Source: Mustelus asterias (Eukaryota). From it: a stretch of 64,000 nt of DNA. A model generated the notes under the pieces. That model was given only the letters and a program-made list of their open reading frames with translations, ran no database searches and was not told the origin of the DNA. Within the stretch, counting starts at the first letter, position 1. Every line of letters begins with the position of its first letter. Position numbers and translations under genes: made by a program. The stretch is taken from positions 32,736,001-32,800,000 of the forward strand of contig NC_135808.1 in the NCBI RefSeq assembly GCF_964213995.1. Reading direction: 5' to 3'. Shown here one piece after another: positions 1-64,000 of this stretch.

Positions 1-411
1 AGGTTGAGGGAGCTGGGGCTGTTCTCTCTGGAGCGGAGGAGATTGAGGGGAGACTTAATAGAGGTTTATAAAATGATGAAGGGGATAGATCGAGTGAACG
101 TTCAAAGACTATTTCCTCGGGTGGATGGAGCTATTACAAGGGGGCATAACTATAGGGTTCATGGTGGGAGATATAGGAAGGATATCAGAGGTAGGTTCTT
201 CACGCAGAGAGTGGTTGGGGTGTGGAATGGACTGCCTGCAGTGATAGTGGAGTCAGACACTTTAGGAACATTTAAGCGGTTATTGGATAGGCACATGGAG
301 CACACCAGGATGATAGGGAGTGGGATAGCTTGATCTTGGTTTCAGATGAAGGTCGGCACAACATCGTGGGCCGAAGGGCCTGTTCTGTGCTGTACTGTTC
401 TATGTTCTATG
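1..411 (+). mobile_element. CR1 LINE 3' end (RT C-terminus and tail)
   Basis: ORF 4..333 LGLFSLERRRLRGDLIEVYK...FFTQRVVGVWNGLP is the typical CR1 ORF2 C-terminus; it ends in a (tgttcta)n-type tail. Confidence 0.9.
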
Positions 412-758
412 TAAGGGTTCAAGTCCCTTGGTGGGATCCCTTGAGGGTACAGGTAAGGGTTGGGGGTTGGACCCCCTGGATAGGCATTTTTTCAGGGTTC
501 AAGTCCCTGGAAATCCGCGGTCCCGATTTGATTGATTACCTCATTCCAAATTGATTCAGATCTTTTTGCTGTTGTACCCTTTTCTGTCACTGGCGCTGAG
601 CCAGATGATCTTGCGCTGCTCGAATTGTAAGTGTTTTAACCCTTTGTGAGCCTTTTTCATCAGTCTTGAGTGTCTGCCTGTGTGCTGGTTTCTTGTCTGT
701 CTGTGTGTAACCATGTCTCACGCCGGCTGGCAGGATAGAACAGATCCCCTCTTTGATC

Positions 759-1880
759 ATGGGAAATTCATTAGATGAGGTATATGAGCCTCCTTCAAAA
801 GGACCGCGCTGAGGCTTTGGGATGTGTGTTAAGAGTCAAGACGAAGAAAGGTAAGAGAAATGTGGGGTGGTCTGCATGTTTCCAGTGACAAATGGAAATG
901 CAGAAGCGGTTGGATGAGTCCGGGAAAATGGGTATCGAGACTGCTAGAAGGTCTGAGGAGCTAAGGAATTGGAAGGGAGATTTAAAGCCAAGATCTTGGT
1001 TGCGCAGCGTCCTCACAAACAAACATCCTGCTGAGCAGGATGATGAGGAGGAAGATTGGTCGACCCCGTATCCTCCTTTACCGGTCTCACAATCGAGTCC
1101 AGCTGAGGCCACACAAACCCCCCCACCTCCTTATGGGTTGATCCTCCCTGCTGATGTTCCTGACAGTACTATCAGAGGGGATCCCACCCCTCGCAGCTGC
1201 GGGTCCCTCAGGATTCATAGCAGCTGCATCCCCAAGAACCTCCATCTCATCCCAAACCAGATCCCAGGCACCCCCCCCCCCCCCCCGTCTCCCGCACCGA
1301 TGCGACAATTGCCCTCCGTGTTTTTCCCGGACATCGGGAAACACCCTTAGATTTTTTTCTCTGGGCTGTATTTTAATAGTCCGGACTCTAAATGTACATT
1401 GGTACAGAATATATAGCACAGTACAGAAACCTGATAAGGATGTATTATGTAGAGACGTTTCGCTCAGTGTTGATGAATTGTTTGGGTATATCTCAAAACG
1501 CTGGAATGTTAGCGCTTGTAAATATTCTTGTCCCGGGGTTGCATCCTGATCGGAAGAAAATGTTTGCAATGACTTGTGTTGGGTGGGAGGGAAGACAGGA
1601 CCTACCCAAGCTTGTTAGAGCCCTCCAACACTGTAAATGTCAGCTCCAATACCGGAAGCCAAAATTGAGAAGTAAAGTTACAGATAATGTTTTATACGCC
1701 GGCCAGTTGGGGCAGAGGTGGAGGACGCAGGCTGGGGATAAGGCAATCTGCTGGCCGAGGCAGTGACACAAGTGCCTGTTTCACCTGCGGTCTTTCTTGG
1801 ACACTGGTCCCGGGACCGTATCCAGAGACCTTCAGCCGCGCCACCCCTGCCGCCCCTGCCACCTGCACCCCAAACAACTC
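759..1880 (+). pseudogene. gag: ERV gag remnant
   Basis: ATG 759 gives MGNSLD (MG myristoylation-type start). PPPY late domain in ORF 892..1350. Capsid-like LVPGLHPD...CVGWEG in 1392..1766. Frameshifted zinc knuckle CFTCG/LGHWSRD at about 1776-1818. Stops and frameshifts throughout. Confidence 0.7.
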
Positions 1881-3160
1881 CCTATACCATGCACTGGCAT
1901 TTAATTTAGTCATAAATGTCAATATATGTGAGTGCTGCTTCAAATATTGTCGAATTTACTTGGATAATTTGCTATGTAATGTTATTCGTGTGATAGCATT
2001 TGTTGCTTTTTGCTTGTTTTGATTTTCTTGACCTTGTGAAGCTTCAGTTTTGCTGTGTTGTTATCAGTACCCAGGATTATTTTGGAATGTAATTTCCATT
2101 CGCTCGCTGCCAGCGAAGTCTGTCTTTATTTTCGCAACAGTAACTCTGTAGTTTATGAAAATTGTAATTTAATACAGCTGGTAATTTACTTTGCTGGTTA
2201 CTTTAATTCTTGCATTTGATGTGTGTAATTTTATCTTTTTCATGTGTCATGTTTCATTTCATGTGCGAACGAATGTTTATAACTGCTGTTAGAGAAAAGA
2301 CCTTGCTTTAACGATTACAGTAAGAAAAAATCTGCAGTCATTTGGGGGATGGAGTTGCTCAGTAAATTGGCGATTCAGATCCCCATGGGAATCATAACTC
2401 TATCCTAATCTTAAACATCAAACATACAAAAATAAATAATCAAAGTCATAAATTAGTTTTAAAAGTATAAAATCAATTAAATGGAAGACACCAAAATTAA
2501 GAGAATGAAATAAATATCTGGTGTAGATAAATAATAAATACAATGAAATAACACAAGGAACTCCATATTAATGTGATAAGTACAAATGTTTCAGACAGTC
2601 ATTTTTTTTCCTTTTGATGCTCAATATTAAAAGATTGGGAGCAATTTGACTTTTGCCATTTGCCTAAAATGAGCAATTTTGGATTTGCTGCTCATGTTAC
2701 ATCCCTCTCAGAATGTCAGGAGAGAGGTTTAACTGGTGGTGAACTGTGAGCACCCATTTTACACTATCGCCATAAATTAATTTCATTGAATCTTGGGATT
2801 TATTCGGGTACTTGCCACTGTCTTGTTGCTGTTGAAATTATAGACAGTGCCAAATTGTGTCAGAGCAAGTAGATTAAGTTATATCTTTTTAAGTGTTAAA
2901 ATAAGCTACTGCCATTAGCATAATAGACAACCTTTTTGAGATCATCCAGGATCCACAACAAGAGCTGTATGGTGTTAATTGGAACTAACTTCAGTTGCCA
3001 TAATGCTGATTAGTTTGTGTCAAAAGTTCAGAGTGCTACTGTTACAAAGATTCTATCAAATACAGAGAGAGAGAGACAGAGAGAGGGAGAGAGCGCGGCC
3101 AAAGGCTGGCACTGGATTGAACAACTCAAAACATTAGTCTAGATCGAACTAACTATGAAG

Positions 3161-3640
3161 AGGAGATGCCAGCGTTGGACTGGGGTAAACACAATAAGAA
3201 GTCTCACAACACCAGGTTAAAGTCTTATAAATCTGCTGAGCAGAGACTGATAGCCAAGTTCCGCATACATGAGGATGGCCTCAACCGGGATCTTGGGTTC
3301 ATGTCACACGATCTATAACCCCCATGACTTGCCTGGGCTTGCAAAATCTCACTAACTGCCCTGGCTGGAGACAATACACATTTCTTTAACCTGTGATTAA
3401 CACTCTCTCCACTCACATTGTCTGTACCTTTAAGACTCGCATTCCAACCATTATTTTGTAAATTGAGTTTGTGTCTTTATATGCCCTGTTTGTGAACAGA
3501 ACTCCCACTTACCTGATGAAGCAGCAGCGCTCCAAAAGCGAGTGGTTTGTGCTACCAAATAAACCAGTTGGACTTTAACCTGGTGTTGTGAGACTTCTTA
3601 CTGCGTTTACCCCAGTCCAACGCCGGCATCTCCACATCAT
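3161..3640 (+). mobile_element. Penelope-like element fragment: GIY-YIG C-terminus and pseudo-LTR, with an inverted 5' pLTR piece
   Basis: AEQRLIAKFRIHEDGLNRDLGFMSH; 3161-3224 is the reverse complement of the element's own 3' end; degenerate hammerhead core ctgatga at 3513. Confidence 0.8.
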
Positions 3641-3650
3641 GGCACATCAT

Positions 3651-4830
3651 GAACAAAAGAACAAAGAACAAAGAACAGTACAGCACAGGAAACAGGCCCT
3701 TCGGCCCTCCAAGCCTGTGCCGCTCCTTGATCCAACTAGACCAATCATTTGTATCCCTCCATTCCCAGGCTGCTCATGTGACTATCCAGGTAAGTCTTAA
3801 ACGATGTCAGCGTGCCTGCCTCCACCACCCTACTTGGCAGCGCATTCCAGGCCCCCACCACCCTCTGTGTAAAAAACATCCCTCTAATATCTGAGTTATA
3901 CTTCGCCCCTCTCACCTTGAGCCCGTGACCCCTCGTGAACGTCACTTCTGATCTGGGAAAAAGCTTCCCACCGTTCACCCTATCTATCCCCTTCATAATC
4001 TTGTACACCTCTATTAGATCTCCCCTCATTCTCCGTCTTTCCAGGGAGAACAACCCCAGTTTACCCAATCTCTCCTCATAGCTAAGACCCTCCATACCTG
4101 GTCAACCTTCTCGGCACTCTCTCTAACGCCTCCATGTCCTTCTGGTAGTGCGGCGACCAGAACTGGACGCAGTACTCCAAATGTGGCCTAACCAGCGTTC
4201 TATACAGCTGCATCATCAGACTCCAGCTTTTATACTCTATACCCCGTCCTATAAAGGCAAGCATACCATATGCCTTCTTCACCACCTTCTCCACCTGTGT
4301 TGCCACCTTCAAGGATTTGTGGACTTGCACACCTAGGTCCCTCTGTGTTTCTATACTCCTGATGACTCTGCCATTTATTGTATAACTCCTCCCTACATTA
4401 TTTCTTCCAAAATGCATCACTTCACATTCATCCGGATTAAACTCCCATCTGCCACTTCTCCGCCCAATTTTCCAGCCTATCTACATCCTGCTGTATTGCC
4501 CAACAATGCTCTTCGCTATCCGCAAGTCCAGCCATCTTCGTGTCATCCGCAAACTTGCTGATTACACCAGTTACACCTTCTTCCAAATCATTTATATATA
4601 TCACAAATAGCAGAGGTCCCAGTACAGAGCCCTGCAGAACACCACTGGTCACAGACCTCCAGCCGGAAAAAGACCCTTCGACCACTACCCTCTGTCTCCT
4701 ATGGCCAAGCCAGTTCTCCACCCATCTAGCCACTCCTCCTTGTATCCCATGAGCCTTAACCTTCTTAACCAGCCTGCCATGTGGGACTTTGTCAAATGCC
4801 TTACTGAAATCCATATGGACGACATCCATA
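3651..4830 (-). mobile_element. CR1 LINE, 5'-truncated, with an internal deletion/frameshift
   Basis: DFSKAFDKVPH, QGSVLGP, KFADDTK, LVRPHLEYC, LFSLERRR; (gttcttt)n tail. Confidence 0.92.
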
Positions 4831-5289
4831 TAGATGACATGCGCAGCACGTTTATAAGACTCAAACTAACTAAACATTGATCTGTGTCGACAATAACTGA
4901 ATACATATTGTTGAAAGTTGTGCGCAGGCACAACTTGCTTCGGTGGCCATGAGCAAGCTTGTTTACCTTACATTGTACTTCCAAACAATGCAGCTAAATT
5001 CCTAGGCTGGACCCAGAATTCCAGGCTGATGTGACCAAATTAGCTTGAGTTAGCTTTAGGCATCGCACAATTAGTTACATTAGGCAGAAATGCCTTGAAA
5101 TGAAGCCTTTTAACTGGGCAAATCACACAGAGGATCCCACAATCCCTCCTTGATTCAGAGGCCACTGTAGCCTCTGTACCTGTATTAGTGCTACTAAACT
5201 ATGATTTAATCTTTCATGTCCACAAGTAAAATGGATTCTCCCAGGCTGTACCCACCCAATCTCACAGGGTGGGATCCTACTATAACACT

Positions 5290-6286
5290 CCTGTCCTGGC
5301 TTGCCCGCGTGTTACATGAGTTTACCCATGCAGGAAAAGGGGGGATAGTAGTGCAGCAGTCGTGGTTCGCACCAGGATTTTCCACTTGGCAGGAAAAGTT
5401 GCTGCTCGATGCCCACTCTGATATAACAATAACCCTGGAAAGGTGCCACCAGTGGCTGCAGCAGCAGGCCCACAACCATGGGGCCCTTTTGTGAATATGT
5501 TCCTCGATTCAGGATTCCCGAGACACTATCTAATGACAATGTCCTGAAGCCCTACCCCTGACCCTCATGGTCATGTGCTCTGATCTCAATCGTACCATCT
5601 CTTTGACACCTTATGAGATTGTAATGGAACGTCCCATGCACTCACCTATCTCCCCACCCCTCACTATTAAACAAATGAATATCCACTCCATAGTCAAAGG
5701 AATGATGGACTATTGCATAGCTCTAACCAACTCCCTTAAAGGTTTGCATTCCCAGGTCGTCGAAGCTCAGAAGCAAGTCACCACTGAAGGCTGCCATACA
5801 AAGAACAAAGAACAAAGAACAATACAGCACAGGAACAGGCCCTTCGGCCCTCCAAGCCCGCGCCGCTCCCCAGTCCAGGATTGAATCCTGAATCCAGGAT
5901 CCCCGCCCAATTTTCCAGCCTATCTACATACCAATATCCTATCCACCGAGCTGTCCCTCACAGCTACGATGCTTTGTTCATTACAACCTATTAACTCACC
6001 CCCACCCCCCCATTCCAGACCATGTGATCTCCAGGGAGAGGCGAAAACCCAGAGTGAAAAACCCCAGGGCCAATATGGGGAAAAAAAAAATACCTGCCAA
6101 CCAGGAGACTTAGTCTTTGTTAAGACCTTCTGGAGAAAGCATTGCCTGCAACCTCAGTGGGAGGGACCTTACCACGTCCTGCTGACAACTCACACAGCCG
6201 TGAAGGTGGAAGGGAAACCTTTGTGGATACACGTGACTCACAGCAAGTGGGCACCCTCAGAAGAAGATATTGAAACAAGGACTTGA
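5290..6286 (+). pseudogene. pol: ERV integrase remnant, split by the insertion at 5800-6089
   Basis: HEFTHAGK (HH of the zinc domain), LTPYEIVMERPM, and QPGDLVFVK...WEGPYHVLLTTHTAVKVEGKPLWIHVTHSK, the classic gamma/epsilon IN C-terminus. Confidence 0.85.
5800..6089 (-). mobile_element. Short non-coding retroposon with a CR1 3' tail (SINE-like)
   Basis: Splits integrase EGCH|TCQPGD with a short tac duplication; CR1-type (gttcttt)n tail; its 3' ~145 nt recur at 30934-31079. Confidence 0.7.
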
Positions 6287-6297
6287 TACTGTTTGAA

Positions 6298-7809
6298 ATG
6301 TGAATTTTTTATTGTCATTGATTGTACTGCCCTTTGCAGAGGCGTGGATTAGCAATTCCGCGATTCGAAGAATGCAGGCTATCGCTTCACAGGCACTCAG
6401 ACCCAATGTTGGATCTGTACTCACCTCCCTGCCACCCCGCCTCATCAGAAATGCATTTTTGAGCTCCCCCTTCAAATCTTGAGTGATCTGTGGAAGCCAC
6501 AGTGATCCTCCTCCAACGGGCACCTACCTGGAGGCAACAGCCTCCCCCTGTGGCGATTAATACACCGGCACGTCTGTGTGTTTGGAGGAATTATACCTGT
6601 GGGGACATTTGGATGGGTGATCTTCCATTGAGCTCCTGTACTTACCTTGCTGATTATGACGACCAGGAAGCCCAGTTTCGCTTCCACAATCTGTCTGGTC
6701 CCATGACATCCTTTTGTGATTGCATGACTAACAATCCACATGCATCGCTCAGGCCCCCACATCCGAGGCCAAACTCCACGGGTGAGTGTGATTCCCAGCG
6801 GTCATACAACCTCACCCTCAATGGTCTCGTTACCGTCTGGCCTTCTGACGGCATCTATCCCAAGGGATCAGGGCCTTGTAAACATGGGGATCAGTCCAGG
6901 TGTGCAGGTCAAGTAGTCCTTAGGGCTCTACGTCTCAATCTGACTTGTCACATCTGTTGATATGCCCAGGAGAAATCTCCCCATACCCAGTATTGGCTCA
7001 CCTTTTGCCAAAACTCTACATTCTAGTACCCGACCCTCGTTCGCAATGGCTCATTCTGGCTTTGTGGGGGTGGAGCCTACAAGACCCTCCCCATCGATTG
7101 GGCCAGCACCTGCACCATAGGTCACATGAACCCCGAGGCCTTTGGGGTCAAGCACCTATCCATCCACTCCCTCTACAACCACCTAGGATTCATGAGGCGT
7201 TCAGGAACGGTCAGTTCCAAACCCGCGAGCCACCCGTAACACCGGCTTCCACCAGTTTGTCCGAGCCCTCCTCCCAGGTCTCAGAATTAGAAAAGACCAT
7301 TACTAATATTTTCACGACCATGGAAATAATTGAAAACAGAACTGTAGATGCCATTCAGGGCCTGCAGTTGGAGATTCGGTCCCTTTCTAAAGTGGTGTTT
7401 CAGAATCACAAGCCCCCTTGATCTCTTGCAAGCGGCACAATGGGGAATGTGTGCAGCTGTCAATGAGACATGCTGCTTCTAGGATTGAGATTGATGTGCA
7501 TACTATACTCCTGCACTTAATTGCTCAGGAAAAGCCCTTTGACTGGTGGGGTTGGTTCCCTAACATTGTTGGCGGTTTGGAGGCTTTCTCAAGACTCTTC
7601 TCAAAGGCCTTGTTATGGGCCTGGCCCTTCTCATTGTCCTGTATGTAGTTATCCAACGTGTCTCTTGCTACATCCATTCTATTTGCCGCCCTTGTGGTCC
7701 TATCCACAGCCCAGTTCCCCGTCTCCTCCCGGCCGATGAATCAGCCGAAGAAGAATTTAGAAAACTAATGTGTATAGAGTTCGTGGAGGGCCCAAAAGGT
7801 TGTCCTTAA
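6298..7809 (+). pseudogene. env: ERV env remnant (gamma-type SU/TM)
   Basis: Signal-like NFLLSLIVLPFAEAW; CWIC at 6407-6418; fusion-peptide-like GFHQFVRALLPG; heptad ELEKTITNI...LSKVVFQNH; ISU-like LDLLQAAQWGMC; CX6CC (CAAVNETCC) at 7450-7476; TM GLALLIVLYVVI. Several frameshifts and stops. Confidence 0.88.
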
Positions 7810-7829
7810 AAGGACAAAAATGGGGAAAG

Positions 7830-8402
7830 TGTGGAAGTTAGGTTGCAACAATTGTGAAAATTAAAGTTCCATAATTGTCAAAAAAAAAATCTGTCAAGTA
7901 ATGGGAAATGATTATTAGCCAAACACAGCCTTCAGTCAGGCCTTCAGTGAGGCCAACACTGACGTACGCAGGATAAGCGAGTATATCTAAAACCTTGTCC
8001 CATTAACACTGCATTCCAGGTCAGGACAGCAGGATGAAAACAAAGAACAAGTTACCATGACGATTACCAAATAGCAAGATATGGGGACATATTATGCCCA
8101 CGAAGGATTGGTTTTCTATTGGATAAGAAAGAGCAAAAGGGCTATGCTGTGATTGGTGGATATGTATGTCAATGAAAGATGTGAAAAATCTCTTGTTCCT
8201 GATTGGCTGTAATTGACTATAACTGCTGAGTTGTTTCTCTGTAACCGCAGAACCGCTCCGGACATCCAGTGTTGGCCGTAGAGAGTTCTCCTTGTGCACA
8301 AGTAATTAAAGACCTTGCATTGGATGCATGGTGTCCAGCGCTGTTTGTGTTCAGAGTTGACTGAGTGCCTTTAGATTGCTGTTACTGAAGAGAACGCTAA
8401 CA
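7830..8402 (+). repeat. ERV 3' LTR (TG...CA, about 573 bp)
   Basis: Follows purine tract aaaaggacaaaaatggggaaag; starts tgtggaagtta and ends gctaaca; attgg (CCAAT) boxes and attaaa at about 8305. No second copy in the window to confirm the ends. Confidence 0.7.
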
Positions 8403-8489
8403 TATGCACTGCTCAACAATGGACCGGGTGGCTGGATGGGCCTCATTATAACGGGTTTCTGCCTCCATCTCGGGCCTCCGCACTCGCGT

Positions 8490-9450
8490 CATCAGCCATG
8501 ACTCAGCAGGTAGCCCTTGTCCCCCACAAGCCATTCCGGCAACCTGGGCTGGTCTTCAAATAGCCCAGGGATGTCCGAATACCTAGCCCAGGGATGTCCG
8601 AATACCTCAGGACATAGCTGTCATGGACACTCCCTGGGTGCTGTGCACACACCTGTATGATGATCAGTCTGTGGTCACTGACTATCTGGACATCGAGGGA
8701 GTGGAAGTCCTTCCTGTTGATAAATTGTTGTCCCTCACCTCGCGGAGTCCACAGGCTGATGTACGTCCCATCCACTGCCCCCTGCAGAGGGGCCATGCCA
8801 GCTATGGTGACAAAGCCTGCAGCTGGCCCTCCTGCTGCGCCCACCCAACAACAAAGTGGATGTACTGGCCTGCCCGATTGTACAAGGCATCCATAACCTG
8901 CTGCACACACCTGTGCACAGAGGCCTGTGATATGCCACAGGTGCATAGAATGATCCAGTGGTGTAGAAATTCAGGGCCATCGTCACCTTCACGTCCACTG
9001 GGAGCAGGTGCCCTCCCCTCCCCTGAGGTGCCAGGTCTCTGAGGACCCAACACAGGTGCCGCACTGTCTCCTTGCGCAGGCGGAGCCGACACATGGCCTC
9101 AGACAGGCCCTGAAAGGACCTCCTTGTTCTGTACACTCTCCGTCTCCGCATCCTGCTTCCCCTGGCTCCCTTGTAAGAGACTGCACTGCCACTTCCTGGG
9201 CCTCACTGGAAGCCCCCTGCCCTCTGTCCCCAGATTCTGCCACTGGCTGGCCTTGCAGAGGCCGTACAACTTCCTCCACCTCCTCCTCAGCCTCCTCCTC
9301 CTCAGCCTCCTCCACCTCCTCCTCCAGTCTTCAGCCTCCACCTCAACCTCCTCCTCAGCCTCCTCCTTCTTGTCAGCTTCCTGCTCCTCCACCTCTTCAG
9401 CCTCCACCTCCTCAGCAGCTGCCATCATGATGGCAGCTCCATGCCTAACA
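8490..9450 (-). mobile_element. PIF/Harbinger transposase remnant
   Basis: GAVDGTYI...FINRKDFHSLDVQIVSDH...HPGSVHDSYVL (HARBI1-type DDE); frameshifted; Glu-rich repeat at the N-terminus; 23-bp tandem duplication at about 8560-8606. Confidence 0.85.
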
Positions 9451-11369
9451 GTCCAAAATCCATCTGCACGATGGGGGTTACAGAGTGAGAGAGAGAGGGA
9501 GAGAGATACATGTCTTTGCTTTTTATTATCCCGGGATGCCAAGTCCCTCACTGGAGCCAGTGCTCCCACTTGTGGATGCTGGCAACACAACACAATCTGT
9601 GGTGCCATGCGTCACCTGATTAGGTTACCAGCCATTGGCACCGTTAACACGGCGGGCAGGCAGAGCAGACAGGGGTTGGTGAGTGGGTGTGGCCATTGCG
9701 CTCACTGGAGCCATTGCCATGAGTGCTGAGGAAAGGCTGACTGCAGTTGTCAGGGAGGCTGGAGAGCAGCTGGGGGGGCTGATAGATTTGGATATTGAGA
9801 GGGAGAAAAATCCCTCTCCCTCCCCCAGGAAATGCCAGAAAAGAACAGTGTGGATGGAGAGAGAAACAAGGGAGATTTTATTACAGCAGCAAGTAGACAT
9901 TGCAAAACTTTATGAGAGTTATTACTGAACAATGTCAACCTCAGCAAATTGGTCTGAAACATTTCATAACATTTGTGGTAATGAGCTATTTTTCTACTTT
10001 GTAAACTGTTGTCATCTTAAAATGGTTCCTGTGAATAAAATGATTTGATTTGTTTAGAATGACTCTGAGCTCAAACATAAATACAACAACAAACTCAAAC
10101 AGAACACAAACAATTTCTAATTTCGAAATAGAATTCTCATTAAATAAGAGATCACAAACATTTCCTCCAAATGAAACATCTAAAATCCCCCTCTCTGTGC
10201 CTGAGAGTTTCTGTCACAAAGTCGGGGGGAGGGGAGATAAAGACATTTACTCTGCAGGAGCTGCCATCCTAATGCCCCCTACATCTTCCCTGTACCCACG
10301 TCCTGCCCCCTCTAGTGCCAGACACATGCCCAGCAGCTGGTAACTGGTCACTTGGATGCTGTTAACCAGAAGCTGCATCCATGTGAGATCCAGCTGCTGT
10401 CCCATGGGCCTGCACTGTTTCTGTACTTGGAGCTGGCAGGAGTGTTTCTATTGGGGTTATTTGTGTTGCTGCCATCCCAGCTCTATATAACTCATGTCTT
10501 TGTATTGGCCTCTGGTTATGGGATCTTGCAGCATCCTCCATGTGGCTATAAGGATTGGGACAGGTCTGCTTTGTACCAGTTAATGTATCAGTAATGCTGT
10601 TTGTACAAAGGGACAGCTGCTGAGAAACACTTGTCTTCAACTCCCTCACCTCCTGCTCCACTCCAGAGACAAGGAGTTTGTCGCGTTGAGACACCAGTAC
10701 ATTCCTCAGTTCTGTAATGAACACCTCTCCCAGCAGAGTCAGCAGGGGGCTGCTGTGATCCACCTGAAGATCATGGAGCAAGTACTTGAACTGTTGGAGG
10801 TTCCTCACCAGCCGACGGTTTTATGAAACACACCCTCGCAGTCACCCACACCATCATCTTCATGGCTGTCCTAATGCCTCGCTCAGATCAAGAGGGGCTT
10901 GGAGATGGAGAGCTGGTGATCTGAATATTGTCCCAGGCTCAGGACACTCCCCACATTAACACCCTGAAGGGGCAAGGTAGGGGCAGGAGTGACAGTGTCA
11001 GTTCAGCTGCCTCCCAGCCAAATTGCTGAGCCTCCTGTTGGTCTGGATGTCACTCCCCCTCCAGCTCAGTGTCTCACTTCCCTCTGTGAGCCGGGGCTCA
11101 GTGTCTTCTCCGCGTCTCCTTTCCATCCCCTGGGCTGCTGTCCCTGAGTTGCCACCACCCCCAGCCGCTGTGTCCAAAGACAGCAGGTTGGCGGAAGAAC
11201 ACATTGACACAGGATTCCTCTTCATTTCTCACATCACACAAGCTGCTGTGCTCAGAGCAGCTTTAAACATTCAGCTGGCGACTCTCACCTTTCCTCACTC
11301 CAATATCTGCTTGCTCAGCATTCCGTGAATTATTCCTGATTCCCAGCAGCTGTCTGACCCTCTCTCCAT

Positions 11370-12452
11370 TGTAAGAAGTCTCACAACACCAGGTTAAAGT
11401 CCAACAGGTTTATTTGGCAGTACAAGCTTTCGAACACTGCCCCTTCATCAGGTGTGAGGACTTGTGTTCACAAACAGGGCATATACAGACACAAACTCAA
11501 TTTACAAGATAATGGTTGGAATGCAAGCCTTTAGAGGTAATCAAGTCTTAAAGGTACAGACATTGTGAGTGGAGAGAGGGCCAAGCACAGGTTAAAGAGG
11601 TGTGTATTGTCTCCAGCCAGGACAGTTAGTGAGATTTTGCAAGCCCAGGCAAGTCGTGGGGGTTACAGGTAGTGTGACATGAACCCAAGATCCTGGTTGA
11701 CCACACAACCCTGCCACAGCAACCTCTGCAAGACGTGCCGGATCATCGACATGGATGCCATCATCTCACATGAGAACAACATCCACCAGTACACAGTACA
11801 TACTCTTGCGACTTGGCCAACATTGTCTACTTGATACGCTGCAGGAAAGGATGTCCCGAGGCATGGTACATTGGGGAGACCATGCAGACATTATGACAAT
11901 GGATGAACGAACACCGCTCGATAATCACCAGGCAGGAGTGTTCCTTTCCAGTCGGGGAACGCTTCAGCAGTCACGGGCATTCAGCCTCTGATCTTCGGGT
12001 AAGCATTCTCCAAGGCGGCCTTCACGACAACGCAGAATCGCTGAGCAGAAACTGATAGCCAAGTTCCGCACACGAGGACGGCCTCTACCGGGATCTTGAG
12101 CTCATGTCACACAATCTGTAACCCCCATGACTTGCCTGGGCTTGAAAATCTCACTAACTATCCTGGCTGGAGACAATACACACTTCCTAAACTAGTGCTT
12201 GGCCCACTCTCCACTCACATTGCCTGTATCTTTAAGACTTGATGACCTGTAAAGATTCACATTCCAACCATTATCTTGTATATTGAGTTTGTATCTATAT
12301 ATGCCCTGTTTGTGAACACAATTCCCACTCACCTGATGAAGGGGCAGTGCTCCGAACGCTTGTGCTGCCAACTAAACCTGTTGGACTTTAACCTGGTGTT
12401 GTGAGACTTCTTACTGTGCTTATCCCAGTCCAACGCCGTCATCTCCACATCA
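11370..12452 (+). mobile_element. Penelope-like element with inverted pseudo-LTRs
   Basis: GIY-YIG endonuclease NIVYLIRCRKGCPEAWYIGETMQTL...EHR; 11371-11700 is an inverted copy of the 3' end; TSD-like tgac(c)ctctctccat at 11355-11369 and 12453-12466. Confidence 0.9.
11421..11456 (-). ncRNA. Minimal type I hammerhead ribozyme motif in a Penelope pLTR
   Basis: Minus strand reads cac-CUGAUGA-aggggcaguguuc-GAAA-gcuu-gua; both core boxes intact; palindromic AAGCUU in place of stem III. Confidence 0.6.
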
Positions 12453-13788
12453 TGACCTCTCTCCATCCTCATTCCCATCCTTCAGAAAGACCACTCCAGC
12501 CCCCCCAACCTGGGTAATGGAGACTCCCGCACATTATCACTCATCACCCCCAAACAGACATGGCAAATCAATATCACTCTGCTTTCTTTGTTGGTTTGGG
12601 GAGCCTTGTTTGGTAGTTTGGGAATAATTTCATCCCCTCACTGTGTGGGGTGTGGATAAGAGATGTTTACAAACACTGAGTCAGTCTGTCTCCAATGGCA
12701 ACTGAATTTTACCCCCACTTATCATCATTGAGCCCTGATCAACAATATCCTCACTCCTTAACCCATTAAATCTTCAATTAAAATGTAAATGATAAAATTA
12801 CAAGAATTCTACAATGTCAGATTGTGTTCAATGATTCAATTTCTTTCCACATTGCTCTGTGGACCATGGGACAGAGCTGTTGGCTCTCCCAGTCTCTGTG
12901 ACCTCCTTCCGCCCCAACACACTCCCTTTATCAGCTTCTCCACACTTCTCATTACTGAGAAGCTGGTGAGCCTTCACCTCCAGCTCACTGGGAAATGTGT
13001 TGAAGTTTGATTCACTAAAGTTAGGACACGGCTTCCTCTCCTCTGTCTGTCGCACTGACATCTTCTTTTGTGTTAACAAGTCAATCAATGCTGATGGAAA
13101 ACAGTGAATGATGACATTTGGTCTGAACTCAGCCAGTTCACATTGGATTGAACCTCAACAACTGCCCATTCCAATCGTCACAAGCTGCTGAGTGATTGAA
13201 TTCAACCTTTCCTGTGAAATCAGTGAAGAAGAATTCAGGCAAGTCAAACACTGACAATTATCTATTGATTACAGTCCACAGTTATCAATTTATTTTCACT
13301 ATGATCCTGATGATAGACTTTCCTCCATGAATGTGTTATAACATTAAAATAAACAAAAATACATTGCAGAACACGTCAAATATGACATTACATAAAGAGT
13401 AAAATGGGCCAGTGTCAATCAAAATAATTCTGACATTCTGTGGAGTCTCACTACACTCAGAGTTACAATTTAGATTGGCAATATTAATATCTCAGCAATA
13501 TTCACATGGAGAGATTTGACATGTTTTCCAGCCACTCCCTGGATCTATGATGGGAGGGTCTTAGTCAGAGGTCTTTCCCCATGGAGTGTCTCCAGTAGCT
13601 GCCCCAAGCTGTGTTGTGTCCCTCACCACTATTCCTGGATCTTGCAATGTGGCAGTCTGAAAAAACCCTTTGCCCTGGAAGAGTTGAGAGTTTCAGGCTG
13701 ATTTTCACTGAGTTGATGGTCCTCCAGCAGGAGACGGTGTTTATCTCAGTATGTGCTCCTGGGAACAGCCTGTACAGCGCAGAGTCCC

Positions 13789-13858
13789 TGTATAAAGGAG
13801 CTGCCGGGATGAACACTCTGTGACTGTGTGGGAATTCAGCAGATCAACTTTCACTTTC
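13789..13858. promoter_or_regulatory. Candidate interferon-responsive promoter elements
   Basis: IRF-E/ISRE actttcactttc (GAAAGTGAAAGT) at 13847-13858; kappaB-like gggaattca at 13830-13838; tataaa at 13791-13796. Confidence 0.4.
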
Positions 13859-14541
13859 CTTCATCTCACACAACATATAAAGTGAAGTGGAAAACTGCCC
13901 AGCACCAGAAAGGTGTTTCCAACATCCTGATTGTCTTCTCCATTACCGGACGTATCACAGAGTCTTTTATACTGAGTCCAAAAAGTCTTGATCAAAATCC
14001 ACGAACATTTAAAGATATTTAAAACTCTGAGCAATCAGAAAGTGAGAAAAGTGCACAAAATGTGAATGTATTTCATTCCCAACAATCTGTCCCTCAGTCA
14101 CTGACTGGGAGCTGTTGTGTACGTCCCACTTGGTGAATCAGCAGAAGTAAAATAAATGTCAGTTAGAATGGGGAATAATCCATTCTCAGAGAGTGAGAAC
14201 ACAACAAGTGTGAGGGAATGGAGATTGTGTCAGAAATACTCATTCTCACACTCCCCTCCATCCTTACACTTTATGGAGATCCTGTAGATCACCATTCCAT
14301 CCATACTCAGTAGGTGAGGATGTGAGTGTGTGCGGTGGCTTCAATGATCAATATTACACCTGGTCTGGGCTGATCACACAAAGGAAGATCAGACAGGGAA
14401 CAAGAAGTGTTTATACGTGTGTATCTGTGTGTGGGAATTAAATCAGTTCATTCAACACAGTGTCCTGTACTCCCAGTACTGGAGATTCCCCACACTCACT
14501 CTGTCCCCTCAGTTCTATATTCCCCTCTCTCTGATTCTTAC

Positions 14542-14652
14542 CTCTCTGTTGGCTTTTCCAGATGATTATTCCGAATATAACAGCCAGTGCTGGGATTACT
14601 GATCCAATTATAATTCCAAGATGGGAGAGTACCCCACTGTTTCCCGGGATTT
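14542..14652 (-). CDS. MHC class I-like gene A, connecting peptide/TM exon
   Basis: Acceptor tttcag|, donor |gtaaga, 111 bp phase 1-1; EIPGNSGVLSHLGIIIGSVIPALAVIFGIIIWKSQQR. Confidence 0.85.
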
Positions 14653-15000
14653 CTGAAACACATTTGCATAACATGAGGATTCTCTCTGTTCCTGGATCCA
14701 TTCCCGGTTCTGTGTTCATTGGGGACAATTTGAACAGAAGCCGCCCCAGTCCAAATGGGATTGGTTGAAGCTTTGCTTTGACACTGGCCCCATGGTGGAT
14801 AAGGGAGTGTCGATGGACCTGCTCCAGATGGACTTCCAGAAGGTCATTGATCACGTTCCACACAAGAGATTCTTGACAATAATCAGAGTGTTTGGAATTG
14901 AAGGGAATCTTTGCCATGGGGTGAAAATTGATTCTCAGCGGGGAGACAGGGAATGGGGAGAATGGGAATGTGCTCGCAGATATCCAGTACAGTTCCTTAC

Positions 15001-15279
15001 CCGACTGATGGAGCTTGGGCTCTGCCAGGCTGCTGTGTTCAATTCGACAGGAGTATTGATCCTCATCCCCAGCATTTATTTCAATCTCTTTCTGGATCTG
15101 ATGGGTTCCATCGTGGTTCGGTCGAACCCCCGAGGATAGTGTCTCAGACATTACCTCTCTATTCCTTAGCCAGTTCACCTCGATGTCTGCAGGATAAAAG
15201 CCAGTAACCAGGCAGGAGAGAGTGAGCGACTTGTACTGACTATTGGGTTCACTTCTGGAGATGAAGACTTCAGGCTGAA
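15001..15279 (-). CDS. MHC class I-like gene A, alpha3 (C1-set Ig) exon
   Basis: 279 bp, AG/GT flanked; LSCLVTGFYPADIEVNW...VRPNHDGTHQI...YSCRIEHSSL. Confidence 0.95.
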
Positions 15280-15395
15280 CTGTCATGGGAAAGGGTGAAA
15301 ACACAAACAATAAACCCACACTGAATGGAATGGGAGAACGGTTTGATAATCAGTGAAGTTAGATCAGAACATGGGCTTAAAACTGAAATCAATAC

Positions 15396-15671
15396 CTTTC
15401 CGTCCAAAATATTCTTCTCCAGCTTCCAAATATTTATTTAAATGTTGAACAAATGCTTCCTGCAGATATTTTTCCCAGTAATTATTCCAGGATTGATCAG
15501 AATCCCATTTCTCTTTAGTCTTCACTGCGAAGTGATTGGACGCGACCCATCTCATTCTGTCTGGCTCTAAACTAATATAGTCCTTTCCATCAAATCCAAA
15601 CCGCATCCGTCTCTTAATGGAGCCGTCTTCAGTGACCTCGACAGACCGAATCCATTGAAGAACGTGAATTC
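15396..15671 (-). CDS. MHC class I-like gene A, alpha2 exon
   Basis: 276 bp, AG/GT flanked; GIHVLQW...FGFDGKDYISL...KTKEKWD...YLQEAFVQHLNKYLEAG; contains no cysteine. Confidence 0.93.
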
Positions 15672-15812
15672 CTGTGAGAACCAAACAGGGATCAATAATC
15701 AATAGACAATCTTTTCAGTGGTGAAAGGGGATTTAGTCTGAGATAGAAATGGACGGAATCTTCCTGTGCCATCAGTAGCAGGAAGCTGAGCGGTGAGGTT
15801 ACAAAATTAGAT

Positions 15813-16854
15813 AGGGTCAGTGCTGGGGGACTGAGTTCAGTGTCTCAGGGGTCAGTGCTGGGGGACTAAGTTCAGTGTCCCAGGGGTCAGTGCTGGGGGA
15901 CTGAGTTCAGTGTACCAGGGGTGAGTGCTGAGGGACTGAGTTCAGTGTCCCAGGGGTGAGTGCTGGGGGATGGAGTTCAGTGTCCCAGGGGTCAGTGCTG
16001 AGGGACTGAGTTCAGTGTACCAGGGGTGAGTGCTGGGAGATACTGACATTTATTTATTAGTCACAAGTAAGGCTTACATTAACACTGCAATGAAGTTACT
16101 GTGAAATCCCCCTGGACGCCATATGGAGCCTGTTTGGGTACACTGAGGGAGAATTTAGCATGGCCAATGCACCTAACCAGCATATCTTTCAGATTGTGGG
16201 AGGAAACCGAAGCACCCGAGGAAACCCACGCAGACATGGGGAGAACGTGCAAATTCCACACAGACAGTGGAGCCAAGCCGGGAATCGAACCCAGGTCCCT
16301 GGCACTGTGAGGCAGCAGTGCTAACCACTGTGCCACCGTGCTGCCCCTGGACTGAGATGGACTGAGTTCAGCGTCCCAGGGGTCAGTGCTGGGGGACTGA
16401 GTTCAGTGTCCCGGGGTCAGTGCTGGGGGACTGAGTTCAGTGTCCCAGGGGTTAGTGCTGGGGGACTGAGTTCAGTGTCCCCGGGGTCAGTGCTGGGAGA
16501 TGGATTGAGTTCAGTGTCCCAGGGTCAGTGCTGGGGGATTGAGTTCAGTGTCCCAGGGGTCAGTGCTGGGAGATGGTTTGAGTTCAGTGTCCCAGGGGTC
16601 AGTGCTGGGAGATGGATTGAGTTCAGTGTCCCAGGGGTCAGTGCTGGGAGATGGATTGAGTTCAGTGTCCCAGGGGTCAGTGCTGGGAGACTGAGTTCAG
16701 TGTCCCAGGGGTCAGTGCTGGGGGATTGAGTTCAGTGTCCCAGGGGTCAGTGCTGGGAGATGGATTGAGTTCAGTGTCCCAGGGGTCAGTGCTGGGAGAT
16801 GGATTGAGTTCAGTGTCCCAGGGGTCAGTGCTGGGAGATGGATTGAGTTCAGTG
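15813..16854. repeat. Intronic minisatellite (about 34-38 bp unit), split by a SINE
   Basis: Tandem gagttcagtgtcccaggggtcagtgctggg(ggact/agatggatt), about 20 copies. Confidence 0.95.
16049..16346 (-). mobile_element. HE1-like V-SINE (tRNA-derived)
   Basis: Head ggcacagtggttagcactgctgcctcacag...gggttcgattcccgg and V-domain gggtttcctcgggtgc. Confidence 0.88.
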
Positions 16855-16898
16855 TAAGGTTGTACATTGACACACTGTTTCTCTCTGCCTGATCTTAC

Positions 16899-17157
16899 CG
16901 GATGTCTGGTTTGTGATCTTCAGCACTGTATTCAGATTCTCCTTCACCATGTCTGAGTGTGAGTTCACCAGTTCTGAGATATAGTCCCAGAATTCAGAGT
17001 CGATATTTTCAGCCATGAACCTCTGTCTGGGAATGCAGCGACGGATATTACTGTCACTATGTCCTGTTTGGACACCATTGGTCATTGCAGTGCTTGTAAC
17101 CGCAGGAAAATCTTCCATCCCAGAGACAACAGTGTACATCACCGTGTGTGTTAGTGT
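16899..17157 (-). CDS. MHC class I-like gene A, alpha1 exon (259 bp, apparently frameshifted near its 5' end)
   Basis: Acceptor tttttacag|, donor |gtaaga; MYTVVSGMEDFP...IPRQRFM...EFWD...TNQTS with the conserved N86 glycosylation site; length is not a multiple of 3. Confidence 0.85.
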
Positions 17158-17229
17158 CTGTAAAAAGAAACAGTTAAAGGGATTGGTCAATAAACACCGG
17201 TCTGATCGTCAGAACGATCTCGCTGGACT

Positions 17230-18880
17230 TCACCATCCCCCCTCCCCAATCACCACCCCCTCCCCAATCACCACCCCCTCCCCAATCACCACCCCCTCCC
17301 CAATCACCACCCCCTCCCCAATCACCATCCCCTCCCCAATCACCACACCCTCCCCAATCACCACCCCCTCCCCAATCACCACCCCCTCCCCAATCACCAC
17401 CCCCTCCCCATTCACCACCCCCTCCCCAATCATCACCCCCTCCCCAATCACCACCCCCTCCCCAATCACCACCCCCTCCCCAATCACCACCCCCTTCCCC
17501 AATCACCATCCCCCTCCCCATTCACCACCCCCTCCCCATTCACCACCCCCCCAATCACCACCCCTACAGAGCCCCCCCAAACATCATCCCCTCCTCTCGA
17601 TCGCCACCATCCCCCCTCCCCAGTCACCACCCCATCCCCGATCACCACCATCCCCTCTCTCCAGTCACCACCCCCTCCCCCGATCAACACCTCCTCCCCA
17701 ATCACCACCCCTACAGAGCCCCCCCAAACACCGCCCCCTCCCCCGATCACCACCCCACCCCCCGATTACCATCCCCTCCCCCGATCACCACCCCATCCCC
17801 CGATCACCACCCCATCTCCCAGATCACCATCCCCTCCCCCGATTACCACCCCATCTCCCAGATCACCACCCCCTCCCCCGATTACCATCCCCTCCCCCGA
17901 TCACCACCCCATCTCCCAGATCACCACCCCCTCCCCCGATCACCACCCCATCCCCCGATCACCACCCCATCTCCCAGATCACCACCCCCTCCCCCGATTA
18001 CCATCCGCTCCCCCGATCACCACCCCCTCTCCCGATCACCAACCCCTCTCCCGATCACCACCCCCTCCCCCGATCACCACCCCCTCCCCCGATCACCACC
18101 CCCTCCCCCAATCACCGTCCCCTGCCCCATCACCCCTTCTCGATCACCACCCCCTCCTCGCAATAACCATCCCCTCCTCCCCCCCATCACCACCTCCTCT
18201 CCCCAATCACCATCCCCTCTCCCCAGTCACCACCCCCTCTCCGCCCCTTTCCCCGATCACCACCCCCTCTCTCCCCGATCACCACCTCCTCTCTCCCCGA
18301 TCACCACCCCCTCTCTCCCCAATCACCACCCCCTCTCTCCCCGATCACCACCCTCTCTCTCCCCGATCACCACCCCCTCTCTCCCACCACCCCCTCTCTC
18401 CCCAATCACCACCCCCTCTCCCCCGATCACCACCCCCTCTCTCCCCAATCACCACTCCCTCCACGATCACCACCTCCTCTCCCCAATCACCATCCCCTCT
18501 CCCGAGTCACCACCCCCTCTCTCCCCGATCACCACCCCCTCTCTCACCGATCACCACCCCCTCTCCCCAGTCACCATCCCCTCTCCCCGATCACCACGCC
18601 CTCTCTCCCCGATCACCACCCCCTCTCTCCCTAGTCACCACCCCCTCTCCCCCAATCACCACCCCCTCTCCCCCGATCACCACCCCCTCTCCCCCGATCA
18701 CCACCCCCTCTCTCCCGGATCACCACCCCCTCTCCCCTGATCACCACCTCCTCTCCCCAGTCACCATCCCCTTTCCCCAATCACCACCCCCTCATCCCAA
18801 TCACCACCAGAGCCCCCCGAACACCACCCTCTCCTCAATCAGTCACCACCCCTACAGAGCCACCCCCCGAACACCACCCC
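17230..18880. repeat. C-rich minisatellite (about 18-22 bp unit)
   Basis: Tandem ccctccccaatcaccacc and variants. Confidence 0.95.
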
Positions 18881-18899
18881 GAATGGGGCAATGGTCCAG

Positions 18900-20217
18900 G
18901 GCTTGGGACAGTAATATGGTCTGGGAAGCTGTGTAAACGGCCGTCAGTGTCCGCGTACTGGCACAGAGGACCGGTGACAAGTGCCGGAAGAAGATAAACG
19001 ATCTTCTTCAGGCAGGAAGGGTCAGTGTCCATCCCATCCTGACATCGGTCCCGTCTGTCACGCCTACAATGCCGAGCCACCCGCCTGACACTCTGCAGCC
19101 TCCCAGCACCCGGCCTCCAACCCCATTCCTCCAACCCCTCTGGCACCCCCAGTCACAACCCCAGACTGCCGAGGCACAGCCCCAATAAACCCCACCCAAT
19201 CGCCCCCACCCCCTACACCCTGTGTCCTTACAACCATCAGGTTTTCAATCCCTCCTTTATCCCCACAGGATAAAGTGGCCCATAACCACCGGGAGCATGC
19301 CAAGACTGGAGGTGGGGTCCCCGAGCTGCATCTCCTCACTACCTTTGAGGAGCGCTATGGAGCTAGCAGGGGGTGAGGAGAGAATGGTCACTGACAGCCA
19401 GGTCGGTGTTCACCATGGAAGTGAGAATTTCCAAAACCCTCGTTCAAATGACTCATTCCAGGTAAGTAGCATGCTGCCCAGAAACCTGTCCCTTTCTACT
19501 TGTATTCCAGTGGAATACAAGGAAAGTAGAAAGAAACTTAAGCAAGGAGTAAGGAGGGCTAAAAGGGGTCATGAAAAAGCACTGGCCGGCAGGATTAAGG
19601 AAAATCCCATGGTTACGGACAATCTGCACATTCAGGGAGTGGAACCCCTTCCTATTGATGAAGCGCAGTCCCTGATCATGCAGTGTCCGCTGGACAATGT
19701 GAGTGCCACCTACAGCCCTCTGCACATGGGGCAGTCCAGTGATGGTGGCGAAGCCTGCAGTCCGGGCTTCCTATTGGGCCTGGCCCATGTTGAAGTGGAT
19801 GTAATTGGCTGGACGCCTGGAAGGACCTGGTGGTGTAGAAGTTGAGGGCACCGTGACCTTCACTGCCAACGGGAATGGGTGTCCTCCTGTCCCTCGAGTT
19901 GCCAGGTCTGAGGATCTGAAACAGGTGCCGCACTGTCTCCTTACTTAGACGGAGCCTGCGGCAACATGTGGCTTCCATCATCCCTGTGAAGGATCTGCAA
20001 GTCCTGTACGCCCTGAGCCTCCACCTTCCCCTGCCCCCCCCCCTCCCCTGTGGGAGGATGCGCTGCCATGTCCTGGCCCTGACCGGCAGCCCCCTGCCCT
20101 CCTGCTGTGGCTTCTGGCTCTGTTTGGCCTTGAGTGGCCGGACATCTCCCTCCTCCTCCCTCCTCAGTGGCCGCTGCAATGATGGCCATTTCTATCACTG
20201 CCAATCCAAAATCCATA
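18900..20217. mobile_element. PIF/Harbinger remnant: Myb/SANT gene (+) convergent with transposase (-); small CR1 piece at about 19490-19607
   Basis: Plus strand VWEAV*TAVS...RTGDKCRKKINDL, intron, DKVAHNHREHAKTGGGVP; minus strand FINRKGFHSLNVQIV and CRRLRLSKETVRHL. Confidence 0.8.
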
Positions 20218-20975
20218 TGTAAGGGACTGAGGAAAATTTGTGGGGAAGACATTTACCAGTGTTCTTTGTCCCTTGTGGGTTTCAGTATCCTGTTTGCCGG
20301 GTGGGTGCTGTGAACAGGATGCTGTTGGTTGAGTGATGTGGGCTGGGCCAATGGGATTGCTCTGGGGGCGGGAGGAAAAAAAGGCACCAGGAAGTGAAGC
20401 AGCTGCAGAGCTGAAGAGGGAGAGAGCTGAAGAGGGAGAGAGCTGAAGAGGGAGTGTGCAGAGAGAGAGAGCTTTTTCCGGGCAGTGAGAATTCGGTTTG
20501 GAGTGAGAGGCAGCCAGGCGTTCCCCTGCCTGTTCTTTTCATTACTGCCGAGGAGGACAGCATTCAGCGCACTCGACCTACTTTGCTGCATGGATAGCTC
20601 GCGGCACCTCTGCCTCCTGCGGCATCATCTTCCATACGTGTGTCTCTTCTGGACTGTGTGTGTGTGTCGTGAGTACCTGGTGGGGACTATACAATCCAAC
20701 TGGAACAGTATCTACAAATGTGTTACTGAGGATGAGTTTCCCCATGTGTGCACCAACGGATGGGCCCCAACGGTTATAGATCAGAGCTCACTGTTTTATG
20801 TCTGTTAATGATATTTGTTATTAAATTTATTTTTGATATTCCGATTACACTACCGACATTTATGGGTAAACAGGGAATTAGCCAAATCAACATCAACCAC
20901 TCGGAATTCGGGATCCTGTTGATTGAATATTTAAATAGTAGCCCCATATAGTGGTCAGCAGGGGGTTACATTTTT

Positions 20976-20993
20976 TGGAGGCACCGCTGAGAT
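20976..20993 (+). promoter_or_regulatory. Primer binding site, tRNA-Thr(AGU)
   Basis: tggaggcaccgctgagat matches 17/18 the complement of the vertebrate tRNA-Thr(AGU) 3' end as recalled (TGGAGGCACCGCTGGGAT). Confidence 0.75.
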
Positions 20994-21107
20994 CATTCCT
21001 GTTTACCAGACAGGTCAAATAAAAAAATTTTCCCCGTCAGTCAGTAACAGTTAATCCAGTAATTACAACAGGAAAAGGTTTACAGTGTTAGTAGCTCACT
21101 TAAGACG

Positions 21108-22502
21108 ATGGATTTTTCTCAGGCTGCTGACTGGAGCCGCCAAAAGAATATCAGTCTTTCTCGTGGCATATTTCTGAGCAATGTGCCAATAGATACGAGT
21201 GAGGAGACCATTGCTAGGGTCTTAAACACAGTGAAAGTCTTTGGTCGCACCAAGATTTGTGGTCGCCGTGGGGATTCTACCGGCACACAGTTGTTCATAC
21301 TAGTGGAGACTAGCATTGATTTAACCCCTGACACTGTACCTCCAGATGTAGGTATTGAAGGAGAAGCTGGGCCATGGGCTGTACATGCGCTAGAAAGCTT
21401 GGACACACAGGATGCTGTTCCTGAAGAGGATGCTTTCCATCCAAAGCTGTTGTTACGACTACAACAGGAAGGCAAGTCAATGGAGGATTTTCAGGCCATA
21501 GTATCAGAAAATCAAGCTCCCAAAGTGGATGTGAACATGGATTTAGTGACTGCTATTGGCAAACTGGTGGACAAGTGCAACCAAGTGTCTACCGATGGGC
21601 CTAGCTACAGAAAGCTGAGACTGTTTTCAGGACTGAAACCTGTACCCCCAGGTGAGGAAGAATACGATGCCTGGATGGAGCAGGCTACCCAGATGATCAA
21701 TGAGTGGCAATGCACTGACGCCACCAAGAGACAGCGTATAGTGGAGAGTTTAAAAGGGCCTGCTGCTGACATCGTTCGATTTTTGAAAGTTAGCACTCCC
21801 ACTGCTACGGCCACCAATTATTTATCTGCTCTGGACACAGCTTATGGCACCACAGAGAGTGGAGCCGACATCTTGGCCAAGTTCAGACACACATACCAGG
21901 ATGAAGGAGAAAAACTCTCTGCTTTTCTATATCGCCTTGACAAACTTCTCCATCGTGCTCTTCTTAAGGGAGGAATTACGGCTGCAGACATGAATCGAGC
22001 TCGGATGGAACAGCTAGTCAAGGGTGCACTCACTCGAGACATGGTTGCTCTGTGTGTAAGGATGAGCCACACTATGGACAAACCCCCTTCCTTCTTCCAG
22101 CTGATGCGGGAGGTAAGAGAGGAAGAAAATTGGATTAGCGCCAGAGAAGGGGTGAAAGCTACTGCCACCGCAGCCACCGCCAGTGTACCGCAGTCCTCAG
22201 TTACGTCTGAATTGAACAGCCTGCGAAATGAGGTAAGGGAACTGACTTCTCAGGTGGCCAGACTGTTGAGCGCCGTTCCAGTTACCCCTACATCTGAAAG
22301 TATGACAGCAAGGACTGGGTACATACAGCAAGCGCCAGAAGCTGCTATTCGGGACGCGTTGCCCCGAGTGAAAATGTCCAAACCACTGCCAGCAGGAATC
22401 TTTTGCTACAGGTGTGGGCAAGATGGGCATACAAGGAGAGAGTGCAAAGAACTCAAGGATCTGAGGAAAGTGAATCAGAAGCTGATCAAAGCAAGCAGAT
22501 AG
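21108..22502 (+). CDS. gag: Gypsy Gag, PNMA/MOAP1-like, 464 aa, open
   Basis: YRKLRLFSG...PGEEEYDAWMEQA...KRQRIVESLKGPAADIV; YQDEGEKLSAFLYRL; CCHC knuckle CYRCGQDGHTRREC. Confidence 0.9.
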   Translation: MDFSQAADWSRQKNISLSRGIFLSNVPIDTSEETIARVLNTVKVFGRTKICGRRGDSTGTQLFILVETSIDLTPDTVPPDVGIEGEAGPWAVHALESLDTQDAVPEEDAFHPKLLLRLQQEGKSMEDFQAIVSENQAPKVDVNMDLVTAIGKLVDKCNQVSTDGPSYRKLRLFSGLKPVPPGEEEYDAWMEQATQMINEWQCTDATKRQRIVESLKGPAADIVRFLKVSTPTATATNYLSALDTAYGTTESGADILAKFRHTYQDEGEKLSAFLYRLDKLLHRALLKGGITAADMNRARMEQLVKGALTRDMVALCVRMSHTMDKPPSFFQLMREVREEENWISAREGVKATATAATASVPQSSVTSELNSLRNEVRELTSQVARLLSAVPVTPTSESMTARTGYIQQAPEAAIRDALPRVKMSKPLPAGIFCYRCGQDGHTRRECKELKDLRKVNQKLIKASR

Positions 22503-25500
22503 CAGAGAAACTTCTCAGGAGCCATGTGAAGGAACGGTGCTTGGTTCCGTGTGAAATACGTTCCACCCACTGTCCACCCCCAGCGAAGCAAGGCTCAAAA
22601 CAGTTACCTGCAGGATTAGTGGGGCCCATCTCTGGTGTACCTGTGCAAATAGAAGGAGTTTATGCAAGAGCTTTGCTTGACAGTGGCTCCCAAGTAACCA
22701 TTTTGTATCGCAACTTCTACGACACTTACCTGAAACACTTACCTCTCCAGCCACTTGAAGACCTGGAAATATGGGGTTTAAGCTCTCACCAATACCCATA
22801 TGATGGCTACCTGTCCATACAACTCGAGCTCACTGCCGCTGTAACCGGAGTGCCGCAGACAGTTGACACTTTGGCCTTAGTATGTCCTGACCCTGTGAAA
22901 GATGACAACATTGCCGTGCTGGTGGGGACAAATACCCGGCTGGTGAGAGAGTTGGTGGAGTCCTGTAAAGAACAGGCGGGAGAACGCTTCTTGGGTACTT
23001 TGACCATACACCCCGTCCTCCGAGAAGCTTATGAGACACTCACCCAGGCTGAAACAACAGAAGGGGTAGACAAGCATGGTACTGTGTGGTTTACCCAGCA
23101 CAAGCCAATCACCTTGCAATCAGGACAAGTGTTTAAAGTCACTGGCCTCCCAAAGTTTCCTGGTGATTTCACAGACCAGCTAGCACTGGTAGATCAGCCT
23201 ATTGACACTTTTTCCCCTGAAGAGTTGTGGGTGAGGCCTGAGGTTCATCTTGCATCAGTTGTTTCCAGCAGACGCATTACTGTGACTGTGAAGAACCTGT
23301 CATCCAGAGAAATCTCCTTGAAACGTGGGACTCCAGTAGCCCATATTTTTCCAGTAGCCCCTGTTCCTCTGCCGAGGGCACAGTGTGCGGATAAAGCTGC
23401 AATCGAACTGACCCCTTCCTCTTTTGACTTTGGAGCCTCTCCTATGCCAGAGGAGGCAAGGAGGCGTCTCTGTGAGAGAATGATGGAGAGGAAAGAGGTT
23501 TTCTCTCAGCACGAGTGGGATGTAGGTTGTTCTAAAAGCACCAGACATGAAATAAGACTGAAGGATGCAAGGCCCTTCCGAGAGAGGTCACATCGCTTGT
23601 CGCCTGCTGACTTTGAGGATGTGTGCCAGCACCTATAGGAACTACAAAGTCATGGCATCATCTCTGAATCGCGTAGTCCCTACGCATCGCCAATAGTAGT
23701 CGTACGCAAGAAGTCAGGGAAGGTACGAATGTGCGTGGACTACCGAACCCTTAACCTTCGAACAATACCGGACCAGTACACTGTCCCAAGGATAGAAGAC
23801 GCTCTTCACTGCTTGTCTGGGAGTAAATGGTTCACAGTCCTCAACCTGAGGAGTGGGTACTATCAAATACCCATGAGTGAGGCTGACAAGGAGAAGACCG
23901 CTTTTATCTGCCCATTGGGTTTTTATCAGTTCGAACGCATGCCTCAGGAAATTTCAGGAGCACCGGCCACTTTTCAGAGAGTCATGGAACGTACTGTCGG
24001 CGACATGAACTTTCTGGAGGTGTTGGTGTACCTGGATGATCTCATTGTGTTTGGACGAACCCTCGAAGAACACGAGGATCGGTTGCTCAAAGTGCTTGAC
24101 CGGCTCCAAGAAGAAGGTCTGAAGCTGTCGCTTGACAAGTGCCAGTTTGGCAGGACTTCTGTCACCTACGTTGGACATGTAGTGTCGCAGGACGGAATAG
24201 CGACAGACCCATCCAAGGTAGAGGCTGTTGTCTCCTGGCCAAGACTCCAAACGGTGACAGAGCTCAGATCCTTCCTTGGATTTTGTGGCTACTATCGCCG
24301 CTTTGTCAAGGACTTCTCCAAACTCTGCCGTCCCCTCAACGGACTCCTTCAAGGATATCCTCCCCGTCCCTGCTCCAGGGGGAGTCAGACTGCAAACTCA
24401 TCTGACAAGACTTACTTCAAGCCTTCTGAACCCTTTGGCTCTCGGTGGAGTGAGCAATGCGATCATGCTTTCCAAGGACTCAAGACCCGGCTCACCAAAG
24501 CCCCTGTATTGGCATTCGCAGATCCACAGAAGCCTTACATTCTGCACGTGGCTGTTAGCCTGGACGGACTAGGTGGTGTCTTATACCAAGAGCATGATGA
24601 TGGTCTACGCCCAGTTGCATTCATCAGCAGAAGTCTCTCGCCATCTGAGAAAAACTATCCAGCGCACAAACTGGAGTTTTTAGCTCTCAAGTGGGCTATT
24701 GTGGATAAGCTACATGACTATCTTTACGGAGCTACTGTACAAGTCAGAATGGACAACAATCCCCTGACATACGTCACAACGTCAGCTAAACTGGATGCCA
24801 CTGGTCATCACTGGCTCTCAGCACTGTCCACCTACAACTTTAGCCTTAAGTATAGACCAGGCCAGCATAACCTTGACGCAGACTCATTGTCTCGACGTCC
24901 ACATGACAGCATGACACCAGATGATGAATGGCAAGAAATCCCAGTTCCAGGAGTGCGGGCTCTCTGTCAGACTGTGTCGAGTAGCACACAAGCAGGACAC
25001 TCCTATCCATGTGTGATCGAACAAATAGGGGCTCATGTGTCTGCAGTTCCCAAGGCTTTCTGTCATACCGTTGCAGTAGTAGCTGATCAGCTGCCCAATT
25101 TCAGTCCAGCAGAGCTTCAAGCTGCTCAGAAAAGCGACCCGTGTATAGGAGAAATATGGCTAGCTGTCAATCAGAAGGCAACGGCAAGTCAAATACAGAC
25201 AAACCATCCTGATCTTACACTTCTGAAACGAGAGTGGGGGAAGTGGTCAATCGAGCAGCGTCTGCTTTACAGGACAGTCAAACAGTCTGACCTACGCTTA
25301 CGGCGACAGCTTGTGCTCCCCAAGCAGTTCCACCGTATGATTCTGAAGTCACTGCATGACAACAATGGACATCTGGGATTTGACAAGACCTATGCACTCG
25401 TATGTGACAGATTCTTCTGGCCCCGCATGAAGCTCGACGTAGAGACATACTGCAAGACATGTGAACGCTGCATTAAGAGAAAGACTCTGCCACAGAGAGC

Positions 25501-27055
25501 AGCACCACTTTCCCACATCCAAAGTTCAGGCCCTATGGATCTTGTATGCATTGACTTTCTCTCCATAGAACCTGATTCCCGCAATGTGTGCAATGTGTTG
25601 GTAGTCACTGACCACTTCACTCGGTATGCACAAGCATTCCCAACCAAGGATCAGAGAGCCATAACGGTTGCCAGAACTCTATGGGAGAAATACTTCATTC
25701 ACTACGGCCTACCAACTCGCATACATTCAGACCAGGGTCGGGATTTTGAAAGCCAGTTGGTGAGAGAAATGTTGACCATGTTGGGTGTGAGGAAATCAAG
25801 AACTTCACCATACCACCCACAAGGTGACCCTCAACCAGAGAGGTTCAATAGAACCCTGTTGAACATGCTAGGAACTCTTGAGCCCAGTCAAAAGTCCAAA
25901 TGGAGTCAGCACATTGCACATCTGGTCCACGCGTACAACTGTACCCCAAATGAAGCTACCGGATATTCACCCTACTTTTTAATGTTTGGGAGGGAAGCCA
26001 GACTTCCTGTGGACGTTTGCTTTGGCGTGTCAGCGGATGGGACCTCAACAACTTCCCACTTGCAGTTTGTGTCGAAGATGAAGAAAGAGCTGCAAGCAGC
26101 CTATCAGTTGGCCCAAGCCACTTCTGCGAAAATGAACCAAAGTAACGAGGAGAGGTATGACCAGAGAGTGCGCTACCATTGCTTGAAGCCTGGGGATAGA
26201 GTCCTCATTCGAAACTTTGGCCTGAAAGGGAAACAGAAGCTTGCTGATCGGTGGAGTGCAAATCCTTATGTGGTTGAGAGTCAAATGTCTGATCTTCCTG
26301 TTTATCGTCTAAAGCCTGCAGATGGTTCGGGACCCATTAAGGTCATGCACCGAAATCATATTTTGCCCCTGGGACAAGAGGTCAAATTGAGCACTGAGGT
26401 TGACTCAAAGCCTACTCCCTCTCCAAGAGCCCTCAGGCGCAGAAAAGCAAAAGAAAGGAATCAAACTCCTGAGGTTCACAAAGATGACTCCGCAGCTGAT
26501 GTGCCCCTGGGAGATCAAAACTCTTCAGACTCAGAGTCAGAGTATGGACATTACCCAGAGGACTTGATCATTGACAATCCGGAGGGAATCTGTGAACAAC
26601 CGGAACAGGATGTCATGCCTACAGAGTCCAATCCCCTCACAAATGCTACAGAAGTGACAGAAGTCGCAGCGAGCTCAGAATCTTCAGAAGGGCTACCTGT
26701 TGTGATAGAAGAGGGAGTAACTGAGCAAAGGGAAGTAGAATCAGACAGTTCTGTTGAGAGCACTTACACTACAGACACATCTAACATAGCCAATCCAGAA
26801 CCAGAGATAAGGAGATCACAGAGAGAGAGAAAGCCAGCAGACCGTTTCCATTATACAAAGCTGGGAGAGCCGTGTGCAAAGTCTGTAGTTGTAGGACATA
26901 CAAGTGTTCACTCAGCTACGCCACCCACTATGCATTTTCCTGAACACTGCAATAGTTGTCATACATGGTGGTGTAACTCCTTTGCTCAGTGCTCGTCATG
27001 TATAAATAAGGTACCACTCTTTTCACCCACTATTATACCAGTCATCACACTATAA
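22403..27055 (+). pseudogene. pol: Gypsy Pol (PR-RT-RH-IN) in the -1 frame to gag, one in-frame stop
   Basis: LLDSGSQ, YLDD, HHCC, CIDF/HSDQG/PERFNRTL. TAG at 23636-23638 separates two same-frame ORFs. RT first Asp reads LNL and RNase H Asp reads HVAVS. Confidence 0.93.
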
Positions 27056-27974
27056 GGTACATGGTGTAATTGGTTAACTGGGTCCTATGTCATGTACTTC
27101 AGCATGGGGGCATGCTGTATTTTTGGTGGGGGGAGAATGTAAGGGACTGAGGAAAATTTGTGGGGAAGCCGTTTACCAGTGTTCTTTGTCCCTTGTGGGT
27201 TTCAGTGTCCTGTTTGCGGGGCGGGTGCTGTGAACAGGATGCTGTTGGTTGAGTGATGTGGGCTGGGCCAATGGGATTGCTCTGGGGGCGGGAGGAAAAA
27301 AAGGCGCCAGGAAGTGAAGCAGCTGCAGAGCTGAAGAGGGAGAGAGCTGAAGAGGGAGAGAGCTGAAGAGGGAGTGTGCAGAGAGAGAGAGCTTTTTCCG
27401 GGCAGTGAGAATTCGGTTTGGAGTGAGAGGCAGCCAGGCGTTCCCCTGCCTGTTCTTTTCATTACTGCCGAGGAGGACAGCCTTCAGTGCACTTGACCTA
27501 CTTTCCTGCACGGATAGCTCGCGGCACCTCTGCCTCCTGCGGCATCATCTTCCACACGTGTGTCTCTTCTGGACTGTGTGTGTGTGTGTCGTGAGTACCT
27601 GGTGGGGACTATACAATCCAACTGGAACAGTATCTACAAATGTGTTACTGAGGATGAGTTTCCCCATGTGTGCACCAACGGATGGGCCCCAACGGTTATA
27701 GATCAGAGCTCACTGTTTTATGTCTGTTAATTATAATTGTTATTAAATTTATTTTTGATATTCCGATTACAGGACTGACATTTATGGGTAAACAGGGAAT
27801 TAGCCAAATCAACATCAACCGCTAGGAATTCGGGATCCTGTTGATTGAATATTTAAATAGTAGCCCCATATAGTGGTCAGCAGGGGGTTACAAAGGTATT
27901 CATGGCCATTTGTTTGTAAGCAGCCAATAGTTACAGTGGAGATAGTCTGATGGCCTCACCAATTTCAGTAAAAT

Positions 27975-28655
27975 ATCCCTATTCCTGTACTCAAATCCTC
28001 TCGCTATGAAGGCAAGCATACCACTGCCTGCTGTACCTGCACGCTTACTTTCAGCAACTGATGCACAAGGACACCAAGGTCTGAGTATCCACCTCTATCA
28101 ATTTACACCCATTCAAATAATAATCCGCCTTCCTATATTTGTTACCAAACTGGATCACCTCACATTTATCCACATTGTATTCCATCTGCCATGCATATGC
28201 TCACACACTCAGCCTGTCCAAATCACGCTGAAGCATGTCTGCACCCTCCTCACAACTCACCCTCACACCCAACTTTGTATCTACCCAGCTGCAAATTTGG
28301 AGATAATACATTTAGTTCCATCTTCAAAACCATTAATATATAATGTGAACAGTTGAGGTGCGAACACAGATCCCTGCGGAACCCTACTAGTCACTGACGA
28401 CCAATCAGCAAAAGACCCATTTATTCCAACTCTTTGCTTCCTATCTGCTAACCAGCTTTCCATCCATCGCCAGACGCTACCTGTAATCCCGTGCGCATTA
28501 ACTTTACAGAGTAGTCTGTTTTGTGAGACCTTGTCAACAGCCTTTTGAAAATCTAAATAAACCACATCCACTGGTTCTCCTCAGTCAACTCTACTCGTTA
28601 CATACTCAAAGAATTCCAGTAGATTCGTCAAGCATGATTTCCCCTTTGTAAATCT
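27975..28655 (-). mobile_element. CR1 LINE fragment
   Basis: DVVYLDFQKAVDKV...VPQGSV...KFA. Confidence 0.85.
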
Positions 28656-29150
28656 CTCCCCAAAAGTCTGTGTGTGCTGGGAGACAGCTGATATTTTCCA
28701 CATTGAGATGGAGAGATTTTTATTGGGTCAGAGCAGCGAGAGATATGGAGCAATAGTGGGGAAATGGAGCAGAGGAACAGACCAGTCAGGATGTGAATGA
28801 ATGGTGGAACACAATCAAGGGGCTGAATGGCTGGCTGCTGTTGCTAAATTTCACATGCACATCCGCACACTACAGTAACCACAGAACAGTTCGACAGTTC
28901 CTTACCCGACTGATGGAGCTTGGGCTCTGCCAGGCTGCTGTGTTCAATTTGACAGGAGTATCAAAATTGATCGAGTTTTTCGAGGAAGTGACGAAGATGA
29001 TTGATGAGGGTCGGGCAGTGGATGTTGTCTACATGGACTTCAATAAGGACTTTGACAAGGTCCCTCATGGCAGACTGGTGCAGAAGGTGTAGTCGCATGG
29101 GATCAGAGATGAGCTGGCAAGATGGATACAGAACTGGCTCGGTCAAAGAA

Positions 29151-29199
29151 CAGTAAGAAGTCTCACAACACTAGGTTAAAGTCCAACAGGTTTATTTGA
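29151..29199 (-). mobile_element. 49-bp Penelope pLTR fragment
   Basis: cagtaagaagtctcacaacactaggttaaagtccaacagg flanked by the 13-bp duplication ctcggtcaaagaa. Confidence 0.75.
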
Positions 29200-29489
29200 C
29201 TCGGTCAAAGAAGACAGAAGGTAGCAGTGGAAGGGTGTTTCTGAATGGAGGGCTGTGACAAGTGGTGTTCCTCAGGGATCAGTACTGGGACGTTTGCTGT
29301 TTGTAATATATATAAATGATTTGTAGGAAAATGTAACTGGATTGATTCGTAATTTTGCGGACGACACAAAGGTTGGCGGATTTGCGGATAGCGATGAGGA
29401 CCATCAGAGGATACAGCAGGATATAGATCAGTAGGAGACCTGGGCGGAGAGATGGCAGATGGAGTTTAATCCGGACAAATGTGAGGTAA

Positions 29490-31079
29490 AAACGAGAATA
29501 TAAAGACTGACAAATCCCCAGGGCCTGATGGAATCTATCCAAGGCTGCTCAGGGAGCCGAGAGGTGAAATCGTTTTGCCTCTGACGCAAATCTTTGTCTC
29601 GTCACTGGACACAGGTGAGGTCCCAGAGGATTGGAGGATAGCCAATGTGGTCCCGTTATTTAAGAAGGGTAGGAAGGATAACCCGGGTAATTATAGGCCG
29701 GTGAGCTTGACGTCCGTGGTGGGGAAGTTGTTGGAGAAGATTCTTAAAGATAGGATGTATGCGCATTTAGAAAGGAATAAACTCATTAACGATAGTCAAC
29801 ATGGTTTTGTGAGAGGGAGGTCATGCCTCACTAACCTGGTGGTGTTTTTTGAAGAAGTGACCAAAATGGTTGACGAAGGAAGGGCCGTCGATGTTGTCTA
29901 TATGGACTTTAGTAAAGCGTTTGACAAAGTCCCTCATGGTAGGCTAGTGAAAAAGGTTGGATCCCATGGGATAAAGGGGGAGGTGGCTAGATGGGTGGAG
30001 AACTGGCTTGGTCATAGAAGACAGAGGGTGGTAGTGGAAGGGTCTTTTTCCGGCTGGAGGCCTGTGACTAGTGGTGTACCGCAGGGCTCTGTATTGGGAC
30101 CTCTGCTGTTTGTGATTTATATAAATGATCTGGAAGAAGGAGTAACTGGGGTGATCAGTAAGTTTGCGGACGACACAAAACTGGCAGGACTTGCAGACAG
30201 TGAGGAACATAGTCAGAGGCTACAGAAGGATATAGATAGGCTGGAAATTTGGGCAAGGAAATGGCAGATGGAGTTCAATCCTGATAAATGCGAAGTGATG
30301 CATTTTGGTGGGAATAATGTAGGGAGGAGCTACACGATAAATGGAAGAACCATAAAGGGTGTTGAGACGCAGAGGGACCTGGGTGTGCAAGTCCACAGAT
30401 CTTTGAAGGTGACGTCACAGGTGGAGAAGGTGGTGAAGAAGGCATATGGCATGCTTGCCTTTATAGGACGGGGCATAGAGTATAAAAGTTGGGGTCTGAT
30501 GTTGCAGATGTATAGAACGTTGGTTCGGCCGCATTTGGAATACTGCGTCCAGTTCTGGTTGCCACACTACCAGAAGGACGTGGAGGCTTTGGAGAGAGTA
30601 CAGAGGAGGTTTACCAGGATGTTGCCTGGTATGGAGGGGCTTGGTTATGAGGAGAGATTGGGGAAACTGGGGTTGTTCTCCTTGGAAAGACGGAGGATGA
30701 GGGGAGACTTAATAGAGGTGTATAAAATTATGAAAGGCATGGATAGGGTGAACGGTGGGAAGCTTTTCCCCGGGTCGGTGGTGACGTTCACGAGGGGTCA
30801 TAGGTTCAAGGTGAAGGGGGGGAGGTTTAACACAGATATCAGAAGGACATATTTCACACAGAGGGTCGTGGGGGCCTGGAATGTGTTGCCGGGCAAGGTG
30901 GTGGAGGCGGACACACTGGGAACGTTTGAGACTTAGGGTATTGGTATGTAGATAGGCTGGAAAATTGGGCGGGGATCCTGGATTCAGGATTCAATCCTGG
31001 ACCGGGGAGCGGCACGGGCTTGGAGGGCCGAAGGGCCTGTTCCTGTGCTGTATTGTTCTTTGTTCTTTGTTTGTTCTTT
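29490..31079 (+). mobile_element. Inner (younger) CR1 with open RT ORF 29575-30936 and a chimeric 3' end
   Basis: gtaa duplication at both ends; PGNYRPVSLTS, DFSKAFD, PQGSVLGP, FADD all in one open frame. Confidence 0.92.
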
Positions 31080-31912
31080 GTAATGCATTTTGGAAGGTCT
31101 AATACAGATAGGAAATATACTGTAAATGGCAGAACCCTTGAGAGTATTGATAGGCAAAGGGATCTGGGTGTACAGGTACACAGGCCATTGAAAGTGGCAA
31201 TGCAGGTGGAGAAGGTAGTCAAGAAGACATACGGCATGCTTGCCTTCATCAGCCGGGGTATTCAGAAGGATGTGGAGGCTTTGGAGAGGGTGCAGAAAAG
31301 ATTTACCAGGATGTTGCCTGGTATGGAGGGCATTAGCTATGAGAAGGGGTTGGAGAACCTTCGTTTGTTCTCACTGGAGTGACGGAGGTTGAGGGGAAAC
31401 CTGATAGAAGTCTACAAAATTATGAGAGGCATGGACAGAGTGGATAGTCAGAAGCTTTTTCCCAGGGTGGAAGAGTCAATTACGAGAGGGCATAGGTTTA
31501 AGGTGCGAGGGACAAGGTTTCAAGGAGATGAACGAGGCAGATTTTTTACACAGAGAGTAGTGGGTGCCTGGAACCTGTTGCCAGGGTCGGTAATGGAAGC
31601 GGATACGGTGGTGACTTTTAAGGGGTGTCTTGACAAGTACATGAATAGGATGGGAATAGAGGGATATGGTCCCCGGAAGGGTAGGGGGTTTTAGTTAAGT
31701 CGGGCAGCATGGTCAGTGCAGGCTTGGAGGGCTGAAGGGCCTGTTCCTGTGCTGTAATTTTCTTTGTTCTATTGATCCTCATCCCCAGCATTTATTTCAA
31801 TCTCTTTCTGGATCTGATAGGTCCCATCGTGGTTCGGTCGAACCCCCGAGGATAGTGTCTCAAAATTACCTCTCCATTCCCTCGCCAGGTCACCTCGATG
31901 TCGACAGGATAA

Positions 31913-32066
31913 TACACAGTAAGAGTTTTAACAACATCAGGTTAAAGTCCAACAGGTTTATTTGGTAGCAAATGCATTTGCTACCAAATAAACATGTTGG
32001 AATTTAACCTGGTGTTGTTAAAACTCGTACTGTGTTTACCCCAGTCCAACGCCGGCATCTCCACAT
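31913..32066 (+). mobile_element. Penelope pLTR-derived hairpin insertion
   Basis: About 60-bp inverted arms centred on aatgcatt (31971-31978); TSD acaggataa. Confidence 0.85.
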
Positions 32067-32944
32067 ACAGGATAAAAGCTAGTAACCAGGCAGGAGAGAG
32101 TGAGCGACTTGTACCGACTATTGGGCTCACTTCTGGAGATGAAGACTTCAGGCTGAACGGTAATGGGAAAGGGTGAAAACACAAACAATAAAACCACACT
32201 GAATGGAATGAGAGAACGGTTTGATAAATCAGTGAAGTTAGATCAGAACATGGGCTTAAAATTGAGATCAATACCTTTCCTTTTGAAATGTTCCTTTGCT
32301 CTTTGTAAATATCATTTTAAATTCTGGACACCAACTACTTTCAAACTTTGTTTTGGAAACTCATTCCGGGATTGATCTGAATCTGACTTCTCTTTAGTCT
32401 TCACTGCGAAGTGATTGGATGTGACCCATCTCTTTCGATCTGGCTCTAAACTAATATAGTCCTTTCCATCAAATCTAAACCGCATCCATCTCTTCATGGA
32501 GCCGTCTTCAATGACCTTGACAGACCATATCAATTGAAGAATGTGAATTCCTGTCAGAAACCAAAAAGGAATCAGTAATCCATTGTTCATGAAAATCTCA
32601 CACTATCCAATCAGAGAAAAAGGGGACTTGAAATTAATGATGCAAGAGGGCTAGAGAATTTCAACTGTTACTGTCTTGTTCAATATGGACAGAAAGTACC
32701 TTGTGATGGATTTGTCAGCGAAATTGAAATCCCCAGGATAAAGTAGACAACAACAGAACATATACTAATTTGGTTTAGGGATAGAAAAACTTAAGAACAA
32801 ACAGACATGAGAACAGCAGCAGGAATTTGTCATACTGCTCCACAACCCTGCTCCAACACTCAATATGATTCTGGCTAATCTTTTGCTTCAACTCCATTTT
32901 CTCAACACTACGTCACATCATTTGATTGCCCAAGTAACCAAAAC

Positions 32945-33948
32945 TCTGTCAATTCTCACCTTAAAGATACTCAATGGAAAAATGTCCACAATACTCTGAG
33001 GTAGAGAGAATTACTAAGAATCATAGAAATCATAGAAACCCTAAGCACAGAAAGAGGCCATTCGGCCCATCGAGTCTGCACCGACCACCTTCCCACCCAG
33101 GCCCTACCCCCATATCCCTACATATTTACCCACTAATCCCTCTAACCTACGCATCTCAGAACACTAAGGGCAATTTTAGCATGGCCAATCAAACTAACCC
33201 GCACATCTTTGGACTGTGGGAGGAAACCGGAGCACCCGGAGGAAACCCATGCAGACGCGAGGAGAATGTGCAAACTCCACACAGACAGTGACCCAAGCCG
33301 GGAATTGAACCCAGGTCCCTGGAGCTGTGAAGCAGCAGTGCTAACCACTGTGCTACCGTGCCGCCCGAGAAATCTTGTGCGTGGGCAATGGTCAGAAAAA
33401 TTCTCATGAGCCGCACTCAGAAGCCGGGGGGACTGCATGTGGGCCTGGAGCCTCAGATTGCCCACCACTGATCTACACCCTGCATAAGCTCCGTGATCCT
33501 GGAACTCCAGTCGGTGTTTTTCCTGCAGCCGCCACTGCCTTCCCTGTGGCGCTGCTGAGCACAAGAGCTGCCGGCTTGGGTTCCCGGCTTCCCGGCTTGG
33601 GTCACTGTCTGTGTGGAGTTTGCACATTCTCCTCGCGTCTGCATGGGTTTCCTCCGGGTGCTCCGGTTTCCTCCCACAGTCCAAAGATGTGCGGGTTAGT
33701 TTGATTGGCCATGCTAAAATTGCCCTTAGTGTTCTGAGATGCGTAGGTTAGAGGGATTAGTGGGTAAATATGTAGGGATATGGGGGTAGGGCCTGGGTGG
33801 GATTGTGGTCGGTGCAGACTCGATAGGCTGAATGGCCTCTTTCTGTGCTTAGGGTTTCTATGATTTCTATGATTCTTAGTAATTCTCTCTACCTCAGAGT
33901 ATTGTGGACATGTTACCATTGAGTATCTTTAAGGTGAGAATTGACAGA
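32945..33948. repeat. Inverted duplication, arms 32945-33304 and 33589-33948, each containing an HE1-like SINE and its flank
   Basis: Reverse-complement identity including the SINE/flank junction, with only a handful of differences. Confidence 0.9.
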
Positions 33949-33974
33949 TAAGACTCACAAGCCTTTTTTTTGTC

Positions 33975-34416
33975 ACAGACATTACCTCTCCATTCCTTAG
34001 CCAGATCACCTCGATGTCTACAGGATAAAAGCCAGTAACCAGGCAGGAGAGAGTGAGCGGCTTGTACTGACTAATGGGTTCACTTCTGGAGATGAAGACT
34101 TCAGGCTGAACTGCAAAGGGAAAGGGTGAAAATACAAACAATAAACCCACACTGAATGGAATGGGAGAACGGTTTGATAGATCAGTGAATTTAGATCAGA
34201 ACATGGGCTTAAAACTGAAATCAATACCTTTCCGTCCAAAATATTCCTTTCTGGCTTTGAATATGTTTTTAAATTCTTGACACCTACTTCCTCTGTACTC
34301 CATTTCCAAAACTTGCTCCAGGATTGACCCAAATTGCATGTCTCCTTAGTCTTCATTGCAAAGTGATTGGACGTGACCCATCTCATTCTGTCTGGCGCGA
34401 AACTAATATAGTCCTT
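33975..34416 (-). pseudogene. MHC class I-like fragment C (3' part of alpha2 34228-34416; 5' part of alpha3 33975-34110)
   Basis: DYISFAPDRMRWVTSNHFAMKTKE with a frameshift; VQPEVFISRSEP...SCLVTGFYPVDIEVIW, truncated. Confidence 0.88.
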
Positions 34417-35791
34417 ATAAATTAATCAAGAGGTGCCGGATTGGGGGGGTCTTGTTAGGCAGCTGGAAAGTCGGTTCGAGACCCCAGCTGCCTCTTGTTG
34501 CGAAGGCTGCTGAAGCACAGTCCAAGTCCACTGGCAGGCCTGGCCTTGGAATTGAGGCACCAATGGAACAGAGACAGGCTGACTGAGGCCAATCAGAGGC
34601 CAGCAGCTCTTGTGCTCAGCAGCGCCACAGGGAAGGCAGTGGCGGCTGCAGGAAAAACACCGACTGGAGTTCCAGGATCACGGAGCTTATGCAGGGTGTA
34701 GATCAGTGGTGGGCAATCTGAGGCTCCAGGCCCACATGCAGTCCCCCCGGCTTCTGAGTGCGGCTCATGAGAATTTTTCTGACCATTGCCCACGCACAAG
34801 ATTTCCACAATCTGCTGATTTCCATCTGTGTAGTTTCTTTCTACTGGCATGACTGAAGTGATATGCATGTGAAGCAAAGGCTGGAGACTGATTGCTCACA
34901 TCATTGACTGTGAGAGCCGTGCACTCCCTCTCTGTCCAAAATGTCAATATTGTTTTTGTTTTATATTTGAGGTTGGTGACAGTTCTATTAACATATAAAT
35001 CATTCAGTATTTTCTATAACTCAATATGAAATATCTATTTAATCTTATTCATGGGGTCGTGGTCAGTGGACCAGACCGACTACGTGATTGTTTTCATGAG
35101 CATGAAAAACGGGAGAGTTCCTGATCCGTTTTTTGGGCGAGTTTTCTCTCCCAATCTTACACACTCTGTCTCTGAAAATATGGGCTGGTCCATTTCTGGC
35201 CACAAGAGGCAGTGGACGGGCCTTAATTCACCAGACAGCCTGCAGCTCAGATTGGAGCTACAAACTGCGCATGCACGAAAAAAGCAAAACATAAAGCAGC
35301 TCTCGTGGCAGAACCCCCCATCTCTGGCCAAGATATAGCCTCCCCCTCTCCCCCATGGACATCGGGAACCACCCCCCCAATATTACTGACCCCGTTACCC
35401 CCCCCATCCTGCCCCACTGGGCCCACTTGCATATGGTTCCTTCATCACCACCCTGACTCCAATTGCTGAGTAACATGACCCACTCTCTCCCCTGCCTCAT
35501 CACAGAGGCACAAACTACCCCCATCAACAAATTCCACCCCCACCCCATTAGCACACCTGCAAGTGCTGACTTGGCTTCCCCTTCATGGTAACAAGGCAAA
35601 CTTCATTAAACTTGCTGAAATGCTCTAACGGGTGTGTGACCCACCCAAACTGTCGGCAACTGATCTGCCCGAACAAGGAACAGCTTCATAAAAATCCCAA
35701 GGATGGACAGAGAGGCAGGCAGTGCAGGAAGATATGGCCTCCAGGAAGACAGCTCTGAGATTTTCAGAATCTGATCTGACCAGGTCGCTGG

Positions 35792-35889
35792 GGGGCAGTG
35801 GAGGTGAGGCGGGGCAGTGGAGGTGAGGCGGGGCAGTGGAGGTGAGGCGGGGCAGTGGAGGTGAGGCGGGGCAGTGGAGGTGAGGCGGG
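35792..35889 (+). repeat. 19-bp tandem repeat x5 inside the Harbinger Myb gene
   Basis: Five perfect copies of ggggcagtggaggtgaggc. Confidence 0.95.
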
Positions 35890-36260
35890 ACACCCTCTTC
35901 CCCCAACAGGACGCCGCTTCAGTAAAAGCGATGGAAATGCAGCTTGGTAGGCAGTGGCAGCATGTGTTAGTGCGAGGGCACTGGCCAGGAGAACCGGGAA
36001 GCAGTGCCGCAAAAAACTGAGTGACCTAATCCGGGCATTCAAGGGCGAATGTTTAACCTCATTTGGCATCTTCCCACTCAATGGTCCCCAGATCCCCCAA
36101 CCCCAGCACACTGCATGCTTCCAGTCCCTGACCCCTTGGCACCACTCTCCCCCCCACCCAGGAGTATCACAACGCTTATCCTCTGAGGGCCATCCCCTGA
36201 TACCCTGCAGGAATCATGCCATCAGATTTTACATGGCTCCTTCTGTCCCCACAGGAGAAG

Positions 36261-36452
36261 TCCAACAGGTTTATTTGGTAGCACGAGCTTTTGGAATGCT
36301 GCTCCTTCATCAGGTGAGTGCCTCACTTACTTGATGAAGGAGCAGCGCTCCGAAAGCTCGTGTGACCAAATAATCCTGTTGGACTTTAACCTCGTGTTGT
36401 GAGACTTCTGACTGTGCCCACCCCAATCCAACGCCAGCATCTCCACATCATG
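36261..36452 (+). mobile_element. Penelope pLTR hairpin insertion with two back-to-back hammerhead motifs
   Basis: Inverted arms; plus-strand ttgatga-aggagcagcgctcc-gaaa-gctc-gtg and a minus-strand ctgatga copy; TSD cccaca(g/a)gagaag. Confidence 0.8.
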
Positions 36453-36732
36453 CCCACAAGAGAAGAATGCCCATAATCTCCAGGAGAGGGTGGTGAGCCT
36501 GAAATCCGGGTCCTCAGCCCCTTTGAGGAGCGGGCACTGGAGTTTGTGCAACAGGAGCGGATGCAGACCATCAGTGACAGCATGGTCGGGCTGGAGCATA
36601 GAAGTGAGCATTTGCCAATCCTCCACTTTATGTTCTCCCTCCTTTGCACTTAACCTTGTGTCCTGTGTTGCAGGAAGTGACTCATTGCAGTCCCTATTGC
36701 TGCTCACACCCATCTGAGACCTGACAACTGTG

Positions 36733-37078
36733 GGTGGCACGGTAGCAAGTGGTTAGCACTGCTGCTTCACAGCTCCAGGGACCTGGGTTCGATTCCCGGC
36801 TTGGGTCACTGTCTGTGAGGAGTTTGCACATTCTCCTCGTGTCCGCGTGGGTTTCCTCCGGGTGCTCCGGTTTCCTCCCACTGTCCAAAGATGTGCGGGT
36901 TCGGTTGATTGGCCATGCTAAAAATTGCCCTTAGTGTCCTGAGATGCATAGGTGAGAGGGATTAGTGGGTAAATATGTCGGGATGTGGGGGTAGGGCCTG
37001 GGTGGGATTGTGGTCGGTGCAGACTCGATGGGCCGAATGGCCTCTTTCTGTACTGTCGGGTTTCTATGATTTCTGTGA
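36733..37078 (+). mobile_element. HE1-like V-SINE
   Basis: Same head, V-domain and (tttctatga)n tail as the other copies. Confidence 0.9.
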
Positions 37079-37663
37079 TTAGCTTGGAAGACACCTCAGA
37101 TGATGCCAATAAAGGGACTTCCGAGGCTACCACCAATTTTGCAGCAGCTTCCACCTCGCAGTTCACCATCCAAGAGACTCTGACATCAGTGGATCAAGTT
37201 AGTGTTGAGGCATCTGGGTCACTCTCTGGTGCGCACAACACATCTGCTGATGTACATCAGGTGGGGGAAGTAATGCTGAGACCTCTGGCACGCGAAGGCC
37301 TGCCAGTGGCAAGGACTCAGTTGGCCCCAGGCTATATGCTGGGCCTCTGAGATCACTTCTCCCTCAGCTGCTGGAGATGCAGCAACAGAGCCAGGGAATG
37401 CAGGAGCGGCTGATGGCTACAATGGACCGACTGCGAGGCTGTTGGGAAGAGTCCCAAAGCTTTCAGGCAGACCAGCTATTGCCTGTCTTGTGTGGTTCCC
37501 AGGCCAACACTGCAAGCAGTCTTTGAGAACGTGGCCCAGTCACAGAAGGTCATAGCCGAGGGGCTGCAGAGCGTGGCTCAGTCTCAGAGGGCACTTTCTG
37601 CTGCCATTGACAGGCGGCTGCTGACTCAGAATGCCATTGCAGAGGGCTCGGCCACCATTCCAA

Positions 37664-38015
37664 GAAATCATAGAAATCATAGAAATCATAGAAACCCTAC
37701 AGTGCAGAAGGAGGCCATTCGGCCCATCGAGTCTGCACCGACCACAATCCCACCCAGGCCCTACCCCCACATATTTACCCGCTAATCCCTCTAACCTACG
37801 CATCCTAGGACTCTAAGGGGCAATTTTTAACCTGGCCAATCAACCTAACCCGCACATCTTTGGACTGTGGGAGGAAACCGGAGCATCCGGAGGAAACCCA
37901 CGCAGACACGAGGAGAATGTGCAAACTCCACACAGACAGTGACCCGAGCCGGGAATCGAACCCGGGACCCTGGAGCTGTGAAGCAGCAGTGCTAATCACT
38001 GTGCTACCGTGCCGC
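37664..38015 (-). mobile_element. HE1-like V-SINE
   Basis: (catagaaat)n tail and tRNA-like head. Confidence 0.9.
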
Positions 38016-38972
38016 CAGTGGCAAGGACTCAGTTGGCCGTGCCAACTGAAAGAAAGCAGGTGGTCCTCCAGGACTGGCAGGGCCTGGTGACGCCGGAGCT
38101 TCTGCAGCTCACTGCAGAAGCACTGCCATCCTATGGAGTGACCCAGGAGCCCAAAGGAACCCCATGGGAGGAGGATGGGCTCGAGCCTATGCTGGGCCCT
38201 TCCACTCAAGAGACTGTGGCTGTGACGACCCTCTTCCTGACACCGGGGCATCTCAGGGGCAGCAGGGTGAAAAAGGTACCTGGATATCTGGAAGCCAGCA
38301 GGGCCCTCCAGAGGACGATCGCCAAGGGCATCACAGGCCACGGGGTGTGACAGACAGCTGGCCACCTCCACCACCAATGTACATCTTGTGGAGACACCGA
38401 GACATGGTGGTAGGTCATGTAAAGTTAAGAAGTTGTGACAGCACTAAGATAGCATGGACGAAGGGCAGTTAGATAAAATATTTAGGCACTTTAAAGTCTT
38501 ATGTTCATATGTTATCACTTATCTTTAAGACATTTTTATTGGCACCAATAAATGTTCTTTCACTACCCACCTGTGACTAGCCTCTAACAGGAACGTACTT
38601 ACCCCGATAATCACCAGAGGGACCTGCATGTTGAAATTCGTGGGGGAGGCCCCTCTACACACTGCCATTGAGAAAATGAAGGTGTTCAAATAAATCACTG
38701 GCTAAAGTGGGTGGCATGCATTGGCAGTGACTTACAGCATCTCTCATGGCATTTCAGAATCTACAAAAGTTTCTCTTCCCTCCCCCCACCCCACCCACCC
38801 CAGGGCCCTGCATGGGAGTTTAGTTATCCCTCACCCACTACAGGCGTGGGCCTAGGTGTCAGCATGCATGCAGAGCTCAGGTAGGAGTCAAACTAATTTG
38901 CACTATCAAAGTGGTGCATAGTGAGTCATCATCACTCTCCTGCCTGCCACAGAAACTCGCTGACACAGTGTA

Positions 38973-40545
38973 CCCGGGCCCAGATGGGCTACATCCTAGA
39001 GTTCTAAAGGAGACAGCTGAAGAAATAGTGGAGGCGTTAGTTATGATCTTTCAAAAGTCACTGGAGTCAGGGAAAGTCCCAGAGGATTGGAAAATCGCTG
39101 TTGTAACCCCACTGTTCAAGAAGGGAACAAGAAAAAAGATGGAAAATTATAGGCCAATTAGCCTAACCTCAGTTGTTGGCAAAATTCTAGAATCCATCGT
39201 TAAGGATGAGATTTCTAAATTCTTGGAAGTGCAGGGTCGGATTAAGACAAGTCAGCATGGATTTAGTAAGGGGAGGTCGTGCCTGACAAACCTGTTAGAG
39301 TTCTTTGAAGAGATAACAAATAGGTTAGACCAAGGAGAGCCAATGGATGTTATCTATCTTGACTTCCAAAAGGCCTTTGACAAGGTGCCTCACGGGAGAC
39401 TGCTGAGTAAAATAAGGGCCCATGGTATTCGAGGCAAGGTACTAACATGGATTGACGATTGGCTGTCAGACAGAAGGCAGAGAGTTGGGATAAAAGGTTC
39501 TTTCTCAGAATGGCAACCGGTGACAAGTGGTGTCCCGCAGGGTTCAGTGTTGGGGCCACAGCTGTTCTCTTTATATATTAACGATCTAGATGACAGGACT
39601 GGGAGCATTCTGGCCAAGTTTGCCGATGATACAAAGATAGGTGGAGGGGCAGGTAGTATTGAGGAGGTGGGGAGGCTGCAGAAAGATTTAGACAGTTTAG
39701 GAGAGTGGTCCAAGAAGTGGCTGATGAAATTCAACGTGGGCAAGTGCGAGGTCGTACACTTTGGAAAAAAGAATAGAGGCATGGACTATTTTCTAAACGG
39801 TGACAAAATTCATAATGCTAAAGTGCAAAGGGACTTGGGAGTCCTAGTCCAGGATTCTCTAAAGGTAAACTTGCAGGTTGAGTCCGTAATTAGGAAAGCA
39901 AATGTAATGTTGTCATTTATCTCAAGAGGCTTGGAATACAAAAGCAGGGATGTACTTCTGAGGCTTTATAAAGCACTGGTTAGGCCCCATTTGGAGTACT
40001 GTGAGCAATTTTGGGCCCCACACCTCAGGAAGGACATACTGGCACTGGAGCGGGTCCAGCGGAGATTCACACGGATGATCCCAGGAATGGTAGGCCTGAC
40101 ATACGATGAACGTCTGAGGATCGTGGGATTATATTCATTGGAGTTTAGGAGGTTGAGGGGAGATCTGATAGAAACTTACAAGATAATGAACGGCTTAGAT
40201 AGGATGGACGTAGGGAAGTTGTTTCCATTAACAGGGGAGACTAGGACGCGGGGGCACAGCCTTAGAATAAAAGGGAGTCACTTTAGAACAGAGATGAGGA
40301 GAAATTTCTTCAGCCAGAGAGTGGTGGGTCTGTGGAATTCATTGCCACAGAGGGCTGTGGAGGCCGAGACGTTGAGCGTCTTCAAGACAGAAATTGATAA
40401 ATTCTTGATTTCTTGAGGAATTAAGGGCTATGGGGAGAGAGCGGGTAAATGGAGTTGAAATCAACCATGATTGAATGGTGGAGTGGACTCGATGGGCCGA
40501 ATGGCCTTACTTCCGCTCCTATGTCTTATGGTCTTATGGTCTTAC
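38973..40545 (+). mobile_element. CR1 LINE, 5'-truncated, RT ORF open to 40416
   Basis: PGPDGLHPRVLKE, NYRPISLTS, DFQKAFD, FADD; (tatggtct)n tail. Confidence 0.93.
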
Positions 40546-40769
40546 CCAGACCCACCACTCTGGTGTTATAATGTTGCAGGAGATTGTAGGAGTGCAAGTT
40601 GGTGGTTGGGGGGAGGGCAGGGAATGGAACCCACATGCAGCAACAAAGGCCCCGAATGACCAAAACCTCCCTCACTGCCCTCGCATGACCCTTGCTGCCA
40701 CCAGCCCTCCAGCGTCTGGGTCCTGTTGCTCTTCATTGTCTTCCTCCTCCTCTTCCTCCTGCTGGGCGA

Positions 40770-41065
40770 CCTTCAAAATAAGGGGGGGGCGGTTCAGAAC
40801 AGAGTTGAGGGGGAACTTCTTCTCTCAGAGGGTAGTGAATCTCTGGAATTCTCTGCTCATTGAAGTGGTGGAGGCTTCCTCGTTGAATATGTTTAAATCA
40901 CGGGTAGATAGTTTTCTGATCGATAAGGGAATTAGGGGATATGGGGAGCAGGCGGGTAAGTGGAACTGATTCGCTTCAGATCAGCCATGATCTTGTTGAA
41001 TGGCGGGGCAGGCTCGAAGGACCAGATGGCCTACTCCTGCTCCTATTTCTTATGTTCTTATGTTC
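40770..41065 (+). mobile_element. CR1 3' end inserted in the Harbinger transposase
   Basis: FFSQRVVNLWNSL; (tatgttct)n tail. Confidence 0.85.
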
Positions 41066-42776
41066 TCCCCACTGACACCCCACTGGCCTCCAAGTCCTCC
41101 TCCTCCAAAACGTCTCCTCACTGCTGCGCCCAGGTTGTGTAGGGAGCAGCACACCACCACAATGAGGGACGATATCAGAGAGGGCCCCACCAGAGTGGTC
41201 CAGGCACCTGAACCGCAATTTGAGGAGCCCTATGCACCGCTCCACTATTTTACAGGTGGCACCGTGGGCCTCATCATATTGGGCCTCCTCCTCAGTCTCA
41301 GGCCTCCGCACAGGCAAGTCAGAAGCGAGTAACTCAATGTCCCCCACAAGCCATCCCTGCACTCTGGGCTCCTCCTCAAAGACATCCAGGACATCGGAAC
41401 TCCTCAAGATAAAACTATCACGCACGCTGCCGGGGTGTCTGGCACAGACGTGCATTACATTCAGCTGATGGTCACACACCAATTGCACATTTATTGAATG
41501 GAAGCCCTTTCTATTCATGAATCTTCCTGGGTTCTTGTCCGGGGCCTTGAGGGCGATGTGGATGCAGTCTATAGCCCCCTGCACATCTGGCATCTCCACG
41601 ATGGCTGCAACTCCTGCAGCCCGTGCTTCCTGCTGGGTCTGGTCCAGGTCAAATTTAATATACTGGCCAGTCTGGGCATACAGGGCATCCATGAACCTCC
41701 TTAACATGCTTGTGGATGGATGATTAGGAAATGCCACAAAGGTCTCCACTGGCGGTCTGGAAGGACCAAGTATCATAAAAATTTAAGGCGGCCATCACTT
41801 TCACAGCCACCGGGAGTGAGTGCCCCCCTGTGCCCCAAGGTATCAGGTTCTGCAACAAATGATACAAGTTTTGCACTGTCTCTTTTCGGAGCTGGAGCTT
41901 TTATAGATGAGGTGCTTTCCAGACCGATCCCGCTGCAGCGAACAAGGTGGTAAAGGCAGGTGAGCTGTGACGATTGGGAGTGAAGCTCGCTACTGACATT
42001 GTGATGAATGCAAAAACACCAAAATTGACGTTTCGCCCGTTTTGGCTCCCGATCGCACCGATTGTTTTTCCATGGTAAGAGGGGAATGAGTGCGAAAATG
42101 CGCGCCATTCCCGTGAGCCACTCTACGTTCAGGTTTAAGACATTTTCCTGCCGTAAAACTGGCATTAGAAGGTTGTAAAATCCCACCCAATGGGTTCACA
42201 GAGTGTGTATATTTTTATCAGCAGATGTTTGGAACAGTATGGCTCCCAATGCCATCTTATGAATAGGGTACTCTTTGTACTGATAATACAGGTGCGTCCC
42301 AGACGTGAGAATTCCTAACTGTCTGGACTTTAAGACAGTAGCCAATTTTTTTTTAACTTCAAGCTGTCACTGCAGCTGTCAACTTTCTTCTGCTGTGCGT
42401 TTCCTGCACTTTTCGGGTCTTGGTAGAAATGTGGCTGTTTTGCTTTTTTAAAACATTTTCCTCTTTAAAACTTGCAGCAATCTCAATTTCTTCTGTGAAC
42501 CCTGAAGGTTCCTGCTTATTCTGAACTTCGGGTTAGTTGTCAGCCTGTCAGTTTTATGGTCCCGATTCTCTGCATCCTGCTGGAATCCTCGTGACCCTGG
42601 TTACGTTTTCTAAAGTTTGAGAACATGTATTTTTTTATTTGAAACAAGTAAATCAGTGCAGAGAATCCTGCCACCAAACTCTACGAGTTCTTATTTGTTT
42701 TTTTCTTTCATTCTGCATTTTCTTTGTTCTGATACCCTATCAGCATTTTTCTGCAGTGCAATTCAAATTCAGTGTT

Positions 42777-42900
42777 GGCTGGAATTTTACCGCCCCGTCC
42801 TCCACGGGAATCAGAGCGGGCGAGGGGCGGAGGATGGGAAGGGCTGTTGACCTTGGGCGGGATTTTACGGTTTCCAGACGAGCGAAGCCATAAAATCCCA
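42777..42900 (+). mobile_element. About 125-bp MITE-like element
   Basis: Ends ggctggaattttac...ataaaatccca; a homologue lies at 62472-62598. Confidence 0.6.
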
Positions 42901-44197
42901 ACATGTCGTTCACAGTTGCAACAGAAAAATTTCCTTACTTTCGTTTTACTTAAAGCGTGGCATTACCACAAAGGTCTGTCGTCCTCATTGCTAATTTGTT
43001 ACATTTTAATACGGTTAGATTAATCATTACACACTAAGGCGATTAAACACTGCTGCTGCCTTTTATTTTACTTCAGCAACTGAACTAACAAACAACCTGG
43101 ATTCTGCAATTCCATCATGCACTGGCTTGCCAAGTACAACAAGCTAAACAAGGCACATAACACCTTCAGTGGATAACTGTGCTTTAGAAAATGTCTGACA
43201 GCTATGTGCAGCACTGACTGACCTTTTCTATGCGTGTAGAAATTCTTTAAATGCTAAAAGATCCCAAGGCACACTCGCTTCTCAAGAGGGTCAGACATAA
43301 TTCAAAACTAGGACAAATTAATTTTAAAAATATTTCTCAAATTTGTGGTAAGCCAGAAGGCAGAACAAATGTAAAAAAAGCTAGAATGGATATTAAATAA
43401 TTTGACACGGTTCAGGCTCTGTATAAATCAATGGGGACCGACAGCCCTTCACACTGCAGCTTAATATTGAGTCCTTCAGCTGTACCACCAGCGGGCACAT
43501 GATAGATAATATATACTCATACTAATGAAAAATCACATGGTAAATTACTCATCCAGTTTGATGTCATCATGTAATCATCCGCAGATCACCCTGTTCAGTG
43601 AACCCGTGCTCAGGTTTCTGTCAGGTAGAAGTCGCACCAATGCAGGAGATACACAGAGTTTTGCTCTGTCCTCACTGCAAGCCATCATCACTCTCCTGCA
43701 GTGTCTGGTTACTGGGCTACCGGGCCCTGCCCATGAAAGGAGCAATCAGCAAGGGTTGCAGCATTCAGCTGGCAGCACACAAGCAATAAGGTCTCAGACC
43801 CCATGAGGTGCCATCCCTCTGCAAAATTACACCCCTATTGAAAAGGTTGTATTGGTATCATCAATAGTGGTCAAAGGAGATTGTGAAGTTGGAGACCTGG
43901 CACAACAACTTGCATGTACATAACACCGTTAATGTAGGAAAATGACCAAAGGAGTTTCACAGAAATAAATTGCTGTCAAGTTAAAAGGAATAAATATTTG
44001 GAAGGGTGCCCATAAGCTTGGTCAAAAGAAGATGGTTTCAGAGAGTATCTTAGAGGAGGAGAAGAAATGAAGAAATGAAGAGCCATAGGAAAGCTCCAGA
44101 TGGTACATGATGGGAGAGGGAGAGACACAAAATATTCGCATCAGGCCAGACAGTTTGAAGTGGGACTGTTGTAGGACTGGAGGCTATTACAGAAGGG

Positions 44198-44510
44198 TGG
44201 CAAGGTGGCACAGTGGTTAGCACTGCTGCCTCACAGCTCCAGGGACCCGGGTTCAATTCTGGCCTCGGGTGACTGTCTACGTGGAGTCTGCACATTCTCC
44301 CAATGTCTGCGTTTCCTCTGGGTGCCCCGGTTTGCTCCCACAGTCCAAAGATGTGCAGATTAGGCTGATTGGCCAGGATAAATTGCCCTTTAGTGTCAGG
44401 GGAATCAGGTAAATACATGGGGTTACGGGGATAGGGCCTGGGTGGGATTGTTGTCGGTGCAGGCTCAATGGGCTGAATGGCCTCCTCCTGCACTGTCGGG
44501 ATTCTATTTC
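44198..44510 (+). mobile_element. HE1-like V-SINE
   Basis: ggtggcacagtggttagcactgctgcctcacag head. Confidence 0.88.
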
Positions 44511-44784
44511 TGAATTGCCATCATAAATAAAAGTAATAGATGAACATAGACTATGAAATGAGAAAAAAAACAGGAGATATTGAGGATATACTGCACAATT
44601 GTTTACTGTGCCGTTATCAAAGTGCAGCCATGGAAATAGACAGTGAGACAGCATTAGCTGCTACACAAAATATTCAAGTTCCAAGAGGTCAGAAGAATTA
44701 TTGAAAATGAACAGTCTTGTGAACACTCTTATCGTGAAAGAGCAAAAGTTACAGCCTAACTCATCCACTAACCAATAACAAAGC

Positions 44785-47700
44785 TGTGGTGAACCATAGA
44801 TGGTTACCACTATGGGTACTTGTACATATGTTACTCTTGTTACTGTTGGGGTTAGGGTTGGGGTGTTCCACCTGTTAGCATTGTTCTGTGGTACACTCCG
44901 GTTGGCTCCGCCTCCCTATAGGAGTATAAAGGTCACTGCACTTCCGAGTGACCCTTTAGTCTGGGATTGTATTGTTAAGCAGTATGCTCCATTCTTGTTG
45001 CTAATAAAAGGCTTTATTTCCCGGGTACGATCCAGCCTCCCGAGTGAATTAATCGCGCATCAATTTTATTGGCAACTATTTTGTTTGAAGAAAAAAAAAC
45101 CATGAAGCAAATGTTAAAACCCGATCGGCGTACCTTAGATCCGCGTGCCGCTGGAGCGTCGAACACTTTCGACCATTGGTTGAAGTGTTTCCAGGATTAT
45201 ATCGACGCCTCAACAGCAATCCAAAACGACGCCGATAGATTGCGGGTCCTCCACGCAAGGGTAAGCGACACTGTGTATGCAACAATCCGTGATGCCCAAG
45301 ACTACAAAGGGGCCATCGAGCTACTTAAGAAGTTGTACAACAAACCGCCAAACGAGATTCATGCTCGGCACCTACTAGCCACTCGACGGCGGCAGCCCGG
45401 CGAAACGACGGGACAGTACTTGCGCGAACTTCAGCAGCTAGTCAGAGCCTGCAATTGCAAGCCAGTGTCGGCTACCCAATATACTAACGATCTGATCCGA
45501 GATGCGTTCGTGGCGGGAATCGGCTCATCCTATATTCGCCTGCGGCTGCTAGAGCAAGGTAACTTGGACCTAGCTAAGACGGTGGAATTGGCTGATGCGA
45601 TGGAAACGGCCTCCAGAAGTCTTGAAACTTACCCCACCGACCACGTGGGAACATCGTGGCAAGTACAGCCACCGACTCAACTCCACCCAGCGGCTCCTAG
45701 GAACTGTGCGATCGTGCTTTCAACCTCGGACCTGACGGTGGCGGCAGCTCCAGGTGGCCCGCGGTGCTATTTCTGTGGATTGGCGAAGCACCCTCGCCAG
45801 CGATGTCCGGCCAGAACGGTATTTTGCTCCACGTGAGGGAAGAAAGGGCACTATGCTAAAGTGTGCCGAGCGAAACCACCTTCGAAGCCAAGCAGTGCTG
45901 CGTGTGACTCTCCAGGACCTGTCTCCTCGTCTCCGGCTTCGTCGAGGTCTTCAACCACGTGCGATTCACGAGCGCCGCCATTCCTGCGGACGACGACGCA
46001 AGACACGTGCAACCTGCGAGTGCCGCCACTTTCAACACCATCGACCACGTGCGATCCATGGGCGCAGCCATTTTGGTCGACACCGACCGCAGACGACCAG
46101 CAGGGGTCATCATCATCGACCATCTCAGCTGCCTGCAGTTGCACTCAAGATTCAACGGTGGCGTCAATCATCCTGGACCAGGCCAAGCCTCACAGACTCG
46201 ACAAGTCCATGATGGACATAGAGGTAAACGGACACCTGATACATTGTCTGTTTGACAGCGGGAGCACGGAGAGTTTCATTCATCCAGACACCGTGAAATG
46301 GTGCGGTCTCCGAGTACAGACTGTCAGACAGACAATTTCTATGGCGTCGAGGTCCCGATCTGTTACCGTTCTTGGGAGCTGCGTGGTAAACCTAACGGTG
46401 CGGGGCACAGTTTATGAGAACTTCAGGCTCCTCGTGTTACCGCACCTTTGCGCTCCGATACTCCTGGGACTAGACTTTATGGTCCACCTGAGGAGTGTGA
46501 CCCTGCAGTACGATGGGCCACTCCCTCCACTTTCAGTGGGAGAACAGCAGCCTCCAAATTGCCCAGCGGGCTCCACGTGCAGTCTCTCGACACTCAGAAT
46601 CACCCCGCCGTCTTTATTTGAAAATCTCGTGCCAGGCTGCAAGCCCATCGCAACTAAGAGCAGGCGTTACAGCCCTGAGGATCGGATCTTTATTCGATCT
46701 GAGGTTCAGCAGCTCCTCAGGGAAGGGATCATTCAACCTTGCACTAGCCCATGGAGAGCACAAGTCGTGGTGGTTAAGACTGGAGACAAGCCCCGGATGG
46801 TCATAGACTATAGTCAGACCATTAATAGGTACACGCAGCTGGACGCGTACCCTCTCCCGCGCATATCTGACATGGTCAACCAGATTGCGCAGTACCGGGT
46901 GTTCTCCACCATCGACTTGAAGTCAGCCTATCACCAGCTCCCCATTCGCCCAGAGGACCGAAAATATACGGCCTTTGAGGTGGATGGTCGTCTCTACCAC
47001 TTTTTAAGGGTCCCCTTTGGAATCACGAATGGGGTCTCGGTCTTCCAGCGTGCAATGGACCGAATGGTGGACCAAAACGGGCTACGGGCTACCTTCCCGT
47101 ACCTGGACAATGTCACTATCTGCGGCCATGACCAGCAGGACCACGATGCCAACCTCCTAAAGTTTTTACGCACTGCGTCTCGCCTGAATCTGACCTATAA
47201 CAGGGAGAAGTGTGTATTCAGCAAGCGCCGCCTCGCAATTCTCGGATACATGGAGGAAAACGGGGTCCTCGGCCCTGATCCAGACCGTATGCGTCCCCTC
47301 CTTGAAATTCCCCTACCCACCAGCGTCAAAGCACTGAGAAGATTCTTAGGCTTCTTCTCGTATTACGCACAGTGGGTTCCCAATTATGCGGACAAAGCCC
47401 GTCCGCTCATAAAGTCTACCTCTTTTCCCCTGGCAGCAGAGGCTCGCTTAGCCTTTGAAGGGATAAAAGCTGACATTGCGAAGGCCACGATGCACGCTGT
47501 CGATGAGTCCATCCCCTTCCAGGTGGAGAGTGATGCATCTGATTTCGCCCTGGCCGCCACACTTAACCAGGCGGGCAGGCCCGTCGCCTTTTTCTCTCGC
47601 ACCCTCCAAGGCCCTGAAATTTGGCACTCCGCTGTGGAAAAAGAGGCTCAGGCCATTGTGGAGGCCGTCCGGCATTGGCGCCATTACTTGGCTGGAAAAC

Positions 47701-49435
47701 GTTTTACCCTGCTCACGGACCAGCGGTCCGTGGCATTCATGTTCAACAACACGTTAAGGGGTAAGATCAAAAATGATAAAATCTTGAGGTGGAGAATTGA
47801 ACTCTCCACCTACAACTATGATATCATGTACCGTCCGGGGAAGCTCAATGAGCCCTCAGATGCCCTGTCGTGTGGAACATGCGCAGTGTGCACCAGGACC
47901 GGCTACAGGCCCTCCACAATGATCTCTGCCATCCGGGGATCACTCGGCTCTTCCATTTTGTAAAGGCCTGGAATCTGCCCTACTCCGTAGAGGATGTCAG
48001 GTCAATAACTCGAAGCTGCCAGGTATGTGCTGAATGCAAGCCGCACTTCTACAGACCTGACAGGGCACACCTCATTAAGGCCACTTGCCCTTTTGAACGA
48101 CTGAGTGTTGATTTCAAGGGCCCCCTTCCTTCGACAGATCGGAATGCGTACTTCCTCAACGTGGTTGACGAGTACTCACGATTCCCTTTTGCCATTCCCT
48201 GTTCAGACATGACCGCTGCCATGGTTATCAAAGCCTTGCGGGATCTTTTCACCCTGTTTGGTTACCCCAGTTATATCCACAGTGATAGGGGTTCGTCGTT
48301 TATGAGTGACGACTTGAGGCAATACCTGCTCTCTAAAGGGATTGCCTCAAGTAGAACTAAGAGTTACAACCCATGGGGTAATGGACAGGTCGAAAGAGAA
48401 AACGCTACAGTCTGGAAGGCTGTCTTACTGGCGCTGAGGTCTAAGGGTCTTCCAGTCTCCCGTTGGCAAGAGGTACTTTCTGATGCGCTCCATTCAATCC
48501 GGTCCCTCCTGTGTACGGCAACCAATGCTACCCGACATGAGCGGATGTTTACCTTCCCTAGGAAGTCTTCCTCTGGGACCTCACTGCCGTCTTGGTTGAC
48601 GTACTCAGGACCTGTCCTCCTGGGGCGGCACGTTAGGACCCGCAAGTCCGACCCTTTGGTTGAACAGGTCAATCTCCTCCACGCCAACCCTCAATATGCC
48701 TATGTAGCATATCCTGACGGGCAAGAGGACACGGTCTCTATTCGAGATCTGGCGCCTGCAGGGGACCTGGAAAACCCCGTCGCTCCCGCACCCCTGGTTA
48801 GGGACCCCTTGCCCTTTATCTCCCCTCCTGACACGGCGCGGGCAGTATCGGGACCACCACTTAATCCTCTTACTCCCGTGTACAGCTTGCCTGAGTCCAG
48901 GAGATTGTCGCCACCTCGTGGTCCACCCATCCGTGAGGAACTGGAGGAGTCACTGGACACCGCCTTGGAAAGAGGGTCATCACGGTCACCAGAACCGGCG
49001 CTACCGCCAGTGTTGAGGAGGTCGCAGAGACGGTGCGGCCCTCCGATACGACTTAACTTGTGAATATCTGGACAGTTCGTACTGTTTTTTTTTGCCCACC
49101 GGCCTTTGTTTTTAAAGGAGGGGTGAATGTGGTGAACCATAGATGGTTACCACTATGGGTACTGAACCATAGATGGTTATCACGATGGGTACTTGTACAT
49201 ATGTTACTCTTGTTACTGTTGGGGTTAGGGTTGGTGTGTTCCACCTGTTAGCATTGTTCTGTGGTACAATCCGGTTGGCTCCGCCTTCCTATAGGAGTAT
49301 AAAGGTCACTGCACTTGCTAGTGACCCTTTAGTCTGGGATTGTATTGTTAAGCAGTATGCTCCATTCTTGTTGCTAATAAAAGCCTTTATTTCCCGGGTA
49401 CGATCCAGCCTCCCGAGTGAATTAATCGCACATCA
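44785..49435 (+). mobile_element. Full-length compact Gypsy LTR retrotransposon (defective)
   Basis: LTRs 44785-45062 and 49128-49435 (TG...CA); 5-bp TSD aaagc; PPT aaaggaggggtgaa; the 3' LTR carries a 30-bp tandem duplication. Confidence 0.97.
45102..49063 (+). pseudogene. Single gag-pol ORF broken by one stop and one frameshift
   Basis: TGA at 45834-45836 replaces the Cys in knuckle CST*GKKGHYAKVC; FDSGS protease; YLDN RT; ESDASD RNase H; frameshift at about 47885; HHCC and VDFKGP/HSDRG/QVER integrase. Confidence 0.92.
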
Positions 49436-49829
49436 AAAGCCAGGGAATAAAGTCAAATAATAATATTCGTCAAAGATAGCCTTTCAGATTGCAACTTAAA
49501 TAGAAATCAGGCCACATTGTCTGCTTCCAGCTGCACATGAAGAAAAAGACCGATTTCAAAACTGACTGCCCAATTAAAGGCTGGCCAGTTTGAAAAACTG
49601 GACATTGGTGCAGCGCTTCCAGCAAGGGCGGGAGCTTGACAGGCGCCGGGTTAAATAGTGACTCAGAGTGGGGTATAAAATGAGCCCAGCCAGCTCCCTC
49701 ACGGCTGTCAAGAGTTGGGGAGGAGTTTAAGTGAGCTGTCGATAAGTGAGTGGAAAATCTGGCACAATTGATAGTCTCAGCGCCCAGTGGGCATGGCAGG
49801 TGGGATTTCAATGCTGGTGGGCACTCTGA

Positions 49830-50730
49830 CCTATGATTCTCTTACAATTGTCTGCGCACTCTGATGGAGACAGTTAAGTGTTCAGCATGAACCATTAATG
49901 CCACAGGATGACAAGAGGCTACGCAACCAGACAAACAAGGCCTGGATGGAGGTGGCTGTCCAGGGGAGTGGACATGATGTGGATCCACAGTTCAATGATC
50001 TTCCGCGTTCCACAAGGGTGATACGGAACTGAGTATAGATTTAATAGAATCCCTGCAGTGCAGAAGGAGGCTATTCGATCCATCGAGTTTGCACAAACTC
50101 GCCGACAGAGTTTTACCCAAACCGACCTCCGGCACCATTCCTGGAATCCCACACATTTACCCTGCCAATCCCCCTCATCTTGGGACACTAAGGGGCAATT
50201 TAGCACAGCCAATCCACTGAACCTGCACATCTTTGGCCTGTGGAAGGAAACCAGAGCACACAGACGAAACGCACAGAGACAAGGGGAGGATGTGCAAATG
50301 CCGCACGGACAGTTACCCGAAGCCGGAATTGAACCCAGGTCCCTGGCGCTATGAGGCAGCAGTGCTAACCACTGTGCCCGGCAAGATGGCTTGGATGATG
50401 ACCATAAGTTGCGGCACTCAGGGGTGTGAAATGCATACCGTGAACAGCCATATGTCCATCTACTTGCCAAGAGTGAGAGATGGGTGAGGAGTGCCAATCT
50501 GATGAGCAACTCAAGCTGGCTCTCAGGATGCATGGCTCACAAAGCTGGAATGCTGTTGCAGGTTGAGAATGGATGAATGAATGCATTTGTTTCTGTTCAG
50601 AAGAGAAAGAAACATGTGCTGGAGCGCACACAAACAGGTGGTGGGGTCCCCAACACCCAGATCCTGTCCAGGTTTGAGATGACGCCCAGGACATGGAATG
50701 CAAGTGATGAGGAAGACCCACAGGTTCCAG
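49830..50730 (+). mobile_element. Harbinger Myb/SANT gene remnant, split by a V-SINE at about 50045-50378 (-)
   Basis: AWMEVA and ERTQTGGGVPNTQILSRFE resemble the Myb exons at 19270 and 36470. Confidence 0.55.
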
Positions 50731-51324
50731 AGTGGCATGGGTCTCAGAGGACGATAAAAGTGCAGTGGACAGATGAGAAACTGGAATGTGCGAGAAAGGG
50801 CAGGGTCATGGCATCTTCAATGAGAAGTTTGAATCCTGAGCACCCAAAAACAGAAAATGCTGGATAAACGCAGTAGGTCTGACAGCATCTGTGGAGAGAT
50901 AAACAGAGTTCAAGTTTTGGGTCCCTATAACCCATCTGAAGAACTAAGTACCCATTGCTTGGCCATTCACAATGACAGCGAGGCATGCGTCCATTGAAAT
51001 GGGGCTTCCAAGCAACACAGCAATTATGGGGTTAAAATGATTATCAGACGCTAAGCTTATAAAGTGCAGTCTTGTGAGTCACACGGTTTGTTTCAGTAAA
51101 CAACATTACAAACACTTCTCATGAGGACATTCTGTTGGATGATCCTTGGCATCCTTCGCACCCACTTTGAGCCAGCATGTCTGTCCCTCAGACAGACATT
51201 AGTGCTAATGTTATTTCCTAACTGAAAACAATGGACCCTGAACTGTCCCTCCAAAGTTGATATTTATGTGAAGATTTCTCTCCTTCCGTGACAGGGGTAA
51301 ATGGATTATGTTTTTTGGCTGAGA

Positions 51325-52222
51325 CTTATGACTGTGTGACCAAATTCCGTTCCAACTCCATTTTCAAGTTTGTTGATGACACCACCATAGTGGGTCGGAT
51401 CTCAAACAGTGATGAGATGGAGTACAGGAAAGAGGTAAAGAATCTGGTGAAATGGTGCAATGACAATAATCTCTCCCTCAATGTCAGTAAAGCAAAGGAG
51501 ATTGTCATCGACTTGAGGAAGCGTAGTGGAGGACATGTCCCTGTTTACTTCAGTGGGGATTAAGTGGAAATGTTCGAAAGGTTCAAGTTTTGAGGTGTCC
51601 AGATCACCAACAACCTGTCCTGGTCCCTCCAGGCCAACATTATAGTTAAAAAAACCACCAACGCCTCTACTTTCTCAGCAGGCTAAGGAAGTTTGGCATG
51701 TCCGCTGAAACTCTCACCAATTTTTACAAGTGCACCATAGAACACATCCTTTTTGGACGTATTACAGCTTGGTATGGCTCCTGTTCTGACCAAGACCACA
51801 AAAAACGACAAACGGTTGTGAACGTAGCCCAGTCATCACGCAAACCAGCCTCCCATCCATTGACTCAGTCTACACTTCCCATGCCTCGGAAAAACAGCCA
51901 GCATAATCAAGGACTCCACGCACCCCAGCCATACTCTGATCCACCTTCTTCCGTCTAAAAAAGATACAAAGGTCTGAGATCACACACCCACCAACTCAAG
52001 AGCAGCTCCTTCCCTGCTGCCATCAGACTTTTGAATGGACCTACCATATATTAAGCTGATCTTTCTCTACATCCTAACTATGACTGTAACACTATATTCT
52101 GCATCCTCTCCTTTCCTTCTCCCCTATGTACTTGATGAACAGTATGCTTTGTCTGTATAGCGTGCAAGAAACAAGACTTTTCACTGTACACCAATACAGC
52201 TGACAAGAATAAATCAAAATCA
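51325..52222 (+). mobile_element. Rex1/Babar-type LINE 3' part
   Basis: YDCV...KFVDDTTIVGRISNSDEMEYRKEV...NNLSLNVSK; FYKCTIEHIL...AWYGSC; aataaatcaaaatc tail. Confidence 0.8.
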
Positions 52223-52577
52223 AAGAATCACAATGGCCTCCTCATTTTTTTAACTGGTTAACATGGTGGTGATTATCCTGTGGTGTCTCTTTGATAGTGT
52301 CAGTTCTGTTGTCGGGGATACCGTGATTGTAACAAAACAAGAATTGTACATGAACTGTTTTGAAACTCTGTTATGTTGGAGAAGTCTCCTGGTTTACTCG
52401 TCGAGATTGTTTCCCCAACTGTATAAAAGAATAAAGGCTGCTTGACATTTGAACAAAAGATCCTGTGAGTGTTGGTTTAAAATATTGCACAACACTGTTT
52501 TGGCAAGCAACCGTCATGCTTACACAGACACTGAGTGATGATGTTCTTAACTGACATACAGATTCACCGAGCAATTT

Positions 52578-52870
52578 TTATTTATTAGTCACAAGTAGGC
52601 TTACAGTAACATTGCAATGAAGTTATTGTGAAAATCCCCGAGTCATCACACCTCAGCGCCTGTTTGGGTACACTGAGGGAGAATTTAGCATGGTCAATCC
52701 AGCTAACCTGCACATCTTTGGACTGTGGGAGGAAACCGGAGCACCCGGAGGAAACCCACACAGACACGGGGAGAATGTGCAAACTCCACACAGACAGTGA
52801 CCCAAGCCAGGAATCGAACCCAGGTCCCTGATGCTGTGAGGCAGCAATGCTAACCACTGTGTCACCCTGC
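52578..52870 (-). mobile_element. V-SINE (same subfamily as 16049 and 55488)
   Basis: tttattagtcacaagtaggcttac tail and tRNA-like head. Confidence 0.85.
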
Positions 52871-53714
52871 TGCCAATACAAGCACAGCAGCTGAAATGAA
52901 AAACAGGGCAGAGAAGTTAGCCAAAAAGCAAGGTTTGCTCAGTCCAAACACACGGAGACAATTCTGCCCGGAGACAGGCTTTTGCAAGATTCAAGCTCAG
53001 ACAATTGAAAACCAGAGATGCTCCAGAACACATCAGCAAGTATAAAAGGTCAGTTAGACATTTCCTGACAAATCACCACTAGGTACATGGGGCAGATGTG
53101 CCTCAGTAAAACAAAGCCAGGTGCATACTCTGAGCAAAAAATCAGACACCGAGGCCCAAAGCAGACACATACAAGGGGTTCACCGTTCGCAAGCCATCGG
53201 AAACCATTAATGATATTTCAATATGATAAAACCAATTAACTCAATACCCCTGATTGATCAAGTCCTTGGAAAATTCCAGAAGGTAGCCAGAAAGGTATTA
53301 AAACCCAGCGCTGAGAGGATTCGACCTGACCCCCAGCCTATTGAAAAGCACATCTGGACATGGCAAAGATCAGAGCAGCTTGTCCTCTGGAGATACTCTG
53401 AACCAGACAACACCCAACTTTCACTTCTCTTATATCCTGTGATACATTTCCATTTACTATGTTCAGTTGTTCCTCCTCTCTTGTTGGGATTCTCATATCC
53501 TGGGTAATAAAAGAGTTCTGAACATATTATAGCAATTCCATTTCAGTATCTCCTTTATCTACTTCTTCTGACCAATTAATATCAGGAGAGTTGAAAGTCT
53601 ACATGATGACATTTTTTACTTGTTTCTCCAATTTGTCTGTATATTTCATCTCTCTCCCTTTCACTAATCGGTGGTCTGTATATTACAATATTATTTTTGA
53701 AACTTGTTGGTCGC

Positions 53715-54525
53715 CTCATGAGGAGCGTCAGAGGATGCAGCAGGATACAGATCGGTTGGAGACTTGGGTGGAGAGAAGGCAGATGGAGTTTAATCTGGAC
53801 AAATGTGAGTTAATGCATTTTGGAAGGTGTAATACAGATGGGAAATATACAGTAAATGGCAGAACCCTGAAGAGTATTGATCGGCAGAGGGATCTGGGTG
53901 TACAGGTACACAGGTCATGAAAGTGGCAACGCAGGTGGAGAGGGTAGTCAAGAACGCACATGACATGCTTGCCTTCATCAGCCAGGGCACTGAGTTTAAA
54001 AATTGGCAAGTCATGTTGCAGCTTTATAGAACCTTAGTTAGGCCCCACTTGGAATATAGTGTTCAATTCTGCTCGCCATACTACCAGAAGGATGTGGAGG
54101 CTTTGGAGAGGGTACAGAAAAGATTTACCAAGATGTTGCCTGGTATGGAGGGCATTAGCTATGAGGAGAGGTTCAAAAACTTGGTTTGTTCTCACTGGAA
54201 CGACGGAGGTTGAGGGGCGACCTGATAGAAGTCTACAAGATTATGAGAGGCATGGACAGAGTGGATAGTCAGAAGCTTTTCCCCAGGGTGGAAGAGTCAA
54301 TTACTGGAGGGCATAGGTTTACGGTGCGAGGGGCAATGTTTAAAGGAGGTGTACAAGGCTAGTTTTTTTTACAGAGGGTGGTGGGTGCCTGGAACTCGCT
54401 GCCAGGGAACGTAGTGGAAGCAGATATGAAAATGTGATTTTTAAAGGGCGTCTTGACAAATACATGAATAGAATGGGAATAAAGGAATATGGTCTGTTCC
54501 TGTGCTGTAATTTTCCTTGTTCTTT
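53715..54525 (+). mobile_element. CR1 LINE 3' part
   Basis: QMEFNLDKCELMHFG, LVRPHLEYSVQF; frameshifted. Confidence 0.88.
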
Positions 54526-54932
54526 GGAAATCTTTTGTTCACTGTCCTTTATCTTTCATTACTCCTCTGTGAAGTGTGTTTGACGTTTTCTGGGTTAAAG
54601 GTTTTGTTCACAGGTAAGTTTTTATTCTTGATAAATTTGCTTAAGAGGTCCAAACCATTATTTGTTGAGATAGACATTGCACAACTTTTCAAACTCCATG
54701 CATTTTCAAGCTGTGGTTCAGGGACTATTTTCAAATGGATTTTTAATCACAGATCACCCATGTCCCTAAATGGGGAAACTGGTGTCCTGGGACAATTTGT
54801 AATTTGCCCCCATCCCTCTTATATTTATTGATATTTCTTATATTTACGGTCCCTTATTTCTTCCCCTGCATTCGAGTTTCATTGTATCACAAGTCAGTGA
54901 AAGGTGGAGGGCAGGTGGTGACATAGTGGTGT

Positions 54933-57170
54933 TCACAAAATCATACAGTGTCGAAGAGGCCCTTCAGCCCATCGAGTGACACCAACACTGAATTTACCGA
55001 CCGAATGCCATGTACCAGCACTTGGCCCATAGCCTTGAATGCTTTTATGTGCCAAGTGCTCATCCAGGTATTTTTGAAAGGATGTGAGACAACTTGCCTC
55101 TCCCACCCTCCCAGGCAGCGCATTCCAGACTCTGGGTAAAAAGGTTTTTTGCTCACATTCCCCGAAACCTCTTGCTTTCATTTTGAACTTGTGTCCCCTC
55201 GAGACTGACCCTTCAACTAATGGAAACAGCTGCTCCTTATCCACCCTCTCCATGTCCTTCATAATCTTATACACCTCCATCAGGTTGCCCTTCAGTCTTC
55301 TCTGTTCCAACAAAAACAACCCAAGCCTATCCAACCTCTCCTCATAACTTAAATGTTCCATCCCAGACAACATTCTGGTGAATCTCCTCTGCACTCCCTC
55401 CAGTCAAATCACATCCTTCCACAATGTGACGACCAGAACTGCACAGTATTTTAGCTGTGACCTCAACAAAGTTCTATACAACTCAGTTAAAGTTTAAAGT
55501 TTTAAAGTTTATTTATTATTAGTGTCACAAGTAGACTTACATGAAATCACTGTGAAAATCCCCTAGTTGCCACACTCCCGGCTCCTGTTCAGGTACACTG
55601 AGGGAGAATTTAGCATGGCCAATGCACCTAACCAGCACGTCTTTCGGACTGTGGGAGGAAACCGGAGCACCCAGAGGAAACCCACGCAGACACGGGGAGA
55701 ACGTGCAAACTTCACACAGTCACCCAAGCTGGGAATGAAACCTGGGTCCCTGGCGCTGTGAGGCAGCAGTGCTAATCACTGTGGCACTGTGCCGCCCCAT
55801 GGAACTGCATGACTTCCCTGCTTTTGTAATCTATGCCTCAATTGATAAAGGTCTATGTCTTTTCCATCGCCCTATTAACATGCCTTTCTGCCTTCAGAGA
55901 TCTATGGATAAACACGCCAAGATCCATCTGTTCCACATAACTTCCTAGTGTCATGGTGTTTATTGAATACTTCCTTGTCAAATTACTCCTTCCAAAGTGT
56001 ATCACCTCACACTTTTCAGGGTTAAATTCTATCTGCCACTTATCTGCCCAATTGCCGATCCCGTCTACACCTTCTTGTAGCCCAAGACACTCAACCTCCA
56101 TGTTAACCACCCAGCCAATCTTTGTGTCACCCCCGAGCTTACTGATCCTACTCCCCACGTAGTCATCTATGTCGCTTATATGAATGATGAATAATAGGAG
56201 ACCCAGCACAGATCCCTGTGGAATTCCACTGGGCACTGGCTTCCAGTCACTAAAGCAGCCCTTTGTCATCAGCCTCTGTCTCCTACAACTCAGCCAATTT
56301 TAAATCCACCTTATCAAATTACCCTTGTCGAAGGTTTTGCTGAAATCCATATAAATCACATCAACTGCACTATCGTCACCTACACAACTCGTCACCTCCT
56401 CAAAAAACTCAATCAAATGTTAGGCATGACATCCCAATGATAAAGCCATTTTGACTATCCCTGATCAAACCTTGCCTCTCCAAGTGGAGAAAGATTCTCT
56501 CCTTCTGAATTTTCTCCAATAGTTTCCCTACCCTGACGTGACAATGGTTTAGCTCGACAACCCTTCTTAAACAGCGGAACCACATTAGCTGTTCTCCAGT
56601 CTTCTGGCACCTCCCCCATGGCCAATGAGGAATTAAAGATTTGGGTCAGTGCCCCTGCAATCTCCTCCCTTGCTTCCCACAACAGCCTATGACATGATTT
56701 GTCCACTTCTAAGGCTGCCAGCACCTCCAAAACCTTGTCACTCCCTCTATCAATTTACTCAACAACCTCAGTCTCTCTCCCTGAATTCCATACCTTCATC
56801 CTCATTTTCTTGGGTGAAAACAGAGGCAAAGTATTCATTCAACACTCCACCGATGTTCTCTGGCTCCACCTACAGATTGCCCCCTGGTCCAGAATGGGCC
56901 CTATTCTTTCCATGGTTCTCCTCTTTCCATTGATATACTTCTAGAATATCTTGAGCTTTTCCCTCCTTTTACCAGCCAGAGCTTTCTCAAATATCCTCTT
57001 TACTCTCCTGATTGTTTTCTTAAGCTCCACCTTGCACTTTCTGTACTCCACCAATGCCTCCACTGATTTGCTCCCCTTGTATGTGCTAAAAGCCTCCCTC
57101 ATACTTCTCATTATATCCCGAATATCTCTGGTCATCCATGGTTCTCTGGGCTTGTTACTCCTTCATATCA
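54933..57170 (-). mobile_element. Older CR1 LINE, split by a V-SINE at 55488-55798
   Basis: EVPEDWRTANVVPLFKKG, IPQGSVLG, LFLLEQRRLKGNL. Confidence 0.85.
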
Positions 57171-57179
57171 CTCGAGAAG

Positions 57180-58130
57180 GAAGTTGGGCATGGGGGAAGC
57201 TGGGGGTAGGGGAGGGGTGAAGTTGGGGGAGGGGATGAAGTTGGGGGAGGGGGTAAATTTGGGGAGGGGGTAAATGTGGGGAGGGAGGCGGGGGTAAGTT
57301 GGGATGGGGGAGGGGGTGAAGTTGGGGGTAGGAGTAAAGTTAGGGAGGGAGGAGGGCATAAATTGAGGGTGGGGTAAGAGGGTGAAGTTGGAGGTGGGAT
57401 TGGGTGTGATGGTGGATGCAGGGTGCAGCTTGGGGAGGGATTATGTTGGGAGTATGGGAGGGGGGTGAAGTTGGGGTGGGGGTAAAGTTAGGGGTGTGGG
57501 TGAAGTTGGGAGGGGGGTGAAGTTGGGGGTGGGTGGGGGTGAAGTTGGGAGTGAAGTTGTGGGTGGGGGTGAAGTTGGGTGTGTTGATGGGGTGAAGTGG
57601 GTGAGGGTGAAGTTGGGGGAAGGGGTGCTGATGGGAGCGGGGATGAAGTTGGGGGAGGGGGTAAGTTGGGGGTAAGGAAGGGAGTGAAGTTAGGGTTTTG
57701 GGAGGGGCTGAAGTTGGGGGTGGAGGTGAGGGAGGGGTAAGGGATGCGGGTGGGGGGTGGTGGGGATTCAGGGAGTTTAACGATTGTCCCCGCGTGACAG
57801 CTGCTTGCTCTTTTCTCAGATATCCTGACTATCTCTGATCATCCACGGTTCTCAGGGCTTGTTACTCCATATCACTCGAGAAATACGTTAGAGGGGGTAA
57901 GGTAGGGGGTGAAGTTGGCAGTGGGGGTGGGAGTGCAGTTGGGGTAAAGTTAGGGGCGAAGTTGAGGGTTGGGCGAGGGTGAAGCTGGGGTGGGGGAGGA
58001 TGGAAATTGGGGGAGGGGTGGTGCAAGTGAGGTTCGAGGATGGGGAGGTAGTTTTTAGGGGGTGGGGTAGGGGTTGGGGATCAGGGGGAGAGGTTGGGGT
58101 TCTGGGTGGAGGGGTTGGGGTTCGGGGGGT
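57180..58130. repeat. G-rich minisatellite in two tandemly duplicated blocks
   Basis: ggggtgaagttggggga-like units; shared anchors at 57114/57821 and 57777/58131. Confidence 0.85.
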
Positions 58131-58211
58131 TTAACGGCTGCTTCCCGTGTGACAGCCGCTCATGCTTTTCTCTGATTCAAACTCCCGCGCAACCGCCACT
58201 CGGAGCGTCAG

Positions 58212-58296
58212 AACTACATCTCCCATCAGGCACTGGGGAAGCCCCTGGTTCCACACTGCCGCTCAGCACCGCCAGGCAGCATGGGTAATGTAGTTC
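58212..58296. promoter_or_regulatory. Two inverted ZNF143/Staf-type (SBS) motifs, candidate promoter
   Basis: aactacatctcccatcaggcactg (+) and gaactacattacccatgctgcc (-) in a CpG-containing patch. Confidence 0.65.
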
Positions 58297-58532
58297 ACAG
58301 CCAATGAGCTCCTCGTGCTGGGTGGGGGGGCGTGGGGGGCGGTCGTTCACACCATGGAGACTAAATAATCCTTCAAAAAACACCAGGAACAAACCTGCTT
58401 CAATTGTTCAACAAAATCACAGAGAAGCTTCATCATAATGGGTTATGAGGTGCTGTAGATGGGGATAGTTTTCCAGAGTGTAGCTGAGCAGAGACACCTT
58501 GGTGCCCATGTGTATTTTCACACAGATTAGGA

Positions 58533-59070
58533 ATGATTCAATTCCAAGTCAGGATGGTCAGTGACTGGAAGGGGAATTTCCAGGAGCTGCTGTTCCCATC
58601 CAGCTGCGGCTCATTTCTGTCTAAGTGGCAGGAATGGGGGGGTTCGAAGGGTTTTTTTTGGTTCCACATTCGAGGTCAGCATTGTTTGCCCATCCCTAAT
58701 TGCCCTGGGGTGGTGGTGCTGAGCTGCCTTTTGGAGCCGCTGCAGTCCCTGAGTTGTAGGTACTCCCCCAGTGCTGTTAGGGAGAGAGGTCAGGGTCCTG
58801 ACCCAGCGCAGGAGCTGTGCTGGGTCGCTGCAGAGCTTGTAGATGGTGCACATTGCAGCCAGTGTGTGTGGGTGGTGGGGGAAGTGAAGGTTTAGGGTGA
58901 TGGATGGGTGCCAGTCGAGAGGGTTAGTTTGAGCTGGAGAGCATCGAGATTCATAACTATTTTGCTTGAGCTGCCACTAATCCAGGCAAGTGGAGAATAT
59001 TCCATCACACTCCTGACTTGTGCCTCGGAGATGGTGGACTTGCTTTGGGGAGCTGGTCTCCGCGAATAAG
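58533..59070 (-). mobile_element. Degenerate non-LTR retrotransposon 3' part (CR1/L2 group)
   Basis: AQVRSVMEYSPLAW, CTIYKLC, QRLQKAAQHHH. Confidence 0.6.
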
Positions 59071-59629
59071 AACTTATAATGAAACGGTTCCAAATCTTTA
59101 GATTCCAATCCCAGTTAGAGTCACAGAAACGACTAGGGTTGCAAACTCCATCTGAGACTGTGCCCCACACTGAGACCCATGTGGAGTCTGCCATTTCCCT
59201 GTGTGTCTTCCATCTCAGGATTTTGTTCCTCCATGTTTGTGTGTGTGAAAGTGGGAAAGGATCTGAATATAGAACAGAGGATGCTGGAGAAACTCAGCAG
59301 GTCTGGCAGCATCTGTCGGGAGAGCAAACAGTCAACATTTTGAGTTTTTGTTTTTGTTTCAGATTCCATCATCCGCAGTAATTTGCTTTCAACATTTTGA
59401 GTCTGTTTGTTGCTTCCTCAGAACTGAAGAGCGGAGGAATGACATTAAACTGTAACTGTGAGAGATTGCAACAAGATGTAGCAACCTTCAGAACATGAGA
59501 TGATCGTATGGTGTGGGAGTGAGGCGGGGAGGGTGGAAAGAGAGGATTATTGTATTCAAACAGTAAATGTATGGGATATTTTTTTTAAAGGAGTTTAAGA
59601 TGGAGTAAAAAGGTCCCAGTCTAAAGTTG

Positions 59630-60030
59630 TTGAACTCAATATTGGGTCCAGAAGGCTGTAACAGGCCTAATCAGCAGATGAGGTGCTGTTCTTCCAGTTT
59701 GCATTGGGCTTCACTGGAACATCACAGTAGGCCAAGGGCAGGCATGTAGGCATGAGAGCAAGATGGTGAGTTACAATGTCAAGCAACAGGAAGGTTGGGG
59801 TCATGCTTGCAGAATGAGTGAAGATATTCCACAAAGGAGTCACCCCAGTCTGCGTTTAACCTTCCCAAAGTAGAAGAGACTCCATTGGGAACAGTGAATA
59901 CATTTAAACCAAACTGAATAGAGTGCTGGTGAAACGCGACTGAACCTGAAAGGAATGTTTGGGGCCTTGAGCGGTGGGAAGGAGGACGTAAAGGGGCAGG
60001 TGTCACACCTTCTGTGAGTGCCTGGGAAGG
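59630..60030 (-). mobile_element. Old Penelope-like GIY-YIG remnant (second family)
   Basis: Frameshifted ...GDSFVEYLHSFCKHDPNLPVA, resembling the PLE endonuclease pattern LGDRFAEHL...LPVA. Confidence 0.6.
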
Positions 60031-60177
60031 GTATGAGAAGTTGGGTGTGACTGACAGCTCAATAGACACTACCACTCGCTCCACCAAAAACATCTTCATT
60101 TCCCCTGTGGGTCGTGTCCTCATCATCTCACTGATCCCACTCACCATCCATACAAACCAGGTATCTGTCCTGGCAAA

Positions 60178-61030
60178 TGTGTGCTGTTAGTTTTTTAAAT
60201 TATGTCTTCTGCAGTTAAGCAGCTTTGGTTTTTTTTCTTGTTTTCTTGGCTGTCTGGTTAGAAGTCCTTTTATTGCTGCTTCAATTGCTTAAATGGGGTT
60301 TTGTTTATTTTTACTCTGGGCCTCAGGTACTTTCTGGGATCTTTTATGACCCTGAATTGTGAGAGGGAAGATTGATTGACAAGTCAAAGTCAGTGGTTCC
60401 TCCCTAGGAAAATCTAAGGATTCATCTTCAGTTTTGGTTTTAGAATCAGAAGCTGCCCTGGTTGTCACGTGCAAAGCAGTGTTTCTCACCATCTCCCTGG
60501 GAATGGCAATTCCGCTGGCTAGCTGGAAGCAAGGCTTTTAGCCTTCCTGGAGTGAAAATTCTGCTGTTGGTGGTTCACTAGCTAGTAACTAGAGTGTCTC
60601 TCTGCCTGGTATTTTGGGAAGCTGTTCTCATTCCAAGTTTGTCTGTGTGTTTCTCAAGAGAACAGCAGCATCCAACCAAAGGACAAAGCTCCGGCGTCAC
60701 ATGAGCATTCGTATTTGTGGTGTTAAACCTGTGGCAAGGGTTCTGTTTATGAGGACGTTTATTTGATTGGAACATTGCACATTAGTTAAGGGTTATACAA
60801 TATCATGGGTTTTTTCTTGGTTGTAATTGGTAAAATTGCTAATTTTCTTTCCATATGTGTTAATTGTATTGTTAAATAAACTTTGCTTGGTAAAAGCTCC
60901 CTAGTGGGTCAGTTGAATCATACCAGAAGTGAAACATCTCATGCTCACCCCAGCCAAATTCAAATTGCAAAACCCATGATCCAGGCGGACTTCATAAAAC
61001 CCTTTGGAGTTTCTGACCTAAATTATAACA
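60178..61030 (+). repeat. Possible solo LTR
   Basis: aataaa at 60875 and terminus ttataaca at about 61030; no partner copy, start uncertain. Confidence 0.35.
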
Positions 61031-61993
61031 CGTGTCCTGCTTACACTCTCGCCATTTGTCCTCAAGCAGGAAAAGCTGGCACATAATAGAAGAGAGAGAT
61101 CCCAGATGGGCAGAAGGATGCCAACTTTGTAGAAAGAGCACTCCACATGGCCAGGGAGGACGTTGCTCCTGTGAAAAGGACAGCGATAAACCATGTGTAG
61201 ATCCAGCTCAGCATCACTGCTGTGAGTCATGTTTCTTGTGTTTAAGAGTCCCTGCCATGCACTAATGAAATCTCCTTTCTTTCTCAGGTACATCTTTGTG
61301 GTGGCGCTGGCTCGGTCAGCATTTATTGCCCATCCCTAATTACCCTTCACCCGAGTGGCTTGCTGCACCATTTCAGACACCAGTTCAGAGTCAGCAACAT
61401 TGCTGTGGATCTGAAGTTGTATTTGGCCAGACCAGGTAAGGACGGCAGATTCCCTTCCCTAAAGGACATCAGTGAATCAGATGGATTTCTACAACAATTG
61501 ATAAATGTTTTGTGGTCATCAATAGACTTTTAATTCCAGATTCCAGCTGGCACCTCACAGCACTGCTCACCATTCACTGCCAGAGGCTGCCAGAGTCACT
61601 GTGTCCTCAAACACTTTCACTTCTGGTTCCTTCCAAGAATCAATTGTGGATCTTGATGTTACCTCAAAGACAGCACCCACCATTTCCTCTCCCTGAGCAC
61701 TGATGCCCTCTTTGCTGGAGTTGGACATTTGACAACAGGCATGTCGCGAGGACAAAGGGCAGTGAGGTTTGCCTCCATCTCAGGAACCATATGTTAACAC
61801 ATGAATAGAACACCTGTCAATGAAGGAAGCACATCTGTCCAGAGGCTTCCCCTCACTGTGCATTATCACTTTCTCCACCTCATCCCACTTTTCCTGTCAC
61901 TGCAGCAATAACAAGAATTCCCCAATGTCTGACTGAAACTGTCATCACTTACACAGTGTGAAGAGAGGCAAACAGTATCTGGAGAGAGAGAGA

Positions 61994-62043
<50 letters not shown>

Positions 62044-62251
62044 ATGTGAGAGAGAATGTGTGAGAGAGAGAATGTGTGAGAGAGAGAATGTGTGAGTGAG
62101 TGAGTGTGTGTGTGTGAGTGAGAGTGTGTGTGTGCACGTGAGTGAGAGTGTGTGAGTGAGAGTGTGTGTGTGTGTGTGTGTGAGTGAGTGAGTGTGTGTG
62201 TGAGTGAGAGTGTGTGTGTGCGCGTGAGTGAGAGTGTGTGAGTGAGAGTGT

Positions 62252-62424
62252 NNNNNNNNNNNNNNNNNNNNNNNNNNNNNNNNNNNNNNNNNNNNNNNNN
62301 NNNNNNNNNNNNNNNNNNNNNNNNNNNNNNNNNNNNNNNNNNNNNNNNNNNNNNNNNNNNNNNNNNNNNNNNNNNNNNNNNNNNNNNNNNNNNNNNNNNN
62401 NNNNNNNNNNNNNNNNNNNNNNNN
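62252..62424. other. Assembly gap (173 N)
   Basis: Run of n. Confidence 1.
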
Positions 62425-62471
62425 TGTGAGTGTGTGTGCGTATGAGAGAGAGAGAGAGAGAGAGAGAGAAT

Positions 62472-62598
62472 GGCCAGAATTTTACCATCCCGCTCGTCAT
62501 GGGAATCGGAGTGGGTGAGGGGCGGACCATGGAAAGGTCCGTTGACCTCGGGCAGGATTTTACGGTTTCGGGGCAAGCGAGGCCATAAAACCCTGTCC
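62472..62598 (+). mobile_element. About 125-bp MITE-like element
   Basis: Homologous to 42777-42900. Confidence 0.6.
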
Positions 62599-63560
62599 AT
62601 TGTGTGTATGAGAGAGAGAGAGATGGGTGTGTGAGAGAGGGTGTTTGTGAGAGAGAGAGAGAGAGAGTAGAGAGAGAGATCGAGAGACAGTAAGTGACCC
62701 ACTCAGTGCTCTGTGTGACACACTACCCACCTCCTGACACCCTCCAGGATGAACACCTCCCTCTTCTCCCTCAGTCTCCAGCGTTGCAACCAGATTGGTA
62801 TTGATGGACTGCCATGAGCAGCCTTTCCCCTAGTGTCTGTGGCTATGACTCATCTTTCATTCCCTCACCCTGCAGTAAAAATATCTCTCACTTTCTATGC
62901 CTTTTAGCTTGGACAAAAGATCATCCAGACTTGAAACGTCAGCACTTTTTCTCCTTACAGATGCTGCCAGACCTGCTGAGATTTTCCAGCATTTTCTCTT
63001 GGAATCTAGGACACAGTGACAGCCTCAGGACAAAGAGAGAACCATTTAGGGCCGAGATGAGAAGAAATTTCATCACAAAGGCTTGTGAATCTTAGTAATT
63101 CTCTCTACCTCGGAGTATTGTGGACACTTTACCATTGAATATCTTTAAGGTGAGAATTGACAGAGTTTTGGTTACTTGGGCAATCAAGTGATATGGCTTA
63201 CTGCTGAGAAAATGGAGTTGAAGCAAAAGATTAGCCAGAATCATATTGAGTGTTGGAGCAGGGTTGTGGAGCTGTATGACAAATTCCTGCTGCTGTTCTC
63301 ATGTCTGTTTATTCTTAAGTTTTTCTATCCCTTAACCAAATTAGTATATGTTCTGTTGTTGTCTACTTTATCCTGGGGATTTCAATTTCACTGACAAATC
63401 CATCACAAGGTACTTTCTGTCCATATTGAACAAGACAGTAACAGTTGAAATTCTCTAGCCCTCTTGCATCATTAATTTCAAGTCCCCCTTTTTTCTCTGA
63501 TTGGATAGTGTGTGATTTTCATGAACAATGGATTACTGATTCCTTTTTGGTTTCTGACAG

Positions 63561-64000
63561 GAATTCACATTCTTCAATTGATATGGTCTGTCAAGGTCAT
63601 TGAAGACGGCTCCATGAAGAGATGGATGTGGTTTGGATTTGATGGAAAGGACTATATTAGTTTAGAGCCAGATCGAAAGAGATGGGTCACAACCAATCAC
63701 TTCGCAGTGAAGACTAAAGAGAAGTCAGATTCAGATCAATCCCGGAATGAGTTCCCAAAACAAAGTTTGAAAGTAGTTGGTGTCCAGAATTTAAAATGAT
63801 ATTTACAAAGAGCAAAGGAACATTTCAAAAGGAAATGTATTGATCTCAATTTTGAGCCCATGTTCTGATCTAACTTCACTGATCTATCAAACCATTCTCC
63901 CATTCCATTCAGTGTGGGTTTATTGTTTGGTGTTTTCACTCTTTCCCATTACAGTTCAGCCTGAAGTCTTCATCTCCAGAAGTGAGCCCAATAGTCAGTA
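63561..64000 (+). pseudogene. MHC class I-like pseudogene D (alpha2 63561-63836; alpha3 from 63955, runs off the window)
   Basis: Near-identical inverted paralogue of copy B with the same TGA (63797-63799); alpha3 acceptor intact. Confidence 0.9.

Follow-up and report, generated by a model that had tools for sequence, protein, structure and literature searches.

The window analysed here, a 64,000-nucleotide stretch of Mustelus asterias DNA, carries a member (copy A) of a multicopy non-classical MHC class I family that lacks the disulfide bond of the alpha2 domain. Loss of this disulfide is real and rare, and it is a lineage trait. The family is very likely the described shark UEA lineage, and copy A itself, which is frameshifted and leaderless, is a broken duplicate bordering a cluster of non-classical class I genes. 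The C101–C164 bridge is described as well conserved and as stabilising the part of the groove that is unsupported by Ig domains (PMC8236899). As a discovery the loss is minor, because the lineage has been described, the missing bond is already visible in published reference sequences and can be read from published queries, and copy A is broken. The 12 complete paralogues found elsewhere in the genome, which lack the bond and are under purifying selection, provide a test case: they could show how a class I groove manages to fold in its absence, and what the functionally uncharacterised UEA proteins bind.

Copy A lies on the minus strand and comprises an alpha1 exon (16899–17157, 259 bp, with Cys45 and the N86 glycan site), an open alpha2 exon (15396–15671), an open alpha3 (Ig C1) exon that retains both Ig cysteines (15001–15279), a connecting peptide/transmembrane exon whose splice joints appear in paralogue transcripts (14542–14652), and a cytoplasmic exon of 13 residues plus stop that matches the tail of paralogue P0004 (14098–14138). 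Its alpha2 domain features V101, F164 and H167, contains no cysteine, and retains Y123, T143, K146, W147, W152, W156, Y159 and Y171. Residues were numbered by hand against the alignment in Suppl. File 10 of PMC10751288, and the near-identical paralogue P0003, aligned to solved class I chains, likewise places V at 101 and F at 164. The exon read-out thus bears out the residue calls of the original prediction, namely a cysteine-free alpha2 exon in copy A, V in place of C101 in copies A, B and D, F (A) or G (B, C and D) in place of C164, retention of T143, K146, W147, Y159, Y171 and N86 in copy A, and its groove losses Y7V, Y59F, R84I and W167H. Introns 2 and 1 of copy A contain GC-rich tandem arrays (15813–16855 and about 17220–18860, respectively), the latter giving rise to spurious long proline/histidine-rich ORFs.

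Copy A lacks the attributes of a functional gene for which it was examined: a leader exon, an in-frame alpha1 exon, intact splice sites and transcripts. Its alpha1 exon measures 259 bp, compared with 261 bp in all seven paralogues with a scored exon length, two bases having been lost from an (AC)n run near 17143; these bases are present in paralogue contigs, and their loss is read from the genome assembly and was not seen in the contig pieces compared. The exon is therefore out of frame with a phase-1 leader and reaches a stop after about 33 codons. A leader exon query matched the genome 23 times, with no match between 32.602 and 33.54 Mb, which leaves the window and its surroundings without a leader. 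At 14139–14140, the splice acceptor of the cytoplasmic exon is TG in place of AG, and all four runs compared across the joint 14138–14542 show the AG letter. Over the alpha1 stretch 17031–17115, copy A is present without difference in contigs of two DNA-like runs from one sample, whereas two spliced runs have both extra bases and, at positions 17061, 17081, 17082 and 17085, no letter specific to copy A. Rare variants are lost from contigs, and the DNA run is possibly the one from which the assembly was made.

The loss of the 5′ part of the gene coincides with an LTR retroelement (20218–27892, plus strand, 7.7 kb) that has 97% identical LTRs and long gag/pol-like ORFs and occupies the former intron 1 of copy A. 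Intron 1 homology with three paralogues stops at 20221, at the start of the element. No target-site duplication was found for this element, and its far flank consists of the 3′ remnant of another paralogue (27893–28972, minus strand), which holds an alpha3 end with stop followed by the intron downstream of it and is 98% identical to the L016 gene. Together, these features point to a deletion, which would have taken the leader and promoter of copy A. The RefSeq model XP_078075277.1 (13091–34868) covers four exons of copy A and draws its first pieces from about 34 kb. Its alternative first and last exons were considered as a rescue of copy A and rejected, since the model borrows an alpha3 part from copy C and has no signal peptide; it also ends in an unrelated last exon. 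We therefore flag XP_078075277.1 as a chimeric model built on a pseudogene. Model P0001 likewise joins two adjacent genes.

The remaining copies in the window are no better preserved, and none of the four is intact. Copy B (31772–32551, minus strand) features an alpha2 exon (32276–32551) with V101, G164, W147S and an in-frame stop, followed by disrupted alpha3 pieces at 32066–32158 and 31772–31926. Copy C (33971–34416, minus strand) comprises the 3′ half of alpha2, with G164, a frameshift near its end and the 101 region missing, and the 5′ half of alpha3. Copy D (63560–64000, plus strand) is an inverted duplicate of copy B, 96.5% identical over 915 bp, and includes an alpha2 exon (63560–63835) with V101, G164, W147S and an in-frame stop as well as the start of alpha3. 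No alpha1 exon was found for copies B, C and D, and the masked stretch upstream of copy D is shorter than such an exon. More gag/pol-like ORFs are located at 45048–49060.

With all four window copies defective, pseudogene decay within the window would be one explanation for the missing cysteines, and the proposal that their loss across four paralogues marks a lineage trait is weakly founded as an argument, because it draws on pseudogenes and fragments. The trait itself stands, as it is found in 12 complete paralogues, in homologues from 12 named shark species and in spliced transcripts. A genome search recovered 18 alpha2 matches, all on contig C8 and 14 of them at 32.31–32.80 Mb. Position 101 is V or I in each of the 17 scored genome copies (C101 in 0/17), and C164 occurs in one. 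By combining genome matches to leader, alpha1, alpha2 and alpha3, we assembled 12 complete paralogues with these exons in order, open alpha1 and alpha2 frames, and V/I101 throughout; the set excludes L004, which has no leader match, L007, B and D, which carry stops, and also A and C. The predicted multicopy non-classical family with intact members lacking the bond is therefore present in the genome. Its transcripts are also spliced: the leader–alpha1, alpha1–alpha2, alpha2–alpha3, alpha3–transmembrane and transmembrane–tail joints are all found in the X21 and X22 contigs, and most of them in X1. These transcripts come from close paralogues of copy A and were read as contigs from runs whose kind is not on record.

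The same pattern extends across sharks. A protein search returned 79 homologues, of which the 78 named ones are all from sharks and represent 12 species, including Mustelus asterias' own models; the search was word-limited, so that absence outside sharks carries little weight. Among the 81 alpha2 domains of these homologues, C101 is found in none of the 77 that cover the position, which is occupied by V, A or I. A lone, unpaired C164 occurs in 8/79 covered domains and L, F, Y, W or V in its place in 58/79, and W147 is present in 80/80. The absence exceeds chance, as a control on the best 150 cluster representatives shows: of their 194 alpha2 domains, 172 span both positions and 162 of these retain both cysteines, while the three that lack both are members of copy A's own family. 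Both alpha2 cysteines are likewise retained in the UAA, UBA, UDA, UFA and UGA queries of Suppl. File 10 (PMC10751288), and in 9/9 copies of UAA and UBA/UDA/UFA/UGA type examined in this genome. No statement of cysteine loss in UEA was found in the titles and abstract openings searched, which is not evidence of unpublished status.

Selection on the 12 complete paralogues points the same way. Their dN/dS is 0.45 in 43 groove codons (bootstrap 0.28–0.67) and 0.44 elsewhere, indicating purifying selection, and no positive selection was found in the groove codons by this measure. Groove sites are nonetheless more variable than the rest (entropy 1.16 versus 0.81, p = 0.004); the codons behind both comparisons are those that we take to line the groove. 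With V/I101 in the complete paralogues, V, A or I in 77/77 covered homologous domains, a dN/dS of about 0.45 and spliced transcripts, decay is refuted as an explanation for the family, and we assign it practically no probability. Eight homologues scattered on the tree, including L011 (C8, 32.48 Mb), carry C164 without C101, a free cysteine that was either retained or regained. Several members lie outside the main cluster on C8, namely L005 (3.66 Mb), L013 (33.55 Mb), L033 (33.62 Mb), L051 (39.69 Mb) and L017 (40.14 Mb). Of these, L005 is complete, and 29 Mb of the contig separates it from the cluster, at odds with published accounts that confine class Ib genes to the MHC clusters.

The assignment to UEA is based on the position of the family beside UDA and UFA, its monophyly, and its close match to a nurse-shark query that also lacks C101 and C164. 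In the published description, multicopy UEA adjoins single-copy UDA, UFA belongs to the same cluster, and UBA lies in a distant one (PMC10751288). Correspondingly, on contig C8, the family cluster at 32.31–32.80 Mb has as its neighbours UDA (32.27–32.28 Mb) and, at 32.23 Mb, a UFA gene that matches 8GM8; UGA-like genes are located at 31.05–31.15 Mb, UAA-type genes at 35–43 Mb and a UBA-like cluster at 21.6–24.7 Mb. UEA is reported to lie between brd2/b2m and hsd17b8/rxrb/slc39a7/col11a2 (PMC10751288). We found a BET exon at 33.87 Mb, 1.1 Mb from the cluster and not assignable to BRD2, and ZIP exons at 26.76 Mb on its other side, which had no match among solved structures. These exons lie on the sides expected and are candidates for the brd2 and slc39a7 flanks of UEA. 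Beside UGA, at 31.15 Mb, a class I gene with both alpha2 cysteines (L043) forms a long branch and has no clear match to any of the labelled queries.

The nurse-shark query, Gcirratum_UCA_NODE_26056 (PMC10751288 Suppl. File 10, Verissimo 2023), features V101 and L164. Compared by eye, copy A is identical to it at 64 of 92 alpha2 positions (about 70%) and 75 of 93 alpha3 positions (about 81%), and the alpha1 domain of paralogue L008 at 57 of 83; the alpha1 type of copy A is only about 33% identical to this L008/nurse-shark type. In an alpha2 tree, the family (52 rows) splits from the UAA/UBA/UDA/UFA/UGA outgroups (9 rows) with support of 99/99, and a quick alpha3 tree separates 49 family rows from 8 outgroup rows with an SH-aLRT of 96. 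These trees took in 35 of the 79 homologues, with outgroups and locus labels assigned by eye from Suppl. File 10, and they set the family off as a single clade from UAA, UBA, UDA, UFA and UGA; the phylogeny suggested in the original prediction is thus realised for alpha2 and alpha3, without dogfish UCA and the nurse-shark query, which the search for cluster representatives did not return, or any other published reference.

Since the closest published query is labelled UCA, a likeness judged by eye, and the string 'UEA' is absent from the supplement of PMC10751288, taking 'UCA' as a working name for UEA is our inference. The label also leaves room for a separate unnamed lineage, one that is UEA's sister or that extends spiny dogfish UCA (AF515705, PMC10751288 Suppl. 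File 10) across sharks. The dogfish protein resembles the family in its W97, V101, W152 and W156 and in the loss of both cysteines, with V at 164. However, its alpha2 identity by eye is about 31/92 (about 34%), as against 64/92 for the nurse-shark query, and T143, K146 and W147, which the family retains, are lost there. Tests for likeness to dogfish UCA and for classical class Ia (UAA) residues both came out negative: compared with the class Ia anchor list Y7, Y59, R84, T143, K146, W147, Y159 and Y171 (PMC4364491), Y7 and R84 are missing in all 12 paralogues, as is C101. According to a review from 2025, UBA and UEA are the only class I families that have expanded in sharks (PMC12562908), and in this genome the second expanded cluster resembles UBA. 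As the chromosomal position also fits UEA, we regard an unnamed lineage as very improbable. The suggestion that the family might be new is not upheld: position, monophyly and the nurse-shark match place it in the described UEA, and both the nurse-shark query and dogfish UCA already lack the two cysteines, the outcome that the original prediction itself named as speaking against novelty.

Assignment to UEA also agrees with the general features of that lineage. Almeida 2021 reportedly found UEA confined to sharks, without rays or chimaeras, and its peptide-anchoring residues are said not to be conserved and its groove to be relatively hydrophobic. The family is likewise multicopy and MHC-linked, neighbours the single-copy UDA and UFA, was recovered from no group but sharks in our search and is partly devoid of anchors, and no lineage-level difference from UEA was found; copy A itself differs in being a pseudogene. 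The complete paralogues retain 4–6 of nine anchors, and the groove hydropathy of all 12 (−0.26 to 0.86) exceeds that of both UAA-type genes (−0.28 and −0.43), a moderate rise in that most paralogues stay below UGA (0.85), several overlap UBA (0.09) and L013 is marginal against UAA. Shark UAA (6LUP) and UBA/UDA/UFA/UGA share fold, exon layout and chromosome with the family, but the UAA-type genes retain 8–9 of nine anchors as well as C101 and C164.

The groove of the family is polarised: the anchors for the C-terminal end of a peptide are invariant, and the loss of the disulfide goes together with that of the N-terminal end. Y123, T143, K146, W147, W133, M114, F118, W152 and W156 are invariant in all 12 paralogues, Y7, R84 and W167 are lost in all of them, and Y159 is lost in nine. 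This agrees with the half-conserved groove proposed from copy A. In class I geometry, the lost disulfide sits at the same groove end as the lost P1 residues. Also invariant are H93, Q96, D119, G120 and D122, which we take to be beta2-microglobulin contacts. An AlphaFold2 model of paralogue P0004 adopts a class I fold with a mean pLDDT of 83 (94–96 over the alpha2 helix) and matches class I chains with target-normalised TM scores of 0.83–0.91; the input alignment comprised 16 distant class I rows and AlphaFold is biased toward this fold, making the model weak evidence of real stability. The bulky or hydrophobic residues at position 164 in 58/79 homologues are consistent with packing on V101. 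It is likely that such hydrophobic 101/164 packing substitutes for the disulfide and that the chain still binds beta2-microglobulin.

What the intact proteins bind can be approached from the same residues. We tentatively suggest that they anchor a ligand by its C-terminal end and leave the N-terminal end open, an arrangement that would suit N-extended or N-acylated peptides, as in chicken MHC-Y YF1*7.1. The latter presents N-myristoylated peptides (PMC12212280). A member of a class I-like gene cluster and among the fold matches of our model, YF1*7.1 would be a functional analogue only: it belongs to another lineage, is about 31% identical, retains C164 and has a known ligand. Alternatively, the paralogues might present lipids or small molecules in the manner of CD1, MR1 or MHC-Y, with the F-pocket residues as structural remnants. 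The bulky W152, W156, M114 and F118 are invariant and W97 is usual, the groove is more hydrophobic than that of UAA, MR1 appears along with YF1*7.1 among the fold matches, and the adjoining UFA and UGA are reported as lipid binders (personal communication in PMC12562908). T143, K146 and W147, invariant in 12/12 with W147 in 80/80 homologues, are nevertheless more than remnants would show, and classical BF2 chains outrank YF1 and MR1 in the fold search, a ranking that tracks sequence likeness. We consider lipid or small-molecule presentation possible but doubtful.

Unlikely, in our estimate, is that the proteins are ligand-free, serving as stress ligands or receptor partners like MIC or HFE, with a collapsed groove that tolerates loss of the disulfide. 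The many bulky groove residues and the lack of positive selection in groove codons would fit such a role, but the greater variability of groove positions and the retention of beta2-microglobulin contacts and C-terminal anchors argue against it. MICA has an extra alpha1 disulfide, which a C36 plus C45 pair in the alpha1 hairpin of three copies resembles. The three are L021, L020 and L022, the alpha1 exons of L002, L004 and L003, respectively, which are the closest paralogues of copy A. The pair could possibly form a new alpha1 disulfide; a lone C45 is present in 29/73 homologous alpha1 domains.

Under C-terminal anchoring, the intact members would fold with beta2-microglobulin, with V101 and a bulky residue at 164 packing hydrophobically in place of the disulfide, and would hold the C-terminal end of the ligand in a more hydrophobic groove, where Y123, T143, K146 and W147 would grip its C-terminal carboxyl. 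With Y7, R84, W167 and the neighbouring disulfide gone, the P1 end would be open and flexible. Each paralogue might then offer innate-like T or NK-type receptors N-extended or N-acylated peptides, probably of microbial origin. We read the cluster as turning over through birth and death of copies, alpha3 being homogenised within each species: in the trees, alpha3 falls mostly into groups of one species or order and alpha2 types cross orders, which suggests alpha3 homogenisation and old groove types. A more far-reaching proposal, which we hold to be quite improbable, is that UEA as a whole is a 'one-ended' class I lineage for N-acylated or N-extended microbial peptides, in which the alpha2 disulfide went along with the entire P1 anchor network and the C-terminal anchors became fixed, and in which one sub-lineage, that of the closest paralogues of copy A, gained a new C36–C45 disulfide. 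If true, one-ended UEA would provide a class I groove that naturally does without a disulfide, and no lipopeptide-presenting system would be older.

Outside the family, L063 (6460–6923, at about 32.2855 Mb on C8) carries an exact match to the UEA-type leader exon, 6 kb upstream of the UDA alpha1 exon. About 460 bp of its flank is 95% identical, it is in phase with UDA alpha1, and a crude scan found it to be the sole leader-like exon. This arrangement may mean that, in this genome, UDA has acquired its leader and promoter from UEA.
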